Source of the DNA: Nitrososphaeria archaeon
GTDB taxonomy: Archaea > Thermoproteota > Nitrososphaeria > Geothermarchaeales > JDFR-13
Direction: 5' to 3'
NCBI GenBank assembly: GCA_027078545.1
Contig: JALWXN010000004.1
Span: 96,001-160,000, forward strand
Length of the DNA stretch: 64,000 nucleotides
Below are positions 1-64,000 of the stretch, one piece after another. How positions within the stretch are numbered: position 1 is the first letter of the stretch; the number at the start of each line of letters is the position of its first letter. Below the pieces are notes generated by a model, which was not told where the DNA came from, did no database searches, and saw nothing but the letters and a program-made list of their open reading frames with translations. Both the position numbers and the translations under genes were made by a program.

Positions 1-514
1 CCACTGATCCAAGTAGGAGGTAGGTAAGCAGAAGCACGATAAGTGTAGTCGCCCACTGCTTAGCCAATCCATTCTTAAGCATAGGAAAATAGACAACTGC
101 GTCTATGAAGAGCTTCGAATATAGGACAACAGCTACAGGTATAAGGAGTACTACACTACTTGCCTGGGGAGAGAGACCTTGAAATATGTAATATATCCAG
201 AGAACAGCTGATGAAGGAAGTAGTATAAAGAGGTATTTACCCATCAATCTACGGGGGCTAAAGACATGTCTATCCCGCCTACCAAAGACCAACTGTATTA
301 GAACTAAATCAACGAGGAGAAGAAGTAGCGGGTAGAGAAACATAGTAAGCCCAGGAATGGATCCGATACCAATCCCTACGGATAACAGTATGAGGATCGA
401 GGGGGATGAATATAGTAGATAAGCCGTGATGAATAAGAACGTAACCCTTGCTAGAGAGCCAAATGTAAATAGCTGTTCATATAGGCTAGCTAGTCTCAGT
501 GAGGACTCACTCAT
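1..514 (-). CDS. Polytopic membrane protein, possibly DUF2070 family (partial, runs off window)
   Basis: ATG at 514 opens a hydrophobic frame (MSESSLRLASLYEQLFTFGSLARVTFLF...) with no stop before base 1; follows Sec61beta. Confidence 0.6.
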   Translation of the reverse strand, partial: MSESSLRLASLYEQLFTFGSLARVTFLFITAYLLYSSPSILILLSVGIGIGSIPGLTMFLYPLLLLLVDLVLIQLVFGRRDRHVFSPRRLMGKYLFILLPSSAVLWIYYIFQGLSPQASSVVLLIPVAVVLYSKLFIDAVVYFPMLKNGLAKQWATTLIVLLLTYLLLGSV

Positions 515-521
515 CGCGGGG

Positions 522-704
522 CTAGCTAGGCAGTGGAACGGGGAAGAGCACCCTAATAGCCAGTGAAACCACTACAAAGGCAATAATACCAACAACCATG
601 TATACAGGATCGATCGTAATACCTGATAATGAGTCCTCAAAGAACCTCAGAAGACCAGCAGTACTAGCTGGCATGGGAGCCTCTCTACGCCTCCTCTGAG
701 ACAT
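522..704 (-). CDS. secG: Preprotein translocase subunit Sec61beta
   Basis: STAGLLRFFED motif plus single C-terminal TM helix; start moved to MSQRRRR. Confidence 0.85.
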   Translation of the reverse strand: MSQRRRREAPMPASTAGLLRFFEDSLSGITIDPVYMVVGIIAFVVVSLAIRVLFPVPLPS

Positions 705-830
705 TGGCACCACCCCTTGAAAGCCACCAATACTATTCAAGATGTGAAACTAATTAATGAAGCCCTCCTCCCCCATATATACCTTAATCTAACTATTCAT
801 ATAGATGAGAAACAACCCTGATTAAATAAT

Positions 831-1985
831 TTGGAGGCTGAGATGAGGGTGATGCTGGGCAATCTCGTCCTACAATTCGACGAAGGTTTTGGAATGTTTC
901 TCAATGCATTCTACATACTGTTATTCGCCATACTGATATTCTATGGCCAGAGAATACAGTTCCACCTCTCTATGATGGAGATGGGAGGTATATTGAAACA
1001 GCTGTTTTTCATGGCTAGCCACGCCAGGAAGACCTCATTAGACGAGATAAAGAAATATTCAGACGACCCCAACATAGAGGAGAAGATGGATAGGCTCTTA
1101 AACAGCTTCGTAATCTTCCCCGAATCCATGGATCCGGCGGGCATTGTGAAGAAGGTAGAACACATAATGAACGTGAGAGAGGCAAGATTCCTCGAAGATG
1201 TCAGGAGGATGATAACCAAGGAGATCGACGAATCAAGACTATGGAACTACAGCAATATGCTAGAAGCCACACTGGTCCTCAACCTGATATATAAGGTTAT
1301 TGAACACTACTACCTCCTAGCAAAGAAGACCAAGAACTTCTTTCTGATGGCCCAGCTACAAATGATAGTGCCGCTAATATTCAACGAGGCCAAGTCCTAT
1401 CTACTCGCTATAGAGGCTTTCCGACTAGGAACACCGATAGGAGACACTATAGGCCCATACGTAGTTCATAAACTACTTAATGATGGAAAGACCGAGATCA
1501 TAGAGAAGAAGACCGACTATACCAAGGATACCGACCTATACATTGCTGAGCGCAACAACAGGAGGATATACGTTATAAAAGCCAGGGGGCCCGGAGGCAA
1601 CGTAGGCAAACCCGGAGAAGCAATAAAAAAGGTCCTCTCACGGGCCAAGAAGAGCAACGAGAAGATAGCGGGCATCATCATGATAGATGCAGCCCTTAAA
1701 CTAGAAGGTGAGAAGACAGGTACGGTAGCCGAGGGAGTTGGAGCTGCTATAGGAGGTATAGGAGTGGAGAAGTTTAAGATAGAGGAGGCGGCTACGAAAT
1801 ACTCTGTCCCCCTCTACGCGATAATCATCAAGCAGAGCATAGCAGAAGCCATATCTACAATGAAGAAGGAAATAGTAGACTCAACATCCGAAGTTATAAG
1901 AAGGATAGATAGGATACTCAACAACGAGTTGGAAGAAGGATCAGTTGTAATTGCGGGAATAGGAAACACCATAGGTGTGCCATGA
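831..1985 (+). CDS. DUF1512 family protein
   Basis: N-terminal TM; DPAGIV, GPGGNVGKPG, IDAALKLEGE, GIGNTIG motifs. Confidence 0.75.
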   Translation: MEAEMRVMLGNLVLQFDEGFGMFLNAFYILLFAILIFYGQRIQFHLSMMEMGGILKQLFFMASHARKTSLDEIKKYSDDPNIEEKMDRLLNSFVIFPESMDPAGIVKKVEHIMNVREARFLEDVRRMITKEIDESRLWNYSNMLEATLVLNLIYKVIEHYYLLAKKTKNFFLMAQLQMIVPLIFNEAKSYLLAIEAFRLGTPIGDTIGPYVVHKLLNDGKTEIIEKKTDYTKDTDLYIAERNNRRIYVIKARGPGGNVGKPGEAIKKVLSRAKKSNEKIAGIIMIDAALKLEGEKTGTVAEGVGAAIGGIGVEKFKIEEAATKYSVPLYAIIIKQSIAEAISTMKKEIVDSTSEVIRRIDRILNNELEEGSVVIAGIGNTIGVP

Positions 1986-2281
1986 TGAATCCAACACTAC
2001 TTCAGATAGATAGTCTAGATATGTTTGTAGTCTTCACACTAGCATTCCTAGTGATACTTCTCCTACTGATGACGATGTCTAGGCAGGAGGCCAAGCCCAG
2101 GATAGTCAAGCCCGACATAAAGACAGCATTGATATGCACATCTTGCGGCACAAAGACGATACGCGAGTTCAGAGAGGGAGACTACATCTCCAAAGAAGCT
2201 GATAGTGAGAAGTGCCCCAGATGTGGTGGCCCCCTAGTGATAGATGCCATTTATACCGAGCAGCTCCCCACTAAACCCTAG
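1982..2281 (+). CDS. Membrane-anchored Zn-ribbon protein
   Basis: TM helix plus CxxC...CxxC and REFREGDYI; coupled to DUF1512 gene. Confidence 0.7.
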   Translation: MMNPTLLQIDSLDMFVVFTLAFLVILLLLMTMSRQEAKPRIVKPDIKTALICTSCGTKTIREFREGDYISKEADSEKCPRCGGPLVIDAIYTEQLPTKP

Positions 2282-3167
2282 TCGTAACTAATACATCACC
2301 ATCCAGTACGATCACGGTATGCTCAAACTGGGACACTGGCCTAAAAGACTTCTCTATCATTGGGGGATAACCCCTAACATACTTCATTGACTCCAGCTTA
2401 ACCACATCCTCATACGTATATTCATCTGCAAACCACCTCGGGGTGAATGGTAATGGACCATACCTCGACATAATCAGCCTCCTAAGACCGTCGAGACGCT
2501 TATCCTTAATCTTCTTCGTCTTAACCAAGGAGAATATATGGGTGGGCTCCACCTTATCGACGCTTCCAGCGCCATCCCTAAACGTTATGAAAGGCTCGAC
2601 AGCATAGACCTCACCACTCTTTATAGAACTACTTATCGGCTCACCAGTATTGGGAAAATTCTTACCGGCATGGAGATTATACCTATCTATCAAATGGCCT
2701 GCAAGGTCACTTATCACCTTATATCCTCTTGAATACACCTCTTCCTCGATAAGCCTACCCAGCTCACCCAGACTCCTACCAGGTCTAATCTCATCAATCA
2801 CATGGTTCAGAACCTCCTCATTAGCCCTTGCCATCTCAATATATTCCTCTCCCCGAGCTATCGTGATGGCCGTATCGGCTATGTATCCATCGATATGTAC
2901 GCCTACATCCACTTTGAGGAGGCCCTCATCGAAAACCACTGGCTCAGATGTTAGAGGGGTATAGTGGGCAGCCACCTCATTAAGATCCACGTTACAGGGA
3001 AAGGCGGGCATCCCCCCATACTTCATCGTCAGGGACTCTGCATACTCAGCAATCTCCAATAGGTCAATCTTTTTCTTAGGAGCAACAAAGTCCCTAACCT
3101 CCCTCAAAACCTTGGCAGCGATCCTTCCCGCCTCCAAGTATTTCTCGATTATATCCTCCCTCATCAC
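2271..3167 (-). CDS. map: Type II methionine aminopeptidase
   Basis: AFPCN, AAHYTP, KVDVGVHIDGYIADTA, EPF, QFEHT. Confidence 0.95.
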   Translation of the reverse strand: MMREDIIEKYLEAGRIAAKVLREVRDFVAPKKKIDLLEIAEYAESLTMKYGGMPAFPCNVDLNEVAAHYTPLTSEPVVFDEGLLKVDVGVHIDGYIADTAITIARGEEYIEMARANEEVLNHVIDEIRPGRSLGELGRLIEEEVYSRGYKVISDLAGHLIDRYNLHAGKNFPNTGEPISSSIKSGEVYAVEPFITFRDGAGSVDKVEPTHIFSLVKTKKIKDKRLDGLRRLIMSRYGPLPFTPRWFADEYTYEDVVKLESMKYVRGYPPMIEKSFRPVSQFEHTVIVLDGDVLVTTRV

Positions 3168-3233
3168 TCCTTAATATTAGAGCCTAGAGAACCAATTAAC
3201 CATAAATATTGTCTGCCACCCGTGGGATTCAAA

Positions 3234-3698
3234 ATGGAGAAGGAGAAGAAGGTGGTGGTGGGAGGCACGTTTGAATATCTTCACGCGGGCCACATAAAGC
3301 TACTCAACACTGCGTTCTCACTAGGGGAGGAGGTTGTTATAGGGGTTACTAGTGACGAGATGGCTAGAAGAATGAGGCGAAGAAGCGTTAAGAGCTTCGA
3401 TGAACGTGTTGAACAGCTTAAACAGCTCGTCGATACATTGAGTAGGGGGAAGAGATACAGGATTATAGAGATCAGCGACCCCTACGGACCCACAATTGCC
3501 GAGGACGACCTCGACATAATAGTTGTAAGCGTAGAGACATTCCCAAACGCACTTAGAATAAACAATGAGAGAAGGAGGAGGGGGATGAAGCCCCTAGCCA
3601 TTGTGGTGATCCCCCTAGTGGAGACCAACTATGGATATAAGATCAGCTCATCCCTCATACACACATCCACATTAGATGAATGGGGCAGGACTCAGTAG
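3234..3698 (+). CDS. coaD: Phosphopantetheine adenylyltransferase (archaeal type)
   Basis: GGTFEYLHAGH, GVTSD, DPYGP, VVSVET, ISSS. Confidence 0.85.
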   Translation: MEKEKKVVVGGTFEYLHAGHIKLLNTAFSLGEEVVIGVTSDEMARRMRRRSVKSFDERVEQLKQLVDTLSRGKRYRIIEISDPYGPTIAEDDLDIIVVSVETFPNALRINNERRRRGMKPLAIVVIPLVETNYGYKISSSLIHTSTLDEWGRTQ

Positions 3699-4783
3699 AC
3701 ACCCTTTAGATCCTCAGCACTACGTATCCACCTCACATTCCCCCTCCTCACATAGTCCCTGTAATACTCAAGCTTCTCACTGAAATCCTTCATAAACTCC
3801 CATAGAACCTCGAACGTGATCTTCTTAAGCTCCCCACTAAGCATCTCACCCGACCTATACTTCTCCGCGATCTCCCGCAACATCTCATCGTCATCCAGTA
3901 TATAGGTCAGTATGCGGAACGGAACATCGATATCAAGATTGCCACCCCTACGTCTATGCTCCTCAACCGTAGGTGCACCCCCTGAAAATGCTCTCCATAT
4001 CTTCCTACGCAGCACATCCGGATCCGTCTCCGGCAAGAATATCGAGTTCTCAGGATCACTCTTACTCATCTTCTCCGAGCCGTCTAGACCCGGTATAAGC
4101 CTAATATAGATAGACGCAACTTGGTCGAAGAAGAAGTGCCTAGTCCTCCTAACATAATCCCTACACAGCCTCATATGGGGATCCTGATCAAGCCCTATAG
4201 GAACCAGACCATTCATAGGCTTATAGAACTGTGGAAAAAGGATGTCACCAACCTGTATAAGCGACGAGACGATTCTAGACGGGTCCACGTCTCCATATAT
4301 CGCCCTCATCTCGTTCAGAGTAGTCTCCCCAGACACATCGCCAGCAATTTTGAGAATATCAGGGTTCTCCGACTGGTAATAGAAGAATGTCCGGTCAGGA
4401 TCTAGGCCCAACGCTAGGTAGGTGGGTATATGGTATTGCTCTGCATACTCTCTCGCCAAGTCTAGAGATATGGATCGGGTAGCCAGCGACTCGATATCCG
4501 CTATTGCTATTATAGTGATCTTGCTAAGCGACTGGAAATACTTCACAGACTCTACCACGGCATAGGTACCCAGATGTATAAGCTTATACGAGGGCATTAT
4601 ACCAGTCAATATGTAAAACTCGCCAGTCCTCATCATCTTAGCAAACTCCTCTAACCCTCTGACGGCTATGAATATCCCCCTCCTAACAAATTTGTGTGGA
4701 ATGGGGAAATACTCGGGCTTAATAAGCTCCAAACCAAACTCTCTAAGCAGCTTCTCCTCCCGGGGGGTTAGGCTCAGCCTCAT
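3692..4783 (-). CDS. trpS: Tryptophanyl-tRNA synthetase
   Basis: TGIMPS..HLG, GLDQDPHMRL, KMSKS, AFSGG, SGELKK. Confidence 0.92.
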   Translation of the reverse strand: MRLSLTPREEKLLREFGLELIKPEYFPIPHKFVRRGIFIAVRGLEEFAKMMRTGEFYILTGIMPSYKLIHLGTYAVVESVKYFQSLSKITIIAIADIESLATRSISLDLAREYAEQYHIPTYLALGLDPDRTFFYYQSENPDILKIAGDVSGETTLNEMRAIYGDVDPSRIVSSLIQVGDILFPQFYKPMNGLVPIGLDQDPHMRLCRDYVRRTRHFFFDQVASIYIRLIPGLDGSEKMSKSDPENSIFLPETDPDVLRRKIWRAFSGGAPTVEEHRRRGGNLDIDVPFRILTYILDDDEMLREIAEKYRSGEMLSGELKKITFEVLWEFMKDFSEKLEYYRDYVRRGNVRWIRSAEDLKGVY

Positions 4784-4850
4784 AACAAAATATGTGATTC
4801 AACCGCTACGTCTAAAAAGATTTATTCATCGGCTCAGATAGTGAATTAGA

Positions 4851-6341
4851 TTGATAAATATGGATGAAGAGAAAAAACGGGATGTACGCACCATAGCACT
4901 CCCTGACCTAGCCAAGCAACTAGGCATAAATATAGATAGGCTGAGGGGAATACTGGAGGAGCTTAAGAGAGACGGCAGTATCAAGATCATAGTAGAAAAA
5001 GAGGAATACATTACACCGGACACGAAGCTCCAAGGGAAACTCCCAGAGCTGGAGATCTATAAGACCCTCAAAGAGAAGGGGGAGATGAAGCTACAAGAGT
5101 TGAGGGGTTCGATCGATCTCGATGAGGAAGATTTCAATGCTGGAATAGCCATCCTAGTCAGAGAGGGTATAATAGGATTCAAAGATGGAGACGAACGTAG
5201 AGTGGGGATAAAGGATCCAGCCCGGGGGGAGGACCTATACAGGAGGTCAATGGAGCTTAGAGATCTCATCATTTCTAGGGGAAGCGTTAAATTGGATAAT
5301 ATACCCCCTGAATATAGAGGCTTGATAACAAAGTGGCTTAGAAGACCCAACCTAGTCAAACGTAGAACTACTAGGAAGGAATATGTAGTCCTAACGGAAG
5401 AGTCAGAAAAACTACTGAGGAGTGCGAAGGAGAAGCTGATAGGCAGCATTACAAGGGACATGATTATAAGCGGCACTTGGGACATAGAGAGAATAAAGGT
5501 CATACCACCCGATCAGGACACTTATAGGATACATCTCGGGAGGAGACACCCCCTCTCCGAGACAATAAAGGAGGTTAGAGAGATATTCCTGCAAATGGGA
5601 TTTGAAGAGATTAAAGGCCCTATCATAGAAACCGCCTTTGTAAACTTCGACATGCTATTCCAACCCCAGGATCACCCTGCTAGGGACATGCATGACACAC
5701 TATACATATCAAAACCATTCGACAAGATGGATCCACCCTATAGAGAGTTCATAGAACAAGTAGCAGCTACCCACCAACACGGAGGAGACACTGGATCCAA
5801 GGGGTGGAGATATAGATGGTCCCTAGACGAAGCTAAGAGAACCCTCCTTAGAACCCATACCACCGCTGTCACAATCAGGGGGCTATATGAGAACAGACAC
5901 AGGGAGGAGCTCAAACTATTCAGCATAGGGAGAGTATACCGCAACGAGACTATAGACTATAAACACCTATCCGACTTTACACAGGTAGACGGCATATTGA
6001 TGCATAGAGATGCCAATCTCCGGCTCCTCATGGGGATACTAGAAACCTTCTTCAAGAAGATGGGAGCTAAAAAGATAAGGTTCTGGCCAACATACTTCCC
6101 CTTCACAGAACCTAGCATACAGCCCACCGTATTCATGGAGGAGATAGGGGAGTGGATAGAGCTTGGAGGAGCCGGGATATTCAGGCCAGAGATAACCCTA
6201 CCGATGGGGATAGATAAGCCTGTTCTCGCATGGGGACTGGGATTAGAGAGGATCATCATGATTAGATACAAGCTCAGCGATATTAGAGAGATATACTTCA
6301 ATCGTGCGGACTGGCTAAGGAATAGGAAGGTGCTGATATAA
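4851..6341 (+). CDS. pheS: Phenylalanyl-tRNA synthetase alpha subunit
   Basis: PQDHPARDMHDT, LLRTHTT, YFPFTEPS, GLGLER. Confidence 0.97.
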   Translation: MINMDEEKKRDVRTIALPDLAKQLGINIDRLRGILEELKRDGSIKIIVEKEEYITPDTKLQGKLPELEIYKTLKEKGEMKLQELRGSIDLDEEDFNAGIAILVREGIIGFKDGDERRVGIKDPARGEDLYRRSMELRDLIISRGSVKLDNIPPEYRGLITKWLRRPNLVKRRTTRKEYVVLTEESEKLLRSAKEKLIGSITRDMIISGTWDIERIKVIPPDQDTYRIHLGRRHPLSETIKEVREIFLQMGFEEIKGPIIETAFVNFDMLFQPQDHPARDMHDTLYISKPFDKMDPPYREFIEQVAATHQHGGDTGSKGWRYRWSLDEAKRTLLRTHTTAVTIRGLYENRHREELKLFSIGRVYRNETIDYKHLSDFTQVDGILMHRDANLRLLMGILETFFKKMGAKKIRFWPTYFPFTEPSIQPTVFMEEIGEWIELGGAGIFRPEITLPMGIDKPVLAWGLGLERIIMIRYKLSDIREIYFNRADWLRNRKVLI

Positions 6342-8005
6342 TGCCTACAACAAAGATCTACCTAGAAGACATAGAAGAGATCATCCCCATAAACGAATTC
6401 CTAGAAAAGGCCCCATACATAGGTGTGGAGGTTGAGGAAACAGGGGAGGACTACATTAGACTAGAGTATACACCTAACAGGCCGGACTACGGATTCTACA
6501 CCGGAATACTCAAATCACTAGAGGGACTACTCGAAAAGAAAACAGGCTTGGTGAAATACACCGCCTCAGAGGCAGGCGAGAATCAATATGGAATACACGT
6601 CGAGGAGGAGGCTATAAACATAAGGCCGGTAATAATGGGATTCCTAGTAGAAGACCTCTCACTCACCGACAGAGTAATTGAATATCTAATCAACTTCCAA
6701 GAAGACCTACACAACGGACTCGGACGTAACAGGAGGAAAGCCTCGATAGGGATCCATGACGCCGACAAGATAAAGTTCCCAATACATTACCGGGCCGTTG
6801 ATGCCGAGTATAGCTTTATCCCGCTAGATGGAGACAGGGAAATGAGCATAAAGGAAATAATCACTAAGACTGAGAAGGGCCAGAAGTACGGAGGATTAGT
6901 GGTAGGCCAGATATATACAGTTCTAGAAGACTCTACAGGGAACACCCTATCACTACCACCCATTATAAATAGTAGACTGACACAGGTGACAGAGAACACC
7001 AAGAGACTATTCATAGACATTACAGGAACCGATGAAGGCGTTGTTAGAGACATCGCGAATCTATTGGCCACCGCTTTACAGGACATCGGAGGCAAAGTGA
7101 CAAAGATACCCTCCATATACCCAGAAGGAGTAAGATATGTAGCACCAACCCTAACATACACGGAGATCGATGTATCGATTGAATACATAAACTACATCTT
7201 AGGCTTGGAGATTGGACAGGAGGAGATAATACGTAGCCTAGAGAGAATGAGATATAGAGCCGAGCATAGAAACGGATCCATAAAAGTAACTATCCCACCC
7301 TATAGAATCGACATCTTACACCCGATAGACATAGTTGAGGACGTAGCGATAGGCATGGGTCTATGGAGACTAGCCCCCAGCATAGAAAACATGTACTTCT
7401 CAATGGGAAGCTTAATGGAGGAGACGGTTTTCAAAGAAAAGCTGTCCGAGATACTCGTGGGGATGGGGCTTCTAGAAGTGGTCAACCTAACACTCATCTC
7501 AGATGAGACACAACGCACGGTTCTTGGAGAAGATATAGAGTCGGTACGAGTTGAGAAGTCTAAAACCCCCCGAGACACGCTTAGAACCTCACTCATTCCT
7601 GGATTACTGGAGACCCTCCGTCTAAACAATACATCGGAACATCCCATCAAAATGTTTGAAATAGGTACGGTAGTACGTATAGAGAACGGAAGACCAGTAG
7701 AGAGAGACATGCTGGGAATAGTACTGTCAGACTATAGTATCAACTATGGCGATGGAAAAGCCGTCATAGACACACTTCTAGAGCTATTAGGGGTAAGAGG
7801 GAAGGTCAGATATGGAGAGCCCAAGAGATATTACCGCTACATGCTTAGGGGAAGAACCGGAACCCTATTCGCCAAGGACGACGAAGTGGGTATAATAAGC
7901 GAGGTCCACCCAGAGATCCTCACCAAAATGGGGATAGAGTTTCCTGCGGTGGTGGTGGAGCTGGATATACATAGTCTAATCAAACTTTATCAAGATAAGA
8001 AGTAG
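6341..8005 (+). CDS. pheT: Phenylalanyl-tRNA synthetase beta subunit
   Basis: PNRPD, QEDLH..LGRNR, PPIINS, PPYRIDILHPIDIVED. Confidence 0.97.
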   Translation: MPTTKIYLEDIEEIIPINEFLEKAPYIGVEVEETGEDYIRLEYTPNRPDYGFYTGILKSLEGLLEKKTGLVKYTASEAGENQYGIHVEEEAINIRPVIMGFLVEDLSLTDRVIEYLINFQEDLHNGLGRNRRKASIGIHDADKIKFPIHYRAVDAEYSFIPLDGDREMSIKEIITKTEKGQKYGGLVVGQIYTVLEDSTGNTLSLPPIINSRLTQVTENTKRLFIDITGTDEGVVRDIANLLATALQDIGGKVTKIPSIYPEGVRYVAPTLTYTEIDVSIEYINYILGLEIGQEEIIRSLERMRYRAEHRNGSIKVTIPPYRIDILHPIDIVEDVAIGMGLWRLAPSIENMYFSMGSLMEETVFKEKLSEILVGMGLLEVVNLTLISDETQRTVLGEDIESVRVEKSKTPRDTLRTSLIPGLLETLRLNNTSEHPIKMFEIGTVVRIENGRPVERDMLGIVLSDYSINYGDGKAVIDTLLELLGVRGKVRYGEPKRYYRYMLRGRTGTLFAKDDEVGIISEVHPEILTKMGIEFPAVVVELDIHSLIKLYQDKK

Positions 8006-8015
8006 ATTCAATTTA

Positions 8016-8157
8016 TGGCATGCAGTATCCCCGGCGGACCAGCCGGAAACGTGAAGGCTGGGTACCCCTGCATGCCACAAAGCCCGTCTGAGGGCCTCTA
8101 CCGAGAGGGGAGGCATCCCCACGATGAGGGTGAGAGGGTTGGTGACGGGCTACAAAC
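8016..8157 (+). ncRNA. Candidate two-hairpin box H/ACA guide RNA
   Basis: GC-rich intergenic pair of hairpins (TGGCATGCAG/CTGCATGCCA; GCCCGTC/GACGGGC), each with an internal pocket, a GA...RTGA K-loop/K-turn and a downstream ACA (8077, 8152). Confidence 0.75.
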
Positions 8158-8183
8158 CGCTGCTCCAAAAATGGGCGAGCAAC

Positions 8184-8612
8184 GTGAGACGTCCTAAGGA
8201 TATCTATGAAAGAGATGCCGAACAGCTATACATCGTCCTAAGCGAAATATCCAGCGATACAACGATAATAGTTGAGGGGCCCAGCGACAAGGAATTACTC
8301 CTGAGGATACCCTTTCTCAGGGCTAGGATAACTACCCTCCGGGAATTTTTCGGAGAAGCCCCAAACATTAGGAAGACGATTATCCTTACTGACTACGACG
8401 AAGAGGGGGAGAGACTCAATATATGGTTAAAGAACATCATCAGCTCCGAATACCCCCACATCACAATACTGGACTGGTATAGAGAGAGGCTTAGACCCAT
8501 ATTCTCAAAATATGGAGAGATATACTCATGCCTCAGACACCTCTCCAGGATTGGGGTGCTAGAAAGATATATTAGATATGCAGACATAGATTGGGAGTAT
8601 GAAAACACATAG
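8184..8612 (+). CDS. Small Toprim-domain protein
   Basis: IIVEGPSD and LTDYDEEG Toprim motifs; GTG start at 8184 chosen to avoid the upstream RNA. Confidence 0.75.
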   Translation: MRRPKDIYERDAEQLYIVLSEISSDTTIIVEGPSDKELLLRIPFLRARITTLREFFGEAPNIRKTIILTDYDEEGERLNIWLKNIISSEYPHITILDWYRERLRPIFSKYGEIYSCLRHLSRIGVLERYIRYADIDWEYENT

Positions 8613-8627
8613 CATGGGTGGTGAAGA

Positions 8628-9770
8628 ATGGGAGACAAAAACAAGAACGATAGATACCATAAAAAATACATCATCGAATTCGAATTCGAGATAGAAGGAG
8701 CTGTGGAGGAGAGAGACATCGTAGGCGCGATCTTCTCATCGACTGACTACCTATTGGGACCCGACTTCGACATGAGAGAGATGTCCAACACAGGCAAGAT
8801 AGGTAGAATAACAATACACAACGTAGTCGACAAGGGAAGGAAGATGACAGGAATCCTACATGTAGCCACGACGAAGGAGATCGAGACAGTAGCCCTAATA
8901 GCAGCTCTTATAGAAACCGTGGATCAAGTAGGACCCTATCGAGCCAAGTTCAGATTCAGACGGATAATAGACGCGAGGGAAGAGAAGCTGAAGTATATCG
9001 AGAAGAGGGCGATGGAGATACTTGAGAAGTGGAAGATGGACAAGATACCAAAGGCGGAGGAGATACTGAGGAAGCTACACGAAAAGGCAGCAAGTAAAAT
9101 TGCTGTGAAGAGTATTAGAGCCGGCAATGTGACGCTTACAGCCGGTCCAGAGTTCGAGACGTCCGACGAGGTGATACTTGTTGAGGGGAGCGCAGACGTG
9201 GCGAAGCTCGTTAAGTACGGCATTAAAAACGTTCTGAGCATAGGCGGTGGAAAGATACCTGAGCAGCTTAGAGATCTACTGGCCAACAAGAAGGTGACCG
9301 CATTCCTTGATGGAGACAGAGGTGGCATGATGAACCTAAAGAAGCTGATAAACACAATCAAGGTAGACTATATAGCCATGGCTCCAAAGGGGAAGGAAGT
9401 GGAGGACCTTACCTACGAGGAGGTTATGGAAGCCCTATCAAAGAAGAAGCCGGTAGACAGTTTCATAGCAGAGGAGAACAGTGATCTAGCCCCATATAAG
9501 GAGTATATAAACCAGGTCCAGGGTAAGATGGAGGCACTCCTCATTAAGGAGAGCAAGGTTATCGAAAAGGTATCTATCTCAGACCTGATGGAGAAGCTTC
9601 AGAAGCTAGATACAACAATAGACATGATAGTTGCAGATGGGATCATAACCCAGCGCCTAGTCGACATGGCGAAGAGTAAGGGTGTAAAGACGATAATCGG
9701 CGTTAGAAAGGGAGCCCTTGCACGTGTACCAGAAGACATCAAAATAATGACATACGGGGAGGTAGACTGA
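8628..9770 (+). CDS. dnaG: Archaeal DnaG (Toprim, exosome-associated)
   Basis: DIVGAIF, GKIGRI, LVEGSADV, FLDGDRGG, DGIITQRLVD. Confidence 0.93.
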   Translation: MGDKNKNDRYHKKYIIEFEFEIEGAVEERDIVGAIFSSTDYLLGPDFDMREMSNTGKIGRITIHNVVDKGRKMTGILHVATTKEIETVALIAALIETVDQVGPYRAKFRFRRIIDAREEKLKYIEKRAMEILEKWKMDKIPKAEEILRKLHEKAASKIAVKSIRAGNVTLTAGPEFETSDEVILVEGSADVAKLVKYGIKNVLSIGGGKIPEQLRDLLANKKVTAFLDGDRGGMMNLKKLINTIKVDYIAMAPKGKEVEDLTYEEVMEALSKKKPVDSFIAEENSDLAPYKEYINQVQGKMEALLIKESKVIEKVSISDLMEKLQKLDTTIDMIVADGIITQRLVDMAKSKGVKTIIGVRKGALARVPEDIKIMTYGEVD

Positions 9771-9771
9771 T

Positions 9772-10752
9772 CTGAAGATCCTCCGAGAAGGAGGAGGGTT
9801 CGCCGAGGTCTCGATAGAGACTAAGCTCGACATCCTCTATCTTTATGCAGCGATATCCAGGGGCGCCTATCTTAGGACAAAGGTAAAGTGGCAGGAACGA
9901 TTCGAGAGTGGCCACAAAACCAAGAGGAGAGAGGCCCTCATCACAGAGGCCATATTACAGCCGATCAACATAGTCATTGACGAAAACCTCACTTCTCTCA
10001 GAGTAACCGGAAGAATCGTAGAATCGAAATACGAAGTGTTGAAGGGCAGAACAATAGGCGTAGATATCAGGCTAAATGATGAGATAGGTCTCCAGAGTGA
10101 ATACATAAACAGAAGGGTAATTAACAAGTTGGAGAGATATGAGGAGTACCTAGTCATCGTAGTCGACATAACTGGTTACATAATAGCCTTGGTAGGAGAC
10201 AGGATTGAGGTTATTGAAGAGAAGTACTACTCAACCACAGAGATCCTGGAGAGTAAGGAAGACTTCAATAGACTCGTGGATAGACTATCATCGATACTGG
10301 ATAGCAGTAGGGAAAGAGGCGTCACAGTGATATTGGGTCATAACACTGGAACTAAAAACTTAGCGAATAAGTTAGCCAGAATGGCGGACTACATAGTCGA
10401 GGGTCCATTCGAACCGAATATAGGCGGAGTAGTCAACGTACTGAAGCACCTATTAAAAAGCCGCATCCTACGCACTGGGAAATATCCCAGGCTTATGGAG
10501 GCCTATGAAAAACTCACTGACCCTAGAAATCTACACAGGATTCTTTATGGAAAGGAGGAGGTTATCAAAGCCATTAATGATAGATATGCCACCGAGGTCT
10601 ACATAACAGTAAAGACTCTGATTAATCAGAACCTTATAGAAGAGGTTGCCACAGCCCTGGAAAAGTGCGTAAAGGTCGAGATCGTGGACGACAACACATC
10701 ACTAGGTATGCTGATAAACAGGTTCGGTGGCATAGTGGCACTTAGCTACTAA
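9772..10752 (+). CDS. pelA: Divergent Pelota/eRF1-family ribosome rescue factor, probable CTG start
   Basis: Frame open from 9766; (M)KILR start, LRVTGRIV, ILYGKEEV, C-terminal FGGIVAL; GGAGGT SD 8 nt before CTG. Confidence 0.75.
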   Translation: MKILREGGGFAEVSIETKLDILYLYAAISRGAYLRTKVKWQERFESGHKTKRREALITEAILQPINIVIDENLTSLRVTGRIVESKYEVLKGRTIGVDIRLNDEIGLQSEYINRRVINKLERYEEYLVIVVDITGYIIALVGDRIEVIEEKYYSTTEILESKEDFNRLVDRLSSILDSSRERGVTVILGHNTGTKNLANKLARMADYIVEGPFEPNIGGVVNVLKHLLKSRILRTGKYPRLMEAYEKLTDPRNLHRILYGKEEVIKAINDRYATEVYITVKTLINQNLIEEVATALEKCVKVEIVDDNTSLGMLINRFGGIVALSY

Positions 10753-10768
10753 CCAGTTCCTACTCAAC

Positions 10769-11068
10769 TCAAGCAGATAGAAGTGTATTTATCATGTAGG
10801 GAAGCACGACCTCTGCGAATATCGCCAAGATGATCCCGCCATATATGTATCTCATATGTCTATAGGTTGGGGAGATGACGTATAGCATCACACCTATGGC
10901 TATAAGACTTATGTAGAGAGGCCTGGCGATGTACATCAACAACTCTAGCAGCTTCACTAGAAGGAAGACTATGAACTCCTTAACAGACTCAAAGATATCG
11001 TTAATCATCTCCTCCCAACCCGACAAGTCTACTATCTCCATGATTGTAGCCCTCATGGTATCACTCAT
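10769..11068 (-). CDS. Small hypothetical membrane protein
   Basis: 99 aa ORF with 2-3 hydrophobic helices filling an intergenic gap. Confidence 0.6.
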   Translation of the reverse strand: MSDTMRATIMEIVDLSGWEEMINDIFESVKEFIVFLLVKLLELLMYIARPLYISLIAIGVMLYVISPTYRHMRYIYGGIILAIFAEVVLPYMINTLLSA

Positions 11069-11124
11069 TCAATAGCCTTCAGGAGAACTTTTTACTTGGT
11101 GAAGAAGGGTGAAAGTATAGCGAG

Positions 11125-11813
<689 letters not shown>

Positions 11814-11963
11814 TCAATACGAAATATGTAACTACCTGACGGAATTAAATTCAGCAAAGGCTACATATTAGGCTTAATCCCGTTTCACTGGATATTATAA
11901 ATATATACTACCTCGAATCTACATACAATTTCAATCTTTACAGGAGTGTGGTGAGGGGCTGGA

Positions 11964-13001
11964 ATGAGATTCCTCAGAGGATGCAAACCTAAAGAGCTCC
12001 CACCTAGTACTGGCAAGAAAGTATCAATTGTTGGAGCTGGACCAGCTGGGTTAGGAGCGGCTGGTGACCTAGCCTGTAAAGGCCATGAGATGGTCATGTA
12101 TGACCAGATGCCGGAGGCTGGTGGACTATTAATATTTGGCATCCCAGATTTCAGAATACCTAAATCAAGGATTAGGAACGGGATACAAGAACTGATGGAT
12201 GCAGGTGTAGAGATCCATCTGAACACGAAAGTAGGTAGAGATATAGATCTTGAAGAAATCATCCAGGAATCAGACGCTACCCTGATAGCAACCGGAACCT
12301 GGAGGTCGAGGGAGCTCAATGTAGAAGGGAAGGATCTTAAGGGAATACACTCAGCCTTTGACTATATAGTTGATTATCACCTATGGAAATACGGCTACAT
12401 AGATGAGAAACCGGAGAGGGGTAAACGAGCATTAGTTGTAGGCGGAGGCTTGACAGCCATTGATATGTGTTATATAGCTAGAGAGGCGGGTTGCCAAGAG
12501 ATCTACCTATCATATAGAAGAACCCGTGAATATGCACCTGCAGGTAGAAACGAGTTTAACCAGCTGGAGAAGGAGGGAGTTACAATCCTCGAGCTGACCC
12601 AGCCATTAAGATTCGAAGGAAGTGGTAGGGTGGAGAAGGTTGTCCTAGGCAAGAATAGACTAGTGAAAACAGGTGAGGGGAGGCCTAAACCAGTACCCAT
12701 AGAAGGTGAGACAACGTCACTAGAAGTAGACATAGTATTCCTCGCTATAGGCGAGATACCTACACCGCCATTTGAGAACGGCAAATACGGCATACTCCTG
12801 AACCCAGACAACACGATCTACACTGACAACGAGTTTAGAACGACGAGGCGCGGCGTATTCGCCGCAGGCGATGTAAGAACCGGTCCCTCCCTCATAGGAC
12901 CCGCATTAGCCAGTGGGAAGAACGCTGCAAGGAGTATACACAACTACCTATTAACAAATGAGTGGCCAGAAGAGCTCCTTAGAAAACAACCAACAAAGTA
13001 G
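11964..13001 (+). CDS. FAD/NAD(P)H oxidoreductase, GltD/SudA-like
   Basis: GAGPAG, GIPDFRIPK, VVGGGLTAID, FAAGD. Confidence 0.85.
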   Translation: MRFLRGCKPKELPPSTGKKVSIVGAGPAGLGAAGDLACKGHEMVMYDQMPEAGGLLIFGIPDFRIPKSRIRNGIQELMDAGVEIHLNTKVGRDIDLEEIIQESDATLIATGTWRSRELNVEGKDLKGIHSAFDYIVDYHLWKYGYIDEKPERGKRALVVGGGLTAIDMCYIAREAGCQEIYLSYRRTREYAPAGRNEFNQLEKEGVTILELTQPLRFEGSGRVEKVVLGKNRLVKTGEGRPKPVPIEGETTSLEVDIVFLAIGEIPTPPFENGKYGILLNPDNTIYTDNEFRTTRRGVFAAGDVRTGPSLIGPALASGKNAARSIHNYLLTNEWPEELLRKQPTK

Positions 13002-13007
13002 GAGTAT

Positions 13008-13105
13008 TGGCGCCGGGAGTGGGATTCGAACCCACGCGGGGTCTCCCCCATCGGCTATCCACACAAGTTAGCAGGCCGACCCCTTAACCGCTCGGGCATC
13101 CCGGC
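13008..13105 (-). tRNA. tRNA-Ser(GCT) with 12-nt intron at 37/38 (13057-13068)
   Basis: Long variable arm, TCGGC/GCCGA anticodon stem, CCA encoded. Confidence 0.92.
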
Positions 13106-13166
13106 ACCCACAGATGCTCTAAAAATTCTCTTTTACGGCTTGTTTTAAAAATAGAGTTTGTACATA

Positions 13167-13490
13167 GGGGGCGGTGGCATCCCGCTGGTTCCGAGACGGC
13201 TGCCCATATACCCACCACGGGCACTTCCTCAGACCCCGTCACACGGAGCAGACGTGCGGCGGCTTAGGGCTGCTCCCTCCCGGGCCTAACCCGGTTCACC
13301 GCCTACCCCAAGCATCCGGCCCTCCAGCCGAACACTTGGGGGACACGCCTCCCCGTGCCGGAGCCATCATCGGATGTCCGTGATGGGTATTATGGGTAGC
13401 CGTCTCTTTACCCAGCGGTTAACGGCTCCCCGCATATAGCCGATTTCGGGAGTGGGGGACGGCTAACCCCCCGAGCCTCCCACCGCCCCC
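13167..13490 (-). ncRNA. ffs: SRP (7S) RNA
   Basis: Terminal helix GGGGGCGGTGG/CCACCGCCCCC; helix-8 motif AGGCCCGGGAGGGAGCAG; about 324 nt. Confidence 0.93.
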
Positions 13491-13547
13491 AAGAGATACT
13501 TTTCGTCCACCCGCGTATTAAGAATAATTAGAGGATTAGGTCAGGAG

Positions 13548-13622
13548 TGGTGGACCCGCCGGGATTTGAACCCGGGACCTCCCGCATGCCAAGCGGGCGT
13601 CCTACCACTAGACCACGGGCCC
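13548..13622 (-). tRNA. tRNA-Ala(GGC)
   Basis: G3:U70 acceptor pair, loop TTGGCAT, CCA. Confidence 0.95.
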
Positions 13623-13712
13623 ACGACACGAAATATTGAATTCCACACAATGGTTTATAATGATTTGACGATTCAGGGCACAATTGGCATAAGTATTAAG
13701 ACTCAGGGTTTA

Positions 13713-13801
13713 TGGGGCCGCCGGCGGGATTTGAACCCGCGACCTCCGGCTTACTGCTTGGATCCACAGGCCGGCGCTCTAACCGCTGAGCTACGGCGGC
13801 C
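13713..13801 (-). tRNA. tRNA-His(GTG) with 12-nt intron (13752-13763); G-1 encoded
   Basis: C73 discriminator, upstream G, CCGGC/GCCGG stem. Confidence 0.92.
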
Positions 13802-13805
13802 ATAG

Positions 13806-13880
13806 TGGTGGACCCGCCGGGATTTGAACCCGGGACCTCCGCCTTGCAAGGGCGGCGTCCTACCACTAGACCACGGGCCC
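13806..13880 (-). tRNA. tRNA-Ala(TGC)
   Basis: G3:U70, loop CTTGCAA, CCA. Confidence 0.95.
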
Positions 13881-13946
13881 ACACCAAAAGATGTGAATAG
13901 GGGGGCATCAATAAATTTTTGATATCCATTTATAGGCGCATAGAGC

Positions 13947-14171
13947 CTAGGAGGGAGATATAAGCACTACATTATCTCCTCTTAAGAGGATGGAGCCGAT
14001 CTCTTCATGCTCCTCTCCATCGACCCACTCTGCATCCTTTAGGAGGAGATTCAGATGACTGTCGTAACCAACCAATACTCCTCTAATAAGCTTGCCACCC
14101 TTCACCTTGACTATAACTGGCTTGTTAATACTATTTCTCAAGAGCCTTATGGTGAGGTCCTGTCCCGCCAT
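13947..14171 (-). CDS. Sm-like (Lsm/SmAP) protein
   Basis: GVLVGYDSHLNLLL (Sm1), LLRGDNVV (Sm2). Confidence 0.92.
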   Translation of the reverse strand: MAGQDLTIRLLRNSINKPVIVKVKGGKLIRGVLVGYDSHLNLLLKDAEWVDGEEHEEIGSILLRGDNVVLISPS

Positions 14172-14323
14172 CTACCTCGACACCTTCTCATACAAGGGTC
14201 TACATATCCAAACATATCCCCATATATTTATTTAGTTTGTAGCTACCAACGTGTATCCAGACATAGACACCGTGTTTCAATATATACCCCCTCCAGAGAA
14301 TACTTTTTAGTTAGGTGTCACTA

Positions 14324-14563
14324 ATGCCAGAAGCTTACGTCCTTATAACCACGGAGGTCGGTGTGGAGGAGGAAGTTAAGGAGAAGCTGCTACAGGAGCC
14401 TGAGGTAATATCAGCAGACATCGTTTTCGGCGTCTATGACATAGTGGCCAAGATAAGGGGAGACACGATTGAAGATATACGTAAAGTGGTGGTTCAGAAG
14501 ATAAGGAACAAGATCGACAAGATCACCTCTACACAGACTCTCATAGTAGTCTCAGAAAAGTAG
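14324..14563 (+). CDS. Lrp/AsnC ligand-binding (RAM-only) protein
   Basis: AYVLI, VFGVYDIVAKI, STQTLIV. Confidence 0.85.
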   Translation: MPEAYVLITTEVGVEEEVKEKLLQEPEVISADIVFGVYDIVAKIRGDTIEDIRKVVVQKIRNKIDKITSTQTLIVVSEK

Positions 14564-15966
14564 TGAGCATCTACATCTCCTTCGACGATATAGACTCACC
14601 ACGAGGAGGTTGCACCACACATTTTACCACACATATTTTTTACGAAATAGCACGTAAACTGGCTCCAAAAACCAATGACTACACACTTCCTAGGCTAATA
14701 AGACTAAATCCTGACATACCCTGGAAAACAAGGGGAAACGCAGCCACATGTATAGAAGCACCACTCACGTTCGACGAAGGCCTAGAACTCGTAGAAGAAC
14801 TGGTTTTGGACCGTCTATCATCCTATATTGAGGGGGAGGAAAGCGTAGTAGGTCATACACAGCCATGTATAATAGTTATAGACAAGGAAGAGGCCGAGAG
14901 TAACAAATCGAGGCTACTGAAGTTCTATCTAAAAGCGGTTAAGAGGGTCGTATCAATACAAGAGGCGGAAGAAATCCTGAAGCACGTGAAAAAGATAAGG
15001 ACTTACACACTTAATGGTAAGAGAGGATTAGTCGGAGCCTTGGCAGCCATAGGAGGAGCGACCTATCAGGGATACAAACCAACATATGAACTACTAGCCT
15101 ACACAGATCCAGCTTACAAGAAGCTAGCAGACGAAGACAAGCTATACAGGACTCTTGAGAATCTAGAGAGGGACGATACATTTGGACATGTAGATCGTAG
15201 GAGTGGTAGGGTATTGGTGCTTCCTAGGGGAAAAGATCCTGTTCTCGTGGGTCTTAGGGGTATAAACCCGGTCGAGCTAATAAGGATCCTCGATAACATC
15301 AGGAAGTTTCTACCGCCAATACACATGTGGATGATCTTCAAAACCAATCAGGCAACTAATATGCATTTCTACAACGTAGAGGAGCCGAATATACCTCGTA
15401 GATATGAGCAGTTTTCCAGCCCGGCCGTCACCAGATTTAGAAAAGAGACATTGGAGGGGGGACACCTCATAATAAGCACAAAACTCTACATAGGAAGCTA
15501 TGAGTACGACTCTGACTTAGCAATATACAGTGAAGCTGGAGACACAACCAAAAAGGTATCAGCAAGCTTAGACAACACGTCGGTCTACATAACCGGGAAT
15601 ATTAGGCCACTAATGGATAGGGAAACCATAAACCATGAAGCAATCTACATATACGAAGACCCTACAGTATCAACAAGACAGAATCCATTATGCCCCAGGT
15701 GCATGAGGAGAATGGAGAGTGCGGGGGAATCAAAGGGATACAGATGCAGAATATGTGGATATAGATTGATGATCGACGTAGCCCCTCATATCCATAGGGT
15801 GGTTAAATGGATTCCGGATAGGACTATACAGCCACCTAGTCATCAGAGGCACTTGACAAAGCCCCTGAAGCTATTCGGCTCACAAAAAACTTTGGAGGAA
15901 CTTGAGAAGACAGCTATTGAACTAGTCATCAGTAGGAATCTAGATCTACAGAAGAATAGTATTTAG
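14563..15966 (+). CDS. tiaS: tRNA(Ile2) agmatidine synthetase
   Basis: DDIDSPRGGCTT, LIRLNPDIPWKTRGN, TNQAT, C-terminal Zn ribbon, HLTKP. Confidence 0.93.
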   Translation: MSIYISFDDIDSPRGGCTTHFTTHIFYEIARKLAPKTNDYTLPRLIRLNPDIPWKTRGNAATCIEAPLTFDEGLELVEELVLDRLSSYIEGEESVVGHTQPCIIVIDKEEAESNKSRLLKFYLKAVKRVVSIQEAEEILKHVKKIRTYTLNGKRGLVGALAAIGGATYQGYKPTYELLAYTDPAYKKLADEDKLYRTLENLERDDTFGHVDRRSGRVLVLPRGKDPVLVGLRGINPVELIRILDNIRKFLPPIHMWMIFKTNQATNMHFYNVEEPNIPRRYEQFSSPAVTRFRKETLEGGHLIISTKLYIGSYEYDSDLAIYSEAGDTTKKVSASLDNTSVYITGNIRPLMDRETINHEAIYIYEDPTVSTRQNPLCPRCMRRMESAGESKGYRCRICGYRLMIDVAPHIHRVVKWIPDRTIQPPSHQRHLTKPLKLFGSQKTLEELEKTAIELVISRNLDLQKNSI

Positions 15967-15968
15967 AT

Positions 15969-16232
15969 GGCGAGGCGACCGTAACCCCCCTTGTGTTTCC
16001 AGACGGAATCCGTCTAAGCGGGTCCCTGACCCTTTCTCCACCGCACCACCCGGCCGTTTCAACCTCTCCTAGCCTCGTCAGACATTCTTCATCCTCATCT
16101 AACGGCTAGGAGAAGGACGTTTCTTTTCCGGGTGGCTGCCCTCACGGACAGGGTCCTCACGGACCTGCGGCATAGGTATCTAGGAGGGGGGAATTTCCTA
16201 CCCAGAATACGGGCTCCGTCCATCGCCTCGCC
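15969..16232 (-). ncRNA. rnpB: RNase P RNA (compact, about 264 nt)
   Basis: P1 GGCGAGGCGA/TCGCCTCGCC; CR-I GGAAATTCCCCCC pairing with CR-V AACACAAGGGGGGTTAC; AGAAAC and TTGAAACGGC conserved regions. Confidence 0.88.
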
Positions 16233-16285
16233 TCCGACCTCCCTGGCGGGCCGTGCACATCTAGCGTTGTAGATAGGCCAGCCTC

Positions 16286-19357
<3,072 letters not shown>

Positions 19358-19539
19358 GAGGCTGGCCTATCTACAACTCGCCTGTGCACGGCCCGCCGGG
19401 ACAGCCGGCGTGCCTACTTAGCTTCTTAGAGTCTGTGATCTCTAAGAAGCCGCATCCCGTTTTTCTATAAGATTTACCAATCGTTATACATCCATCCCCA
19501 AGTATATAAATTTTACCCGTACTTTGAGAGGAGAAGGCT

Positions 19540-19671
<132 letters not shown>

Positions 19672-19721
19672 ACGCCACATCATAATCCTAATCACTGGCA
19701 CATTTAATTAATCCTGGAGAA

Positions 19722-19815
19722 TGGCGGGCCCGGCCGGATTTGAACCGGCGACCTGCGGCTAACCCCTACGTGGTAATAGGAGGCCGCCGCCATATCCTGG
19801 CTAGGCCACGGGCCC
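19722..19815 (-). tRNA. tRNA-Arg(CCT) with 16-nt intron (19761-19776)
   Basis: GCGGC/GCCGC stem, CTCCTA, CCA. Confidence 0.92.
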
Positions 19816-19907
19816 ATCCACTAATTATTTTGAAGATCAGGAGTATCTTAAATAGATTAGCGCCCCAAAATGATTATGAAACAGGACTTGACACTGGTGC
19901 TGTATAT

Positions 19908-20129
19908 ATGAGGGAGATACCTGTTACAAAGGTTGATAAGACGGTCCGTGTCCCCCGGGAAATCTCAGAGAAGGTTAAGCAGCTAGGTTTGAAGAAGGAG
20001 ATAAAATACATGAAGAAGGAGATAATAGACTGTCCCCTTCATAAGAAGGAGATATCCCCTATATACTGCCTCGTATGTCCATACTTCGTCAGACGGGTAA
20101 AGGGGAAGATCTACTGTAAATATCCCTAA
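19908..20129 (+). CDS. Small basic Cys4 metal-binding hypothetical protein
   Basis: C-x11-CxxC-x12-C; start moved to ATG 19908 outside the tRNA. Confidence 0.7.
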   Translation: MREIPVTKVDKTVRVPREISEKVKQLGLKKEIKYMKKEIIDCPLHKKEISPIYCLVCPYFVRRVKGKIYCKYP

Positions 20130-20467
20130 TCCAATCTAGCCCATATCCTAAGCTCATTTATCCTCTCCCTCAGGTTCTTTAGATCCCTGCCTCCCAGTAT
20201 TGAGAGCTTATCGATCCTAGACCCACTTGAAAATAATATATCCAGCCTATAATTGAGAAGCTGTCTCTTCACATCCACCTTAACTATCCTGACATAGGGC
20301 AGGTAGAGATGTAGATACGGCTTCCTAAGCAGGCGCTTCCTAAAAACATATATTCCCTCCTCACCCAGGTATATATAGCCATCAAACTCCTCCCCTCCAT
20401 ACCTAATCGTAGTTAGCAGGCCATACCTACTAGACTTACCCATCAAACCACCTCTCATTATAACCAT
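20126..20467 (-). CDS. Hypothetical protein (possible PH-like fold)
   Basis: Beta-rich pattern GYIYLGEEGIYVF...PYVRIVKVDV followed by a C-terminal helix. Confidence 0.5.
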   Translation of the reverse strand: MVIMRGGLMGKSSRYGLLTTIRYGGEEFDGYIYLGEEGIYVFRKRLLRKPYLHLYLPYVRIVKVDVKRQLLNYRLDILFSSGSRIDKLSILGGRDLKNLRERINELRIWARLD

Positions 20468-20485
20468 CTTCCGAGAGGATATAGC

Positions 20486-21094
20486 GTGGTTAAGAGCTCC
20501 ATGAAACTATTCTATCATAATATGACAGTGGCAACAAGCGTCGCCATAGTAGTGGATAAGCTGTTATCCGCTTCTGGGCAGATGTACTTAGAGGGCTTCG
20601 TAGGGGGAAGCAGCGGAAATATAAGTGGGAGGATCAACAGGGATCACATCCTTATAAAGCGTAGCGGGAGAAGGCTCGGCTTCCTAAAACCCAGGGATCT
20701 AATACTAGTGCCACTCTCAGAAGAGAATCCAGAGGGAGCTTCATCTGATTATTGGATCCATAGAGAGATATATAGACTATACGGCTGGTGCAACTATGTA
20801 ATCCACGCCCATCCTAAGCAGCTAGTTAGACTCACCCTGGATACGTGTCTCGAAGAGATACCTATAGAGACTTATGAGGGTAGGGTCTACATCGGAGACT
20901 ACGTAAAGATATTCAGGGGGAGGAGAACCGACATTCCAAAGAATCTAAATATAGTTAGAGATGGCGAGTGGGGATACATAGTTGAAGCTGGACATGGAGC
21001 CTATCTATTTGGGAGAGACTTAGAATGGCTCCTAAACATGCTACATGAACTGGAATATATCGCATCGACACACTACTCACATACTAGACTCTAA
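20486..21094 (+). CDS. Class II aldolase/adducin family (FucA/MtnB-like)
   Basis: SGNIS, ASSD..IHREIY, HAHP, GHG. Confidence 0.85.
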   Translation: MVKSSMKLFYHNMTVATSVAIVVDKLLSASGQMYLEGFVGGSSGNISGRINRDHILIKRSGRRLGFLKPRDLILVPLSEENPEGASSDYWIHREIYRLYGWCNYVIHAHPKQLVRLTLDTCLEEIPIETYEGRVYIGDYVKIFRGRRTDIPKNLNIVRDGEWGYIVEAGHGAYLFGRDLEWLLNMLHELEYIASTHYSHTRL

Positions 21095-22105
21095 AATACT
21101 TGGGATAGAGGAGCTAAAGGGAGGCTTCAAAACACCCTTCTCAGTAATGATCCCATCTATGAACTCCGGAGGAGTAGCGTCGAACGCCAAGTTCAACGCA
21201 TCAACCCCTTCAGGAGCTATCCTACACCCACCACAATTAATTATCTCATCCCCACTCCTAACCTCTATCTCCACCTCATCCCTATCACTTTCAAGATCGA
21301 AGGTGGTTGTAGGCGCCGCCACATAAAACCTGGTATCCGTGAGATGACTAGCCAACGCCAATGAATAGGTTCCAATTTTATTGAAGGTAGTACCATCGCT
21401 GAGAATCCTGTCAGCCCCAACTATAACGACGTCTACGTCTCCCCTGCTAATCAAGAAAGGTGCAGCCGAATCCACTATAAGCACAGGCTTGATACCTGCG
21501 TATAGAAGCTCATAGGCCGTTAATCTAGCCCCCTGCAACTTAGGCCTAGTCTCTGTGATAAACACCTTGGATATCCTACCTTTCTTATACGCCTCTATGA
21601 TAACGCCCAGGGCAGTCCCTATCTCCACAGCAGCTAGCGACCCTGTATTACAATGTGTCAGTACGGCAGCCCCTTCAGGTATAAGCTCCGCTCCAAATGA
21701 AGCAATCCTCCTATTATTCTCAACCTCCATCTCCATAATCTGAACAGCGGCCTCAACCACAGTATCGACACTAGGATTTTTTCTAGCCCTCTCCATAACC
21801 ATGTCCATAGCATTGAAGAGGTTTACCGCCGTCGGCCTAGTAGAACCCAAGACGTTATATGCCCTCTCCAGGACCTTTATCAGACCATCCCCCTCCTGGC
21901 CCGATTTTATAGCCTCCAAAGCCAGTCCTAGAGCGGCAACCACACCTATCAACGGTGCACCTCTAACCCTCATATTCACGATTGCCTCAGCGACGTCTTC
22001 CAGCGTCTCCAGGTCCCTATAGACAAGTCTATGGGGCAACTCTGTCTGATCAACTATCCTTATATGATCCCCCCGCCACTCCACACTTCTAAGATACATC
22101 GCCAA
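21077..22105 (-). CDS. mtnA: Methylthioribose-1-phosphate isomerase (eIF-2B-like)
   Basis: MRVRGAPLIG, TRPTAVNL, THCNTGSLA, ETRPKLQGARLT, NKIGTY. Confidence 0.93.
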   Translation of the reverse strand: MAMYLRSVEWRGDHIRIVDQTELPHRLVYRDLETLEDVAEAIVNMRVRGAPLIGVVAALGLALEAIKSGQEGDGLIKVLERAYNVLGSTRPTAVNLFNAMDMVMERARKNPSVDTVVEAAVQIMEMEVENNRRIASFGAELIPEGAAVLTHCNTGSLAAVEIGTALGVIIEAYKKGRISKVFITETRPKLQGARLTAYELLYAGIKPVLIVDSAAPFLISRGDVDVVIVGADRILSDGTTFNKIGTYSLALASHLTDTRFYVAAPTTTFDLESDRDEVEIEVRSGDEIINCGGCRIAPEGVDALNLAFDATPPEFIDGIITEKGVLKPPFSSSIPSILESSM

Positions 22106-22135
22106 AGGAAAATCTACATGTTCTAAGAAATAATA

Positions 22136-22690
22136 GTGACATTATACTCTCAAGAGAGGTTGGCCGAGGTGAAGAAAAAGACTAGTAGACCAAGGGCAAT
22201 AGTGGTTGACGAGGGATCACTAATCAGAAAGGAAGATGTTACGACAAAAGTTATGAGATGGATAGCTGGGGAGAGGGAGGGATATCTAATAATCCCCAGG
22301 ATACCAACCCTATACCTTGCCCGTAGAGGAGATATCGATACATATAGTGAGGAGGGAGAGGAGTATCCCTTCGAGAAAATCCTACAGCGATATTCCGAAA
22401 CAGACCCCCTAATCCTCTCAAAACTCATCGTCTTTGAAGACCTATCTAAAAGAGGATATTACATCTCAACCGATCTTGAGGGCAACGTATTGAAGGTCAT
22501 GACAGCCGTCACAGGAAAGGAGAAATACACGTTATTTGTACTAGAGGAGGGCGGAGACTTCCCTATAGACCTCCTAATACAGAGATTGAGGACCAGTTCA
22601 ACCCCGATAATAATAGGTATAGTAGAGAGGAGAGGAGGAATTACATACTACTCCCTGGAAAACTTCCTCGGAGGAGATAGCAGTGGCTAA
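22136..22690 (+). CDS. tRNA splicing endonuclease-like subunit, probably non-catalytic
   Basis: VFEDLSKRGY and IGIVERRGGITYY EndA-like motifs; no GxKFG-Y/H catalytic signature. Confidence 0.65.
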   Translation: MTLYSQERLAEVKKKTSRPRAIVVDEGSLIRKEDVTTKVMRWIAGEREGYLIIPRIPTLYLARRGDIDTYSEEGEEYPFEKILQRYSETDPLILSKLIVFEDLSKRGYYISTDLEGNVLKVMTAVTGKEKYTLFVLEEGGDFPIDLLIQRLRTSSTPIIIGIVERRGGITYYSLENFLGGDSSG

Positions 22691-23531
22691 ACCAGTTATA
22701 GAGATGATAAGGCTCCCAAACACCATAATGATAGGATTAGCGGTGGCCATTGGATACATAATAGCATCCCCAAAGGAACTAGACCCTACTACCCTTACAC
22801 TAGGCATGATAACAGGCATGGCAATAAACGCGGCGATAATGATCATAAATGACATAGCAGATATCGAGATAGACAGAATAAATAGACCTAACCGACCACT
22901 AGTGAGGGGCGACATAACAGTAGGAGCCGCAAAGACATATGCACTGGGATTCCTCGCAATAGGGATACTCACGAGTGGCGCCACAGGCCTAACAACACTT
23001 ATAATCGCTACTGCCTTCGCCCTCCTCGGGATAATCTATAACTACTACCTTAAAGGCCTCCCATTAATAGGGAACCTAGCAGTAAGCGGTTCCGTAGCCA
23101 TTCCCTTCATATACGGAGCACTATTAACAGGAGACCCTGTACCCAACATCAATGTCGTTCTACTATCAATAGCGGCCTTCACGGTCAACACATATAGAGA
23201 AATCATAAAGGACATAGCAGATATCGAGGGTGATAAACACGTGGGACTAAAGACACTACCAATAGTGACCAGCCCTAGAACCTCCTATATAATATCTATC
23301 GTTTTCCTTGTCATAGGCATATTTACAGGACTAGTACCACTCTATATAGACACAGGACTAAACAGAACCATATACATCCCCCTCATAATCATTACGACCA
23401 TACTACTGGTCATAAGCATGATATTGGCTAGGAAGGTGTATGAGGAGGAACAACTGATAAGAGCCAAGAGGATAGCTCTCCTAGGGATGTTCATGGGTAT
23501 GATGTCCTTCCTAGTTAGCTCCCTGATCTAG
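22683..23531 (+). CDS. Digeranylgeranylglyceryl phosphate synthase (UbiA family)
   Basis: NDIADIEIDRINRPNRPL, REIIKDIADIEGD, multiple TM helices. Confidence 0.9.
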   Translation: MAKPVIEMIRLPNTIMIGLAVAIGYIIASPKELDPTTLTLGMITGMAINAAIMIINDIADIEIDRINRPNRPLVRGDITVGAAKTYALGFLAIGILTSGATGLTTLIIATAFALLGIIYNYYLKGLPLIGNLAVSGSVAIPFIYGALLTGDPVPNINVVLLSIAAFTVNTYREIIKDIADIEGDKHVGLKTLPIVTSPRTSYIISIVFLVIGIFTGLVPLYIDTGLNRTIYIPLIIITTILLVISMILARKVYEEEQLIRAKRIALLGMFMGMMSFLVSSLI

Positions 23532-23585
23532 ATGTTGCGTGAAGGAGTAATTAGATGTAGTTGCCGTAATTAATATGATGGCGCC

Positions 23586-24806
23586 ATGAAACTAACAACA
23601 CCTAGGGGCATTAGGGACATACCACCGGATGAGTATGAAGCTATGCTAGAGATATTCGACGCTTTCCGTGAAAAATGTAGACTATATGGATTCAGACTAA
23701 TGGAGCCAGCAACCATAGAGAAGTTCGAAGTCTTGGCATTGAAGTCGGGAGAGGAGATAGAGAAGGAGATATATGCGTTCAGAGACAAGGCTAATAGGAA
23801 ATTGGGATTGAGATTCGACCTAACAGTAGGACTTACACGATACGTCGTTTCAAACCCCCAGCTACAGAAACCCGTTAAATTAGCAGCATACTCGGTACAG
23901 TGGAGATATGACGAGCCTCAACGAGGGAGATACAGAAGCTTCTATTCATGGGATGTTGAGATCTATGGAGGGGAACAGATCCTCTCAGCGGCGGAGACGA
24001 TAATATTTACAGACGATCTGTTGGGCAGCCTGGGTCTAAACAACTATTCAATAAAGATATCAGACAGAAGACTAGTGGAGAGAGTCCTAAGAGAGGTTTT
24101 TCACATAGATGATCCACTCCCCGTCATGAGAATCCTGGACAAATGGGGGAAGAAGGACGAGGATGAACTGACAAGAATGATGATGGATCTAGGCGTATCG
24201 GAAGAGATTGCTAGAGACATAATAGACACATTCTTCTATAGCCAAGAAGTGCCAGAGAGTGAGGAGAAGAATGAACTATCCCAACTACTTGACATCCTTA
24301 AAGATGCTGGTGTAGATAGTGCTGAGATAGACCTCAGCATAGTCAGGGGGCTCGATTACTACGACGGCATAGTATTCGAAGTAAGACCTAGTAACGAGAC
24401 ACTCGCCCTTGTAGGAGGGGGAAACTATTCAGCCCTAGTTAAAACCTTTGGAGGGAACTTCAATGCATTCGGGGCAGCCGGAGGAGTGGAGAGGCTCCTC
24501 ATGTACATTAATAGAGAATCTAGGGACAGCCGGGGAATCTACATAATACCCATAGGCGGAACAACCCCTAGAGACGCCCTACTAGTCGCTAAGAAACTTA
24601 GGGAACTAGGCATCCCCGCTGACTACCCTCTAACCACTCGAGGCTTGACGAAAACAATTAAATATGCAGAGAAACATGGATATAGATACGTCCTGTTCCT
24701 AGGCCCCCAGGAGCTGAGAGAAGGGATATATACCCTCAAGGACCTAGCCACAGGTGAACAAGACAAATATAGTATCAAGGAATTAGCGGAGATTCTCACC
24801 CAGTAA
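23586..24806 (+). CDS. hisS: Histidyl-tRNA synthetase
   Basis: PRG.RD, LRFDLT, RYDEPQRGRYR, RGLDYY, GVERL. Confidence 0.96.
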   Translation: MKLTTPRGIRDIPPDEYEAMLEIFDAFREKCRLYGFRLMEPATIEKFEVLALKSGEEIEKEIYAFRDKANRKLGLRFDLTVGLTRYVVSNPQLQKPVKLAAYSVQWRYDEPQRGRYRSFYSWDVEIYGGEQILSAAETIIFTDDLLGSLGLNNYSIKISDRRLVERVLREVFHIDDPLPVMRILDKWGKKDEDELTRMMMDLGVSEEIARDIIDTFFYSQEVPESEEKNELSQLLDILKDAGVDSAEIDLSIVRGLDYYDGIVFEVRPSNETLALVGGGNYSALVKTFGGNFNAFGAAGGVERLLMYINRESRDSRGIYIIPIGGTTPRDALLVAKKLRELGIPADYPLTTRGLTKTIKYAEKHGYRYVLFLGPQELREGIYTLKDLATGEQDKYSIKELAEILTQ

Positions 24807-25578
24807 TGAAAATCCCCTCGTCACCAACATCCACACCTAAGTATTCTGCAGCACTAGAGCCGTTACAGACTACCTCATAAAGACCACTACTCCCACATAT
24901 CACCCCTACCTCGCCCTGACCCAAGTCGGAGAAAGTCTTTACACGTCTAACCTCCTGCTCCTTCCCCGATAATACTACCTTGATTGGGAGAAGAGCCTCC
25001 TGGCACGACACGTTTGTAACTATGTTCCCAAATCTATCGACGTTAACCACCTTGAAGTAGACCCTATTACCATCTTTTCTATACCTGAATATATCCATCC
25101 TCACATATTCATCTAGTGGTCTGAGAAACTCCCTAACACCTCTTAGATATAGGCCAGCCGCTCTAGCAAATACGTCTCGCCCATGGAAGGTATGGGAAAC
25201 CCTCGGGAAATAGTCACTCCTACTATAATCAATTTCGTAGGCAGCCTCTATACCCAGTGCCTCCATCAAGGGAGAGAGCAATCCATTATCCGGGCCTATC
25301 AAGACATTATTATCAGAACATTCAACCAGTAATGCCCTACGCTCAGTCCCCACTCCTGGATCCACAACACCCACGATGACAGAGTTATGAACATTAACTA
25401 GCGATAGCTGCCAAAGTATGAAGCCTCCCTGTAGAACATTACCGGGCTGGACATCATGAGATACATCTATGAACAACACGTCATCATAGAGATCGAGGAT
25501 AACAGACTTCATAGCGGCTACATAGTAGTCTCTATACCCGAAATCGGTCAAGAGATATACCCTCTTCAAACCGACCAC
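24796..25578 (-). CDS. SAM hydroxide adenosyltransferase (DUF62 family)
   Basis: LTDFG, VVDPGVGTER, PDNGLL, TFHGRDVF, DRFGN. Confidence 0.92.
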   Translation of the reverse strand: MVGLKRVYLLTDFGYRDYYVAAMKSVILDLYDDVLFIDVSHDVQPGNVLQGGFILWQLSLVNVHNSVIVGVVDPGVGTERRALLVECSDNNVLIGPDNGLLSPLMEALGIEAAYEIDYSRSDYFPRVSHTFHGRDVFARAAGLYLRGVREFLRPLDEYVRMDIFRYRKDGNRVYFKVVNVDRFGNIVTNVSCQEALLPIKVVLSGKEQEVRRVKTFSDLGQGEVGVICGSSGLYEVVCNGSSAAEYLGVDVGDEGIFITG

Positions 25579-25608
25579 CTAAATTTTGCTTACTGAGAAT
25601 CTATTAAC

Positions 25609-26595
25609 ATGGCACGGTATAAGGCATCTGCTGTGGCTAACCCTATACAGGGACTGGTAAAATACCATGGGAAGATTGATGAGTATCTACGTCTACCCTC
25701 ACATAACAGTATCTCAGTCAACGTAGGAGGAATGTATACCCACACAACGGTTGAGATATCAGACACGCTCGAGAATAACGAGGCAATAATAGACGGTGAA
25801 AAGACCAGCGGCGAAGCCCTAGACAGGATATTAAGAGTATTCAACAAGTTTAAGGAATTGGCCAACCTTGACGACGAATACAAGATCAGGGTAGTATCGA
25901 AAAATAACTTTCCCAGCAGAGTTGGCTTAGGCTCATCGGCATCGGGATTCGCAGCACTGGCCTACGCAATTACCAAGGCCCTGAAACTCGATCTAGACCT
26001 TAGAGACATCTCCAAGATAGCCCGTATAGGTAGTGGATCAGCATCTAGAAGTGTCGTGGGGGGGTTCTCGGAGTGGGTGATGGCCACCACCCATGAGGAG
26101 AGCTACGCCTATAGACTTGCAGGGGACGAGATCCCACTGAGAATGGTAATAGCTGTCATACCCAAGGTTAAAGACATGCCCACCACCCTCGCACAGGTAG
26201 AGACAGAGAAATCCCCATTCTATACGGCTAGACTCGGCTACATACCCATAATGCTGAGGAAGATGAGAGACGCTATACTGTCCCACGATGTAGAAGAGAT
26301 CGGGAGATTGGCAGAGATAGATACTCTTAACCTACATGCCGTCATCATGACCGGACCATCCGGAATAGTAATGTGGAGACCTGAGACGATAGAGGTGATC
26401 AGGAGGGTTAGAAGAATGAGGAGAGAGGGGATCCCCGCATACTTCTCTATAGACACAGGGGCCACAGTATTCGTTAACGTACATGAGAAGTACGCTGAGG
26501 AAGTGGCCGAGCGGCTGTCAGACATACAGGGAACAGAGATACATGTCGAGGGAGTAGGGCTAGAGGCGAAGGAGGCGGATAACCACCTCTTCTAG
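25609..26595 (+). CDS. mvaD: (Di)phosphomevalonate decarboxylase, haloarchaeal PMD-like
   Basis: PIQGLVKYHG, GLGSSASGFAAL, RIGSGSASRS, FSIDTGA. Confidence 0.88.
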   Translation: MARYKASAVANPIQGLVKYHGKIDEYLRLPSHNSISVNVGGMYTHTTVEISDTLENNEAIIDGEKTSGEALDRILRVFNKFKELANLDDEYKIRVVSKNNFPSRVGLGSSASGFAALAYAITKALKLDLDLRDISKIARIGSGSASRSVVGGFSEWVMATTHEESYAYRLAGDEIPLRMVIAVIPKVKDMPTTLAQVETEKSPFYTARLGYIPIMLRKMRDAILSHDVEEIGRLAEIDTLNLHAVIMTGPSGIVMWRPETIEVIRRVRRMRREGIPAYFSIDTGATVFVNVHEKYAEEVAERLSDIQGTEIHVEGVGLEAKEADNHLF

Positions 26596-26604
26596 GGGAA
26601 CCAT

Positions 26605-27570
26605 ATGAACGCGGTCACATCCAGGGCTCCCGGTAAGATGTTTATCTCGGGGGAATATAGCATACTCTTCGGCCATCCTGCTCTCCTCCTCGCGGTTAAT
26701 AAACACATTTATGTAACGGTGGGAGATGCCGATGGATATGAATACAGGGAGGAGAACAAGGAACCCCTTCGCACATACTCATATGAGGAATTCCTGAGGA
26801 GAGTTAGACGACGATCCATCCACGTCTATGCTGCACTCAAGACTGTTCAAGAAGAGTTAGACTTAAGGATAAGGGATATCTACATCCACACAAGGAGTAC
26901 GATACCATTTAAAGGCCTAGGCTCCAGCGCAGCCACCCTAGTAGCCACGATATACGCCCTAAACAAACACCTAGACCTGGGATTGGAGAAGAATGATATC
27001 CTAACCCTCTCATACAGGGCGAAGAAGGCTGTGGAGGGGGGCTCCCCAGCGGATATAGCAGCATCACTATACGGTGGTATAGTACTGGTGAAACAAGCAG
27101 ATGGTGTGGAAACTACTATAGAGAAGATTAACAGTGGATTTATGGATCAATTCCATCTAGAAGCAGTGTATACTGGTGAGCGTGTAGCCACCAAAAACGT
27201 GGTAAAGGACATCATCAGGAGTATAAATAAGTCGGAATATAGGAGAAGGATCATAGACCTAATAGGCATGACAACCCTAAACATGAAAGACCTCCTAGAA
27301 CTAGGCAACGACTATGAACAATTCCTGCGACTCTTCAGGCTTAACCACCACCTATTAGCAGCATTAGGAGTATCAACACCAAGGATAGACGAGATAATCC
27401 GTGAGATAGAGGGGAGAGGAGGATACGCAAAAATATCTGGAGCCGGTTTCGGAGATTCGCTACTAGCCATCTGGATAGATAAGGAGAAAAAGAGTCTGGA
27501 GAAGCCTACCGATACAGCATCAATATCCATAGACAAGGAAGGAGCCACCCTGATGACTACACATCCATGA
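26605..27570 (+). CDS. GHMP kinase, (phospho)mevalonate kinase-like
   Basis: APGKMFISGEY, GLGSSAA, DIAASLYGG, KISGAGFGD. Confidence 0.8.
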   Translation: MNAVTSRAPGKMFISGEYSILFGHPALLLAVNKHIYVTVGDADGYEYREENKEPLRTYSYEEFLRRVRRRSIHVYAALKTVQEELDLRIRDIYIHTRSTIPFKGLGSSAATLVATIYALNKHLDLGLEKNDILTLSYRAKKAVEGGSPADIAASLYGGIVLVKQADGVETTIEKINSGFMDQFHLEAVYTGERVATKNVVKDIIRSINKSEYRRRIIDLIGMTTLNMKDLLELGNDYEQFLRLFRLNHHLLAALGVSTPRIDEIIREIEGRGGYAKISGAGFGDSLLAIWIDKEKKSLEKPTDTASISIDKEGATLMTTHP

Positions 27571-27575
27571 TACGC

Positions 27576-27682
27576 TGGTGGAGGGGGTGGGATTTGAACC
27601 CACGAAGGCCTACGCCAGCGGATCTTAAGTCCGCCCCCGATAGCCCCCTGTAGGGGGTTGGCCAGGCTAGGGGAACCCCTCC
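27576..27682 (-). tRNA. tRNA-Leu(TAA) with 18-nt non-canonical D-loop intron (27640-27657)
   Basis: GCGGA-CTTAAGA-TCCGC; variable arm; D-loop insert forms a BHB (GGCC/GGCT helix, AAC and ATC bulges). Confidence 0.9.
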
Positions 27683-27770
27683 ACGACAAGAAAAATACTC
27701 GGCACAAGCCAAAATTTTAACCCTAATCTACAGACATTACACTGACTTCGCTCCAAGGACTTTGTGGCTA

Positions 27771-27811
27771 ATGTAAAGTTTTATATACATTTTGTAAAGA
27801 AAACTTTACAT
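27771..27811 (+). promoter_or_regulatory. Tandem palindromic operator pair overlapping a TATA box
   Basis: TGTAAAGTTTTATATACA and TGTAAAGAAAACTTTACA directly upstream of the membrane protein/XRE operon. Confidence 0.65.
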
Positions 27812-27819
27812 ATGAGGGG

Positions 27820-28229
27820 GTGAACCATATGAGCAGTGCCCTTTACAATGTCGCTAAGATTGTCAGACCACTGGGCTATCTAGCCGCATTCGCCACCGCA
27901 TTCCTGATCAAGAGCCTGTACGGACTATTCATAGCCAGTGTATTGATAATCACTTCCGAGATATTCTGGAGATACGCCAAGATAGCTGGAGAGGGTGTTC
28001 CAAGCGATGAGAGGGAAGAGTACATATCCTCCCTGGCCAGCAAGTCAGCCGTAGAGTCATTTCTCGTTGCATCAGGGATAGTGGCGATAGGTATGTCCAT
28101 AGCCACGCATATGAGCCTAGTTACGCTGGAGGAGAGTCTCAGGAGGGTTCTACAGGGTTACTACGTCGCAGCACTGGTACTTATCATCCTATACGTAGTG
28201 TGGTACATGTATCATGCTAGGAAGACCGG

Positions 28230-28233
<4 letters not shown>
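27820..28233 (+). CDS. DUF2178-like membrane protein
   Basis: Four TM helices with a DER motif; coupled to an XRE gene. Confidence 0.65.
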
Positions 28234-28542
<309 letters not shown>

Positions 28543-28596
28543 ATTGTAATGTGTTTGCCCATGTTTAAGATAGGTTCTGGGGGATATTTTTCATTA

Positions 28597-29991
28597 ATGA
28601 GGGGTATATTCGGCACCTCTGGGGTCCGGGGGATCCTTGGCCGCGACTATTCTGTCTTCGACGTGATGAATATTTCACTGGCTGCTACGGAGTATTTCGA
28701 CTATAGACCTGTTCTCATTGGTTGGGATTGTAGGGTCCACTCCGCCCCCTTGGCACTGGCCTCCGCTTCTTATCTACAGATCTATGGCGTAGATGTGGCT
28801 TTGGCGGGTGTCATCTCGACCCCCTCACTACAGAAGTATCTATCATTGGATAGGAATAGGTTTGGAATAATGTTTACAGCTAGTCATAACCCACCTGAAT
28901 ACTTCGGTGTAAAGGTGTTTACGCCTGAGGGTTATGAGGTCTTTGGAGAGGCTGAGGAGGAGATTAGCAGGATATACCATGGCCTTGGGAGAGGAGGGAA
29001 TATTGACTGGACCATAAGTAGAGAGACCACTATAGACATGACGAATGACGTTGTATCGACCTATGTAGACGCAATCATGGATCTAGCCGATCCCCTACTA
29101 CCTAAGAACCGGCCGATAGATATGCGTATAGGCGTCGACTACGCCAACTGCTCAGCCATAGCTACGGCGGGCCGTGTGCTCACCACAAATCTCTTCAGAG
29201 AGATTATTAATGTTAACCACGTAATGGACGGCAGATTCCCAGGAAGGATGCCTGAGCCAACACCAGAGACACTCAGCAAGACGATCTCCAACCTGATGAC
29301 CAAGATAGATATAGGCCTCGCCTTCGACGGAGACGCCGATAGAGGAGTAATATTCGATGGGGAGGGGAGGATCTACTGGGGGGATCAGATAGGGGCTGCC
29401 GTGGCCATATCCCTAGGGGAGGAGCTAGGAGTCAGAGAAGTGGTAACACCAGTATCCACTTCCCACGCCATAGTTTCATTCCTCGAGAGTCGGGGAGTAA
29501 AGGTAGTCTTAACCCCTGTAGGTGCCAAGAACATAGTCGGCGAGATGCTTAGAAACGGATATAGATTCGGGTTCGAGGAGAACGGTGGGCTGATATACTC
29601 ACCACATATCCTAGGTCGTGATGGCCTACTGACCTTCATGTTGACGGTAGCACTCCTAGCTAAGAATGGATCAAAGATGATTAGTGAAGTCCTTGGATAC
29701 ATGCCCAGAACATATGTAGCCAAGAAGAAGGTGAAGATAGGAGGGAGGAAGGAAGATGTTATGAGGCTGGTCAGGGACATGCTTATTGATAAGTATAGTG
29801 GTGGAGAGGTAGTCGAGCTTGATGGTGTCAAGATTATACTCGAGGACCTAGCCATACTCGTCAGGCCCAGCGGTACAGAACCCCTCATAAGAGTATTTGT
29901 AGAGAGCAGTGATAGAGAGGCCGCTGAGAATACAGCCAATAGAATAATCCAGTGGGTGAAAGAGGTAGATAGTAGACTTACATATCTCTAG
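28597..29991 (+). CDS. Phosphohexomutase (PGM/PMM/GlmM family)
   Basis: FGTSGVRG, TASHNPP, FDGDADR, RPSGTEP. Confidence 0.92.
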   Translation: MRGIFGTSGVRGILGRDYSVFDVMNISLAATEYFDYRPVLIGWDCRVHSAPLALASASYLQIYGVDVALAGVISTPSLQKYLSLDRNRFGIMFTASHNPPEYFGVKVFTPEGYEVFGEAEEEISRIYHGLGRGGNIDWTISRETTIDMTNDVVSTYVDAIMDLADPLLPKNRPIDMRIGVDYANCSAIATAGRVLTTNLFREIINVNHVMDGRFPGRMPEPTPETLSKTISNLMTKIDIGLAFDGDADRGVIFDGEGRIYWGDQIGAAVAISLGEELGVREVVTPVSTSHAIVSFLESRGVKVVLTPVGAKNIVGEMLRNGYRFGFEENGGLIYSPHILGRDGLLTFMLTVALLAKNGSKMISEVLGYMPRTYVAKKKVKIGGRKEDVMRLVRDMLIDKYSGGEVVELDGVKIILEDLAILVRPSGTEPLIRVFVESSDREAAENTANRIIQWVKEVDSRLTYL

Positions 29992-29992
29992 C

Positions 29993-30907
29993 CTAGAACA
30001 CGTGTCTAAATCCCTTCTCAGGAACTTTGGAGCCATCGCCTAGATATACCCTGCCCCCACCCTCTACCACCCTACCTATCCTTATCAGACCTAGCCTCTC
30101 AGCCTCTGCAGCCCCATTTCCCGATAGAAAGAATACCCCTCTATACTCCTCCCCACCATATAGCGTAGCCTCCAATACAGCTTCTCTATCCAACCTTCTC
30201 AACAGAGGATGGACCGGGAGATCTTCAATAATGATATCAACTCCAGAGGCTCTTGCCACTTGGTATAGAGATGCGGCTAGGCCGTCACTACTATCTATGG
30301 TCGCGTTAGGTCTGGTCCTCTTGACTATTGATGGATACAGATGTAGATTGGGAGAGGGATATTCAAATTGCTTCACAGCCTCGTGATACAGGCTGTGGTC
30401 TAATTCTTCAACACCATACTTCCCTAATAATATGTTGAGGCCTAGCCACGTAAGTCCAAAATAGCCGTCGACATATACATAGTCACCAGGTCTCGCACCA
30501 GATCTAACCGGGGGTTTACAACGGGAGATGGCCACGCCTCCAACCGAGACAAATGGATCCCTAGACCTATTAGTATCCCATTTTAGGCATCCCGCCAAGC
30601 CATACCTTCTAAGAGCATAGTGAATACCTGCCGATAGTTCTGAGAGCTCGTATCTAGACAGTCTACTTAGACCTAGGGATATCATGATTGTGAAGGGCTC
30701 ACCACCCTTGACCATAAGGTCACTCAGAGTAGCAACTACTGCCTTATATCCAACGGATCGCCAATCCATGAGGAGAGGCTTGTCCGTACTGGCAACGAAG
30801 GTATCAATACTCGTGAGGACATATAGGCCTCCCACCCTCTCAAACGCCACATCATCGTCTATACACCTTCCAGACATGAAGAGCTTCTTAACACTCTCCT
30901 CATCCAT
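29993..30907 (-). CDS. thiL: Thiamine-monophosphate kinase
   Basis: DDDVA, GYKAVVATLSDL..KG, DSSDGL, GGEEY, GFRH. Confidence 0.85.
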   Translation of the reverse strand: MDEESVKKLFMSGRCIDDDVAFERVGGLYVLTSIDTFVASTDKPLLMDWRSVGYKAVVATLSDLMVKGGEPFTIMISLGLSRLSRYELSELSAGIHYALRRYGLAGCLKWDTNRSRDPFVSVGGVAISRCKPPVRSGARPGDYVYVDGYFGLTWLGLNILLGKYGVEELDHSLYHEAVKQFEYPSPNLHLYPSIVKRTRPNATIDSSDGLAASLYQVARASGVDIIIEDLPVHPLLRRLDREAVLEATLYGGEEYRGVFFLSGNGAAEAERLGLIRIGRVVEGGGRVYLGDGSKVPEKGFRHVF

Positions 30908-30965
30908 CTGGGACCGCCAAATATTTATTCCCCTGGCCGACAAGATTACTAATGAGTATACAGAG

Positions 30966-31060
30966 GCCCCGGTAGCTCAGCGGTAGAGCGGCGGCCTTGT
31001 AACGATCTAGCCAGGCTGGAGAGCCGCAGGTCGGGGGTTCGAATCCCCCCCGGGGCTCCA
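30966..31060 (+). tRNA. tRNA-Thr(TGT) with 20-nt intron (31002-31021)
   Basis: GCGGC/GCCGC stem, CTTGTA, U73, CCA. Confidence 0.92.
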
Positions 31061-31065
31061 CAAAG

Positions 31066-31827
31066 GTGTTAACCGTGGATAAGCCGGTCCAGGCTACAGA
31101 AGATGCAGGAAGCATGGCCTTCCGCCCCACCCTAGAGGCTGCAGAGGAATTTATTAGAAAAGCCATTCAGCGTAGGGAGACTCTTATCCTAGTTGGAGAG
31201 ATGGAGATGGAGTATAAAGGAAGGGCTAGCTCAACGACAGGGCGGGACGAGAGGATATTAATAGTCAAGCGTGACGGAGCCGTACTGATACACGGAGGAA
31301 GCGGTTACAGACCCATCAACTGGCAACCAGACACCTCGAACATCAGGATCAAGAATAGTGGGGAGTACCTAGACATAGAATTCATAAGGAGACGGCCAAG
31401 GGAGATCCTCCTAACAAGGATCTACAGGATATTTCTACTCTACTCCAAGAAAATTATAGATAGAAACGACCTAGAGATGTACTTCACAGAAGAACATCTC
31501 AGAAAGATACTCAAGAAGATGCCATGGGAGATAGAGGAGGGCCTTAGGATAATAGGTGAAGAAGTAGAGATACCGCCAGGAAAGGTTGACCTCCTAGGCA
31601 GAGACAGGAACGGCTCCTTAGTAGTGATAGAGCTTAAAAAAGGAAAGGTCGGGAGGAACGAAGTCCTACAGTTGGAGAGATACGCTAGATACTATAGAAA
31701 TGGCAACCCTAGAGCAAGGGCGATAATAGTGGGACAGTCCATCACCCCCGAGGCTGAGATCATAGCTAAAAACCTAGGGATAGAGTTTAAACAGCTGGAT
31801 GTAAGGAAGCTCTACAAGAAGCTATGA
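31066..31827 (+). CDS. nucS: Mismatch endonuclease NucS/EndoMS
   Basis: YKGRASS, KRDGAVLIH, PINWQP, VDLLGRD, VIELK, QLERY. Confidence 0.92.
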   Translation: MLTVDKPVQATEDAGSMAFRPTLEAAEEFIRKAIQRRETLILVGEMEMEYKGRASSTTGRDERILIVKRDGAVLIHGGSGYRPINWQPDTSNIRIKNSGEYLDIEFIRRRPREILLTRIYRIFLLYSKKIIDRNDLEMYFTEEHLRKILKKMPWEIEEGLRIIGEEVEIPPGKVDLLGRDRNGSLVVIELKKGKVGRNEVLQLERYARYYRNGNPRARAIIVGQSITPEAEIIAKNLGIEFKQLDVRKLYKKL

Positions 31828-31895
31828 CCATATATTCCACAAGATATATAGGGACATGGCGATTATAGACCAATTAAGAATTATGCTCTGGTGCA

Positions 31896-32150
31896 GTGGC
31901 TATGCAGAGGGATAGGGAGGAAACATATACGAAGAACCCCCTGTCAATCGTATATAGACATATAGGCGACGAGATCACGGTGATGCTCAAGAGTGGGGAG
32001 AAATATAGAGGCATCCTAAGCAAGGTAGACAACTATATGAACCTACTGATCGAAGACGCAGTAGAGGAGGCAGGTAACAAGTCCACCAGATTCGGAACAA
32101 TATTGATAAGGGGTAACAACATCCTCTTCATCAAACTATCAACAGTATAG
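31896..32150 (+). CDS. Second Sm-like (Lsm/SmAP) protein
   Basis: YRGILSKVDNYMNL, IRGNNI. Confidence 0.9.
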   Translation: MAMQRDREETYTKNPLSIVYRHIGDEITVMLKSGEKYRGILSKVDNYMNLLIEDAVEEAGNKSTRFGTILIRGNNILFIKLSTV

Positions 32151-32165
32151 CAATGGTGATGCCCA

Positions 32166-33377
32166 ATGATAGGAATAGAAGCCCTGCAAAGAAAGCCTGT
32201 CAACAATATGAAGATAGAGCTAGTCGAGAGGAAAGGTGTTGGACACCCTGACTACATCATAGACGCTTCATGTGAATACGTCTCCCGAGAACTCAGCAAA
32301 TACTATCTCAATAAATACGGCATGATACTACACCACAACGTCGACAAAGGTCTTATAATCGGGGGTGAGGCAGAGCCAAAGTTTGGAGGCGGAGTAGTAA
32401 CCAAGCCTATAGAGATACATGTGGCGGGGAGAGCGAGTTACGACGATGACTATGAAGAAGTTATAGAGGTCTCTAGAGAGGCCGTCAAGAAATTCCTTAA
32501 GGAAAATATTAGACACCTGGACCCCGACGCCCATGTAAATATAAAACTCTCACTACGCAGAGGATCGACCGAACTAGCAAACCTAGTTAAGAGGAGTAAG
32601 GAGATCCCCCTAGCCAATGACACCTCATTCGGGGTGGGGTACTACCCCCTATCCGACCTAGAGAGCATGGTATACTACCTAGAACGTCACCTCAACAGCC
32701 CAGAGATAAAGAAGAGCTACAAGTTCATCGGCGAGGACATAAAGATATCGGGCCTCAGAATAGGGAGGAAAGTCACACTCACCGTGGCCACTGCAATAGT
32801 GGACCGCTACATAAACAGTGTCAAAGAATATAGGGATTCGAAGGAAACAGTCCTTAAACTATCCCGAGAATTCCTGGACCAGAAGGGATACACAGATAAA
32901 TACAAGATAAAAGTTAGGGTAAACACAGCGGACGACCTAAAATCACGAAAGATATACCTTACCGTTACAGGCACATCAGCCGAGATGGGAGACGATGGGA
33001 ATACTGGACGGGGAAACAGGGTGAACGGCCTCATAACACCTAACAGATTCATGAGCCTAGAGGCTGTAGCGGGTAAAAACCCGATAAACCATGTAGGGAA
33101 GATATACAACGTACTAGCGATGAAGATGAGCAGAGACATCTATATGGAGCTGGAGGATACAGTAGAGGAAGTATACGTAAGGATACTAAGCACGATAGGG
33201 AAAAAGATTACGGAGCCCCAGATCGTAAACGTGCTATATGTCCCAAAGAGAGGGGCTGGGATGAAGACCAGCGAGATAAAGAGCGTTATAAAGAGGGTTG
33301 TCGACGAAAACATGACTGGCGAAGCCTTCCGTAGACTAACTAACGACATAGTGGAGGGTAAGTACACCCTATTCTAA
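32166..33377 (+). CDS. mat: Archaeal S-adenosylmethionine synthetase
   Basis: [35 protein letters not shown]. Confidence 0.96.
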
Positions 33378-33387
33378 TCACTAAACC

Positions 33388-34314
33388 TCATAACTCAGTA
33401 GAGAATTCCGCGAATCCCTTCTCCGCCAGGACATTCTTCGCAAAAACCTTATCGAGACCATACCTTCTAATGAAATACTTAGTGACTGTAACCACATCGC
33501 GTTTCAAAAGAATATTGGCTGCGGGATCCGTCTTCTCAACAGCCTGTGGCCAGTCAATAATCTTGATGCCACCCTCATTCAAAACGAAGATATTGTACTC
33601 GCTCAAATCCCCATTCACATAACCAGCCTCATAAATCCTAGCAATGGAGTCTACGACCTCTACATACACCTCTTCAGCATCGCCAGGAGGGATAACCGCG
33701 TCCTTAAGCAACACCCCATCTAGATACTCCATCATAACCACATGCATAACGGAGTACACGGGCCTAGGAACCGGGAGATCCAGGATGGCCAGCTTCTTCA
33801 AAATGTTATACTCCTTCTTGGCTGCCGACACGTTCCTATATAGCCAGGGACGCCATATCCTAGTGATCCCATAAGACCTTAGCCTCCTAACCTGTCTAAA
33901 GCTTATACGGCCCAGCCGGAAGATCTTGAGGGAATAGAGCGTATTGTCAGGAGCGACGGCTTCATAGACATCCGACTCCTTACCTACACCTATCTGTCTA
34001 CCCAGTCCCTTTACCAGCCCCCTCATAGCAAGTTTATGGAGAGCCAAGACGTCAGCGCCAAGAGTCTGGAGCCTAACACTAGGGAATGGCTGACCGAAAT
34101 ACTCCACCAGCCCGAGTCCATGAAGCTCCCTAGCCACCTTGACTATTCTCTCCTCCTTAGTCTTCAAAACGTTAGATAGTAGCTTTACTGGAACCCTCTC
34201 AAAATTCAGTGAGTATCGGAAGACCGCATCTAGAAATTCATATATCCATGGATCGGCATCTACAAGCTCTGTCAACACCTCCCTTAGATGCGGCATTTCA
34301 AAAACAATATTCAA
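33388..34314 (-). CDS. rio2: RIO2 kinase
   Basis: N-terminal wHTH, IGVGKESDVY, GDLSEYNI, IIDWPQ. Confidence 0.9.
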   Translation of the reverse strand: MNIVFEMPHLREVLTELVDADPWIYEFLDAVFRYSLNFERVPVKLLSNVLKTKEERIVKVARELHGLGLVEYFGQPFPSVRLQTLGADVLALHKLAMRGLVKGLGRQIGVGKESDVYEAVAPDNTLYSLKIFRLGRISFRQVRRLRSYGITRIWRPWLYRNVSAAKKEYNILKKLAILDLPVPRPVYSVMHVVMMEYLDGVLLKDAVIPPGDAEEVYVEVVDSIARIYEAGYVNGDLSEYNIFVLNEGGIKIIDWPQAVEKTDPAANILLKRDVVTVTKYFIRRYGLDKVFAKNVLAEKGFAEFSTEL

Positions 34315-34371
34315 TCAGGGACTTAACACTTTAGGGAGAAGATCGAGAATATATTGGATTGACTGGTAGCA

Positions 34372-35010
34372 ATGGATGGTTCAAAAAGAGGGGGATACAT
34401 ACTAGACATAAAGACCTTGGTGAACAACTACCTACCCAATGTCATACCCATAAGCACCGGGATCCCACAGCTAGACGATGTCCTAGAAGGGGGCTTCAAA
34501 CCATATAGCAAATACATGCTTTATGGGGAGGCCGGCACATGGAAGACCAGGATCTCACTGAGACTGGTAGAGAATGCACCTAGAGACTCCTCCCCAGTAA
34601 TCATCTCATGTAAACATGGAGCCTTACCCACCATCAACGGAGAAAAGAGATTCCTCCACATGGACAGAGTCGAGGAGATAAACACATACCTGGAGAGGCT
34701 CCTAGCACTACCACCCAACAAGCCCAGGATCATCATTATAGACGATCTAGACCACGCGGGATACAGCAACATTAGCGAGATATACGACATGCTTACCCTG
34801 CTCAACAAGATCATCTATAGGGATCAGGGCCTCTTAATAGTCACATCTGGAGTCTCACAGCAGCCTGGAAACACAAAGACTCTGAAACCAAGACTACCCA
34901 GAATAGTGCAGGTGTCGATGGATGTACACATATTCCTCTCAAGGGAGGCTGATAACAGGATAAGGATATACAACATGTCTATAGGCAAGTCCGCGATAAT
35001 CAATATATAG
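34372..35010 (+). CDS. RecA/RadB-superfamily ATPase (divergent)
   Basis: ISTGIPQLDDVLEGG, GEAGTWKT Walker A, IIIDD Walker B. Confidence 0.75.
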   Translation: MDGSKRGGYILDIKTLVNNYLPNVIPISTGIPQLDDVLEGGFKPYSKYMLYGEAGTWKTRISLRLVENAPRDSSPVIISCKHGALPTINGEKRFLHMDRVEEINTYLERLLALPPNKPRIIIIDDLDHAGYSNISEIYDMLTLLNKIIYRDQGLLIVTSGVSQQPGNTKTLKPRLPRIVQVSMDVHIFLSREADNRIRIYNMSIGKSAIINI

Positions 35011-35021
35011 ATAAGCTTCGG

Positions 35022-35429
35022 GTGGAAAGCGTGGAGGAAGGCGAGCAACAAGACAGGAAGATGACGCTGATGGATGCAAAGAAGATTTTCTATAAGATCC
35101 TTGACAACCCCAACGAGAAGAAGCAACTTCTAAACACTCTAACCACCATCAAGACTAAGAACAAGGTCCTCAAGGGATACATCTTCGGAGTAATGAATAT
35201 TGTAAACGCTAAAAGGAGGAGATACTCGTACTACGGAGAGGACGACAAGACAAATAAAAAGCTTCTACGCCTAGTCTCCAAGATGGGGGATAATAGATTC
35301 CTCCCCGACTACGACAAGGGGATATTCCTAGCATGGAAGGATTACCTGATATATAGAATTAGAAAATCCTCCGGGTCAATAGATAACAAGAATGTTGTAA
35401 ACAACGGCCCAGACAAAGAGCCAGAGTAA
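35022..35429 (+). CDS. Hypothetical protein
   Basis: 135 aa ORF with coding-like composition; YDKGIFLAWKDY. Confidence 0.55.
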   Translation: MESVEEGEQQDRKMTLMDAKKIFYKILDNPNEKKQLLNTLTTIKTKNKVLKGYIFGVMNIVNAKRRRYSYYGEDDKTNKKLLRLVSKMGDNRFLPDYDKGIFLAWKDYLIYRIRKSSGSIDNKNVVNNGPDKEPE

Positions 35430-35651
35430 TATAAAGGTGCCTATCCCCTCCAGGAAAATAGTCTTCAAACTTAGGATACCCCTAGAGACAGTATATCGAT
35501 AAACAACCATAATAGTGAATAGATAGACCATACCCATAACAATGATTGCCAAACCCAGAGTAGGAAGGCTCCATTTCATCAAACCTGATACAAGACCACC
35601 TAAAACGGCCAACAAGGCTCTGAGGAGATATATCTTTAACTGTGCATCCAT
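35376..35651 (-). CDS. Three-TM protein, EMC6-like
   Basis: Three hydrophobic helices ending GIGTFILLWLFVWAVVYN; start moved to MDAQLK. Confidence 0.55.
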   Translation of the reverse strand: MDAQLKIYLLRALLAVLGGLVSGLMKWSLPTLGLAIIVMGMVYLFTIMVVYRYTVSRGILSLKTIFLEGIGTFILLWLFVWAVVYNILVIY

Positions 35652-35712
35652 AACTCTCACACTATCAAATATTTCCAAGACTCCCAACGTAAATAAGGGG
35701 TGGGGATGAGGA

Positions 35713-37524
35713 ATGGCCCAATACATACTCACTACCGGCGCCTTGAAAAAGATACTATACCTAACCACTGGAAGGCATGAGAAGATAAGATTTAAGAGGC
35801 TCTCCCCATACGGGAGTGGCTATATAATGAAGCTCCACACAGACGCGGGAACTAAAGAGATATATATAGATCTCAACGAGAAGCTGTACCTACCTTTCAA
35901 CTTCAAAACGGATGAATTAGGCGACGATCATCTCACCAGACTCATAAACTCTCGATATAGGAATGTATCAGTCGAGATTAGCCAGATAGGATGGGAAAGA
36001 GTAGTAGATGTAGCGTTCCCCGACGGATCCTCCATAATTATCGAACTGTTCTCTGGGGGAAACCTCATCTACATGGATAGCGACAAGACCATTCTAGCGG
36101 CATACAGAGAATTTGAGACGAAGAAAAGAGCTGTAAAACGAGGACTCAAATATGTTCTACACACTATCGATCTAGACCAGCTCCTAGCCGAGGATAGGGA
36201 GTATAGAAAGAAAGAACTCTTCAGAATACTCCCACTCGACCCTATGACGATAGAGGAATGGTTCCCCGAGGATAGTTGGAGACCCAGGGACATCATCGAA
36301 AAAATTAGAGAGATCCAGTCAGCCATAGAAGACTCTTTTGGAGACGAAACGATATACATCTACCGCTACAAGGAAAAACTATATATACAACCAACTCGTT
36401 ACACGGTGGGGGACCTGGAGGATCAAGGACCGCTACACCAGGTATCAGAGAGGATACTCAGTAACATCCTATTAGGCAGGGATAGGGAGAAGACACTCGA
36501 TAACGAGATCTCCAAGCTACGGAACAGGATACTCCAGCTACATAGACAGAGAGAAGTGATGAAGAAGGCTCTTGACGATATATACCTATACATACCCCAG
36601 CTCGAAACCGTCCTAACAGCCATAAGAAGTGGGGGAGAACATAGCAATGGAGAGATAGGTCCATTCAGAGTAGGTAGGATAGATAGGAAGGAGAAGACGT
36701 TGACACTCCGGCTCGACGATGTCGAGATACCACTGAGATACGACCTCAACATATATGCCAGTATATCCCAAGCATACGACACACTCAAGAGGATAGACGA
36801 AGGTATTAAGAATCTTGAGAAGAAGCTGGGAGAACTTGAGACTAAGGCTAAAAAGATAGAGAAGCCCACCCTTGAGAAGAAGATCAGGCTGAGAAGGAAG
36901 TGGTTCGAAAAGTTCATATGGAGCTATACGAGGAAGGGAAGACTCATTGTGGCGGGAAGGGACGCGACAACAAATGAAATACTTGTGAAGAAACATACGA
37001 CCAGTGGTGATCTCGTCTTCCACGCAGAGATACATGGTAGCCCCTTCACCATTCTAAAGGGTGGGGAGGGGGCGGATGAGGAGGAGCTGATTGATGCAGC
37101 CACCATTACAGCTTCATATAGCAACGCGTGGAAACATGGATTATCCTACGTCCCAGTCTACTATGTAAAGCCGGAGCAGGTGAGTAAGGAGGCGCCTAGC
37201 GGACAGTATCTCAAGAAGGGTAGTTTCATGATATATGGTGAGAAGAATTATGTTAAGGACCATAGTATCTCACTATACATCACCCTCATAGAGCTTGAAG
37301 GAGAGCCTAGGATATTCATCGGGACTAGAGAAGCCATTATAAACATGGGTAGAAAACCCGACTTCTATCTATATCCAGGTAGGCTGGGGAGGGGCGACGC
37401 CGCCAAGAAAATAGTTGAACACTACGTATCACAGGGATTAATACCAAGGGAGTATGGAGAGCCCCTGTATAATGACCTGGTTAATAGGCTACCGCCTGGG
37501 AAGACGGGTGTTAAGAGGCTTTAA
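35713..37524 (+). CDS. rqcH: NEMF/Rqc2-family ribosome quality-control protein
   Basis: IIELFSGGN, WFEKFIW, GRDATTNE, FHAEIHGSP, QVSKEAPSGQYL..GSFMI. Confidence 0.9.
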   Translation: MAQYILTTGALKKILYLTTGRHEKIRFKRLSPYGSGYIMKLHTDAGTKEIYIDLNEKLYLPFNFKTDELGDDHLTRLINSRYRNVSVEISQIGWERVVDVAFPDGSSIIIELFSGGNLIYMDSDKTILAAYREFETKKRAVKRGLKYVLHTIDLDQLLAEDREYRKKELFRILPLDPMTIEEWFPEDSWRPRDIIEKIREIQSAIEDSFGDETIYIYRYKEKLYIQPTRYTVGDLEDQGPLHQVSERILSNILLGRDREKTLDNEISKLRNRILQLHRQREVMKKALDDIYLYIPQLETVLTAIRSGGEHSNGEIGPFRVGRIDRKEKTLTLRLDDVEIPLRYDLNIYASISQAYDTLKRIDEGIKNLEKKLGELETKAKKIEKPTLEKKIRLRRKWFEKFIWSYTRKGRLIVAGRDATTNEILVKKHTTSGDLVFHAEIHGSPFTILKGGEGADEEELIDAATITASYSNAWKHGLSYVPVYYVKPEQVSKEAPSGQYLKKGSFMIYGEKNYVKDHSISLYITLIELEGEPRIFIGTREAIINMGRKPDFYLYPGRLGRGDAAKKIVEHYVSQGLIPREYGEPLYNDLVNRLPPGKTGVKRL

Positions 37525-38534
37525 ACGAGGCCTAGTTCGCTCCTACGATCTATAGTGGCATGGGTATCCGGCCCTGTGGATATTATGGTTACTGGTATCT
37601 TACCAATACTCTCTATCTCCTCGATGAATCTCTTCGCCTCAGGGGATAGTTCTTCATAACTTGTCTTGTTGGCATCCTGTGGGAATAGTATATCCAGCTT
37701 AGTCAGCGCTATCTGGGTAGGACTGTTAAGCAATATGGCCCTCTTCAGATAGTTGAAGTTGAATGGTGCGGCCCTCCTAATTCTACCAGTCACTGTAGCC
37801 ACTTCTAGGAACCCCCTCTCTCTAGCCTCCTCCATACTCATCTCGCCTTCTAGGGGGCCTTCCCCAACCCTGGTGACGTAGGACTTAACCACTAGAACAA
37901 CGTCATCCACCTTCTTTGGACCCACACCTACATCTGAACATATTGCGGAGGCTGTCACGTCTTTAGACGTGACATAGGGATATGTACCATGATAGAGGGA
38001 GAGGAAGGTGCCCTGAGTACCCTCCAAAACGACGTTTTCACCCCTATCTAGAGCCTCGTTAACCTCACCAGCAACATCGGCCAAAAGAGGCTTTAATTCC
38101 TCTATATCCCTCGCCACCTTTAGTTTCCTGAGTACTCTATCACTCATGGCTGCTCCGCTTCCAGAGGCTGTGGAGCCTAGACCCCTTAGATGAGAAGACT
38201 CGCGCTCCATCTGGATATGCCTATCCTCAATGATGCCCGTCTGATGATCAAGGAAGACCCTTCCTTCAGACCTAGTAAGTTTAATCTCGTCGAAGAGGAG
38301 AGGCGGATACACCAGTACTCCAGCGCCAATCATTAATTTCGTCGATGGATTCACGAATCCACTAGGTATCTGCCTCAACTTATACTCCCTCCCCTGATAC
38401 ACCACGGTATGTCCAGCGTTAGGCCCTACACCACCCCTCGCAACTATGATGGGAGCGTCTTTTATGGCTAGGTACGACACTATCTTACCCTTCCCAGTAT
38501 CACCGAAGAACCCGTCGACCACGACCGTCAGCAT
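37521..38534 (-). CDS. purA: Adenylosuccinate synthetase
   Basis: FGDTGKGK, GPNAGHT, EGTQG, YPYVTS, TRVGEGP, TVTGR. Confidence 0.96.
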   Translation of the reverse strand: MLTVVVDGFFGDTGKGKIVSYLAIKDAPIIVARGGVGPNAGHTVVYQGREYKLRQIPSGFVNPSTKLMIGAGVLVYPPLLFDEIKLTRSEGRVFLDHQTGIIEDRHIQMERESSHLRGLGSTASGSGAAMSDRVLRKLKVARDIEELKPLLADVAGEVNEALDRGENVVLEGTQGTFLSLYHGTYPYVTSKDVTASAICSDVGVGPKKVDDVVLVVKSYVTRVGEGPLEGEMSMEEARERGFLEVATVTGRIRRAAPFNFNYLKRAILLNSPTQIALTKLDILFPQDANKTSYEELSPEAKRFIEEIESIGKIPVTIISTGPDTHATIDRRSELGLV

Positions 38535-38615
38535 GGCCCTACACCACTGATATACCAGCCAACCTATTGATACTTAGGATAGCCATATGAATCTTGAATA
38601 ACCTCTCCCTAGGGA

Positions 38616-39599
38616 GTGGTATCGATAATGAAGTATGGAAAGATATCCAGCGATGAGATAGAGCGGTATATCAAGCCACACACTGGATATGATACTGGAG
38701 ACCTTGTACTGGGCCCCCATCCAGGAATCGACGCAGGGGTGGTGAAGCTGGGGACTAGATTCCTAGCAGCGTCTATCGACCCAATAACAGCCACCTCAAA
38801 CATGATTGGAGAGTGGTGCGTCTACGTAACAACCAATGACGTCTTTGTGACCGGTCTTGAACCCAGATGGTTCCTACTAACCCTTATACTACCTCATGAA
38901 ACATCGAATGAGGATCTTAACAGGATCATGGCGGGTGTAGATAAGGCGTTAAAACGTGTCGGATCCTCTCTTATAGGGGGTCATACAGAGTGGACACCAG
39001 GTATCCAAAGCCCACTGGCAATAGGCACATCTATAGGCATCGGAGATACCGTGTTGAACCCGCGAGACGCTAAGCCGGGGGACAAGCTCATTCTCTTTGG
39101 AGACCCGGGTCTAGAGGGGGCATATATAATATACCTGGAGAAACCCGAGGTGAAGAAGATTCTAGATAGAGATGAGGAGGAGTATATAGCTAGAACCCCT
39201 GAGAAGATATCGGTTGTAGATACTGTCAGACGCCTAAGGAGATACATAGGCTCGACAATCGTATACATGCATGACCCAACGGAGGGAGGTATTCTAAACG
39301 GCTCATATGAAATATCTTTGTCCACAGGCTACTCAGTCAACATACATAGCGAGAGCCTATCCACACACCCAGCGATAATCAAGATTGCCCAACAGTTTAG
39401 GCTAAACCCCTATAAACTCCTCTCGTCCGGATCACTAATCGCTGTGGCTAGGGATCTAGACGAGAAGAAGGCCGAGGATCTAGGTGGAAGAATAATCGGG
39501 GAGATCCTGGAGGCTAGGGGCCCAGCCCTACTTATCGATGGTAAGGAGGTAGATACACTCAATATTGAGAAGGACGATGTATGGAGAGTCGTGGGCTAG
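38616..39599 (+). CDS. AIR synthase-related (HypE/PurM-like) protein
   Basis: GIDAG, DPIT, GGHTE, MHDPTEGG, SSGSL. Confidence 0.85.
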   Translation: MVSIMKYGKISSDEIERYIKPHTGYDTGDLVLGPHPGIDAGVVKLGTRFLAASIDPITATSNMIGEWCVYVTTNDVFVTGLEPRWFLLTLILPHETSNEDLNRIMAGVDKALKRVGSSLIGGHTEWTPGIQSPLAIGTSIGIGDTVLNPRDAKPGDKLILFGDPGLEGAYIIYLEKPEVKKILDRDEEEYIARTPEKISVVDTVRRLRRYIGSTIVYMHDPTEGGILNGSYEISLSTGYSVNIHSESLSTHPAIIKIAQQFRLNPYKLLSSGSLIAVARDLDEKKAEDLGGRIIGEILEARGPALLIDGKEVDTLNIEKDDVWRVVG

Positions 39600-40399
39600 G
39601 CTCCGAATCGTCTAGACCTGGTCTGATAAGTACGTATAGCCCTTAGGAAGTCTATCTTACGGAACTCAGGCCACGATACGTCTATGAAAACCAGCTCACT
39701 ATACGCCATCTGCCAAAGCAAGAAGTTACTTATCCTCATCTCACCACCAGTACGTAGGACAAGGTCTAGATCCTGGGAATCCTTCAGATAACTCGTTGAT
39801 AAATAGTTTTGGAAAACCTCCTGAGTTATATCTTCAGGCCTGATCCTACCCTCACAGACCTCATATGCTAGCCTCCTAGCAGCATTTACAATATCCCATT
39901 TCCCCCCATATACCAGCGCCACGTTTAGCGAAAAGCCATCACTATTGGAGAACCTGTTTTCAACACTGTTTATCAAGCCGATCAGATCCTTGTCCAGCCT
40001 AGATATGTCACCTATAAACTTTATCCTAACCCCCTCTTCAGGAGGATCTCTAAGAAGCCTCTCCAAATACTCCCTTAAAAGATTCATTATTATGGAGAGC
40101 TCCTCATAACTCCTATTCTCATAGTTCTCCGTGGAGAGGACAAATATGGTTAGGTGTTTAATACCCAGTTCACGGCACCACCTAATTACATCCTCCACCT
40201 TCTTAGCACCTATTCTATACGCCTTCTCATAGGTGAGGCCATATTGCCTCGCCCACCTACGGTTTCCATCAAGTATTATACCTACATGCCTAGGTAGCAC
40301 ACCCCCCTGTCTAACGTGTTTCTCCAACATCTTCTCATAGATCTTGTATACACCAATCTTCTCCAGCAATGGACGTATAGCTCTATAGATGCTGGGCAA
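39596..40399 (-). CDS. uppS: cis-prenyltransferase (polyprenyl diphosphate synthase)
   Basis: HVGIILDGNRRWA, STEN, RTGGEMRISNFLLWQ, RRFG. Confidence 0.95.
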   Translation of the reverse strand: MPSIYRAIRPLLEKIGVYKIYEKMLEKHVRQGGVLPRHVGIILDGNRRWARQYGLTYEKAYRIGAKKVEDVIRWCRELGIKHLTIFVLSTENYENRSYEELSIIMNLLREYLERLLRDPPEEGVRIKFIGDISRLDKDLIGLINSVENRFSNSDGFSLNVALVYGGKWDIVNAARRLAYEVCEGRIRPEDITQEVFQNYLSTSYLKDSQDLDLVLRTGGEMRISNFLLWQMAYSELVFIDVSWPEFRKIDFLRAIRTYQTRSRRFGA

Positions 40400-40401
40400 T
40401 T

Positions 40402-41505
40402 CTACCGCCTCATCCTTGATAGAGCATACATCACAGCACTTGTAATGAATATTGCTAGGAATCCAAACATTACTGATAGGAAGAGGCCTGACAACCCCTT
40501 CTCCGGTGATATAAGGATCTGGCCCACCTCGTTGCCCAGGAAGTAGAACACTATGATTGACACGAAGGCCACTGGATATTTGTATAGGGGGGAATAGTTC
40601 TCAGTAAGTACGTTGTAGAGTGAGAAGCCCAGTATCAGGAAGAGCCCAACCGTAAGTATGGTGAAGGAGATGTAGGGCAGCATATGGCCTATCAATGATC
40701 CGCCTACCTCGAAGATCATGCTCGGGTTATTTAGAACAAGCTGGAACTCCTCCAACTTGCTGATATTGGTATATGCCAGGTATATCCCAGAGAGTAGTGC
40801 GGAGAATGAGCCTAGATAGGTGACCAGCTTTACATATTCGTAGAAGTGGGCATGCCTCAGAGAAGCTATATACTCGTCAATACCCATCCCCTTAACTATC
40901 AAGGCAATACCGACTATGATCAAGCTATATACCATTGCAACCTCCGTCAGTTTGAGCCATGATAGTATCCCGAATAGCAGCATCAGTATCCCAGGAATCC
41001 CTATGAAGTACTGCTTATATGGGGACTCGGTCCAGAGCATCTTTATATACCTACCGATCACCGCGTATGTCTCTTCTATCGACTTGCTATGCTTAACAAC
41101 CACTCTATGGAGAGATGCTATAGGCCTTCTTGACGAGACTATACTTACAATCTCCTCCTCCGAGAACCCATCGGTAACCAGTATCACATAATCCGCTGGG
41201 AACCTTTCTAGAACCGTGTCTAGCTCCTCATTTATCTTAAGATCGGCCTCCACGCCACCCTTCTCACTACCAGCTATTACGGCCACCTCTATCTCCGGAT
41301 ACTTCTCCCTAAGCTGGTTATAGACCTTCAAGGCACCAAACATCGCGTTTCCATCCGCCTCCTCAGGATCCACGAGGAGGAGTTTAGTGGCAGCGTCGAG
41401 AACAGCTTTATATCCTACTATAGGTGTCTTTACACCGGCCTTGACACCTATATCATTGTCTCTATCTACGTTTAGAACTAGGATCTTCTTATTCTCCTCA
41501 CCCAT
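40402..41505 (-). CDS. DUF373 family membrane protein
   Basis: VDRDNDIG, DPEEADGN, DG..EE, C-terminal TM helices. Confidence 0.85.
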   Translation of the reverse strand: MGEENKKILVLNVDRDNDIGVKAGVKTPIVGYKAVLDAATKLLLVDPEEADGNAMFGALKVYNQLREKYPEIEVAVIAGSEKGGVEADLKINEELDTVLERFPADYVILVTDGFSEEEIVSIVSSRRPIASLHRVVVKHSKSIEETYAVIGRYIKMLWTESPYKQYFIGIPGILMLLFGILSWLKLTEVAMVYSLIIVGIALIVKGMGIDEYIASLRHAHFYEYVKLVTYLGSFSALLSGIYLAYTNISKLEEFQLVLNNPSMIFEVGGSLIGHMLPYISFTILTVGLFLILGFSLYNVLTENYSPLYKYPVAFVSIIVFYFLGNEVGQILISPEKGLSGLFLSVMFGFLAIFITSAVMYALSRMRR

Positions 41506-41558
41506 ATCCCTCAGAAATTTTTTCTATAGAGGTAGTATATGATGGGCTAGCTACTAGG

Positions 41559-42440
41559 CTATATCAGTCCATTCTCCACCAGGACGGAGAACTCCTCGAA
41601 GCTTAGACGTTCACCACGCTCCAGCTTCTTCATAGCGCGTTCAAGTAGCTCGGACCTGCTCAGCACGATCTTCTTAACCTGTTCATAGCTCAAGCCATGA
41701 TACTTCCTTATCCCGAATCTGGCCAGCAACTCTCTCTTCCTCTCCTGGAGATACTTCATCTCACTGGAGATCTTGTCCAGCTGCTTGGATAGCTCAGCGA
41801 TCTCCGCCTCGACCTCCTGCTTGGACTTCTGCAGTTTACTCGCCTGCTCCTTCAATATAGCCTCTTCCTCCTTGAGCTTGTCCAACTTCTGTCTCAGCTC
41901 GTCAAGCTGGGCCCTATACTTGTCTAGGTCATACTCATCAATCTTCCTCCTAACCTCGTCGATCTCTGTCTTCGCGTTTACATAGTCCTCGTATGCCTTG
42001 AGATAGGCTGACAACTCCTTTATCTGCTCAACCAGTCTACGCTCCCTACGGATGCTGAGATTACTAGTCTCATATAGCTCCTCCAGTCTCTCGAGCTCCT
42101 GCCGCAGCTTCTCAGGAGGCTTAGGCAGTCTAGGCCGGTTCCTAAGGATGTTTCTCAGCTCCCTCAGCCTGTTAATAAGCTTCCTCCTCTCCTCTCTAAC
42201 CAGTCTAAACTCCTCCCTCAGCATCCGATATTCCTGTCTCAACTCCTTCTGCTTGTTTACATTGCTTACTATTTCGTCGATCTTGGCGTTAAGCTCCTCT
42301 ATTATACGTCTCCTCTCTGATCGGAGCTGCTTCAGCCTGTCTCTAAGCCTCCTAAACTCGGATTCTATAGGCTCAAGCTTCTGATAGATCTCCCCAAGCT
42401 CTTTAAGCACTTCCTGGACGTTGACAGCCTCCTCCGACAT
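41559..42440 (-). CDS. Archaeal coiled-coil protein
   Basis: Continuous heptads, LEELYETSNLS..RERRLVEQI, C-terminal GERLSFEEF. Confidence 0.8.
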   Translation of the reverse strand: MSEEAVNVQEVLKELGEIYQKLEPIESEFRRLRDRLKQLRSERRRIIEELNAKIDEIVSNVNKQKELRQEYRMLREEFRLVREERRKLINRLRELRNILRNRPRLPKPPEKLRQELERLEELYETSNLSIRRERRLVEQIKELSAYLKAYEDYVNAKTEIDEVRRKIDEYDLDKYRAQLDELRQKLDKLKEEEAILKEQASKLQKSKQEVEAEIAELSKQLDKISSEMKYLQERKRELLARFGIRKYHGLSYEQVKKIVLSRSELLERAMKKLERGERLSFEEFSVLVENGLI

Positions 42441-42520
42441 CGTTTCACCGCTTCGGGATGCTTCACTGTTGATAAATGTCATCTAAAGTGTTGTCATAGT
42501 GTATATTTAAATCTGGGTAT

Positions 42521-43288
42521 TCAAACCGTATAGTACTCCTCACCACCATAGAGAACCCGGGTTATCGAGGCTATCAACTTGTCATAGTTGGTCATATAGA
42601 GGGATGAGATGGGTATGAAGTCTGTATAGACCCCATATCGCCTCATCAGGACTGTTAGCCTATATATAAAATCTGCCTCGAAACTGCCGAGGCTCTTATC
42701 AGCCTCCTCCTTTAGATACTGAGGCTTAGTAACCAGCTTCATCAGCCTCTCGACTTCGTCATCACTCAGGAGGTCGATCTTGTTGATAGCGGCTAGAAGA
42801 GGCTTGTCAAACCTAAGCCTAAGGGTCCCGCCTAGCAACATACTTGCCACTAGGTTCCTCGTCTCCCTCACGAAAACCCCGTCTACGACGTAGAGGAGGA
42901 GAATATCCTCCACATCAAGAGAGTCTAGGAGGATTTTTCCAGATGGTCTGTAGAGGAAGATCTCTAGCTGGCCAGGTGTGTCTATTATGGCTAGCCCAGT
43001 TCCGAGGGATCGTAGAACACTGTTGATCTTCTCAATATAGTTCACCATTAGATCCATAGATACTATGAGCCCTCCATTGGGTCCTAGGCCATACTCATCC
43101 ATAACTCTCCAAAGATCTACGTATTCCCTAATGTCAAAGGTGGGTTGGTAGGGCAGCTTATCTACACCAGGGTCTAGATTAAGGATATAAGCGTCTTGAT
43201 CCTCGTTTCTAAACCATTCGTAAAGCGTGTAAGCAGTCCATGTCTTCCCGGAACCTGCTACACCTACTATGATAACCGCTTTACTCAT
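42521..43288 (-). CDS. GPN-loop GTPase
   Basis: GVAGSGKT, NLDPG, LGPNGG, DTPGQLE, NKIDL. Confidence 0.93.
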   Translation of the reverse strand: MSKAVIIVGVAGSGKTWTAYTLYEWFRNEDQDAYILNLDPGVDKLPYQPTFDIREYVDLWRVMDEYGLGPNGGLIVSMDLMVNYIEKINSVLRSLGTGLAIIDTPGQLEIFLYRPSGKILLDSLDVEDILLLYVVDGVFVRETRNLVASMLLGGTLRLRFDKPLLAAINKIDLLSDDEVERLMKLVTKPQYLKEEADKSLGSFEADFIYRLTVLMRRYGVYTDFIPISSLYMTNYDKLIASITRVLYGGEEYYTV

Positions 43289-43473
43289 CTCTTCTTTCTA
43301 GTGCTCCACCACTCGAGATACTCCTCAACCAGATCCTTCTCCTCTTCAAACCTCTTGTCACGTAGGAGGTCGAGATCCCTCCTAGTCATCATTAATCCAC
43401 AGTTTCTACATACATACATCCTTACCTTTCTATCGAATTTCATCTCTCCGCCACAGTTAGGGCATTCAGGCAT
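43285..43473 (-). CDS. Small Zn-ribbon protein
   Basis: CPNCG...CRNCG, EYLEWW; overlaps the GPN GTPase start. Confidence 0.75.
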   Translation of the reverse strand: MPECPNCGGEMKFDRKVRMYVCRNCGLMMTRRDLDLLRDKRFEEEKDLVEEYLEWWSTRKKR

Positions 43474-43550
43474 CCTTACACCCCGTTTAAAATATCGTTA
43501 ATTTGAGGGGATAACTTAAAAACAGAGGCAAGTTCAATAATAATTTCTGA

Positions 43551-44957
<1,407 letters not shown>

Positions 44958-44961
44958 CCCT

Positions 44962-45354
44962 CTACTCCTCCTCTTGAAGCTCTACATACTTCTCAGGAGG
45001 TAGAAGGGTGTTCAGTTGAGAGGGGTCTTCCACCGACATCTTGAATATCCATCCCTCCCCGTAGGGATCCTCATTGACCAACTCCGGAGCATCAGACAAC
45101 TTCTCATTAACCTCTGTTATTACCCCAGTTACTGGTGCATATATCTCTGCAACAGTCTTCACAGACTCTATCTCGCAGACCTTCTCACCCTTGTTAAACT
45201 TCTTCCCAGTGGGTGGGAGCTCGACGTATACCACGTCTCCAAGCTTGCTCTGGGCATAATCCGTTATACCCACCCTAATCTCCCCGTTTATAGCCTCTAC
45301 CCATTCATGGGTCTCGGTGTACAGGAGGTTCTGGGGAACCTTGTAGCTGCTCAT
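44962..45354 (-). CDS. gcvH: Glycine cleavage H protein
   Basis: YTETHEW, GITDYAQ, IESVKT lipoyl-Lys, DPYGEGW. Confidence 0.96.
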   Translation of the reverse strand: MSSYKVPQNLLYTETHEWVEAINGEIRVGITDYAQSKLGDVVYVELPPTGKKFNKGEKVCEIESVKTVAEIYAPVTGVITEVNEKLSDAPELVNEDPYGEGWIFKMSVEDPSQLNTLLPPEKYVELQEEE

Positions 45355-45392
45355 AATAATAGTGTATATGATGCTAATAGTATTGAAGAAGT

Positions 45393-46517
45393 CTATAGAG
45401 ACTTCCTTGTAAAGCCATATCGCTCCGGATCATACAATGGAAAGCCCTTTATAACACCTTTTTTGACACGTCCCCGTACAGAGACATAGACCTCGGTCTC
45501 TTCAGACGAGTACTTGGTATCTACATAGACCATCCCTATTCCCTTTAGGAGAATTGGTGAGTATCCACCACTAGTCACGATACCAACTGCATCTCCATCA
45601 ACGTGAAGCGTATTTCCTCTACGAGGAATACTTCTATCCTCCATAACCAGGCCGGTCCTTATTCGCTTAGGCTCACCCACATTCTCTAATGCCTTCTTCC
45701 CTATGAAGTCGGTCTTATACATCTTAACAACCCATCCCAACGACGCTTCATATGGATTAGTATCCTCGTCTATATCGTTACCATATAGGCAATACCCGGC
45801 CTCCAGCCTCAAGGAGTCTCTGGCTCCAAGGCCACATGGGAGGCCTTCGTAAGAATTGATTATAGACAAAAGTGTCTTGAAGCTCCTCATCATCAACATC
45901 TTATCCTTGGTAAACATGATCATCTCAAAACCATCTTCACCTGTGTATCCCGATCTAGAGACAATGATCTGCGCCTGCCCCGTCTCTGGATCCGTCCCAT
46001 TCCAGAAGTGGAACCTCTTAAGGTTGAAGCTCGCCGAGAAATACTCTTCATAGACCATCTTAGAATAGGGACCCTGGATAGCAAACATCGACGAGTCGTC
46101 AGTAACGTCTATTATAGATATATCTCCCCATGGATCCTTCTTTAGAAGGAGCCAATCCAGGATCTTCTCACGGTTTGCGGCGTTAACGACTAGGATATAG
46201 TCATTGCTAGACAATCTGTATACGGTTATGTCGTCCTTTATCCCTCCAGACTCGTTAAGAATCAGGGAGTACTGCATCTTCCCGTCATACAACTTCTCCA
46301 CATCATTTGCCGTAACATAGTTAAGGAAGTCAGTAGCGGATTCACCACTGACACGGATCCTACCCATGTGGGAAACGTCGAATATACCTACCCTGTCTCT
46401 AACCGTTAGATGCTCCTTAACTATGGATGAGTAGTATAGTGGGAGGACATATCCCGAGAAGCTTGTAAAGGTTGCGGATAACTCCCTATGCAGAGGATCT
46501 AGGGGAGATCTCCTCAC
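45393..46517 (-). CDS. gcvT: Glycine cleavage T protein (aminomethyltransferase)
   Basis: FDVSHMG, RSGYTGEDGFE, GLGARDSLRLEAG. Confidence 0.96.
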   Translation of the reverse strand: MRRSPLDPLHRELSATFTSFSGYVLPLYYSSIVKEHLTVRDRVGIFDVSHMGRIRVSGESATDFLNYVTANDVEKLYDGKMQYSLILNESGGIKDDITVYRLSSNDYILVVNAANREKILDWLLLKKDPWGDISIIDVTDDSSMFAIQGPYSKMVYEEYFSASFNLKRFHFWNGTDPETGQAQIIVSRSGYTGEDGFEMIMFTKDKMLMMRSFKTLLSIINSYEGLPCGLGARDSLRLEAGYCLYGNDIDEDTNPYEASLGWVVKMYKTDFIGKKALENVGEPKRIRTGLVMEDRSIPRRGNTLHVDGDAVGIVTSGGYSPILLKGIGMVYVDTKYSSEETEVYVSVRGRVKKGVIKGFPLYDPERYGFTRKSL

Positions 46518-46699
46518 GGTATATCCCCTTCCTCCCCCGTATCGACCGGGGATACCACGATGCTAAAATCCTGGGGATCGAAGATACGTCCACAAACCAT
46601 GCAACTCTCCAATGTCCTAACCAGCTTAGAGATGGGTTGTGGATCTGAGTCTAGGAAGTATACCTCTCCGCAGTTAGAACACTTCACGATGAAGGGCAT
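46514..46699 (-). CDS. Small Zn-finger protein
   Basis: CSNCG...CMVCG; overlaps the gcvT start. Confidence 0.6.
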   Translation of the reverse strand: MPFIVKCSNCGEVYFLDSDPQPISKLVRTLESCMVCGRIFDPQDFSIVVSPVDTGEEGDIP

Positions 46700-46759
46700 A
46701 GCGAATTATAAATAGGGTGTCCAAGGTTTATAACGTGTCTAGATCCTAATAGTCTTGGT

Positions 46760-47101
46760 ATGGGGATCTACGAGTCAGTAGAGAAGATCCTGAGATATAG
46801 GGTAGAGAGAACAGCTAAGAAGGGCATATTAAGTAGGGGCAGGATAGGAAACTTCGTAAAAATTGCTATCTCAGGAATATTTGCACTTCTCCTAACCGGT
46901 ATAATGAATATCAATCCTAGGAACTTCCCAAACACTACGCTATTCACCGTGGTTAATCTAGTCTACCTAGTGGCCATGTACATGATTTTAACGACAATCG
47001 AGAAGAACTCTAGGGATAGAACATTGTTCTATATTGGCGTAGTGCTTGTAATGATGTTGATGATGTTCTCTTCATGGTTCATAACCTTCGCCATCAGGTA
47101 G
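46760..47101 (+). CDS. Hypothetical three-TM membrane protein
   Basis: Hydrophobic helices, fills an intergenic gap. Confidence 0.55.
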   Translation: MGIYESVEKILRYRVERTAKKGILSRGRIGNFVKIAISGIFALLLTGIMNINPRNFPNTTLFTVVNLVYLVAMYMILTTIEKNSRDRTLFYIGVVLVMMLMMFSSWFITFAIR

Positions 47102-47572
47102 ATCTTCCCTCAATTTCATCCCTGCTGGGGTGGATAGCTTCACATATATCTTGTCGAAGAAGTTGGACAATAGATCGATAAGGGAGGGATCCAGCCGTTC
47201 ATAGAGCCAGAAAACAACTCCCTGGCTACTCCACACGTTATTCAGGAGAAGGAGGAGAATAAAGGGGCAGCTCCTACTAGTTAGAGAAAAAAGCTCGGAG
47301 CAGGGAATATTATAAATCAGCTTCAACCCACTCTCCGACCAGTTAAACGAGTCGATTAGTACGCTATCAATTGAGAATGGTTTGAATATCCTTAGATTTG
47401 TTCTGGGATCTAGCATTGTGGATAGGTCTATAGCTGTCTCAGGATTGATGATATTCAGTACATCCACGATATAGACATCGGGAATCCCCATGCCTACCTC
47501 TCTTATCAACCTAGCCAATGCATCCAACTCTCTACGTGGGGGGAGTAGATCCCCATGGACTAGGATCCTCAA
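47072..47572 (-). CDS. Hypothetical protein
   Basis: 166 aa ORF coupled to the helicase gene. Confidence 0.5.
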   Translation of the reverse strand: MRILVHGDLLPPRRELDALARLIREVGMGIPDVYIVDVLNIINPETAIDLSTMLDPRTNLRIFKPFSIDSVLIDSFNWSESGLKLIYNIPCSELFSLTSRSCPFILLLLLNNVWSSQGVVFWLYERLDPSLIDLLSNFFDKIYVKLSTPAGMKLREDLPDGEGYEP

Positions 47573-49344
47573 GCATCACCACCCTTGTCTCTAGGAAATA
47601 TTATTTTTTCTCTGAACCATTCAGGAATCAAATTCTCTTCTCTGAAATACTTAAGCGCCCTACGCTCAAGCAGATAGATGTTAATACTCCTACGTGGCCT
47701 TACAAACCTCCCTATCACCTGGATTATATAGTTGATAGCCGGTACTATGTAGCCGTATAGAAACAGTTTTCTCCTCGACCTTGAGGATAGAATCGTCGAC
47801 AACCTTACATCGTATAGATCATCAATGGGCAGTATAGAGAGGCCGTAGATTACTATGGATACCTCGCCCCCAACTGATCTAAACAGGTTAACACCTTCTG
47901 AATACCGGCCTCTATGAGTCATAAACACAACCTTCTTTCGGATCCTGATCATATTTTCTATCTCCTTCTCATCCATGATGTCGATTAGGAACGGTGGTGA
48001 AAAACTATCTGTCCCAAGCACATAGGAGAGATATTCATCATAGACTTGTCTAGACAGATCCTTTGAAGGTAGGAACACGTATATGTCACCCAAGGTTTTC
48101 CTCCTAAGCTCGATGAGAAAGTCAACTATTCTACTGATCTGCTCAGGTGAACGTTCAACATATCTGCTTGTGAAGGATCTGAGGAGCTTAACAGATATGT
48201 TACACTTATCGAGAGGATCGAATAGATAGGGTTTGGATAGCTTTATAACAGGTTTCTTCACCCCAAGCTTGCCGAGCATGTCAACATAGAGATCGGTTGG
48301 ACTTAGGGTTGCTGACATTAGCATCGTTGATAATGAGGAATTTATCAATTTGGATAGAAAACCGTGGCGACTTGGGAACTGTAGAATCAATTTGTCCCGT
48401 AGGATCTTAAGCTCGCCCTCAAACTTCTTAGGCAGGTGAATTATATCCTGTAGGACATCCATGTATCCATCAAACACTCGGTTGAGAAGCTCCTCGAAAA
48501 CTAGTATATTCTCTTCCAGCATTCCCTTGGCGAACCGTCTGTTCAACTGTTCGCTTAGGAATAGGAGGGTCTCATAAGTTCTCTCCTTATCCTTCGCTCC
48601 ATTCTGTCTCAGCATATCCATTAGAATGGCGACTGTCCTCGCCTCCTCCTTCCATCCGACACTCTCAAACTTCGTCTGCAGTAGGCGTAGACTTCTAATG
48701 TTGAAAACCTTGATTCTGGAATCGATTAGTAGATCCATCAAGTTGTGGGCTTCATCTATGAAAACTACATATCTCATGGGGGTAGTGGCTGTAAAGAGGG
48801 AACTATCTGTTAAATGGTTGTAGGTAGCGACGATGATTGGCGAGTTTTTAGCAATAAATTTAAGCGAGTAGTAGGGGCAGAACCCCTTCTCGATAAGTTT
48901 CTCGACGATCTCATTGAAGACCTTGCCCTTGCTGTACTCCTTCATATATGTGCTTAATGGATCGCCGGCTACAGTAGCCCTATAATCAGGGCAGTCAAAG
49001 CCGTTTCCCCTAGCCCTGCACACTGAATAAGCTATCGCCGGATTGTTTGGACTCCCATATAAACACATGAGATCCTTACCCATCACAGGGGCTACCAACA
49101 CGTCTCTATATTCGTAGGACGCGGCGAGATTACGAATACGGCTGAAATATTCCTCGACTAGTGTATGGGTTCTTACGAATATGAAGCTGTTTATCCTGCC
49201 AAAGTGCCAGAGCTTCATCGCAAGTACACTAGCTAGTGTGGACTTACCTGCACCAGTAGGCTGTTCAAGTAGGTATACAGCTGGCGATCTTGTCATCTTC
49301 CTGAGATAGTACTCAACTACATTGTCATCGATTCCAGCTTCCAT
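47569..49344 (-). CDS. XPD/Rad3/DinG-family Fe-S helicase
   Basis: PTGAGKS, four Cys including CPYY, DEAHNL, SATL, QVIGRFVR. Confidence 0.85.
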   Translation of the reverse strand: MEAGIDDNVVEYYLRKMTRSPAVYLLEQPTGAGKSTLASVLAMKLWHFGRINSFIFVRTHTLVEEYFSRIRNLAASYEYRDVLVAPVMGKDLMCLYGSPNNPAIAYSVCRARGNGFDCPDYRATVAGDPLSTYMKEYSKGKVFNEIVEKLIEKGFCPYYSLKFIAKNSPIIVATYNHLTDSSLFTATTPMRYVVFIDEAHNLMDLLIDSRIKVFNIRSLRLLQTKFESVGWKEEARTVAILMDMLRQNGAKDKERTYETLLFLSEQLNRRFAKGMLEENILVFEELLNRVFDGYMDVLQDIIHLPKKFEGELKILRDKLILQFPSRHGFLSKLINSSLSTMLMSATLSPTDLYVDMLGKLGVKKPVIKLSKPYLFDPLDKCNISVKLLRSFTSRYVERSPEQISRIVDFLIELRRKTLGDIYVFLPSKDLSRQVYDEYLSYVLGTDSFSPPFLIDIMDEKEIENMIRIRKKVVFMTHRGRYSEGVNLFRSVGGEVSIVIYGLSILPIDDLYDVRLSTILSSRSRRKLFLYGYIVPAINYIIQVIGRFVRPRRSINIYLLERRALKYFREENLIPEWFREKIIFPRDKGGDA

Positions 49345-49463
49345 CCCATATAGTTATAATTGTATATAGTTTACGAGGAGACGAAGAGTAAGGTGTAAAT
49401 ATTCGCTATCCATGGGAAAAGAGGATATCTAATACTGATGGGCAACCTATAGATTAACGGGAG

Positions 49464-51695
49464 ATGGCCTATTTCAACCATCCACTTCTAAAGAAGGACA
49501 CGTTAGAATATCGTGTTTATCAGGACGAACTGGCTAAGAAGGCGGCGAAGAAAAACACTCTACTCGTCCTCCCAACGGGAACAGGTAAGACTGTAATAGC
49601 CCTACTAACTATACTTAGATGGTTGGATGAAAACCCTGATGGTAGGGCCTTCTTTCTAGCCCCTACAAGACCCCTTGTACATCAACACTATAAATTCTTT
49701 AGATCAGTCCTAGAGGGAGGGGTAACTATAGGTGTCTTGACGGGTGAACAGAGGCCTGAAAATAGGAGGATCCTATGGAATCAGAAAATAGTGTTTGCTA
49801 CTCCCCAGATACTCTATAACGATCTAGTTAGGGGTACAGTCTCAATAAGTAACAATGATATTCTAGTGTTCGACGAGGCTCACAGAGCAGTTGGCAACTA
49901 TGCATACGTAAAGATAGTTACGTATCTCAGACTAAGATCAATAGAGCCTAGGATACTAGCCATGACAGCATCGCCGGGCGATAAGACGAAGACCATGGAG
50001 ATCATACGTAACCTAGGACTGGAGAACCTTGAGATCTATACCCATGACGATCCGCTGATCGAGCAGTACTTCCACGGATATAGCGTGAAACCAGTCTTCA
50101 TAGAGATGGATCCTGTCCTTAGACACATAATCAACCTGGTGAAGACTGTTATGGAGAGATATGTCGACAGGGCCAACCTCATGCTCGAACCCTACGAGCT
50201 GAGGATCGACAAATCCAGAGTCTCATATAGCCAGATAGAGGAGATAAGGACACAGCTAAACGAGAAGATAACACCATTTAACGCCGTAGAGGAGAAGAAG
50301 ATCAAGATGATAAGGAAGATCCTCTATGAGATCATCCTCCTAGACAAATTCCTAACATACCTGGAGAGCTATACATACCAAACCGCACACAAATACATCT
50401 CTGAACTACTCGGATACTCGGGAAGCTCCAAGAAAGGCCTCAGCCTTAAAAATGAACGGGAGATCAGGGAAGCGTACTACCTCTTAGACTCACTTATCCG
50501 AAACGGCAGGATGCATCCAAAGACACAGAAACTGATAAACGTGCTCTCAGAGGAGGAGTTTAGACGTGCACTTGTATTTACGACTCTAAAAGAGAACGCC
50601 TATGAGCTGAGCAGTATAATTGCAACTAAGCTCGGGATCCCCTCATCCGTACTGGTAGGCAGGGGAAACAATGGGAGCAAGGGTATGAAGCAGAGTCTAC
50701 AGATAAAGACCTTGGAAGACTTCAGCTCAGGAGCGATAAGAGTCCTCGTAGCGACAAACATTGGGGAGGAGGGCCTAGACATTTCAGAGGTAGATCTGGT
50801 CATCTTCTACGACAACCCAGTAAGCGTCATCAGAAGGATACAGCGTATGGGTAGAACGGGACGTAAACAACATGGGAAAGTCATATTCCTAATACTCAGG
50901 GGGACCAGGGACGAGAAGAAGTACTATGCAGGGATACATAGATATAGGAGACTAGTAAGAGAGTTGAAAGAGCTTAAGAAGGAGCTTGAACTGATGAGCA
51001 CCTCATCAACACTAGACAACTTCATCTCAAGCGAACAGAGAAGGGAGGAGTACGTCGTCATAGTAGATACTAGGGAGCAGGGAAGCATTGTAAACAAGCT
51101 AGAGGCCATGAGGATACCCGTGAGGATAGAGTCACTAGAAATAGGTGACTACATCATCGGCAGAACCATAATCGAGAGGAAGACTGTGAAGGACTTTATG
51201 AGATCCCTCTATGAGGGTAGGCTATTCACACAGCTTAAAGAACTATCCACGCTAAAGGACTATAACAAGATCCTGCTCCTAGAGGGAGATAAAAAGGAGC
51301 TCCTAATATCAATGGGAACAAATACAGCAATAGGCACCATACTAACCATAGTCAACGACTACAAGATCCCTATCTACTACAGCGAGAATGAGGAGGAGAC
51401 CGCCAACCTGCTAAAGGTGCTCTACAACAGAGCGGTTAGAAACAAGGAGAAGACGGAGCGCATAAGGATGGATAAGAAGCCTAAGCAGCTAGAGGAGATA
51501 CAGCTATATGTACTGGCTGGGATACCCGGGATAGACAACAAGATGGCCAGGAGACTACTGGAGAAGTTCGGATCTCTAAAAGCAATAGCTAATGCCTCTC
51601 CAAACGACCTTATGAAGGTCCACGGAATCGGACCCGAGCTGGCTATGAGGATATACCGGGTATTCAATCATCACTACCGTGAGAAGGCTTCCTAG
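49464..51695 (+). CDS. hef: Hef (FANCM-like helicase fused to ERCC4 nuclease)
   Basis: PTGTGKT, DEAHRAVG, QRMGRTGR, then VDTRE, GDY, ERK nuclease motifs and (HhH)2. Confidence 0.93.
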   Translation: MAYFNHPLLKKDTLEYRVYQDELAKKAAKKNTLLVLPTGTGKTVIALLTILRWLDENPDGRAFFLAPTRPLVHQHYKFFRSVLEGGVTIGVLTGEQRPENRRILWNQKIVFATPQILYNDLVRGTVSISNNDILVFDEAHRAVGNYAYVKIVTYLRLRSIEPRILAMTASPGDKTKTMEIIRNLGLENLEIYTHDDPLIEQYFHGYSVKPVFIEMDPVLRHIINLVKTVMERYVDRANLMLEPYELRIDKSRVSYSQIEEIRTQLNEKITPFNAVEEKKIKMIRKILYEIILLDKFLTYLESYTYQTAHKYISELLGYSGSSKKGLSLKNEREIREAYYLLDSLIRNGRMHPKTQKLINVLSEEEFRRALVFTTLKENAYELSSIIATKLGIPSSVLVGRGNNGSKGMKQSLQIKTLEDFSSGAIRVLVATNIGEEGLDISEVDLVIFYDNPVSVIRRIQRMGRTGRKQHGKVIFLILRGTRDEKKYYAGIHRYRRLVRELKELKKELELMSTSSTLDNFISSEQRREEYVVIVDTREQGSIVNKLEAMRIPVRIESLEIGDYIIGRTIIERKTVKDFMRSLYEGRLFTQLKELSTLKDYNKILLLEGDKKELLISMGTNTAIGTILTIVNDYKIPIYYSENEEETANLLKVLYNRAVRNKEKTERIRMDKKPKQLEEIQLYVLAGIPGIDNKMARRLLEKFGSLKAIANASPNDLMKVHGIGPELAMRIYRVFNHHYREKAS

Positions 51696-51999
51696 CAAGG
51701 TTAAGAAGCCTGACGAGAGACTCTAGCATAGCCAGATCCTCCCTACTCAGCTCCTCCTTAGACAGGAGACCCCTAATCTCATTAACCAGCCTATACCTCA
51801 GAGTATTCCTGACCTCCCTCTCAAGCTCATCAACATACTCATCAAAAGTATCCACGACCTTAACATCCCTATCACAGACTGCACAGAAATACCTGTCGTC
51901 CTTCTTCAAGAGCGGGGACCCACATGATGGACACTCCAGATCCGTGAGGATCCATCCCTGCTTCATCAACCTACTTATACGTTTCTCCTCTCCTCCCAT
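51664..51999 (-). CDS. UPF0148/SSSCA1-like Zn-ribbon protein
   Basis: LMKQGW.L...CPSCGSPL...FCAVC. Confidence 0.8.
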   Translation of the reverse strand: MGGEEKRISRLMKQGWILTDLECPSCGSPLLKKDDRYFCAVCDRDVKVVDTFDEYVDELEREVRNTLRYRLVNEIRGLLSKEELSREDLAMLESLVRLLNLARKPSHGSDD

Positions 52000-52105
52000 C
52001 CCAGTTAGAATTAGCATCCACCCGAATTATAATGATGCCTAACCCCTAATTCATCGCCTTATAAATCTTCATATTCCCCAACCCTTTATAGTGGGAGGTG
52101 GTCCT

Positions 52106-52384
52106 ATGCCCAGAAGAATGAGCAAGACAGAGATCGAGGAACGATTCAAGAAGGCTAAGGAGATCCTCGGGAAGATAGTCAATAATAGACAGATACCTAG
52201 GAACATTAGGAGACTCGCCGAGGAGACCATGGCCATACTAGACGACGAGTCCATGACACCAGCCGCCAGAGCAGCATCAGCCATACAGAACATAGAGAAC
52301 ATGGCATATGACCCCAACATGCCCATATTCGCAAGGATGTGGGTATGGTCAGCAGTGGCGATTCTTGAGCCTATAAGAGACTAA
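52106..52384 (+). CDS. UPF0147 family protein
   Basis: IPRNIRR, RAASAI, DPNMP..AR..W. Confidence 0.88.
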   Translation: MPRRMSKTEIEERFKKAKEILGKIVNNRQIPRNIRRLAEETMAILDDESMTPAARAASAIQNIENMAYDPNMPIFARMWVWSAVAILEPIRD

Positions 52385-52421
52385 CCAATATAATGACTAG
52401 CCATACAATCTAGATTTTGGT

Positions 52422-52543
52422 GGAGGGGTTCCCCTAGCCTGGCCAACCCCCCACGGGGGGCTATCGGGGGCGGGCTCAAGGTTGAAAGAGGAGAAACCCG
52501 CTGGCGTAGGCCTTCGTGGGTTCAAATCCCACCCCCTCCACCA
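52422..52543 (+). tRNA. tRNA-Leu(CAA) with two introns: D-loop (52447-52464) and 37/38 (52481-52495)
   Basis: Body nearly identical to Leu(TAA) at 27576; GCGGG/CCCGC stem. Confidence 0.9.
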
Positions 52544-52551
52544 ATGCATAG

Positions 52552-52670
52552 GCCGGGATGCCCGAGTGGCCCAAGGGGTCGCCGCAGCGGCCTAGGCCTC
52601 GAGATCCCCCTGCTCGGGCTAGCCGATGGGGCTCCGCCCCGCGTGGGTTCAAATCCCACTCCCGGCGCCA
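52552..52670 (+). tRNA. tRNA-Ser(CGA) with two introns: anticodon stem about 29/30 (52582-52595) and 37/38 (52604-52620)
   Basis: Aligns to Ser(GCT) at 13008 once the 14-nt and 17-nt inserts are removed. Confidence 0.88.
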
Positions 52671-52685
52671 ACATACTTGATCCAG

Positions 52686-54146
52686 GTGCACCTAAAGGTG
52701 AGGATTGAGGAGGTAGTACGATACATCAACAGCCAGGGATACATAGTACCTACAACCGTCATAAAGAGGTTTGAAGGTGTAGAGATAGATCTTGACGAAG
52801 ACAGGATAACCCAGTTCCTCCTCGAACAGGGAAGCATCATAATTGACGAGGAGAGTATAACGTCCTTCCTAGAAAGATACGTAACCAAGACGGGAGAAAC
52901 CGAGGAGGAACTAGAGATCGATATACTCTTGGAACATGATAACACGAGGATAAATGATCCAGCGGTTTTCCAGGAACTCCTCAGGAGCAGATATGAGGAC
53001 CTGAGAAAAAGGGTCGTCAGATCCATCGGGACATCCCAGATCTATACTGCGTCATCCCTCTTCACCGACATAGCCCTAAAGAAAGATATTAAAACGGTCT
53101 ACGTAGCCGGCCTGATATACTCGAAGAGAGTCATGGAGGACAGAGTAACAATAGAGCTGGAAGATCTATCAGGCATGATAACCGCAACAGTGTACAAGAA
53201 TACAAGGCCACAGGTATACAATACGGTGGTTAGACTCCCCCTAGACAGTTTAGTTGGACTCAAACTCAGAGTTGGTAATGAGGGCCGGTTAGCAATAGAG
53301 GACGTATATTTACCCAAGACCAAGAGCCTAGGCCAGACGAGGAATGTCGATGCATACATAGCCCTTATATCTGATATTCACGTTGGAAGTAAGAAGTTCA
53401 ACGAGGAGCTCTTCCTAGAATTCATAGACATACTGAGGGGGGAGACCGACAACACAGTACTCAGGGAGATCGTGAGGAAGACCGAGGCCCTCCTAATAGC
53501 TGGAGACCTTGTCGACGGTGTAGGAGTATACCCAAACCAAGAGAAGGAGTTGGATATAGATGATCTATGGCAACAATATGAGTATGCATATAGCCTGATA
53601 TCTAAGATTCCCCGCCGGATCAGGGTCATAATCATACCAGGTAACCACGACGCAAGCAGAAACGCCCTGCCACAGCCACCAATCTTCAAAAAATTTGCTG
53701 GAAAACTCTATGAAGACACACGTGTTTACATGCTCCCAAACCCTGTAAACATAGGTTTGCAGGGTGTAAACACGTACATCTACCACGGAGACTATATCCA
53801 AGACCTATTAACATCAACGCCTACCGTGGATCTAGACGACGTGGCCTCAGCCACAAAGATAATGATCAACACAGGCCACGTAGCCACCAACCTATCGCTA
53901 AACACCAAGGTGTTCCCCACACCAAACGACACCCTAGTACTACCTCCCAATATCGACCTGCTACACTTCGGCCATACGCATAAATTCAGGATCATGAAGA
54001 TCAACGGCGTACTAGCCATAAACAGTGGGACATTCCAGGAACAGACAACGTTCCAGAAGATGATGAAGATAGAGCCCGATGTAGGGAAAGTGGCGTTCAT
54101 ACATCTAGACGGCCTGAAACCCTTGACTCTAGACCTAACCGCCTAG
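52686..54146 (+). CDS. polB: DNA polymerase D small (proofreading) subunit DP1
   Basis: OB fold, SDIHVGS, AGDLVDG.G.YP.Q, PGNHDA, HG, GHTH, NSGTFQ; start uncertain. Confidence 0.93.
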   Translation: MHLKVRIEEVVRYINSQGYIVPTTVIKRFEGVEIDLDEDRITQFLLEQGSIIIDEESITSFLERYVTKTGETEEELEIDILLEHDNTRINDPAVFQELLRSRYEDLRKRVVRSIGTSQIYTASSLFTDIALKKDIKTVYVAGLIYSKRVMEDRVTIELEDLSGMITATVYKNTRPQVYNTVVRLPLDSLVGLKLRVGNEGRLAIEDVYLPKTKSLGQTRNVDAYIALISDIHVGSKKFNEELFLEFIDILRGETDNTVLREIVRKTEALLIAGDLVDGVGVYPNQEKELDIDDLWQQYEYAYSLISKIPRRIRVIIIPGNHDASRNALPQPPIFKKFAGKLYEDTRVYMLPNPVNIGLQGVNTYIYHGDYIQDLLTSTPTVDLDDVASATKIMINTGHVATNLSLNTKVFPTPNDTLVLPPNIDLLHFGHTHKFRIMKINGVLAINSGTFQEQTTFQKMMKIEPDVGKVAFIHLDGLKPLTLDLTA

Positions 54147-54149
54147 ACG

Positions 54150-55355
54150 TTAGAGAATATCCTCGATCAATGGATCTTCGGACAACGACTTCAACAATTC
54201 CTCCCTATCAACAAGAAGCCTGACAGTGCTAACCCTCCCACCTCTACGGCCATAGTTGTAGATCCTCCTACTTACAAGACCCATAACAGCCAACTCGGAG
54301 ACGAGGCTATAGAACCTCCTATAGGAGAGTGGATCCTCCCCCACCAGTTTACACAACCCGGTATATATGCTGTATAGCTTGGAAGACTGGATATTAGTTG
54401 ATCCAGCCTTGACTAGAGACACTAGGATGATCTTGCTGTGGAAGGGAAGCGTCTTGATCACCTCGGCGGTCCTCTCCACATCAATCCTCTCATAAGCCTC
54501 CCTAACATGCTCCTCAACAACTCTATGATCACCCCGTTCCTCAGCGATCTCACCAGCAACCCTGATGATGTCGAGGGCCTTCCTAGCATCCCCATGCTCG
54601 GATGCTGAGAGGGCTGCGGCCAGCTTGATACTACCGTCCTCAACAACGTTCGGCTTGAAGGCAAGCTTAACCCTCTCCCTGATAATCACCTCAAGCTCAG
54701 AAGCGGTATAGGGTTTAAACACGATCTCCTCCTCACTAAGACTGGAGAGTACCCTAGGATCCATAAGATCCTTAAACCTAAGGTCGTTGGATATCCCGAT
54801 GATCATGTAGGGAATATCGGCACCCTCATATCCAGCCCTTGTGAAGGAGTATAGAAGCTGATCACCATACCTAGTAACCAACACGTCTATCTCATCCAGC
54901 ACTATGACTATCGGAATCCTATCCTCCCTCAGCCTCAGAAGAACCCTAGAAATACCCTCCTCAACCGATAGGCCGGTGAAGGGTAGATCAACCCCAATAT
55001 CCGAAGCGATGCTAGCGACGACCCTATACTCGGTTCCGGCCATCCTACAGTTGACATATGAGATGTAGGCCGGGATACTATTCCTCTCGAGAAAGTCTCT
55101 CAGCCGGCCCAGTACATACTTAGTAACCGCGGTCTTACCCGTACCTGGCTTACCATAGATAAAGACGTTAGAGCTCTTCTCACCACGTATTATAGGGGAG
55201 ATCAGCCTACCAAGCCTAGCAATCTCCTCATCCCTAAACGGTAGGCTACTCGGAATATAGTCGTGGAACAGGACCTTCTTGTCACGGAATATCGGGCTCT
55301 CAGACACCGCCCGCTCAAAGATCTTGTCAAGAAAATCATCCGACACACCTCCCAC
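54150..55355 (-). CDS. cdc6: Orc1/Cdc6 replication initiator
   Basis: YGKPGTGKT, LDEID, DPRVLSSL, GDARKALD, C-terminal wHTH GRRGGR. Confidence 0.96.
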   Translation of the reverse strand: MGGVSDDFLDKIFERAVSESPIFRDKKVLFHDYIPSSLPFRDEEIARLGRLISPIIRGEKSSNVFIYGKPGTGKTAVTKYVLGRLRDFLERNSIPAYISYVNCRMAGTEYRVVASIASDIGVDLPFTGLSVEEGISRVLLRLREDRIPIVIVLDEIDVLVTRYGDQLLYSFTRAGYEGADIPYMIIGISNDLRFKDLMDPRVLSSLSEEEIVFKPYTASELEVIIRERVKLAFKPNVVEDGSIKLAAALSASEHGDARKALDIIRVAGEIAEERGDHRVVEEHVREAYERIDVERTAEVIKTLPFHSKIILVSLVKAGSTNIQSSKLYSIYTGLCKLVGEDPLSYRRFYSLVSELAVMGLVSRRIYNYGRRGGRVSTVRLLVDREELLKSLSEDPLIEDIL

Positions 55356-55359
55356 CTAG

Positions 55360-55660
55360 TCAATTCAAGTGTTTCAAATGTTCTTTACTCTTCTGTGACT
55401 AGTGAGCACATAGGGTTAGATACATACTATGAACATCACTCTAGAACTTCATCCGCTTTTCCTACGTTCAGTATATGAAATATCATACTGAAACAGATGA
55501 AACCAAGGGGTGGGGAGTTTCACATGTTTCGCAGCTTTTCACAGGAAAGGCCTAAACCCCTCTGTTTCAAGTGAAACCTGTGAATAGCTATCAAGATTCC
55601 TCCAGGAATGTAACCCTTTAGGAGGCTTGCCTAACACAAGCTTTATCACTTCACAGATCT
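55360..55660. other. Probable replication origin (oriC) with ORB elements
   Basis: GAAACAGATGAAACCAAGGGG (55490-55510, +) and GTTTCACTTGAAACAGAGGGGT (55556-55577, -) converge; further mini-ORBs at 55371 and 55517; non-coding and upstream of cdc6. Confidence 0.8.
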
Positions 55661-55675
55661 ACACTATATACAGTC

Positions 55676-56083
55676 ATGAAGCGAAAAGTGAAGATCGAGG
55701 TCGAGGCCGACGATGGTACGAAGATCAGGATAGAGGTTCCCAACAATGATCCTGAGAAGATATACATGTATCTCAAGGCCCTCAACATGATAACCGGTGG
55801 TAAGGATCTCCAAGAGGCCGGATCTGAAAAGGCCGGATCCAGGGAAGCCACCCTCATTGTAGACAGGGTACGCGAGATAATCCTATCTGAATTCGGTATG
55901 AGCACCTTCACCTTACATGATCTCTACAAGATTTACGAGATGAAGTATGGTGAGTCTATCCCGAAGTCGACACTATCGACATATCTATCGCGCTTTGTAG
56001 ATGATGGGTTGATAGAGAGGATCGGTAGAAGAGGGAGCTACAGGTATAGGGTAGCATCACCCGCTTTGTTCCATACCCAATAA
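55676..56083 (+). CDS. Winged-helix DNA-binding protein
   Basis: C-terminal FTLHDL...STLSTYLSRFVDDGLIERIGRRGSYRY. Confidence 0.8.
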   Translation: MKRKVKIEVEADDGTKIRIEVPNNDPEKIYMYLKALNMITGGKDLQEAGSEKAGSREATLIVDRVREIILSEFGMSTFTLHDLYKIYEMKYGESIPKSTLSTYLSRFVDDGLIERIGRRGSYRYRVASPALFHTQ

Positions 56084-56656
56084 CTCTCTTATCTCGTCAA
56101 TCCTGTCAGGGTTGACACGATATCTATAGGGCTTGGATGTCTCAATCCTAACAACGTATCCCTTACTATACAGCATCTTGAGGACACGGGAAATATGCTC
56201 CCTAGACTTTCCTAGACTTGAACTCAGCTCCGATGATGTAGCCTCACCCCTATCCATTAGGAGTGATAAGACCTCTACCTCTGCCCTGGATAGTGCTGCC
56301 GATCTCCTAGGCCTCCTCTCCATAGCCTCAGTAGGTCGCATACTACTGGGAACTGGTACTGGTTCAGGTGTAGCCTCACGAGCAGTAGATACTATGGATT
56401 CCTTGCCTTCTGATCCTACTCTCCTCTCGTTGGAAAGTTTGGCCTCTAGTAGTGAGACTCTACTCTTAACAGTCTTCAGATCCTCCCTGAGTCTGGATAT
56501 GCTTTGTTGGAGAGAATAGATCTCGGAGTAGCTAAGGCCTTCGATATGCTTCCTTGTATCTGATATTATCCTCATCATCATGATGATGACTAGTGACGTA
56601 GAGATGACAAACACTGTAAGCGCTATATCCATGAGTGATATCATGACAATATACAT
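56057..56656 (-). CDS. Membrane-anchored coiled-coil plus wHTH protein
   Basis: N-terminal TM, heptad stretch, Pro/Ser linker, LSRAEVEVL...SREHISRVLKMLYSKGYV.R....PYRY. Confidence 0.8.
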   Translation of the reverse strand: MYIVMISLMDIALTVFVISTSLVIIMMMRIISDTRKHIEGLSYSEIYSLQQSISRLREDLKTVKSRVSLLEAKLSNERRVGSEGKESIVSTAREATPEPVPVPSSMRPTEAMERRPRRSAALSRAEVEVLSLLMDRGEATSSELSSSLGKSREHISRVLKMLYSKGYVVRIETSKPYRYRVNPDRIDEIRELLGMEQSG

Positions 56657-56770
56657 TTTGTGACGTCATCATTATAAACAGTGATGCGGCTCCTCAATAC
56701 GGAAATAATAAGATGTGGACCTGGATCACTAGACCAGCAAAAAGATCCGCATGTCTATATTCTCTCGCGA

Positions 56771-57115
56771 CTATTCAAAGCTCTTCCTGAGATGCTCTCT
56801 GATGATCCTAAATAGGTGCTCAGGATCGATATCCTCATCTAAGAGTGATGTGATGCGTTGTATGATCGCTATGATGTCATCAAGTGATATCACATCACAT
56901 GCCACGAGTAGGGATAGTGTCATCATGGATTTCGTCACATTGTCGATTCCCTGATTCCTAACCCTATGGAACGTCCCTCGCTTCACCTTTTTACCGAGGA
57001 TTTGATAGGTCTTGCTTTGTCTCTGCACCGTTAGTGTGTAGAGTTGTCTCGATGTTATGCTGCTTATCCTGTCTATTTTTTTACCTAGTCGTGTAAATTT
57101 GCAGGCCTCCGACAT
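56771..57115 (-). CDS. Hypothetical protein, possible HTH with hydrophobic C-terminal helices
   Basis: SITSRQ...VKRGTFHRVRNQGIDNV pattern; start at MSEACK. Confidence 0.55.
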   Translation of the reverse strand: MSEACKFTRLGKKIDRISSITSRQLYTLTVQRQSKTYQILGKKVKRGTFHRVRNQGIDNVTKSMMTLSLLVACDVISLDDIIAIIQRITSLLDEDIDPEHLFRIIREHLRKSFE

Positions 57116-57203
57116 ATGCTTTAGCCCCCCTTCTATTGTAATACAGAATTGTCTACGGGGGAAGATTATATACATTGAGTATGGAATAATTGATTAGGTG
57201 TAG

Positions 57204-57458
57204 TTGATGGGTCGTAGAAGGAGGAAGAAGGTTGTTAAGATCTACAAACCTAAGATCCCTAAAATATTCACATGCCCAATATGCGGAGCTACCGCTCTGA
57301 ATATAACAATAGATAAGAAAAGTAGGAAAGCAGTAGCCAAATGTGCCGAGTGCGGTCTTCTATGGGAGACAGAAGTAAAGGAGTATGAGGAGAAGATAGA
57401 CATTTATCACAGGCTCTTCGACGAATACATTGATGCCGGGGGAGCTGAGGAGACGTGA
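57204..57458 (+). CDS. elf1: Transcription elongation factor Elf1
   Basis: MGRRRRK...FTCPICG...CAECG...DIY. Confidence 0.88.
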   Translation: MMGRRRRKKVVKIYKPKIPKIFTCPICGATALNITIDKKSRKAVAKCAECGLLWETEVKEYEEKIDIYHRLFDEYIDAGGAEET

Positions 57459-58246
57459 AGATTGGGCCTACTGAAAAGTATCTATGGAGTGAGATCGAGT
57501 CTAAAGGATCGATACATCTGAGCCTTCTCGACCCTGAGGAGTTTCAGGATCGTGAAAAGCTTATTGAAACGGTCTCTATAGCCGAAGAAGCAGGTACCTC
57601 TGGCTTCATGATAGGAGGCTCTACAGTCTTCGATCAGAGCCTCGTTGATCGTGTTGTCATGATGATAAAGGAGGTGACGTCACTACCCGTCATATTGTTT
57701 CCAAATGACATCACAGGATTGTCACGTCATGCAGATGCCTTGTGGTTCATGTCGTTGCTAAACAGCATCAATCCCTACTTCATAACAGGGGTTCAGATGA
57801 GGGCCGCCTTCCTTGTGAAGGCTATGGGTCTAGAGGCCATCCCAATGGCATACCTGATTGTGGGTGAGGGCAAGACGGCGGGATACATGGGATATGCCCA
57901 TAACATACCCTTAGATGAGCCTAAGATCGCGGCTGCCTATGCATTGGCCGCCAGATACATGGGGTTTAGATTCGTCTATCTCGAGGCCGGCTCGGGAGCG
58001 GGGAACAGAGTAGACACTAGGGTTATTAGGATAATCAAGAAGGCCGTCGACGAAATCGGACTCGTAGTAGGGGGAGGCATAAAAACCTATGAGGATGCCT
58101 TCGACGTAGCTAGTTCCGGTGCAGATATCGTTGTTACGGGGAATATCCTGGAGGTGGATCCCAAGAGGATCTTCGACATCGTTAGAGGGGTAAGAGAGGG
58201 TGGAAAAGAGAAGCTTAGAACCCTTCATCGAAAAGCTCAGGACTAA
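57455..58246 (+). CDS. Geranylgeranylglyceryl phosphate synthase
   Basis: LLDP, MIGGS, FMSLLNS, YLEAGSGA, VGGGI, VVTGN. Confidence 0.93.
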   Translation: MKIGPTEKYLWSEIESKGSIHLSLLDPEEFQDREKLIETVSIAEEAGTSGFMIGGSTVFDQSLVDRVVMMIKEVTSLPVILFPNDITGLSRHADALWFMSLLNSINPYFITGVQMRAAFLVKAMGLEAIPMAYLIVGEGKTAGYMGYAHNIPLDEPKIAAAYALAARYMGFRFVYLEAGSGAGNRVDTRVIRIIKKAVDEIGLVVGGGIKTYEDAFDVASSGADIVVTGNILEVDPKRIFDIVRGVREGGKEKLRTLHRKAQD

Positions 58247-61200
58247 GGATCTGGATCCAACACTTCAGAGCTATTTCCAATCCATTATAAATGAGGTTCT
58301 TAGACAATACGATCTCGCTAATAAGCTGCGATCACAGGGTTCTGACCACGTACCTCATGTGGAGACTGAGCTTATCTGGGATATGGCTGAACGTGTTGAG
58401 AAGCTTATAGGCATAGATGGGATAGCCGAGTTTATCAGGTCCAATAAGGACTTATCAAGGGAGAGACTGGCGATTAAGGCCATAGACAAGCTTATAGACG
58501 GTGAGTTCGGAGATTACGAGCTAGGTAGACTCGTGGATCTAGGTGTTAGACTTCCCCTAGCCATCCTAACCGAGGGTATGACTGTAGCCCCTCTAGACGG
58601 GATAAAGAAGGTGGTGATTAAGAGGGGGCCTTTCGGAAACTATCTCTCCATATATTACGCAGGCCCGATAAGATCAGCCGGTGGTACTGAGACCGGTCTA
58701 TCAATAGTTTTGGCGGACTATCTTAGGAGGAGGCTGGGCCTAGAGAAATATTATCCAACAAAGATGGAGATCCATCGTTTCATCGAGGAGCTAAGGCTAT
58801 ATGAGAGGAATGTAGCTAGGTTCCAGTACCACCTGACGGATGAGATGCTGTTCTACATCCTTAGCAATCTACCTGTAGAGGTTACGGGCGTACCTACTGA
58901 TAACATCGAGGTGCTTGTGTATAGGGACATCCCCTCGATAGAGACTAATAGGGTTCGTGGGGGAGCGCTCAGGGTAGTTAATGATGGGATCGGGGGTAAG
59001 GCTAAGAAGCTTCTAAAGATCATCGATGAACTGGGTCTTGAGGGCTGGGAGTGGCTGGAGGAGGTTGCTAAGGGTGTGGCTGGCCAGGGTAAGGGTGACG
59101 AGGAGGAGGACAAGGTGCTTAATGATCTCGTCATAGGTAGGCCGGTCATCTCCCTCAAGTCTAGCACACACGGCCTACGTCTAAGGCTGGGGAGACTGCC
59201 CAATACAGGGATCTCAGCCGTAGCTGTCCATCCGGCCGTCTTCTCCGTATTAAGATACTTTATAGTCCCAGGGTCTCAGCTTAAACTGAACATCCCTGGT
59301 AAGGGAGGAATAGTAGTCCCGTCAAGAATAGCAATGCCACCAATAGTTGAGCTAGATAACGGTGATGTAGTCGAGGTAGAGACGGAGGAGATTGGTGAGG
59401 AGCTCTCCCAGAGGATAAAGAGGATCCTTTTCCTAGGAGACATAATCGTCTCCTATGGAGATTTCCTGGAGAACAACCAGCCGATACCTCCGCTACACTA
59501 TACCCCTGAGTGGTGGATAGGCGAGCTGGAGGAGGCCACGGGGAGGAGATATGACACGCAACTCCCTTATCAATTATCATATGGAGAGAGTTTTGAACTC
59601 TCCGAGAGGTATGGGATTCCCCTCAACCCCTACTATGTACCCTCCTTTGAATACCTAAATGTGGATGAAACTGAGAGTCTCGTCTCCCAATTGAGCGATG
59701 GATATGTTAAGCATGGAGAGGGCGAGCTAATAGTCAGTGGCTCTAGGGAGCTATCCCACCTACTTAAAAAGGCTAGGATCCCCTTCCGACGGAAGGGTGA
59801 GCTTATCGAGATCCGGCATAGATACTCCTACATCCTACATGACTTGATAAGGGGCTATAGGAGCCAGAGGTTGTATAAGCCTAGATTCACCAATTCCTCC
59901 GACGTAGTCTCATTCTACCTAGGCGTTAGGGTTAGGTGCCTAAGAGGGACCTATGTATCGGCTAGGCTAGGTAGGCCGGAGAAAGCTAAGATGCGGAAGA
60001 TGAACCCACCGGTACACGCCCTCTTCCCCATAGGAAGCTATGGGGGTGACCAGAGGAACATCGTCAAGGCATACAAGCAGAACGAAATAGTTGTAGTCCA
60101 GCTATCCATCCTCTACTGTGAGACCTGTGGGAAGTACACATATAGGAACAGGTGTGAGACATGTGGATCCAGGACTGTCCAGGCCTACTACTGCTACAAC
60201 TGTAAAGTAGACACCCGATCCGAGAGTTGTCCCAAATGTGGGAGAGAGACGAGGCCATACAAGAACTGGTCCATCAACCTTAGAGATCTTGTCAGGGAGA
60301 TTAGGGAGAGACATGGCCTAAGGATCCCATCCAAAGTAAAGGGTGTAAAATCACTCCTAAGCGGATATCGGAGATATGAGGAGCTATCCAAGGGAGTACT
60401 GAGGGCTAAACATGGCTTATCAGTATTTAAGGACGGTACATGTAGAATAGATATCACTAACGCTCCTCTCACAAGTGTCTCTCTCAGGGACATAGGGATA
60501 GATGTGGATAAGGCAAGAGAATTGGGATACCAGGTCGACAGTATAGACGATGTTATAGACTTGATGCCTATGGACATACTGATCCCCGAGTCGATAGTCC
60601 CAGACCTCATCAACATGTGCAGTTTTATAGACGAGGAGATAGTGAAGCTGTATGGCGGTGAGCCTATCTACCGGGTGAGGGATAAGACAGACCTCATCGG
60701 CAAGTTGGTCGTCGGCCTCTCCCCACATACCTCCTCAGGAGTTATAGGCAGGATAATCGGCTTCACCAAGGCCAACGTCCTATATGCCCATCCACTCTGG
60801 CACGCTGCTAAGCGGCGTGACTGCGATGGGGATCAAGACGCAATTATGCTGCTTATGGACGTCCTACTAAACTTTAGTAGAGAGTACCTACCCTCCTCAT
60901 CTGGAGGCCGGATGGATGCCCCCCTCTTCGTCTCCGTAGTTGTACATCCGGAGGAAGTTGATACACAGGTCCATAACCTAGACGTCGTTGATAGATACCC
61001 ATTGGTCCTATACGAGAAGTCATTGGAGAACGTGTCGCCTAAGTTGCTTAGAGAATATATCGCTGTGGTTGAGGACTTCCTTGGAGAATCGAAGGCCTAT
61101 TATGGCTATGGAGCCCTGGATAGGGCGCCTATCCTATCTACAATAAAGAATGTCAACATGTATTCCAAGCTCAAGAGCATAGAGGCTAAGCTGGATAACC

Positions 61201-61610
61201 AGCTTAAAATAATGGAGAGGATCTTTGAGGGCGACGACAAGGCCCTCATCGTTGAAAACCTGCTTAAGAACCACGTGCTGAGGGATATAATGGGTAACCT
61301 GAGGAGCTTCTACCACCAGAGCTTTAAATGCTCCTCCTGCGGAGCCACATACCGTAGAACCCTGCTCAAGGGGACATGCATAAAGTGTGGCGGAAACCTT
61401 AGGCCGACAGTCCACACTAAAAGCGTGGTTAAATATCTGCCCCTCGCCAAGAAGCTGTCTAGCTATGTGAGGAGCCGCTACATCTTGTCCTATATCTCCC
61501 TTATTGACTCTATACTGGCTTCAACGTTTGAGCTGGATACACCGCTTGGTACCAGTATTTTCGACTATGTTGAGAGGGACGCTACTCAACAAGATAGAAC
61601 TGATCAGTGA
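58200..61610 (+). CDS. polC: DNA polymerase D large subunit DP2
   Basis: YAGPIRSAGGT, RLGRPEKAK, HAAKRRDCDGDQD, GGRMDAPL, Zn fingers. Confidence 0.97.
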   Translation: MEKRSLEPFIEKLRTKDLDPTLQSYFQSIINEVLRQYDLANKLRSQGSDHVPHVETELIWDMAERVEKLIGIDGIAEFIRSNKDLSRERLAIKAIDKLIDGEFGDYELGRLVDLGVRLPLAILTEGMTVAPLDGIKKVVIKRGPFGNYLSIYYAGPIRSAGGTETGLSIVLADYLRRRLGLEKYYPTKMEIHRFIEELRLYERNVARFQYHLTDEMLFYILSNLPVEVTGVPTDNIEVLVYRDIPSIETNRVRGGALRVVNDGIGGKAKKLLKIIDELGLEGWEWLEEVAKGVAGQGKGDEEEDKVLNDLVIGRPVISLKSSTHGLRLRLGRLPNTGISAVAVHPAVFSVLRYFIVPGSQLKLNIPGKGGIVVPSRIAMPPIVELDNGDVVEVETEEIGEELSQRIKRILFLGDIIVSYGDFLENNQPIPPLHYTPEWWIGELEEATGRRYDTQLPYQLSYGESFELSERYGIPLNPYYVPSFEYLNVDETESLVSQLSDGYVKHGEGELIVSGSRELSHLLKKARIPFRRKGELIEIRHRYSYILHDLIRGYRSQRLYKPRFTNSSDVVSFYLGVRVRCLRGTYVSARLGRPEKAKMRKMNPPVHALFPIGSYGGDQRNIVKAYKQNEIVVVQLSILYCETCGKYTYRNRCETCGSRTVQAYYCYNCKVDTRSESCPKCGRETRPYKNWSINLRDLVREIRERHGLRIPSKVKGVKSLLSGYRRYEELSKGVLRAKHGLSVFKDGTCRIDITNAPLTSVSLRDIGIDVDKARELGYQVDSIDDVIDLMPMDILIPESIVPDLINMCSFIDEEIVKLYGGEPIYRVRDKTDLIGKLVVGLSPHTSSGVIGRIIGFTKANVLYAHPLWHAAKRRDCDGDQDAIMLLMDVLLNFSREYLPSSSGGRMDAPLFVSVVVHPEEVDTQVHNLDVVDRYPLVLYEKSLENVSPKLLREYIAVVEDFLGESKAYYGYGALDRAPILSTIKNVNMYSKLKSIEAKLDNQLKIMERIFEGDDKALIVENLLKNHVLRDIMGNLRSFYHQSFKCSSCGATYRRTLLKGTCIKCGGNLRPTVHTKSVVKYLPLAKKLSSYVRSRYILSYISLIDSILASTFELDTPLGTSIFDYVERDATQQDRTDQ

Positions 61611-61947
61611 TGTCCACGAATTTGATGGCCCCGTCCTGGAAGACAAGTTTATAGACGTTGTTAACATTGAAGTTTATGCCGAGGGCCTTCTCCTCCTCGG
61701 GTAAGAGGAAGAGGACCATCTTTAGATTCCTAACCTGTTGGAAGGGCATCACCACCCCCATGTTTCTAAGCTGGTTGACCATCTCCCTAACCATCCTAAC
61801 CTCGGGCGACTGATACCCCTGCTCCTGCCTAGTCTCTATAATGGAGAACTCTATCCTCTTCCCCCTCCCACCGCCTCTATTGTCGACGTAGGACTCTATC
61901 CTGGTTACTACTACATAGGTCTCTTTATCCATTTGTCTCGCCACCAT
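61582..61947 (-). CDS. Arcadin-1-like protein
   Basis: V..IESYVD..G..GKRIEF...KMVLFL.PEEE..LG pattern recalled from arcadin-1. Confidence 0.6.
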   Translation of the reverse strand: MVARQMDKETYVVVTRIESYVDNRGGGRGKRIEFSIIETRQEQGYQSPEVRMVREMVNQLRNMGVVMPFQQVRNLKMVLFLLPEEEKALGINFNVNNVYKLVFQDGAIKFVDITDQFYLVE

Positions 61948-62323
61948 CCTCCTTCTTTAGAACCCTAATATCCCTAATACCCGCTTCATATAAGTTTACG
62001 ATGGTGTTTGGACTAGCCTCTCCAAACAGCTTCCCGAAATCCTTGTATAGCTGTCTCCACTTCAGACGTGTCCGGCCACTCCTCGATATATACTCGACAC
62101 CTAGGACATTGTTGACCTCCACCACCACTATATCCTCTATCTGCTCAAGATCCTTCTTGCTCTCCGCCTCAATGTATACCTTCCCAACGTCATTCCTCCT
62201 CTCAAAGAGTATGTTTGGATTGTCCATATACTTCCTAGGAAACTTGGTCTTCCCTGTGCTCTCCACCAGGAACTTCTTCAGCTCTTCTAGGGTGCAATAT
62301 ACTTCTATCTGCATCTCCCACAA
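61925..62323 (-). CDS. Hypothetical protein
   Basis: 132 aa ORF overlapping the arcadin-like gene; SRSGRTRLKWRQ, GEAS.NTIVNL. Confidence 0.65.
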   Translation of the reverse strand: MWEMQIEVYCTLEELKKFLVESTGKTKFPRKYMDNPNILFERRNDVGKVYIEAESKKDLEQIEDIVVVEVNNVLGVEYISRSGRTRLKWRQLYKDFGKLFGEASPNTIVNLYEAGIRDIRVLKKEDGGETNG

Positions 62324-62402
62324 ATCAGTGATGGGAGCTTGGTAGGATTTAAACGGTTATTGAGTTGTTAAGCCCTAATAGCTGGTTCCTAATTATTACT
62401 AG

Positions 62403-62479
62403 GTGGGGGCGATGATCGCGTTGGCCGCAACGACGGCCCTATCAACGGATGACTGAGATCTTGAGTTGTGAGCCCCCAC
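62403..62479 (+). ncRNA. Candidate box C/D guide RNA targeting tRNA-Leu
   Basis: 8-bp terminal stem GTGGGGGC/GCCCCCAC, C (CGATGA), D' (ACGA), C' (GGATGA), D (GTGA); guides complementary to the tRNA-Leu D-loop and anticodon loop. Confidence 0.75.
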
Positions 62480-62555
62480 TTCCATGAGATTTTAATATTA
62501 TTTGCGGCGATTGGTATAGGATTGAAAAGAGGATAGAATCGCTGGTGACAGGGTG

Positions 62556-64000
62556 ATGAGTGCCCAGTCATTATTCTCTAGGCTGAATAGGATCCGCCTC
62601 ACATCCCTAGTTATCGATTCACAGACCGCGCTGCACTATATCTCCCTATCACTCCTCGCGGTCATAGCTTTTCTCATAAGGATCCTGCCAGCTAGGTACG
62701 GGATCTACATAAACGAGTTCGACCCATACTTCCAGTACTACGCCACCAAGGTAATAATCTCGGGTATCGAGGAGAAGGGGTTACTAGGCCTCTTCGAGTT
62801 CTTCAACCATAAGATCGAGCTAACCTGGTACCCATATGGAGTCGATATGGGTGAGAAATACTATTTTGGGGTGCCATACTTCGGAGCGTTTACCTATCTC
62901 TTCCTAAAGGCCCTAGGCCTCCCTGTAAGCCTATACGACGTAGCAGTCTTCATGCCCCCCGTCGTCGGAGTAATAACCACGTTGATAGTCTACAAGATCG
63001 CTGAGAGGTATGTCCAGTCGAGATATGTGGCCATGATCGGCGCCCTCTTCTTCACCACGGCCTTCAGCGTACTGGCTAGGAGCGACCTAGGATGGTACGA
63101 CACCGACGGGTTGGGCATGGCTTTCCTCGTGGGATCCATATATTTCTTTATAAGGGGTATAGAGTCGTCAAAGCCTAGCTTCAAAGCTCTATATGGAGTG
63201 TTGGCAGGACTATTCACCGGCCTATTAGGCGCTACATGGGGCGCACATCAATATCCCTATCTAGCAGTAGCGATCTTCGTAATACTGGCGGTTATACTGG
63301 ATCTAGATGTGAAGAATATCGAGGTCCTCTACTTCCCCTTCTTCGCAGTCTCGACGATAATGCTTCTATCAGTCCCTACAAATGGTCTTAGCTATCTGGT
63401 AGGGGCGGTAGCCGTTATCCAGTACCTAGCCGCACTGATCCTACTCATAAGGAATGTAGTTGATATTAAGGTGTTTACAGGCCACCTTAGTAGGATCATT
63501 GGCCTAGGCATATTTGGGATGATAGGCCTCATCTTCGCCGTGGGTCTACTACCCGATGTAGGCCTAAAATCCAGGCAGATAATAACGGTTCTACCCTTCC
63601 TAAAGGAGGCCTTCGTGGTAGCCACAACTGTTCAGGAGCAGGCCGGATCCACATTCCTAGTCTTCTATAGGGATCTCCACGTAATCATCCCCTTTGCGAT
63701 CGGTGGCTTCGTTATAGTGGCAAAGAGGTGGAGGGATCCGAAGTACCTATACCTACTGATCCTATCGGCTTCCGCAGCCTATGTGGCAAACTCCTTCGTA
63801 AGGCTATCCATCATCTTCGATGTATTCGCAGCGGTCCTAGCTGCAATAGCGTTGAAGGAGCTGATGAGCTACCTGGTCACCAACCTGAAGAAGGGAGACA
63901 CAAACTATAGGATAGTGGCGTTCACCTTCGTAACTCTGTTCATACTACTGTCCTCCTCCATGATATACCTATACTCAATAGTCCCCATGTCTAGGACGAC
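62556..64000 (+). CDS. aglB: Oligosaccharyltransferase AglB/STT3 (partial, runs off window)
   Basis: MSAQSLF...IRILP..YG.YINEFDPYFQYY, WYPYG, RS.LGWYDTD, TVQEQ; many TM helices. Confidence 0.9.
   Translation, partial: MSAQSLFSRLNRIRLTSLVIDSQTALHYISLSLLAVIAFLIRILPARYGIYINEFDPYFQYYATKVIISGIEEKGLLGLFEFFNHKIELTWYPYGVDMGEKYYFGVPYFGAFTYLFLKALGLPVSLYDVAVFMPPVVGVITTLIVYKIAERYVQSRYVAMIGALFFTTAFSVLARSDLGWYDTDGLGMAFLVGSIYFFIRGIESSKPSFKALYGVLAGLFTGLLGATWGAHQYPYLAVAIFVILAVILDLDVKNIEVLYFPFFAVSTIMLLSVPTNGLSYLVGAVAVIQYLAALILLIRNVVDIKVFTGHLSRIIGLGIFGMIGLIFAVGLLPDVGLKSRQIITVLPFLKEAFVVATTVQEQAGSTFLVFYRDLHVIIPFAIGGFVIVAKRWRDPKYLYLLILSASAAYVANSFVRLSIIFDVFAAVLAAIALKELMSYLVTNLKKGDTNYRIVAFTFVTLFILLSSSMIYLYSIVPMSRT

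Follow-up and report, generated by a model that had tools for sequence, protein, structure and literature searches.

If no motor ATPase lies nearby, what might three putative DNA-binding genes be doing beside an archaeal replication origin? To our knowledge, the firing and positioning of archaeal origins, and archaeal segregation, are largely unknown beyond a few Sulfolobus and haloarchaeal models. The question is raised by a locus in the 1.24-Mb genome of a Geothermarchaeota-like archaeon (Nitrososphaeria), of which a window of 64,000 nucleotides (the whole stretch of DNA analysed) is considered here. A sequence-only reading of this window had placed three such genes, which we call g1, g2 and g3, immediately next to the ORBs; upon re-checking the sequence, all three open reading frames are present at the same coordinates. 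It had also stated that ParA is missing. This we confirm: the ParA-type profile AAA_31 has no match in the window, and genome-wide it matches a single P-loop fragment (C4:990490) and nothing else. Much of the phylum shares the trio, which, to judge from sequence, may control or anchor the origin.

Layout of the locus and its origin

The orc1/cdc6 gene points away from oriC, with its ORBs, on one side and g1 points away from it on the other; g2 and g3 follow and are read towards g1. Both subunits of PolD flank the whole. The flanking genes and the elements of the origin are as follows.

52626..54146, + strand: PolD small subunit DP1, named from its translation and conserved by tblastn
54150..55355, − strand: orc1/cdc6 initiator, with Cdc6_lid, Cdc6_C and AAA domains
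55347..55381 (approximate boundaries), no strand: ORB-like element at the cdc6 start, a C-run then GTTTCAAATG, found by inspection
55488..55515, + strand: ORB2, a TGAAAC core then a G-string, found by inspection and kept in family relatives
55557..55577, + strand: ORB3, a C-string and GTTTCAAGTGAAAC core, found by pattern match
57204-57458, + strand: Elf1-like zinc ribbon (Pfam Zn_ribbon_Elf1), a conserved flank
57455-58246, + strand: GGGP synthase, named from its translation, a flank conserved by tblastn
58200..61610, + strand: PolD large subunit DP2, named from its translation and conserved by tblastn and genome search

The listed reading frame of DP1 runs too far at its 5′ end, into GC-rich sequence. 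ORB2 and ORB3 stand in inverted orientation, and the cdc6 start bears a third element; repeated ORBs with a G/C-string beside an orc1/cdc6 gene mark an ORB-type archaeal oriC. When the whole genome was searched for the ORB pattern (a C-string plus TTTC[CA]) only two matches were returned, one of them at 55557. About 45 bp separate the inverted ORBs; this spacer was checked for AT-richness, and none was found. GC skew changes sign near 56-57 kb, a weak signal.

Does this origin persist in relatives? They carry an ORB at the position equivalent to the cdc6-start element, and the ORB pattern occurs within the cdc6–g1 spacer of their cdc6-bearing loci, where that spacer is annotated. At three loci with no g1 match (L022, L028 and L030) the pattern adjoins cdc6; at one without cdc6 (L043) it lies about 0.8 kb upstream of g1.

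The g1 protein and the repeats upstream of its gene

What kind of protein is g1, and which DNA might it recognize? The gene and the sites upstream of it are these.

55518..55542, − strand: two copies of TTCAC (GTGAA), flanked by the inverted ORBs
55571..55584, + strand: tandem GTGAA-N4-GTGAA abutting ORB3, a candidate g1 site
55633..55648, + strand: putative g1 promoter, made up of a TATA-like CTTTATCA and, between it and the ATG, ATCAC/TTCAC sites
55676..56083, + strand: g1, 135 residues, N-terminal strand-strand-helix domain and winged helix

The structure model, of moderate confidence (pLDDT 68), predicts a 45-residue N-terminal domain (two strands plus one helix) joined by a disordered linker to a winged helix. 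The winged helix ascribed to g1 at the outset is thus borne out by the model, whereas ‘beta-rich’ overstated its N-terminal domain. Conservation peaks at an invariant STYLxR in the recognition helix. Foldseek comparison with the PDB returned generic winged helices only (best E 3e-3); protein-binding winged helices are among the fold matches (the cullin WHB, Rpa2WH and the MCM winged helix), and Pfam gave a weak match to MCM_C. We found no named family for g1 in Pfam, NCBIfam or the ESM Atlas; a library of 1.84 billion proteins contains 471 cluster representatives of its family. As modelled, g1 is the founder of a new, unannotated winged-helix family, defined here.

Upstream of g1, GTGAA repeats lie intermingled with the ORBs, and they occur also at the g1 promoter. 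Across 36 loci, GTGAA tandems reach a density of 2.18 per kb over the 500 bp preceding g1 as against 0.035 per kb elsewhere, an enrichment of 62-fold that includes two loci where cdc6 is unlinked (L034 and L048). The oriC of one genome (G063) has scattered single copies of GTGAA and no tandems. In Nitrosopumilaceae-like lineages TTAACA replaces GTGAA, reaching 10-12 copies per 400 bp in oriC. This switch covaries with the replacement of a Thr of the g1 recognition helix by Val, Ile, Ala or Leu, a covariation that amounts to about two independent lineage events and has a partial exception in L024. The local ORB core reads GTTTCA-nn-TGAAAC and GTGAA overlaps one half of it, so that some of the repeats may be half-sites for Cdc6 rather than sites for g1.

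The g2 protein, its array and g3

If g2 binds DNA and also sits in the membrane, its sequence should hold the parts for both. The features of g2, its promoter and the repeats around it, together with g3, are listed below.

56057..56656, − strand: g2, 199 residues, TM anchor, coiled coil, linker and TrmB-type wHTH
56579-56635 (residues 8-26), − strand: predicted TM anchor of g2, a 19-residue hydrophobic N-terminal segment
about residues 46-73 of g2, − strand: coiled coil, with hydrophobic residues at all 8 a/d positions of its heptads
56114-56293 (residues 122-181), − strand: TrmB-type wHTH of g2 with its invariant REH helix
56661-56668, − strand: TGACGTCA palindrome between TTTATAA and the g2 ATG
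56672-56678, − strand: g2 core promoter TTTATAA, within the promoter region 56661..56678
56601..56900, no strand: (T)GTGAT / TGAYRTCA array, covering the promoter and N-terminal codons of g2 as well as the 3′ coding sequence of g3
56771..57175, − strand: g3, about 114-134 residues, putative HTH at residues about 37-95 and a C-terminal helical pair
57656..57730, no strand: a further GTGA[TC] cluster, within the coding sequence of GGGP synthase

The wHTH of g2 scores 42.0 bits against TrmB (PF01978, Pfam cut-off 25.6) and 29.5 against MarR (PF01047, cut-off 24.6). It is itself C-terminal; both the effector-binding domain of TrmB and the helical dimerisation core of MarR are absent from g2, as is any extracytoplasmic sensor domain, the N-terminal tail being short. 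The TM segment with its positive-inside flanks, the heptads and the wHTH with the invariant REH recur in 19 of 19 aligned homologues, whose TM segments have mean Kyte–Doolittle hydropathies of 1.6-3.2. In g2 the flank C-terminal to the TM segment is positively charged. The order TM, coiled coil, linker and wHTH, as originally described, therefore stands. The gene is single-copy in the genome. On this evidence g2 is predicted to unite a DNA-binding domain, an oligomerisation region and a membrane-targeting element, the combination that marks DNA–membrane tethers of the RicO/RacA/Noc type, a class defined by function and not by homology.

How exceptional is the array? TGAYRTCA occurs 51 times in the 1.24 Mb of the genome, and six copies lie here within 1.1 kb, where 0.045 would be expected; the dense palindrome cluster that had drawn notice is real. 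The 300-bp interval starting at 56601 contains eight copies of GTGAT, the maximum of the genome, and the runner-up elsewhere contains five. Relatives have a GTGAT array at the equivalent position, and in most of them it is the richest interval of the 16-kb locus, with 7-13 copies versus about 0.5-1 expected. The distance from array to ORBs is about 1 kb, here and in most lineages, and at three loci (L036, L041 and L052) parts of the array have a spacing of 10-11 bp. Where g2 lies away from cdc6 (L033, L043 and L050) the array is still with g2. We saw no comparable array at L034, L037, L038, L040 or L051, all of which are without full-length g2.

Iterated, centromere-like sites would thus adjoin the gene of their putative binding protein, as in partition systems. 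The proposal that these are centromere-like sites holds to the extent that the cluster is unique in the genome and tied to g2. However, the array covers the g2 promoter and moves off cdc6 together with g2, so autorepression fits it as well as a centromere does.

The repeats extend into coding sequence. In the Val-Ile dipeptides of g3 the Val codon is GTG in 22 of 34 cases, versus 67 of 425 in other genes at those loci. The cluster inside the GGGP synthase gene is kept in family relatives despite a variable peptide there; it was not seen in L025, the sole Nitrosopumilaceae-like locus checked. We conclude that the coding sequence is constrained at the level of DNA in two cases, g3 and the GGGP synthase gene. 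A regulon extending beyond the locus was considered and rejected: other GTGAT-rich intervals and triplets fall within coding sequences (EF-1alpha and others) in a chance-like manner, and no GTGAT clusters were found at other promoters of this genome. A GTGAT triple does stand at the start of another reading frame, 10 kb away.

The third protein, g3, probably starts at M21 (57115), because residues 1-26 have a pLDDT below 50 and relatives begin there. Searches of Pfam, and of the PDB with Foldseek, gave no match. Its profile matches EnfR (8hno) at E 0.11, and the VIA-align Z scores are 5.1 for EsrB, 4.7 for 8hno and 3.6-4.5 for many sigma-4 rows. The HTH-like character first assigned to g3 agrees with these matches to EnfR, LuxR and sigma-4 proteins, all of them weak; as modelled, its HTH bears a weak resemblance to the sigma-4/LuxR/Tfx type.

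Conservation of the cassette

Is this arrangement peculiar to one genome? A single-protein scan for related loci had a sister MAG as its sole match. The order DP1–cdc6–ORBs–g1–g2–(g3)–Elf1–GGGP synthase–DP2 turns up in each sampled family of the class, in five of them as such (f1, f3, f4, f6 and f7) and only in part in two others (f5, locus L018, and f9, locus L028). Outside the class, g1 adjoins cdc6–DP1 in 11 of 19 loci. A hand count of coordinates puts g1 within 13 kb (≤13 kb) of DP2 in 48 of the 54 comparable genomes. Some loci have g1 without g2 or g3.

Linkage to cdc6 is broken in several lineages, where the genes lie 20-500 kb apart; five families (f16, f18, f24, f34 and f37) have lost it and retain the genes. 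In two genomes that were checked, the g3–g2 pair is split from g1 and is still 15 and 33 kb from cdc6. Thus the synteny with cdc6 and PolD anticipated for Thaum-, Aig-, Bathy- and Geothermarchaeota-like lineages is largely conserved, except that the link to cdc6 is lost in several.

The presence of g1 parallels that of PolD, family by family, and g1 is mostly not found in families without a PolD match (probably Thermoprotei). In family f34 there are g1-like genes, yet the DP2 query of this genome went unmatched. We found no account of this cassette in the literature searched. The three genes with oriC would appear to be an old, conserved cassette of PolD-bearing Thermoproteota lineages.

A proposed mechanism and its alternatives

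How might the three proteins act upon the origin? We suppose that g2 is inserted in the membrane with its short N-terminus outside and its coiled coil and wHTH in the cytoplasm. It would bind the (T)GTGAT array, from the gap between its own TATA box and ATG into the coding sequence of g3. So bound, g2 would repress its own transcription and would keep at the membrane a piece of DNA that lies about 1 kb from the ORBs. For its part, g1 would bind the GTGAA repeats (TTAACA in Nitrosopumilaceae-like lineages) among the ORBs and at its own promoter, and so serve as an accessory factor for origin firing, for cdc6 expression or for both. The product of g3, encoded just upstream of g2, may be their sigma-4/Tfx-like HTH partner. 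An effect on replication or segregation might follow. A complex prediction for g1 with the cytoplasmic part of g2 scored 0.00, which is neutral as to binding. That g1 controls the origin or cdc6, and that g2 is an autorepressed protein holding origin-proximal DNA at the membrane, is the reading we prefer, at a probability somewhat below even. The further claim of a ParA-free origin apparatus in PolD-bearing Thermoproteota (Thaum-, Aig-, Bathy- and Geothermarchaeota-like), in which g2 on GTGAT is the membrane anchor and g1 among the ORBs couples it to initiation, we consider unlikely.

Might all three be ordinary autoregulated transcription factors, acting perhaps also on cdc6, Elf1 and GGGP synthase? 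Their position at the origin would then merely reflect the conserved gene order of a replication island, and the membrane anchor of g2 would serve regulation, not chromosome positioning. Such an array on the g2 promoter, moving with g2, could be accounted for by autorepression without any role at the origin. For g1 and g2, sites of both motif classes do lie between start codon and TATA-like box, the arrays track the genes and not cdc6, five families keep the genes after losing the cdc6 linkage, and g2 belongs to the TrmB/MarR class of regulators. On the other hand, 7-13 sites per array go far beyond what a simple operator needs. The arrays reach into coding sequence, here also 200 nt into the GGGP synthase gene; g1-type sites interleave with the ORBs instead of being confined to the promoter; other promoters of the genome are free of GTGAT clusters; and the separated g3–g2 pair stays within 15 and 33 kb of cdc6 in the two genomes. 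We regard ordinary regulation as a serious possibility, with about one chance in three of being correct.

Two narrower explanations concern single proteins. If g1 were an accessory of the initiator or replisome whose winged helix binds protein (compare Rpa2, MCM and Cdt1/WhiP), GTGAA would be a mini-ORB half-site for Cdc6; its overlap with the ORB core, the fold matches to cullin WHB, Rpa2WH and the MCM winged helix, the weak MCM_C match and the co-occurrence of g1 with PolD would all agree. But GTGAA tandems stand upstream of g1 even where no ORB or cdc6 is near (L034 and L048), TTAACA arrays occupy the same places in oriC and are unlike ORBs, conservation peaks in the recognition helix (STYLxR), and f34 has g1-like genes where the DP2 query finds no match. 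This role for g1 seems to us distinctly improbable. Alternatively, g2 might be a transcription factor held inactive at the membrane and released by a signal (e.g. intramembrane proteolysis or lipid state), linking the status of the envelope or its lipids to expression. The short N-terminal tail without a sensor domain, the GTGAT cluster within the neighbouring GGGP synthase gene of this family and the triple 10 kb off are in keeping with this, but that cluster was not seen in L025, the cassette includes no conserved protease gene, and a coiled coil with multi-site arrays suggests an oligomeric complex on DNA. We give signal release very little credence.

The locus provides three concrete and widely conserved candidate proteins together with predicted DNA sites at the origin, so that the question can now be put to direct test in cultured Nitrosopumilus or Nitrososphaera. 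Thaumarchaeota that oxidise ammonia abound in nature. In N. maritimus a single origin has been mapped (PMC4010727).

Comparison with known systems

Does any known protein resemble g2? With the TrmB and MarR regulators it shares the wHTH, and a TM anchor and coiled coil replace their ligand-binding or dimerisation domain. ParR at parC, AspA of pNOB8 and SegB bind iterated sites with roughly helical spacing at the promoters of their own genes, so that one array may be both centromere and operator. Each of these systems has an adjacent NTPase (ParM, ParA and SegA, respectively), and their binding proteins are not known to be anchored in the membrane. In contrast, g2 would be membrane-anchored and has no adjacent partition ATPase.

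In RicO of S. aureus the DNA-binding domain, which is sequence-specific, is accompanied by a coiled coil and a membrane-targeting element, and its sites are concentrated near the origin (bioRxiv 10.64898/2026.03.06.710092). By analogy g2, with the same three kinds of part, could be a tether that does not need ParA. A domain logic like that of RicO is found also in RacA and Noc of Bacillus. RicO carries its DNA-binding domain at the N-terminus and an amphipathic helix at the C-terminus, and its sites, nine in all, are distributed across about 700 kb (bioRxiv 10.64898/2026.03.06.710092). The two proteins are unrelated in sequence; in g2 the TM segment is N-terminal, the wHTH is C-terminal and the putative sites are gathered in one or two arrays at and close to the g2 promoter.

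And does g1 have a counterpart? A comparison with WhiP had been suggested, and like WhiP/Cdt1 the case is one of a winged-helix gene adjoining an origin in an archaeon. WhiP, an initiator at oriC3, is far larger and has its winged helices in tandem. We find no support for the comparison: g1 has 135 residues and a single winged helix, no named family is detectably similar to it, and its Pfam and NCBIfam searches gave no WhiP/Cdt1 family. UBP, a beta-rich, saddle-shaped nucleoid protein, has hundreds of genomic sites and is encoded away from the origin (PMC12141716). By comparison g1 has a winged helix and is encoded beside oriC, and because the folds differ we rejected UBP as its relative. In Sulfolobus oriC1 this small, non-initiator protein binds a short motif, ucm, between the ORBs (PMC12141716), and UBP with ucm would be, by analogy, the closest archaeal precedent for the role that we propose for g1.

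Gene order and origin

The source genome comprises 11 contigs (1.24 Mb); of its named relatives, a Candidatus Geothermarchaeota MAG is the closest. The genes around its putative origin run in the order Hef, p27-type zinc ribbon, UPF0147, DP1, orc1/cdc6, spacer, g1, g2, g3, Elf1, GGGPS, DP2, where DP1 and DP2 are the small and large subunits of PolD, GGGPS is GGGP synthase and g1–g3 are the three putative DNA-binding genes:

54150-55355, minus strand, orc1/cdc6
cdc6–g1 spacer, 320 bp, inverted ORBs with G-strings
55676-56083, plus strand, g1
56057-56656, minus strand, g2
56771-57175, minus strand, g3

The pattern used for ORBs, a C-string plus TTTC[CA], has only two matches genome-wide, one of them at 55557. 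The relatives' cdc6-bearing loci carry it in the cdc6–g1 spacer; it adjoins cdc6 in L022, L028 and L030, where g1 is not annotated, and lies about 0.8 kb upstream of g1 in L043, a locus without cdc6. By the criterion of sequence, the cdc6–g1 region is a genuine origin region of the ORB type.

Several other features were also recorded. The p27-type zinc-ribbon gene (51664-52017) adjoins Hef; a similar ORF, recognised by eye, sits immediately upstream of the main cdc6 of the out-of-class genome G063 (L056:1954-2334), and the gene may be a further member of the conserved replication island. Between UPF0147 and DP1, 52397-52708 is GC-rich and full of short overlapping ORFs; the DP1 ORF as called over-extends into it, and ARAGORN finds no tRNA there. 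The ‘tRNA-???’ calls of ARAGORN at 13713-13800 and 19722-19815, with 2- and 4-base anticodons, are probably intron-containing tRNAs, and a GC-rich block at about 16-19.5 kb resembles an rRNA operon. Downstream of DP2, on the minus strand at 61582-62323, a pair of small ORFs encoding 121 and 132 aa overlap each other; they are 47-98% identical to the copies of family relatives and match no Pfam or NCBIfam family.

How far is this arrangement conserved? The order DP1–cdc6–ORBs–g1–g2–g3–(Elf1)–GGGPS–DP2 is repeated in class families f1, f3, f4, f6 and f7, Nitrosopumilaceae-like complete genomes of 1.6 Mb included; the single loci of f5 (L018) and f9 (L028) preserve only parts of it. Being drawn from mutually related genomes, the counts that follow are descriptive and not independent. 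We found g1 in 206 of the 301 phylum genomes sampled, with a family-level spread equal to that of DP2 save in f10, f12 and f15, where DP2 alone occurs, and in f34, where only the g1-like gene occurs. Comparable out-of-class genomes number 54, and by a hand count of coordinates g1 lies within 13 kb of DP2 in 48 of them. The 19 out-of-class loci examined contain all three genes (seven), g1 and g2 (three), g1 and g3 (three) or g1 alone (six). The synteny with cdc6 and PolD, proposed as a test in the sequence-only reading, holds in the five class families and, as g1 adjoining cdc6–DP1, in 11 of these 19 loci, but the cdc6 linkage is lost in f16, f18, f24, f34 and f37, where the genes are 20-500 kb apart or on separate contigs. 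A g3–g2 pair with its TM anchor nevertheless remains in the out-of-class genomes G063, at 15 kb from the main cdc6, and G070, at 33 kb; the two frames share about 40 nt in G063, and in G070 g2 begins 3 nt past the g3 stop. The proteins of these two pairs (L054:2021-2814 and L055:1894-2711) are shorter (about 130 and 145 aa), the shortened g2 retaining its TM anchor with the coiled coil much reduced.

The three proteins

The g2 protein has a TrmB/MarR-type winged helix scoring above Pfam thresholds, with an invariant REH in its recognition helix. Its N-terminus is a hydrophobic 19-mer, neutral or acidic on the N-flank and positively charged on the C-flank, and a heptad-repeat stretch is also present; all these features are kept in 19 of 19 aligned homologues. 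A membrane-anchored winged-helix protein had been proposed from the sequence, and the alignment bears this out: conservation of the 19-mer and its flanking charges argues that g2 must be membrane-anchored with its DNA-binding domain cytoplasmic.

No named family in Pfam or NCBIfam accommodates g1. Its AlphaFold model (pLDDT 68) joins an N-terminal strand–strand–helix domain through a disordered linker to a winged helix whose sole PDB matches are generic winged helices; STYLxR in the recognition helix is invariant. Searching 1.84 billion cluster representatives with a profile yielded 471 relatives, nearly all of 100-220 aa, and in the ESM Atlas the neighbours of g1 are hypothetical proteins of Bathyarchaeota. 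As for g3, tblastn suggested restriction to the family; a positional search located a divergent orthologue upstream of g2 class-wide. Its model (pLDDT 77.5 overall, low for residues 1-26 alone) predicts an HTH weakly like sigma-4, LuxR and EnfR/Tfx domains.

Repeats associated with g1 and g2

Across 36 loci, GTGAA-N2-6-GTGAA tandems occur at 2.18/kb in the 500 bp upstream of g1 versus 0.035/kb elsewhere, usually at about -105 to -145 and abutting an ORB; the cdc6-unlinked L034 and L048 also carry them. Since GTGAA is half of the local ORB core too, part of them may be Cdc6 targets. Nitrosopumilaceae-like loci have, in place of the tandems, TTAACA/GTTAAC sites between the ORBs (10-12 per 400 bp versus 0.3-0.7 expected). 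This switch tracks the g1 recognition helix, S-T-x-STYL accompanying GTGAA and S-V/I-I, A-L-V or A-A-V accompanying TTAACA, a comparison underlain by about two independent events; in the out-of-class L041, S-A-V goes with a mixed set of motifs.

The palindrome cluster TGAYRTCA noted earlier is real, with 6 of 51 genome-wide copies within 1.1 kb at the cassette, but the palindromes are a subset of a wider motif, (T)GTGAT. The eight GTGAT copies at 56601-56900 are the whole-genome maximum (0.55 expected per 300 bp; five at the runner-up place). Most relatives likewise have their densest GTGAT window within the 16-kb locus upstream of g2 or g3 (7-13 copies). The array stays with g2 in L033, L043 and L050, where g2 is away from cdc6; L034, L037, L038, L040 and L051, without full-length g2, have no array of that size (at most 2-4 copies). 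The arrays begin right after a TATA-like box and reach the g2 ATG, the source promoter reading TTTATAA, then TGACGTCA, then ATG; parts of them show 10-11 bp spacing in L036, L041 and L052. Inside g3, 22 of 34 Val-Ile dipeptides use the GTG codon, versus 67 of 425 in the remaining long ORFs of these loci, a bias that points to selection at the DNA level. Because recognition helix and motif are both conserved and co-occur, we infer that g2 binds the array.

Two further clusters lie apart from it. One, of GTGA[TC], is at 57656-57730, about 200-260 nt into the GGGP synthase gene; the family relatives L013-L016 and L020 have 3-6 GTGAT in about 75 nt at the matching place, where the peptide is variable, and L025 lacks the cluster. 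The other, three GTGAT in 40 bp where a 375-aa ORF begins (G000:C4:162624-162666), is 2.6 kb past the window end and about 10 kb from oriC, and is one of only five such loci genome-wide.

What might the cassette do?

In the best-supported model, which we hold tentatively and at rather less than even probability, g1 would serve as an accessory factor for the origin and/or the control region common to cdc6 and g1, and g2 a membrane-anchored DNA binder repressing its own expression. Were the anchored g2 to occupy the array, DNA about 1 kb from the ORBs would necessarily be held at the membrane. As the sequence-only reading had stated, no ParA-type ATPase is found near the cassette, so that any segregation role would work without a dedicated motor.

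The main rival, which we consider somewhat unlikely, takes the three for ordinary regulators under autoregulation that have been retained within a conserved replication island. It accounts for the promoter position of the sites and for the loss of cdc6 linkage in some lineages. Location of a site at the promoter of the binding protein's own gene does not tell a regulator from a centromere-binding protein, since in ParR/parC and AspA-type systems one array is both operator and centromere. Ordinary regulation fits less well with the size of the array, its extension into coding sequence, the interleaving of sites with ORBs and the lack of other GTGAT clusters at promoters, none being found in the source genome.

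Comparison with known systems

The literature searched contains no description of the cassette, the g1 family or the arrays. UBP and its ucm site (PMC12141716) offer the closest precedent among archaea for the proposed role of g1; for g2 the closest functional parallel is the bacterial RicO (bioRxiv 10.64898/2026.03.06.710092). Winged-helix DNA binders and DNA–membrane tethers are known; what is new, as predicted from sequence, is the archaeal, origin-linked, membrane-anchored form with its arrays.

Follow-up and report, generated by a model that had tools for sequence, protein, structure and literature searches.

A palindrome array beside the probable replication origin of a Nitrososphaeria archaeon is under DNA-level selection and is co-inherited with a predicted membrane-anchored winged-helix gene

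Analysis of a 64,000-nucleotide window from a Nitrososphaeria archaeon (genome G000, contig C4) revealed a tight cluster of RTGAYRTCAY palindromes next to the probable replication origin. These sites are real and are under selection at the DNA level, and across a phylum they are co-inherited with an adjacent gene encoding a winged-helix protein with a predicted N-terminal transmembrane helix (TM-wHTH). From sequence comparison, we consider it moderately likely that this membrane-anchored protein binds the palindromes as its cognate site array, which would form an auto-operator with auxiliary boxes.

The cdc6 gene (54150–55355, minus strand) has upstream of it a probable oriC (55356–55675) with three ORB-like elements of the GTTTCA-N3-GAAAC type at 55490, 55517, and 55564 and no copy of the palindrome; the six clustered copies lie 1.3–2.4 kb from the cdc6 start. 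The cumulative GC-skew trough is broad (approximately 100–212 kb of contig C4), which fits an origin at cdc6 (approximately 151 kb) and does not pin it. Further along lie orf135p (55676–56083, plus strand), the cassette's third gene for a conserved, small, putative DNA-binding protein, and the TM-wHTH gene (56057–56644, minus strand), with overlapping 3' ends. The TM-wHTH start at 56644 was set from homologues, the longest open reading frame beginning at 56656. ORF134 (56771–57115, minus strand; longest open reading frame extending to 57175) encodes a conserved small protein, and the gene for GGGP synthase of the PcrB family (GGGPS; 57455–58246, plus strand) is followed by that for PolD DP2 (58200–61610).

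A sequence-only reading of the window had reported six copies of TGAYRTCA in this region (56636, 56661, 56872, 56885, 57675, and 57706), and all six were present, in three pairs with centre-to-centre distances of 25, 13, and 31 bp as described; also verified were the 18-bp palindrome TCATCATCATGATGATGA (56572–56589) and the near-matches GTGATGTGAT (56845), ATCACATCAC (56889), and GTCACGTCAT (57721). The single additional copy it had noticed, at 30232, proved to be the only other one in the window. Since this total of seven is close to the shuffle expectation (4.4 copies, with at least seven in 15 of 100 shuffles), the clustering, rather than the window total, is the striking feature. Genome-wide, TGAYRTCA occurs 51 times in 1.24 Mb and is not evenly spread: outside the cluster, no 1.2-kb stretch holds more than two copies. 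All six clustered copies extend to the 10-bp palindrome RTGAYRTCAY, compared with 10 of the 45 others, so that six of the 16 extended palindromes in the genome fall within 1.1 kb. No regulon was apparent elsewhere in the genome, the 10 remaining perfect RTGAYRTCAY copies lying mostly in the middle of long open reading frames; two of them touch a start codon, but with ATG inside the motif this could be chance.

Markov models of order 0–3, trained on the 1159-bp region itself, predicted 0.09–0.71 8-mers and 0.02–0.35 10-mers there, and the probability of at least six copies was 1e-4 to 6e-10 for the 8-mer and 2e-6 to 1e-13 for the 10-mer. Half-sites (RTGAY/RTCAY) were similarly concentrated, with 39 in 56527–57726 against a genome mean of 8.45 (sd 3.4) per 1.2 kb, and the three most half-site-dense 100-bp windows on the contig (mean 0.70) all belong to the cluster, starting at 56569 (13 half-sites), 56835 (11), and 57627 (10). 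Other half-site-dense windows on contig C4 (near 734695, 515154, 302553, 306869, 76161, and 74521) contained scattered non-palindromic words and were set aside.

The palindromes are grouped in three boxes of approximately 100 bp composed of RTGAY half-sites. Box A (56572–56690) spans the promoter and start codon of the TM-wHTH gene and comprises the 18-bp palindrome, two perfect sites, and further half-sites. On the minus strand, a TATA-like TTTATAA (56672–56678), read from the sequence, is followed after 2 nt by site A2 (ATGACGTCAC, 56660–56669), directly downstream of it, and after a further 15 nt by site A1 (ATGATATCAC, 56635–56644), whose ATG is the likely TM-wHTH start codon. Boxes B and C lie approximately 240 bp and 1.0 kb further upstream. 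Box B (56845–56898), in the 3' third of ORF134, contains GTGATGTGAT (56845–56854), B1 (ATGATGTCAT, 56871–56880), B2 (GTGATATCAC, 56884–56893), and an extra ATCAC (56894–56898), and its outer arms form a 10-bp inverted repeat. Box C (57656–57730), in the GGGPS codons for approximately residues 68–92, contains C1 (GTGACGTCAC, 57674–57683), C2 (ATGACATCAC, 57705–57714), and the near-site GTCACGTCAT (57721–57730), with 10 half-sites in 75 bp. Of the six perfect copies, five are coding and one is intergenic, as are several half-sites.

Copies inside the conserved GGGPS gene had been read as a sign of DNA-level selection, and codon shuffling bore this out: the five coding copies compare with 0.55–0.74 expected, and none of 20,000 shuffles reached five. 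Comparison with the close relative G002 showed that all six copies are kept, A1 and A2 among them, with identical inter-box distances and no difference at the 36 core positions; two of 60 site positions differ, both by R-to-R changes, against 160 of 1141 positions outside the sites. A pair at the place equivalent to Box B was found in G002, G004, and G006. For Box C, half-sites in GGGPS outnumber those in codon shuffles in each of the family's seven genomes; the nine genomes from outside the family, among them G014, which has no TM-wHTH gene, show no such excess. In two AT-rich congeners, the GGGPS site is built from rare ATC/GTC codons (12–14% of Ile/Val codons), and the site itself arose through an Asn-to-Asp change within the otherwise conserved FPNN motif.

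The enrichment near the origins of relatives that the sequence-only reading had anticipated was observed in the 3 kb beside Cdc6, where 22 of 28 genomes of the class carried at least one copy (expected 0.03–0.09). Across the class, a palindrome or a half-site array is present at the start of the TM-wHTH gene in all 23 genomes examined (G000 and 22 relatives), with these promoter windows ranking in the top 0–4.5% of their loci, and the most widely conserved site overlaps the stretch from TATA box to start codon of this gene. The exceptions follow the same pattern: G014 retains Cdc6 and orf135p, lacks both the TM-wHTH gene and ORF134, and has no sites, and family f8, without TM-wHTH, has 0–1 sites near Cdc6. 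Where the gene sits away from Cdc6 (G030; families f17 and f23), the sites accompany the gene.

This association extends beyond the class. At 20 loci from 14 other families, 37 of 44 copies fall within 2.5 kb upstream of a TM-wHTH homologue, a density of 0.75 per kb against 0.048 (binomial 3e-16), although such cross-genome P values overstate the case because relatives are not independent. All 13 TM-bearing homologues have sites, and arrays of at least two sites accompany 10 of these 13 and none of the seven TM-less homologues. Up to five sites across 2.3 kb were found in other lineages, and the additional boxes differ by genus, lying in GGGPS in this family and at approximately +950 of PolD DP2 in G007, G008, and G009. 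Palindromes at PolD DP2 starts in family f7 were left uncounted because the N-terminal peptide there is MMS/MS, and they may be coding-driven. The same may hold in the Nitrosopumilaceae-like family f6 for a perfect copy that falls on the M-T-S codons of the wHTH gene itself; there, the promoter half-site arrays are better evidence than the perfect copy.

The presumed binder is a single-copy protein of 195–199 aa. Hydropathy, alignment, and an AF2 model point to an N-terminal TM helix that leaves almost nothing outside and has basic residues after it; behind these come a coiled coil, a disordered linker, and, at the C-terminus, a winged helix of the TrmB/MarR type. The anchor is conserved. The model places a helix at residues 4–79, the linker at 80–119, and the wHTH at 120–189 (pLDDT approximately 90). 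Pfam matches to TrmB (8.3e-11) and MarR (6.8e-7) both passed the cut-off, and PDB profile matches were to ArsR-type regulators. The recognition-helix residues R148, E149, H150, R153, and K156 do not vary across the class, and neither does the half-site, whereas the putative recognition helix of ORF134 varies, which suggests TM-wHTH as the binder.

We infer the identity of the binder, repression, and looping as parts of a single scheme. Dimerised through its coiled coil, the protein would recognise both RTGAY half-sites of a 10-bp palindrome, and the extra half-sites of a box of approximately 100 bp would let several dimers sit side by side. Repression in archaea usually works by blocking TBP/TFB or RNA polymerase, and the stretch from TATA box to start codon is the usual place for an archaeal auto-operator. 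Box A lies between these two elements of the TM-wHTH gene, and binding there should therefore shut off transcription of the binder's own gene, presumably by the same kind of block. Boxes B and C would be auxiliary, raising occupancy locally, and they may loop out the divergent ORF134 and Elf1–GGGPS–PolD DP2 promoter between them. Auxiliary operators within coding sequence are known, for example lac O2 within lacZ, and strengthen repression via looping. The present case resembles lac O2 in having extra operators hundreds of base pairs from the main one and inside a structural gene; it differs in its arrays of approximately 10 half-sites in place of single operators, its archaeal setting, and its predicted anchored binder, and looping is here a proposal. 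A plain autoregulator would not ordinarily have boxes within genes and as far as 2.3 kb upstream, and in a simple repressor it is not obvious what a membrane anchor that lacks an outside domain would do. The pair spacings (25, 13, and 31 bp) share no helical phase and yield no phasing rule, an observation that counts against this scheme.

Among the closest known systems are TrmBL1 of Pyrococcus furiosus and Tgr of Thermococcus kodakarensis, members of the TrmB family that bind the TGM operator TATCAC-N5-GTGATA; TrmBL1 is listed as autoregulated (PMC4158304). Shared features are the TrmB/MarR-type winged helix and the same GTGATA/TATCAC half-site, placed as inverted repeats around the TATA box and transcription start. 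In our locus, however, the half-sites directly adjoin each other and their order is reversed (GTGAT.ATCAC), the sites are confined to one locus without a genome-wide regulon and extend into coding genes, and TM-wHTH, with its wHTH at the C-terminus, lacks the C-terminal sugar (effector) binding domain of the TrmB family sensu stricto and has instead an N-terminal membrane helix and a coiled coil. A full-text literature search for the motif strings returned only eukaryotic CRE sites and primers, and searches on thaumarchaeal origins and membrane-anchored regulators turned up no description of this module.

The main alternative assumes the same binder and differs in the function under selection: a membrane-anchored protein sitting on several boxes would hold the origin flank at the membrane. 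The boxes would then be an attachment or centromere-like site that serves segregation, replication control, or the positioning of the origin, and autoregulation would be a side effect. We regard this as rather unlikely as the selected function, although, if the binder is membrane-anchored, origin-flanking DNA would necessarily be held at the membrane. Such a role would account for the conserved TM helix with its basic residues and next to no outside part, for multi-box arrays that lie partly in essential genes and vary between genera, for the restriction of arrays of two or more sites to TM-bearing homologues, for the position of the TM-wHTH gene next to Cdc6 and ORBs in most lineages, and for the lack of a regulon. 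Against it, the sites travel with the gene when this lies away from Cdc6, they occupy a stretch of only 1–2.5 kb, all to one side of the origin, a promoter carries the most widely conserved of them, and the TM-less homologues may be a separate subfamily. Nor does the cassette contain a partner ATPase of the ParA type, the sole AAA_31 match in the genome being at C4:990490, approximately 840 kb away, and a ParB_N (PF02195) profile search of G000 (92% complete) found nothing, although control genomes gave matches.

These results also bear on the suggestion in the sequence-only reading that the cluster is centromere-like and closer to parS than to a single operator. The three boxes do amount to more than a single operator, and the palindromes are clustered by the origin with five in coding sequence; however, with no ParB found, no ParA nearby, and sites that follow the gene, this is not a parS system. 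The arrangement is like ParB/parS and SegAB in that palindromes, some in coding sequence, cluster near the origin and adjoin the gene of their proposed binder, and unlike them in its shorter and different palindrome, its membrane-anchored wHTH, and the lack of a ParA/SegA-type ATPase nearby. The array may still have a centromere or tether role. An analogue for such a role is RicO of Staphylococcus aureus, which joins a DNA-binding domain to a coiled coil and a membrane-binding helix and whose motif ricS is restricted to the origin-proximal chromosome (bioRxiv 10.64898/2026.03.06.710092). TM-wHTH is predicted to combine the same three elements, but RicO is bacterial, has the reverse domain order and an amphipathic helix instead of a TM anchor, and has nine 18-bp sites over approximately 700 kb, compared with an array of 1–2.5 kb beside the binder's own gene here.

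UBP of Sulfolobus, a small, beta-rich, monomeric nucleoid protein with 329 genomic sites, has its ucm motif between ORBs (PMC12141716). The two cases share a specific origin-associated motif and a DNA-binding protein, here a proposed one, that is accessory and not an initiator, but the motif described here is palindromic, belongs to one locus outside the ORB region, and is tied to a wHTH. Identity with ucm was rejected, as only 16 perfect copies occur genome-wide, six of them at one locus outside the ORBs.

It is improbable, on current evidence, that another protein of the cassette binds the sites and that the TM-wHTH gene is merely its regulated target. ORF134 would be the candidate, as orf135p is retained in G014, which has no sites, and is therefore unlikely. 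ORF134 is conserved, contains Box B within its gene, co-occurs with the sites, and was lost along with them in G014; in the class sample it is always accompanied by TM-wHTH, so that presence and absence do not tell the two apart. The N-terminal half of its predicted model resembles LuxR/sigma-region-4 HTH DNA-binding domains, but this structural match is weak (Z 4–5.2), and searches for a Pfam family, a PDB profile match, and a Foldseek PDB match were all negative. Moreover, Q24 is the only invariant residue of its putative recognition helix, although the half-site is constant across the phylum, and, although the sites persist at the 20 loci from other families, a single-sequence search (tblastn) detected ORF134 at only one of these, a result that does not by itself show absence.

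A by-product of base composition and of codons for peptides rich in Asp, Ile, Val, Ser, Thr, and Met, or a part of the Orc1/Cdc6 origin elements, is a very improbable source of the cluster: the region is AT-richer than the genome (43% vs 52% GC), several sites fall on the conserved peptide motifs VIS, DDI, NDIT, and MTS, and the cluster lies within 2.4 kb of ORB-like elements, but region-trained Markov models and codon shuffles both reject such a source, the intergenic sites and the amino acid change in FPNN argue against it, and G014 has Cdc6 and no sites. Identity with ORB or mini-ORB elements was likewise rejected, as G014 and family f8 keep Cdc6 with no sites and 0–1 sites, respectively, and none lies within 55356–55675.

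The auto-operator reading retains our preference, and the array beside the probable origin could, with its binder, regulate the origin region or hold it at the membrane. If the protein is a mere autoregulator, the pair would represent a new operator family. We also put forward, as a tentative possibility, that many Thermoproteota (TACK), including ammonia oxidisers, share a conserved origin-side attachment module in which a single-copy, N-terminally anchored coiled-coil wHTH on multi-box RTGAY arrays, lying partly in essential genes such as GGGPS and PolD, pins the origin flank to the membrane. If true, this module would serve origin positioning, segregation, or replication control in lineages without known segregation machinery. 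A tether of this kind would, on the literature searched, be the first described for archaea. The families without any TM-wHTH homologue match may, we suspect, include the model Sulfolobales, and, if so, its absence there could be why the module is unstudied.

In TACK archaea, including the globally abundant ammonia oxidisers, chromosome organisation, segregation, and replication timing are largely unknown, and archaeal chromosome segregation is otherwise poorly understood (PMC7617429). The palindromes in GGGPS clearly illustrate how, in a conserved lipid-synthesis enzyme, a DNA signal can take precedence over the choice of codons and even over that of an amino acid, which calls for caution in codon-usage models and gene-based phylogenies. 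The finding offers something concrete to test: a single small protein paired with a 10-bp palindrome, conserved phylum-wide beside the origin and replication genes and predicted to link DNA recognition physically to the membrane.

Counting of the 8-bp core TGAYRTCA in the window revealed seven copies, exactly those that the sequence-only reading had listed (56636, 56661, 56872, 56885, 57675, 57706, and 30232); its 18-bp palindrome and named near-matches were likewise present in the sequence. The total was unremarkable (7 vs 4.4 expected), and the remarkable feature was the clustering of six of them: the 1.24-Mb genome contains 51 copies, with at most two in any other 1.2-kb stretch, and the extension to the perfect 10-bp copy RTGAYRTCAY was found in 6/6 clustered copies vs 10/45 others. 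Under Markov models of order 0–3 trained on the region itself, at least six copies of the 8-mer had a probability of 1e-4 to 6e-10, and at least six of the 10-mer one of 2e-6 to 1e-13. The copies were grouped into three boxes of RTGAY/RTCAY half-sites, Box A (56572–56690), Box B (56845–56898), and Box C (57656–57730), which were the top three 100-bp windows of the contig by half-site density (13, 11, and 10 vs a mean of 0.70).

Box A spans the promoter of the TM-wHTH gene (56057–56644, minus strand; it encodes a TM helix, a coiled coil, and a winged helix of TrmB/MarR type) and extends over its start, with TTTATAA, 2 nt, ATGACGTCAC, 15 nt, and ATGATATCAC following one another on the gene strand; according to homologues, the start codon is the ATG within palindrome ATGATATCAC. 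The perfect 18-bp palindrome TCATCATCATGATGATGA (56572–56589), built of ATCAT/ATGAT half-sites in 3-bp steps, supplies the codons for V-I-I-M-M-M where the membrane helix ends and is retained in the close relative G002. The 3' third of the small gene ORF134 (minus strand; longest ORF 56771–57175, true start probably the ATG at 57115) contains Box B, and Box C lies inside the GGGP synthase gene.

The gene order is PolD DP1, Cdc6/Orc1 (minus), a 320-bp spacer carrying three ORB-like elements (resembling Orc1/Cdc6 origin recognition elements), orf135p, the TM-wHTH gene (minus), ORF134 (minus), Elf1, GGGP synthase, and PolD DP2. The ORB-like elements, GAAACAGATGAAAC at 55490, GTTTCACATGTTTC at 55517, and GTTTCAAGTGAAAC at 55564, lie between cdc6 and orf135p (55356–55675), and are accompanied by a G-string; the window contains no further matches of this kind. 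Along the contig, the cumulative GC skew has a broad trough at 100–212 kb with the locus inside it, and the locus is a likely, though unproven, replication origin. The coding sequences of orf135p (55754–55786) and Elf1 (57390–57422) also share a direct repeat of 33 nt (76% identical), which may be a chance match.

The claim that the coding copies reflect selection at the DNA level was upheld by codon shuffles with the sequences of the three proteins held constant: five coding copies were present vs 0.55–0.74 expected, and 0/20,000 shuffles reached five. Between this genome and G002, differences were found at 0/36 core positions and 2/60 site positions (both R to R), vs 160/1141 outside the sites. 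The GGGP synthase of this genus carries FPND(I/V)T (57701–57715) vs FPNN or FPGN in all other sampled lineages, and the site C2 palindrome ATGACATCAC exists because of this Asn-to-Asp change in the otherwise conserved FPNN(I/V)T; two AT-rich congeners retain C2 via rare ATC or GTC codons (12–14% of Ile or Val codons). Half-sites in the Box C region exceeded codon shuffles in 7/7 genomes belonging to the family (P ranging from <2e-4 to 0.04) and in 0/9 genomes outside it, among them G014, which lacks the TM-wHTH protein.

The cassette is kept throughout the class, and the suggested enrichment near origins of relatives was found, with at least one perfect copy within 3 kb beside Cdc6 in 22/28 genomes vs 0.03–0.09 expected. 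In loci of 9–16 kb, boxes of at least four strict half-sites occurred almost only 1.2–4.1 kb from Cdc6 on the TM-wHTH side; the three exceptions were a box adjoining Cdc6 (L047), a box at +5.1 kb in a genome that lacks the TM-wHTH gene, and G030, in which 5.5 kb separate this gene from Cdc6 and the boxes stay with the gene. In 23/23 genomes examined, the 150 bp at the start of the TM-wHTH gene ranked in the top 0–4.5% of windows of the same locus. G014 (locus L029) is a natural deletion variant that kept Cdc6 and lost the TM-wHTH gene and ORF134, so that orf135p is directly followed by Elf1-GGGPS-DP2; the locus contains zero palindromes and zero boxes. Family f8, without TM-wHTH, has 0–1 copies. 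Three other genera carry an extra dense half-site box about 950 bp into PolD DP2 (L026:11241; L028 at about 5070 and 5108; G008, locus L024), with GTGATATCAC on codons V-I-S-L; this box is absent in the present genome, which has GTCATCTCC at that place. The complete 1.5–1.7-Mb genomes of family f6 (L042–L047) show a perfect palindrome on M-T-S codons of the wHTH itself and a second half-site cluster about 550 bp downstream of the TM-wHTH gene start, in the gap between orf135p and this gene.

Over the phylum, the TM-wHTH profile matched 94/151 sampled genomes, mostly once. In other families (20 loci, 14 families), 37/44 perfect palindromes lay at most 2.5 kb upstream of a homologue, a density of 0.75 vs 0.048 per kb (binomial 3e-16, with kin not independent). 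All 13 homologues bearing the N-terminal TM helix had at least one site, and 10/13 had two or more; among the seven TM-less homologues (L068, L070–L074, and L076, all in other families), which may be a separate soluble subfamily, three had one site and none had more.

The TM-wHTH protein has a conserved layout of hydrophobic helix, basic residues, coiled coil, variable linker, and wHTH, and R148, E149, H150, R153, and K156 of its recognition helix are invariant within the class. Its AF2 model comprises a single long helix (4–79), a disordered stretch (80–119), and a confident wHTH; the only name given to homologues in one source is 'MarR family transcriptional regulator' (Geothermarchaeota or Thermoprotei MAGs). 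ORF134 is a real conserved family with no Pfam model; in its confident AF2 model (pLDDT 86), the N-terminal half shows only a weak likeness (Z ~5) to LuxR/sigma-region-4 HTH domains. The small protein orf135p (55676–56083, plus strand), whose gene shares 27 nt with the TM-wHTH gene where their 3' ends overlap, is conserved and has only a faint HTH match (AbiEi_4); most genomes of the class, and many of the phylum, carry it next to Cdc6.

On balance, we predict that the palindrome array is the cognate site set of the TM-wHTH protein, because a constant half-site matches a constant recognition helix, because the sites disappear along with the gene and accompany it when it lies elsewhere, and because the same GTGATA half-site is a known target of TrmB-family proteins (PMC4158304). 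Box A would then be an auto-operator through which the protein represses its own gene, and Boxes B and C would be auxiliary sites engaged by looping. That holding origin-flanking DNA at the membrane is itself the selected function, by analogy with RicO/ricS of S. aureus, appears rather unlikely. A parS system, which the sequence-only reading had thought the array to resemble more than a single operator, was discarded, as a ParB_N protein was not found in the genome and no ParA is encoded nearby. A UBP/ucm identity was also rejected for the array. Neither the motif nor the module was found described in literature searches; operator arrays and DNA binders linked to the membrane are each known already, and the present combination is a new form of these. 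Should the TM-wHTH protein be membrane-inserted and bind these predicted cognate sites, origin-flanking DNA would be held at the membrane.

Follow-up and report, generated by a model that had tools for sequence, protein, structure and literature searches.

Among the described systems, the closest to the RNA considered here is sR47 of Pyrococcus abyssi, a stand-alone C/D sRNA whose D guide is directed to ACUCAAGAUC of tRNA-Leu(CAA), with C34 at D+5, and which methylates this C34 in vitro (PMC3413156). The sR47 literature (PMC3413156, and PMC7994747, where the Pyrococcus wobble guides are reviewed) describes neither a tRNA-Ser(CGA) target nor a function of the D′ arm; Pyrococcus also has a separate predicted guide for tRNA-Leu(UAA). 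A second trans-acting C34 guide, sR49/sR-tMet (RF02163; PMC2584109), targets elongator pre-tRNA-Met only; methylation precedes splicing because its D duplex extends into the first bases of the intron, and no pairing of the D′ arm with an intron is shown there (PMC2584109). Two guides also act on one pre-tRNA in the case of sR50, the pre-tRNA-Trp intron guide, which links the intron to Cm34; it is encoded inside that intron and both of its guides methylate (C34 and U39). The prevailing picture of C/D guides directed at tRNAs is that most use a single arm and that each has a single wobble target (PMC6009581). Both arms lie on the same tRNA in Pyrobaculum sR46, sR61, sR123 and sR126, dual guides that were predicted on mature tRNA sequences with introns not scanned, and helper pairing without methylation has been proposed for some guides (PMC6009581).

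Here we describe an sRNA from a Nitrososphaeria archaeon (G000), encoded in a window of 64,000 nucleotides, the whole stretch of DNA that was analysed (G, C, L and f numbers are our handles for genomes, contigs, loci and families). Judged from its sequence, it is a genuine archaeal box C/D RNA of the Pyrococcus sR47 type, a likeness judged from the D-guide core, which is the complement of the sR47 target. The features of the locus are the following, in window coordinates:

62403..62479, + strand: box C/D sRNA, sR47 type; matches its own CM at E=2.5e-15, the sequence itself being in the CM training set
62403..62410, + strand: 5′ arm of the terminal stem, 8 bp with 62472-62479; the stem covaries in 57 homologs
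62412..62418, + strand: box C, variant (ATGATCG); position 6 covaries with position 1 of box D
62419..62429, + strand: D′ spacer, putative helper clamp; +5 base C62425
62430..62433, + strand: box D′ (ACGA); GA conserved at this offset, position 1 pairs with C′ position 6 in the family (by eye)
62449..62455, + strand: box C′ (ATGACTG)
62456..62467, + strand: D guide; +5 base G62463, opposite position 34; core is the complement of the sR47 target (PMC3413156)
62468..62471, + strand: box D (GTGA)
62553..63998, + strand: downstream aglB/STT3 gene (PF02516); linkage kept in the genus and in G010
61925..62323, − strand: upstream divergent ORF of 132 aa without a Pfam match; adjoins the sRNA in most family members checked

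The first-pass annotation had called 62403-62479 a C/D sRNA, and the call is borne out by the 8-bp terminal stem, the four boxes and the covariation of both the stem and the C/D pair in 57 homologs. Spacers of 11 and 12 nt together with boxes C, D′, C′ and D give the archaeal box C/D layout. The boxes appear degenerate, yet position 6 of box C and position 1 of box D undergo compensatory changes across the 57 homologs (GC 38, CG 13, UA 1, GU 2, other 3), a pairing compatible with a K-turn. A D′ box two bases earlier (CTGA/CAAC) was dropped, as ACGA fits the conserved GA and the pairing between C′ position 6 and D′ position 1. No Rfam family reached its gathering score in the window, and homologs obtained only sub-threshold generic C/D scores; this leaves class membership untouched, because the Rfam C/D families are guide-specific. 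Fibrillarin is encoded in the genome of the sRNA (E=2e-75). No RNA sequencing runs containing the locus are listed, and the DNA runs with the locus are hydrothermal-vent metagenomes. A fold-back of the D′ arm on the D′-C′ linker (GGCCG/CGGCC, 62422-62438) is possible only in G000 and G002, and would mask the arm unless L7Ae refolds the RNA. Nearby, an Arcadin-1 gene (PF18653; 61582-61947, − strand) converges on that of the PolD large subunit (58200-61610, + strand).

Full-length homologs were found by BLAST in 4/4 congeners and partial ones across the class Nitrososphaeria, and the same guide core occurs across TACK, Asgard, Hadarchaeota, DHVE2, a euryarchaeote and Micrarchaeota. A GTDB pattern scan found the same D guide in Nitrososphaeria, Bathyarchaeia, Methanomethylicia, a korarchaeote, Asgard groups, Hadarchaeota, DHVE2 and Micrarchaeota, which shows spread rather than constraint because the D guide itself was the query; most homologs were retrieved in this way, so conservation of the guide is partly built in. 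No homologs were found in G141, G112, G160, G005 and G014. With sR49/sR-tMet the sRNA shares a terminal stem, variant boxes and a D guide ending in UGAGU; it works like that RNA without being a member of its family, since the target scan gave no D-guide match of at least 7 bp at C34 of tRNA-Met(CAU).

The tRNA genes of the window that concern the two guides are these:

52422..52543, + strand: tRNA-Leu(CAA); introns 52447-52464 (21/22) and 52481-52495 (37/38); C34 = 52477; D′ site 52440-52447
27576..27682, − strand: tRNA-Leu(UAA); 18-nt intron 27640-27657 (21/22); U34 = 27627; D′ site 27657-27664
52552..52670, + strand: tRNA-Ser(CGA); C34 = 52600; 37/38 intron 52604-52620, starting ATC; second intron about 52582-52595
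52617-52623, + strand: D′ site on tRNA-Ser(CGA), spanning the 3′ splice junction

The D guide, GAUCUUGAG, places D+5 on position 34. As first annotated, it pairs with both Leu(UAA) and Leu(CAA), and G62463 faces the wobble base in each: the duplex comprises 11 bp with positions 30-40 of Leu(UAA) (2 G-U), 9 bp with mature Leu(CAA) (7 Watson-Crick, 2 G-U) with a Watson-Crick pair on C34 at +5, and 11 bp with the Leu(CAA) precursor (4 G-U). Its score on the three target tRNAs was reached by 0/1500 shuffles, and that on all stable RNAs by 3/60; rRNA was rejected as a target, the best matches having just 8 bp with 2 G-U. The P. abyssi substrate has the same target (PMC3413156), and the Leu(CAA) fit is weaker here than in P. 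abyssi because the local tRNA has G31-C39. The box C/D class and the role at C34 of Leu(CAA) are almost certainly what is already known. In Leu(UAA) position 34 itself forms a G-U pair, which makes methylation of U34 doubtful, as a Watson-Crick pair at +5 is reported to be essential (PMC6009581); unlike in Pyrococcus, a pattern search of this genome for another guide dedicated to Leu(UAA) gave one chance-like match only. All five tRNA-Leu (those at 27576-27682 and 52422-52543 included) carry one extra C between U9 and A14 (UUCCCCUAG), a feature common to many family members.

A further target, absent from those first annotated, is encoded 8 bases downstream of Leu(CAA), where ARAGORN mislabelled a gene for tRNA-Ser(CGA). 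Very probably, to judge by comparison with relatives, the sRNA also acts on this tRNA before its intron is removed. On the precursor, the D guide forms 9 bp with a Watson-Crick pair at +5 on C34 (−13.1 kcal/mol), the final pairs being supplied by the AUC with which the 37/38 intron starts; on the mature tRNA there are 7 bp (−8.9 kcal/mol). A U-G pair adjoins the target base in this duplex. Across 46 genomes, every Ser(CGA) gene that has G37, contains an intron and has an exon other than AUC (34/34) starts this intron with ATC. In these genes the D guide forms 9-10 bp on the precursor versus 7 bp on the mature tRNA, while intron length ranges from 11 to 26 nt despite the constant start. Where the exon reads AUC, the intron is absent (3 genes) or starts with ATC, ATG, ATG or AAC; with A37, the D-guide match is lost in 5 genes. 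In Nitrososphaeria of the family Nitrosopumilaceae, Ser(CGA) combines A37 with the lack of an intron. A phylum-wide draw, read by eye, gave the same AUC pattern, and an automatic parse counted ATC intron starts in 46/57 CGA, 12/15 CAA and 10/10 UAA introns, against 5/57 for other anticodons. No Ser(CGA) gene was found in G003, G006 and G010. In families f11, f21, f27 and f39 the guide has GGUC for GAUC where Ser(CGA) mostly reads ACC; mature Leu(CAA) retains AUC in G174 and G198, where it pairs by G-U with the GGUC guide. The guide of these families followed Ser and did not stay with Leu.

These patterns bear on an alternative in which the sRNA is a plain sR47 ortholog that methylates only C34 of Leu(CAA), its D′ arm is an orphan, and the matches to Ser(CGA) and to introns are inherited accidents. 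We regard this as unlikely. In its favour, Leu(CAA) C34 is the sole target shown for sR47, one of the guides is an orphan in about 80% of the Pyrobaculum sRNAs that target tRNAs (PMC6009581), and in this genome the D′ match comes close to chance; against it, intron starts vary freely where the exon supplies AUC, and at position 39 the guide follows Ser, not Leu. The ATC start could also reflect descent from one inherited intron.

Several observations on other anticodon arms belong here. Outside this genus and Hermodarchaeota, the central BHB helix of Ser(CGA) is almost always mismatched opposite C34 (CCAG, CTAG, CTGG, CAAG, CAGG), which leaves the target base unpaired. One Ser(UGA) intron (L350; G059 C38:91048-91105) starts with ATC, unlike the two other Ser(UGA) introns. 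L429-L431 (G132, G195, G187; family f31) hold a C′-guide-D element whose guide, GATCTCGAGT, is perfect to C34 of Ser(CGA) and mismatched to Leu(CAA); it has no clear C/D′ half upstream and was not scored by CM. tRNA-Trp(CCA) (G000 C4:227692-227824, labelled Ile by ARAGORN) has a 37/38 intron starting with ATC, a D duplex with one U-C mismatch and a 9-bp D′ pairing upstream across the other intron boundary; it is a possible fourth target.

Our preferred reading, to which we assign a probability of roughly 0.75, is that of an sR47-type guide for position 34 of several tRNAs, which would be methylated before splicing with the D′ arm as a clamp on the precursor. The sRNA would assemble with L7Ae, Nop5 and fibrillarin and direct 2′-O-methylation to wobble position 34; its wobble-tolerant D guide would read several anticodon arms, at C34 in Leu(CAA), presumably at C34 in Ser(CGA), and possibly at U34 in Leu(UAA). 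If, as here, positions 38-40 of the Ser(CGA) exon are not AUC, this triplet would come from the first three bases of the intron, and because the intron contributes this part of the D duplex, methylation of Ser(CGA) would precede splicing. In contrast to sR49/sR-tMet, the intron start here copies the exon of another tRNA, so that one guide would serve both Leu and Ser.

The case for the clamp comes from relatives. In 10 genera with long introns, D′ pairs over 7-11 bp with the 3′ part of its own Ser(CGA) intron, at a site 7-12 nt past the D site, flanks included. Own D′/intron combinations pair better than swapped ones (permutation p about 5e-5; 4/720 among genomes sharing the GGCCA core; p=1/5040 in seven held-out families), values that are overstated because the genomes are kin. 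Predictions of D′ written beforehand from introns alone were met in f18 (the predicted UGACCAG arm is present in 6/6 genomes), G192 (11 bp) and G152 (10 bp). Both the held-out covariation and the blind predictions speak against a plain sR47 ortholog. Five Bathyarchaeia-type genomes have a D′ site in the Leu(UAA) D-loop intron, either in place of the Ser-intron site or in addition to it, again with covariation (GGGTCAGA versus GGGCCAGA), and G016 too has a 9-bp D′ site in a Leu(UAA) intron. No D′ match to the Ser intron was found in f5, f6, f7, f10, f14, f23, G200 and G202, and in several f16 genomes the pairing is only 5-6 bp; G089, G216, G041 and G015, in which box C was placed by eye, were excluded from the D′ statistics.

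Since the arm covaries with Ser(CGA) or Leu(UAA) intron sequence, it would read precursors before splicing, and since D′+5 on the introns of relatives falls on bases that splicing discards, it is best read as a clamp. D′ is thus probably a pre-tRNA clamp that acts before splicing, mainly as a helper on the same precursor, a role that we infer from a pairing shown by covariation. In most relatives it would bind an intron stretch, often the strand otherwise paired with the anticodon in the BHB helix; on Ser(CGA) it would cover the strand that pairs with bases 32-35, and would in this way free the anticodon for the D guide and meanwhile block the endonuclease. Most clamps occur on the two targets in which the D duplex includes a G-U pair, which suggests compensation. 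In f11, f21, f27 and f39 (L434-L439, L442) the D′ arm reads CTCGG(G), the complement of CCGAG in the D-stem of Leu and Ser tRNAs, and the clamp may have been retargeted once more in this way.

As in the Pyrobaculum dual guides, both arms would then lie on the same tRNA, and as with sR50 two guides would meet on one pre-tRNA; here, in contrast to sR50, the sRNA has a separate gene and its second arm apparently clamps. The window also holds an intronic element of another kind: in the intron of tRNA-Lys(CUU) (19540-19671, − strand), positions 19612-19625 comprise a 10-nt antisense, an ACGA box, a stem and an ATGA box, with the +5 base opposite the tRNA's own C34 (19637), that is, a half-size self-targeting C/D guide. 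Similar elements occur in Met-e (C4:248049) and Lys(UUU) (C4:292081) introns, and other C/D-like candidates of G000 lie at C4:707653 (+), C4:1135857 (−), C4:1137033-1137099 (−) and C4:500586-500636 (+).

The Ser intron of this genus is shortened at its 3′ end, and the D′ duplex spans the 3′ junction with 7-8 bp, of which 1-3 are G-U (shuffle p 0.05-0.13; weak in this genome, with 7 bp, 2 G-U and p 0.13), with a linker of just 4 nt in G004. The last two intron bases, which lie in the bulge opposite guide GG, are pyrimidines in 4/4 congeners versus 3/35 elsewhere, a sign that the D′/Ser pairing is kept, and the guide U at position 9 can pair with G39 of Ser as well as with A21 of Leu. The site in the Leu D-loop is stronger than the Ser junction site and lies 25 nt from the D site in the unspliced precursor, compared with 19-29 nt for the Bathyarchaeia Leu(UAA) clamps. 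From the strength and spacing of the Leu site and the pyrimidine signal in Ser, both sites may be used, on precursors, and D′ would here be a compromise, with 7 bp on the Ser(CGA) 3′ junction and, on the Leu D-loop, 8 bp before splicing and 9 bp after it.

The first-pass annotation had taken the Leu match differently: full pairing only after removal of the D-loop intron, a target at G18/G19, independent support for the splice site, and a dual clamp tying methylation to splicing state. The 9-bp pairing with the spliced UGGCCAACG exists (−16.4 kcal/mol; 8 Watson-Crick and 1 G-U), but it hardly depends on splicing, as the unspliced precursor keeps 8/9 bp (−13.8 kcal/mol) because the 21/22 intron starts with C; the junction alters the pairing by one terminal bp. 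The 18-nt intron is genuine, as its BHB motif and intronless paralogs attest; the D′ match adds no support for the splice site, since the same paralogs explain it, an identical 9-bp site being present in three intronless Leu tRNAs (UAG, GAG, CAG). With ACGA (62430-33) as box D′, D′+5 lies opposite G19 only and not G18; a G18-type D-loop guide would have G18 at D′+5, at least 9 continuous Watson-Crick pairs and a conserved target, and this arm is not of that kind. The D′/Leu match is not clearly above chance, its score being reached by 96/1500 shuffles on the three targets (p about 0.06) and by 44/60 on all stable RNAs. The Leu D-loop was rejected as the ancestral D′ target: in the sister genera it is unchanged, the guide differs, and the pairing has only 6 bp (G007, G008, G009, G012).

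That D′ reads the spliced Leu junction, methylates G18/G19 and couples this to removal of the 21/22 intron strikes us as very improbable. The spliced match exists, C62419, which forms its ninth pair, is present in the two genomes (G000 and G002) where Leu(CAA) and Leu(UAA) each carry the intron, and part of the D′ site lies within the BHB helix of the precursor; yet, computed from secondary structure alone, opening the site costs 1.4 kcal/mol in the precursor against 4.9 kcal/mol in the mature tRNA, congeners G001, G003 and G004 retain the D′ core although most of their Leu(YAA) genes (all those found in G001 and G003) are without a D-loop intron, and the D′ arm of the family reads introns. 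Gm19 is unmentioned in a thermophile review, and methylation of G18/G19 is unlikely as the purpose of D′ because D′+5 in relatives falls on discarded bases. What survives of the dual clamp is its spirit, two arms on one tRNA; the splice concerned and the direction of the coupling do not, and guide/target covariation is with Ser(CGA) or Leu(UAA) introns and not, family-wide, with the Leu D-loop.

Better rRNA targets, a search for which had been suggested at the outset, were found for D′ and not for the D guide: two 16S sites pair with D′ as well as the Leu site or better (−17.5 kcal/mol; 9 bp, 1 G-U). A retargeting of D′ in this genus to 16S rRNA (nucleotide G139 or G1256 of the 16S extract), as an independent guide, would draw on the slightly greater stability of these sites and on the presence of the first also in G002, the only congener in which a pattern search found 16S, the three others giving none. 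It is nonetheless improbable, as 44/60 shuffled spacers match the stable-RNA set equally well and the history of the family is one of pre-tRNA clamping.

Beyond the clamp reading that we prefer, a wider proposal, to which we give even odds, is that a single C/D RNA of ancient origin acts on Leu(CAA), Ser(CGA) and Leu(UAA), with the intron as an obligatory part of the substrate and D′ delaying the endonuclease until methylation. In much of Thermoproteota, the 5′ end of the intron would complete the catalytic duplex while D′ gripped a second intron stretch, opened the BHB helix and kept the splicing endonuclease away as long as position 34 lacked its methyl group; the clamp of this genus would have shifted so as to read both the Ser splice junction and the Leu D-loop.

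The role at C34 of Leu(CAA) is by itself already known. The literature searched describes neither targeting of Ser(CGA) that depends on its intron nor a D′ arm that grips introns, several primary papers on sR47 to sR49/sR-tMet lying outside that search. The persistence of archaeal tRNA introns is an open question, and the introns of Ser(CGA) and Leu(UAA) appear, phylum-wide, to be constrained at two places by a trans-acting guide. Such a constraint would give these introns a specific function, set the order of methylation and then splicing, and explain a seemingly orphan arm; if true, an intron that is obligatory in the guide's substrate would mean selection for intron retention.
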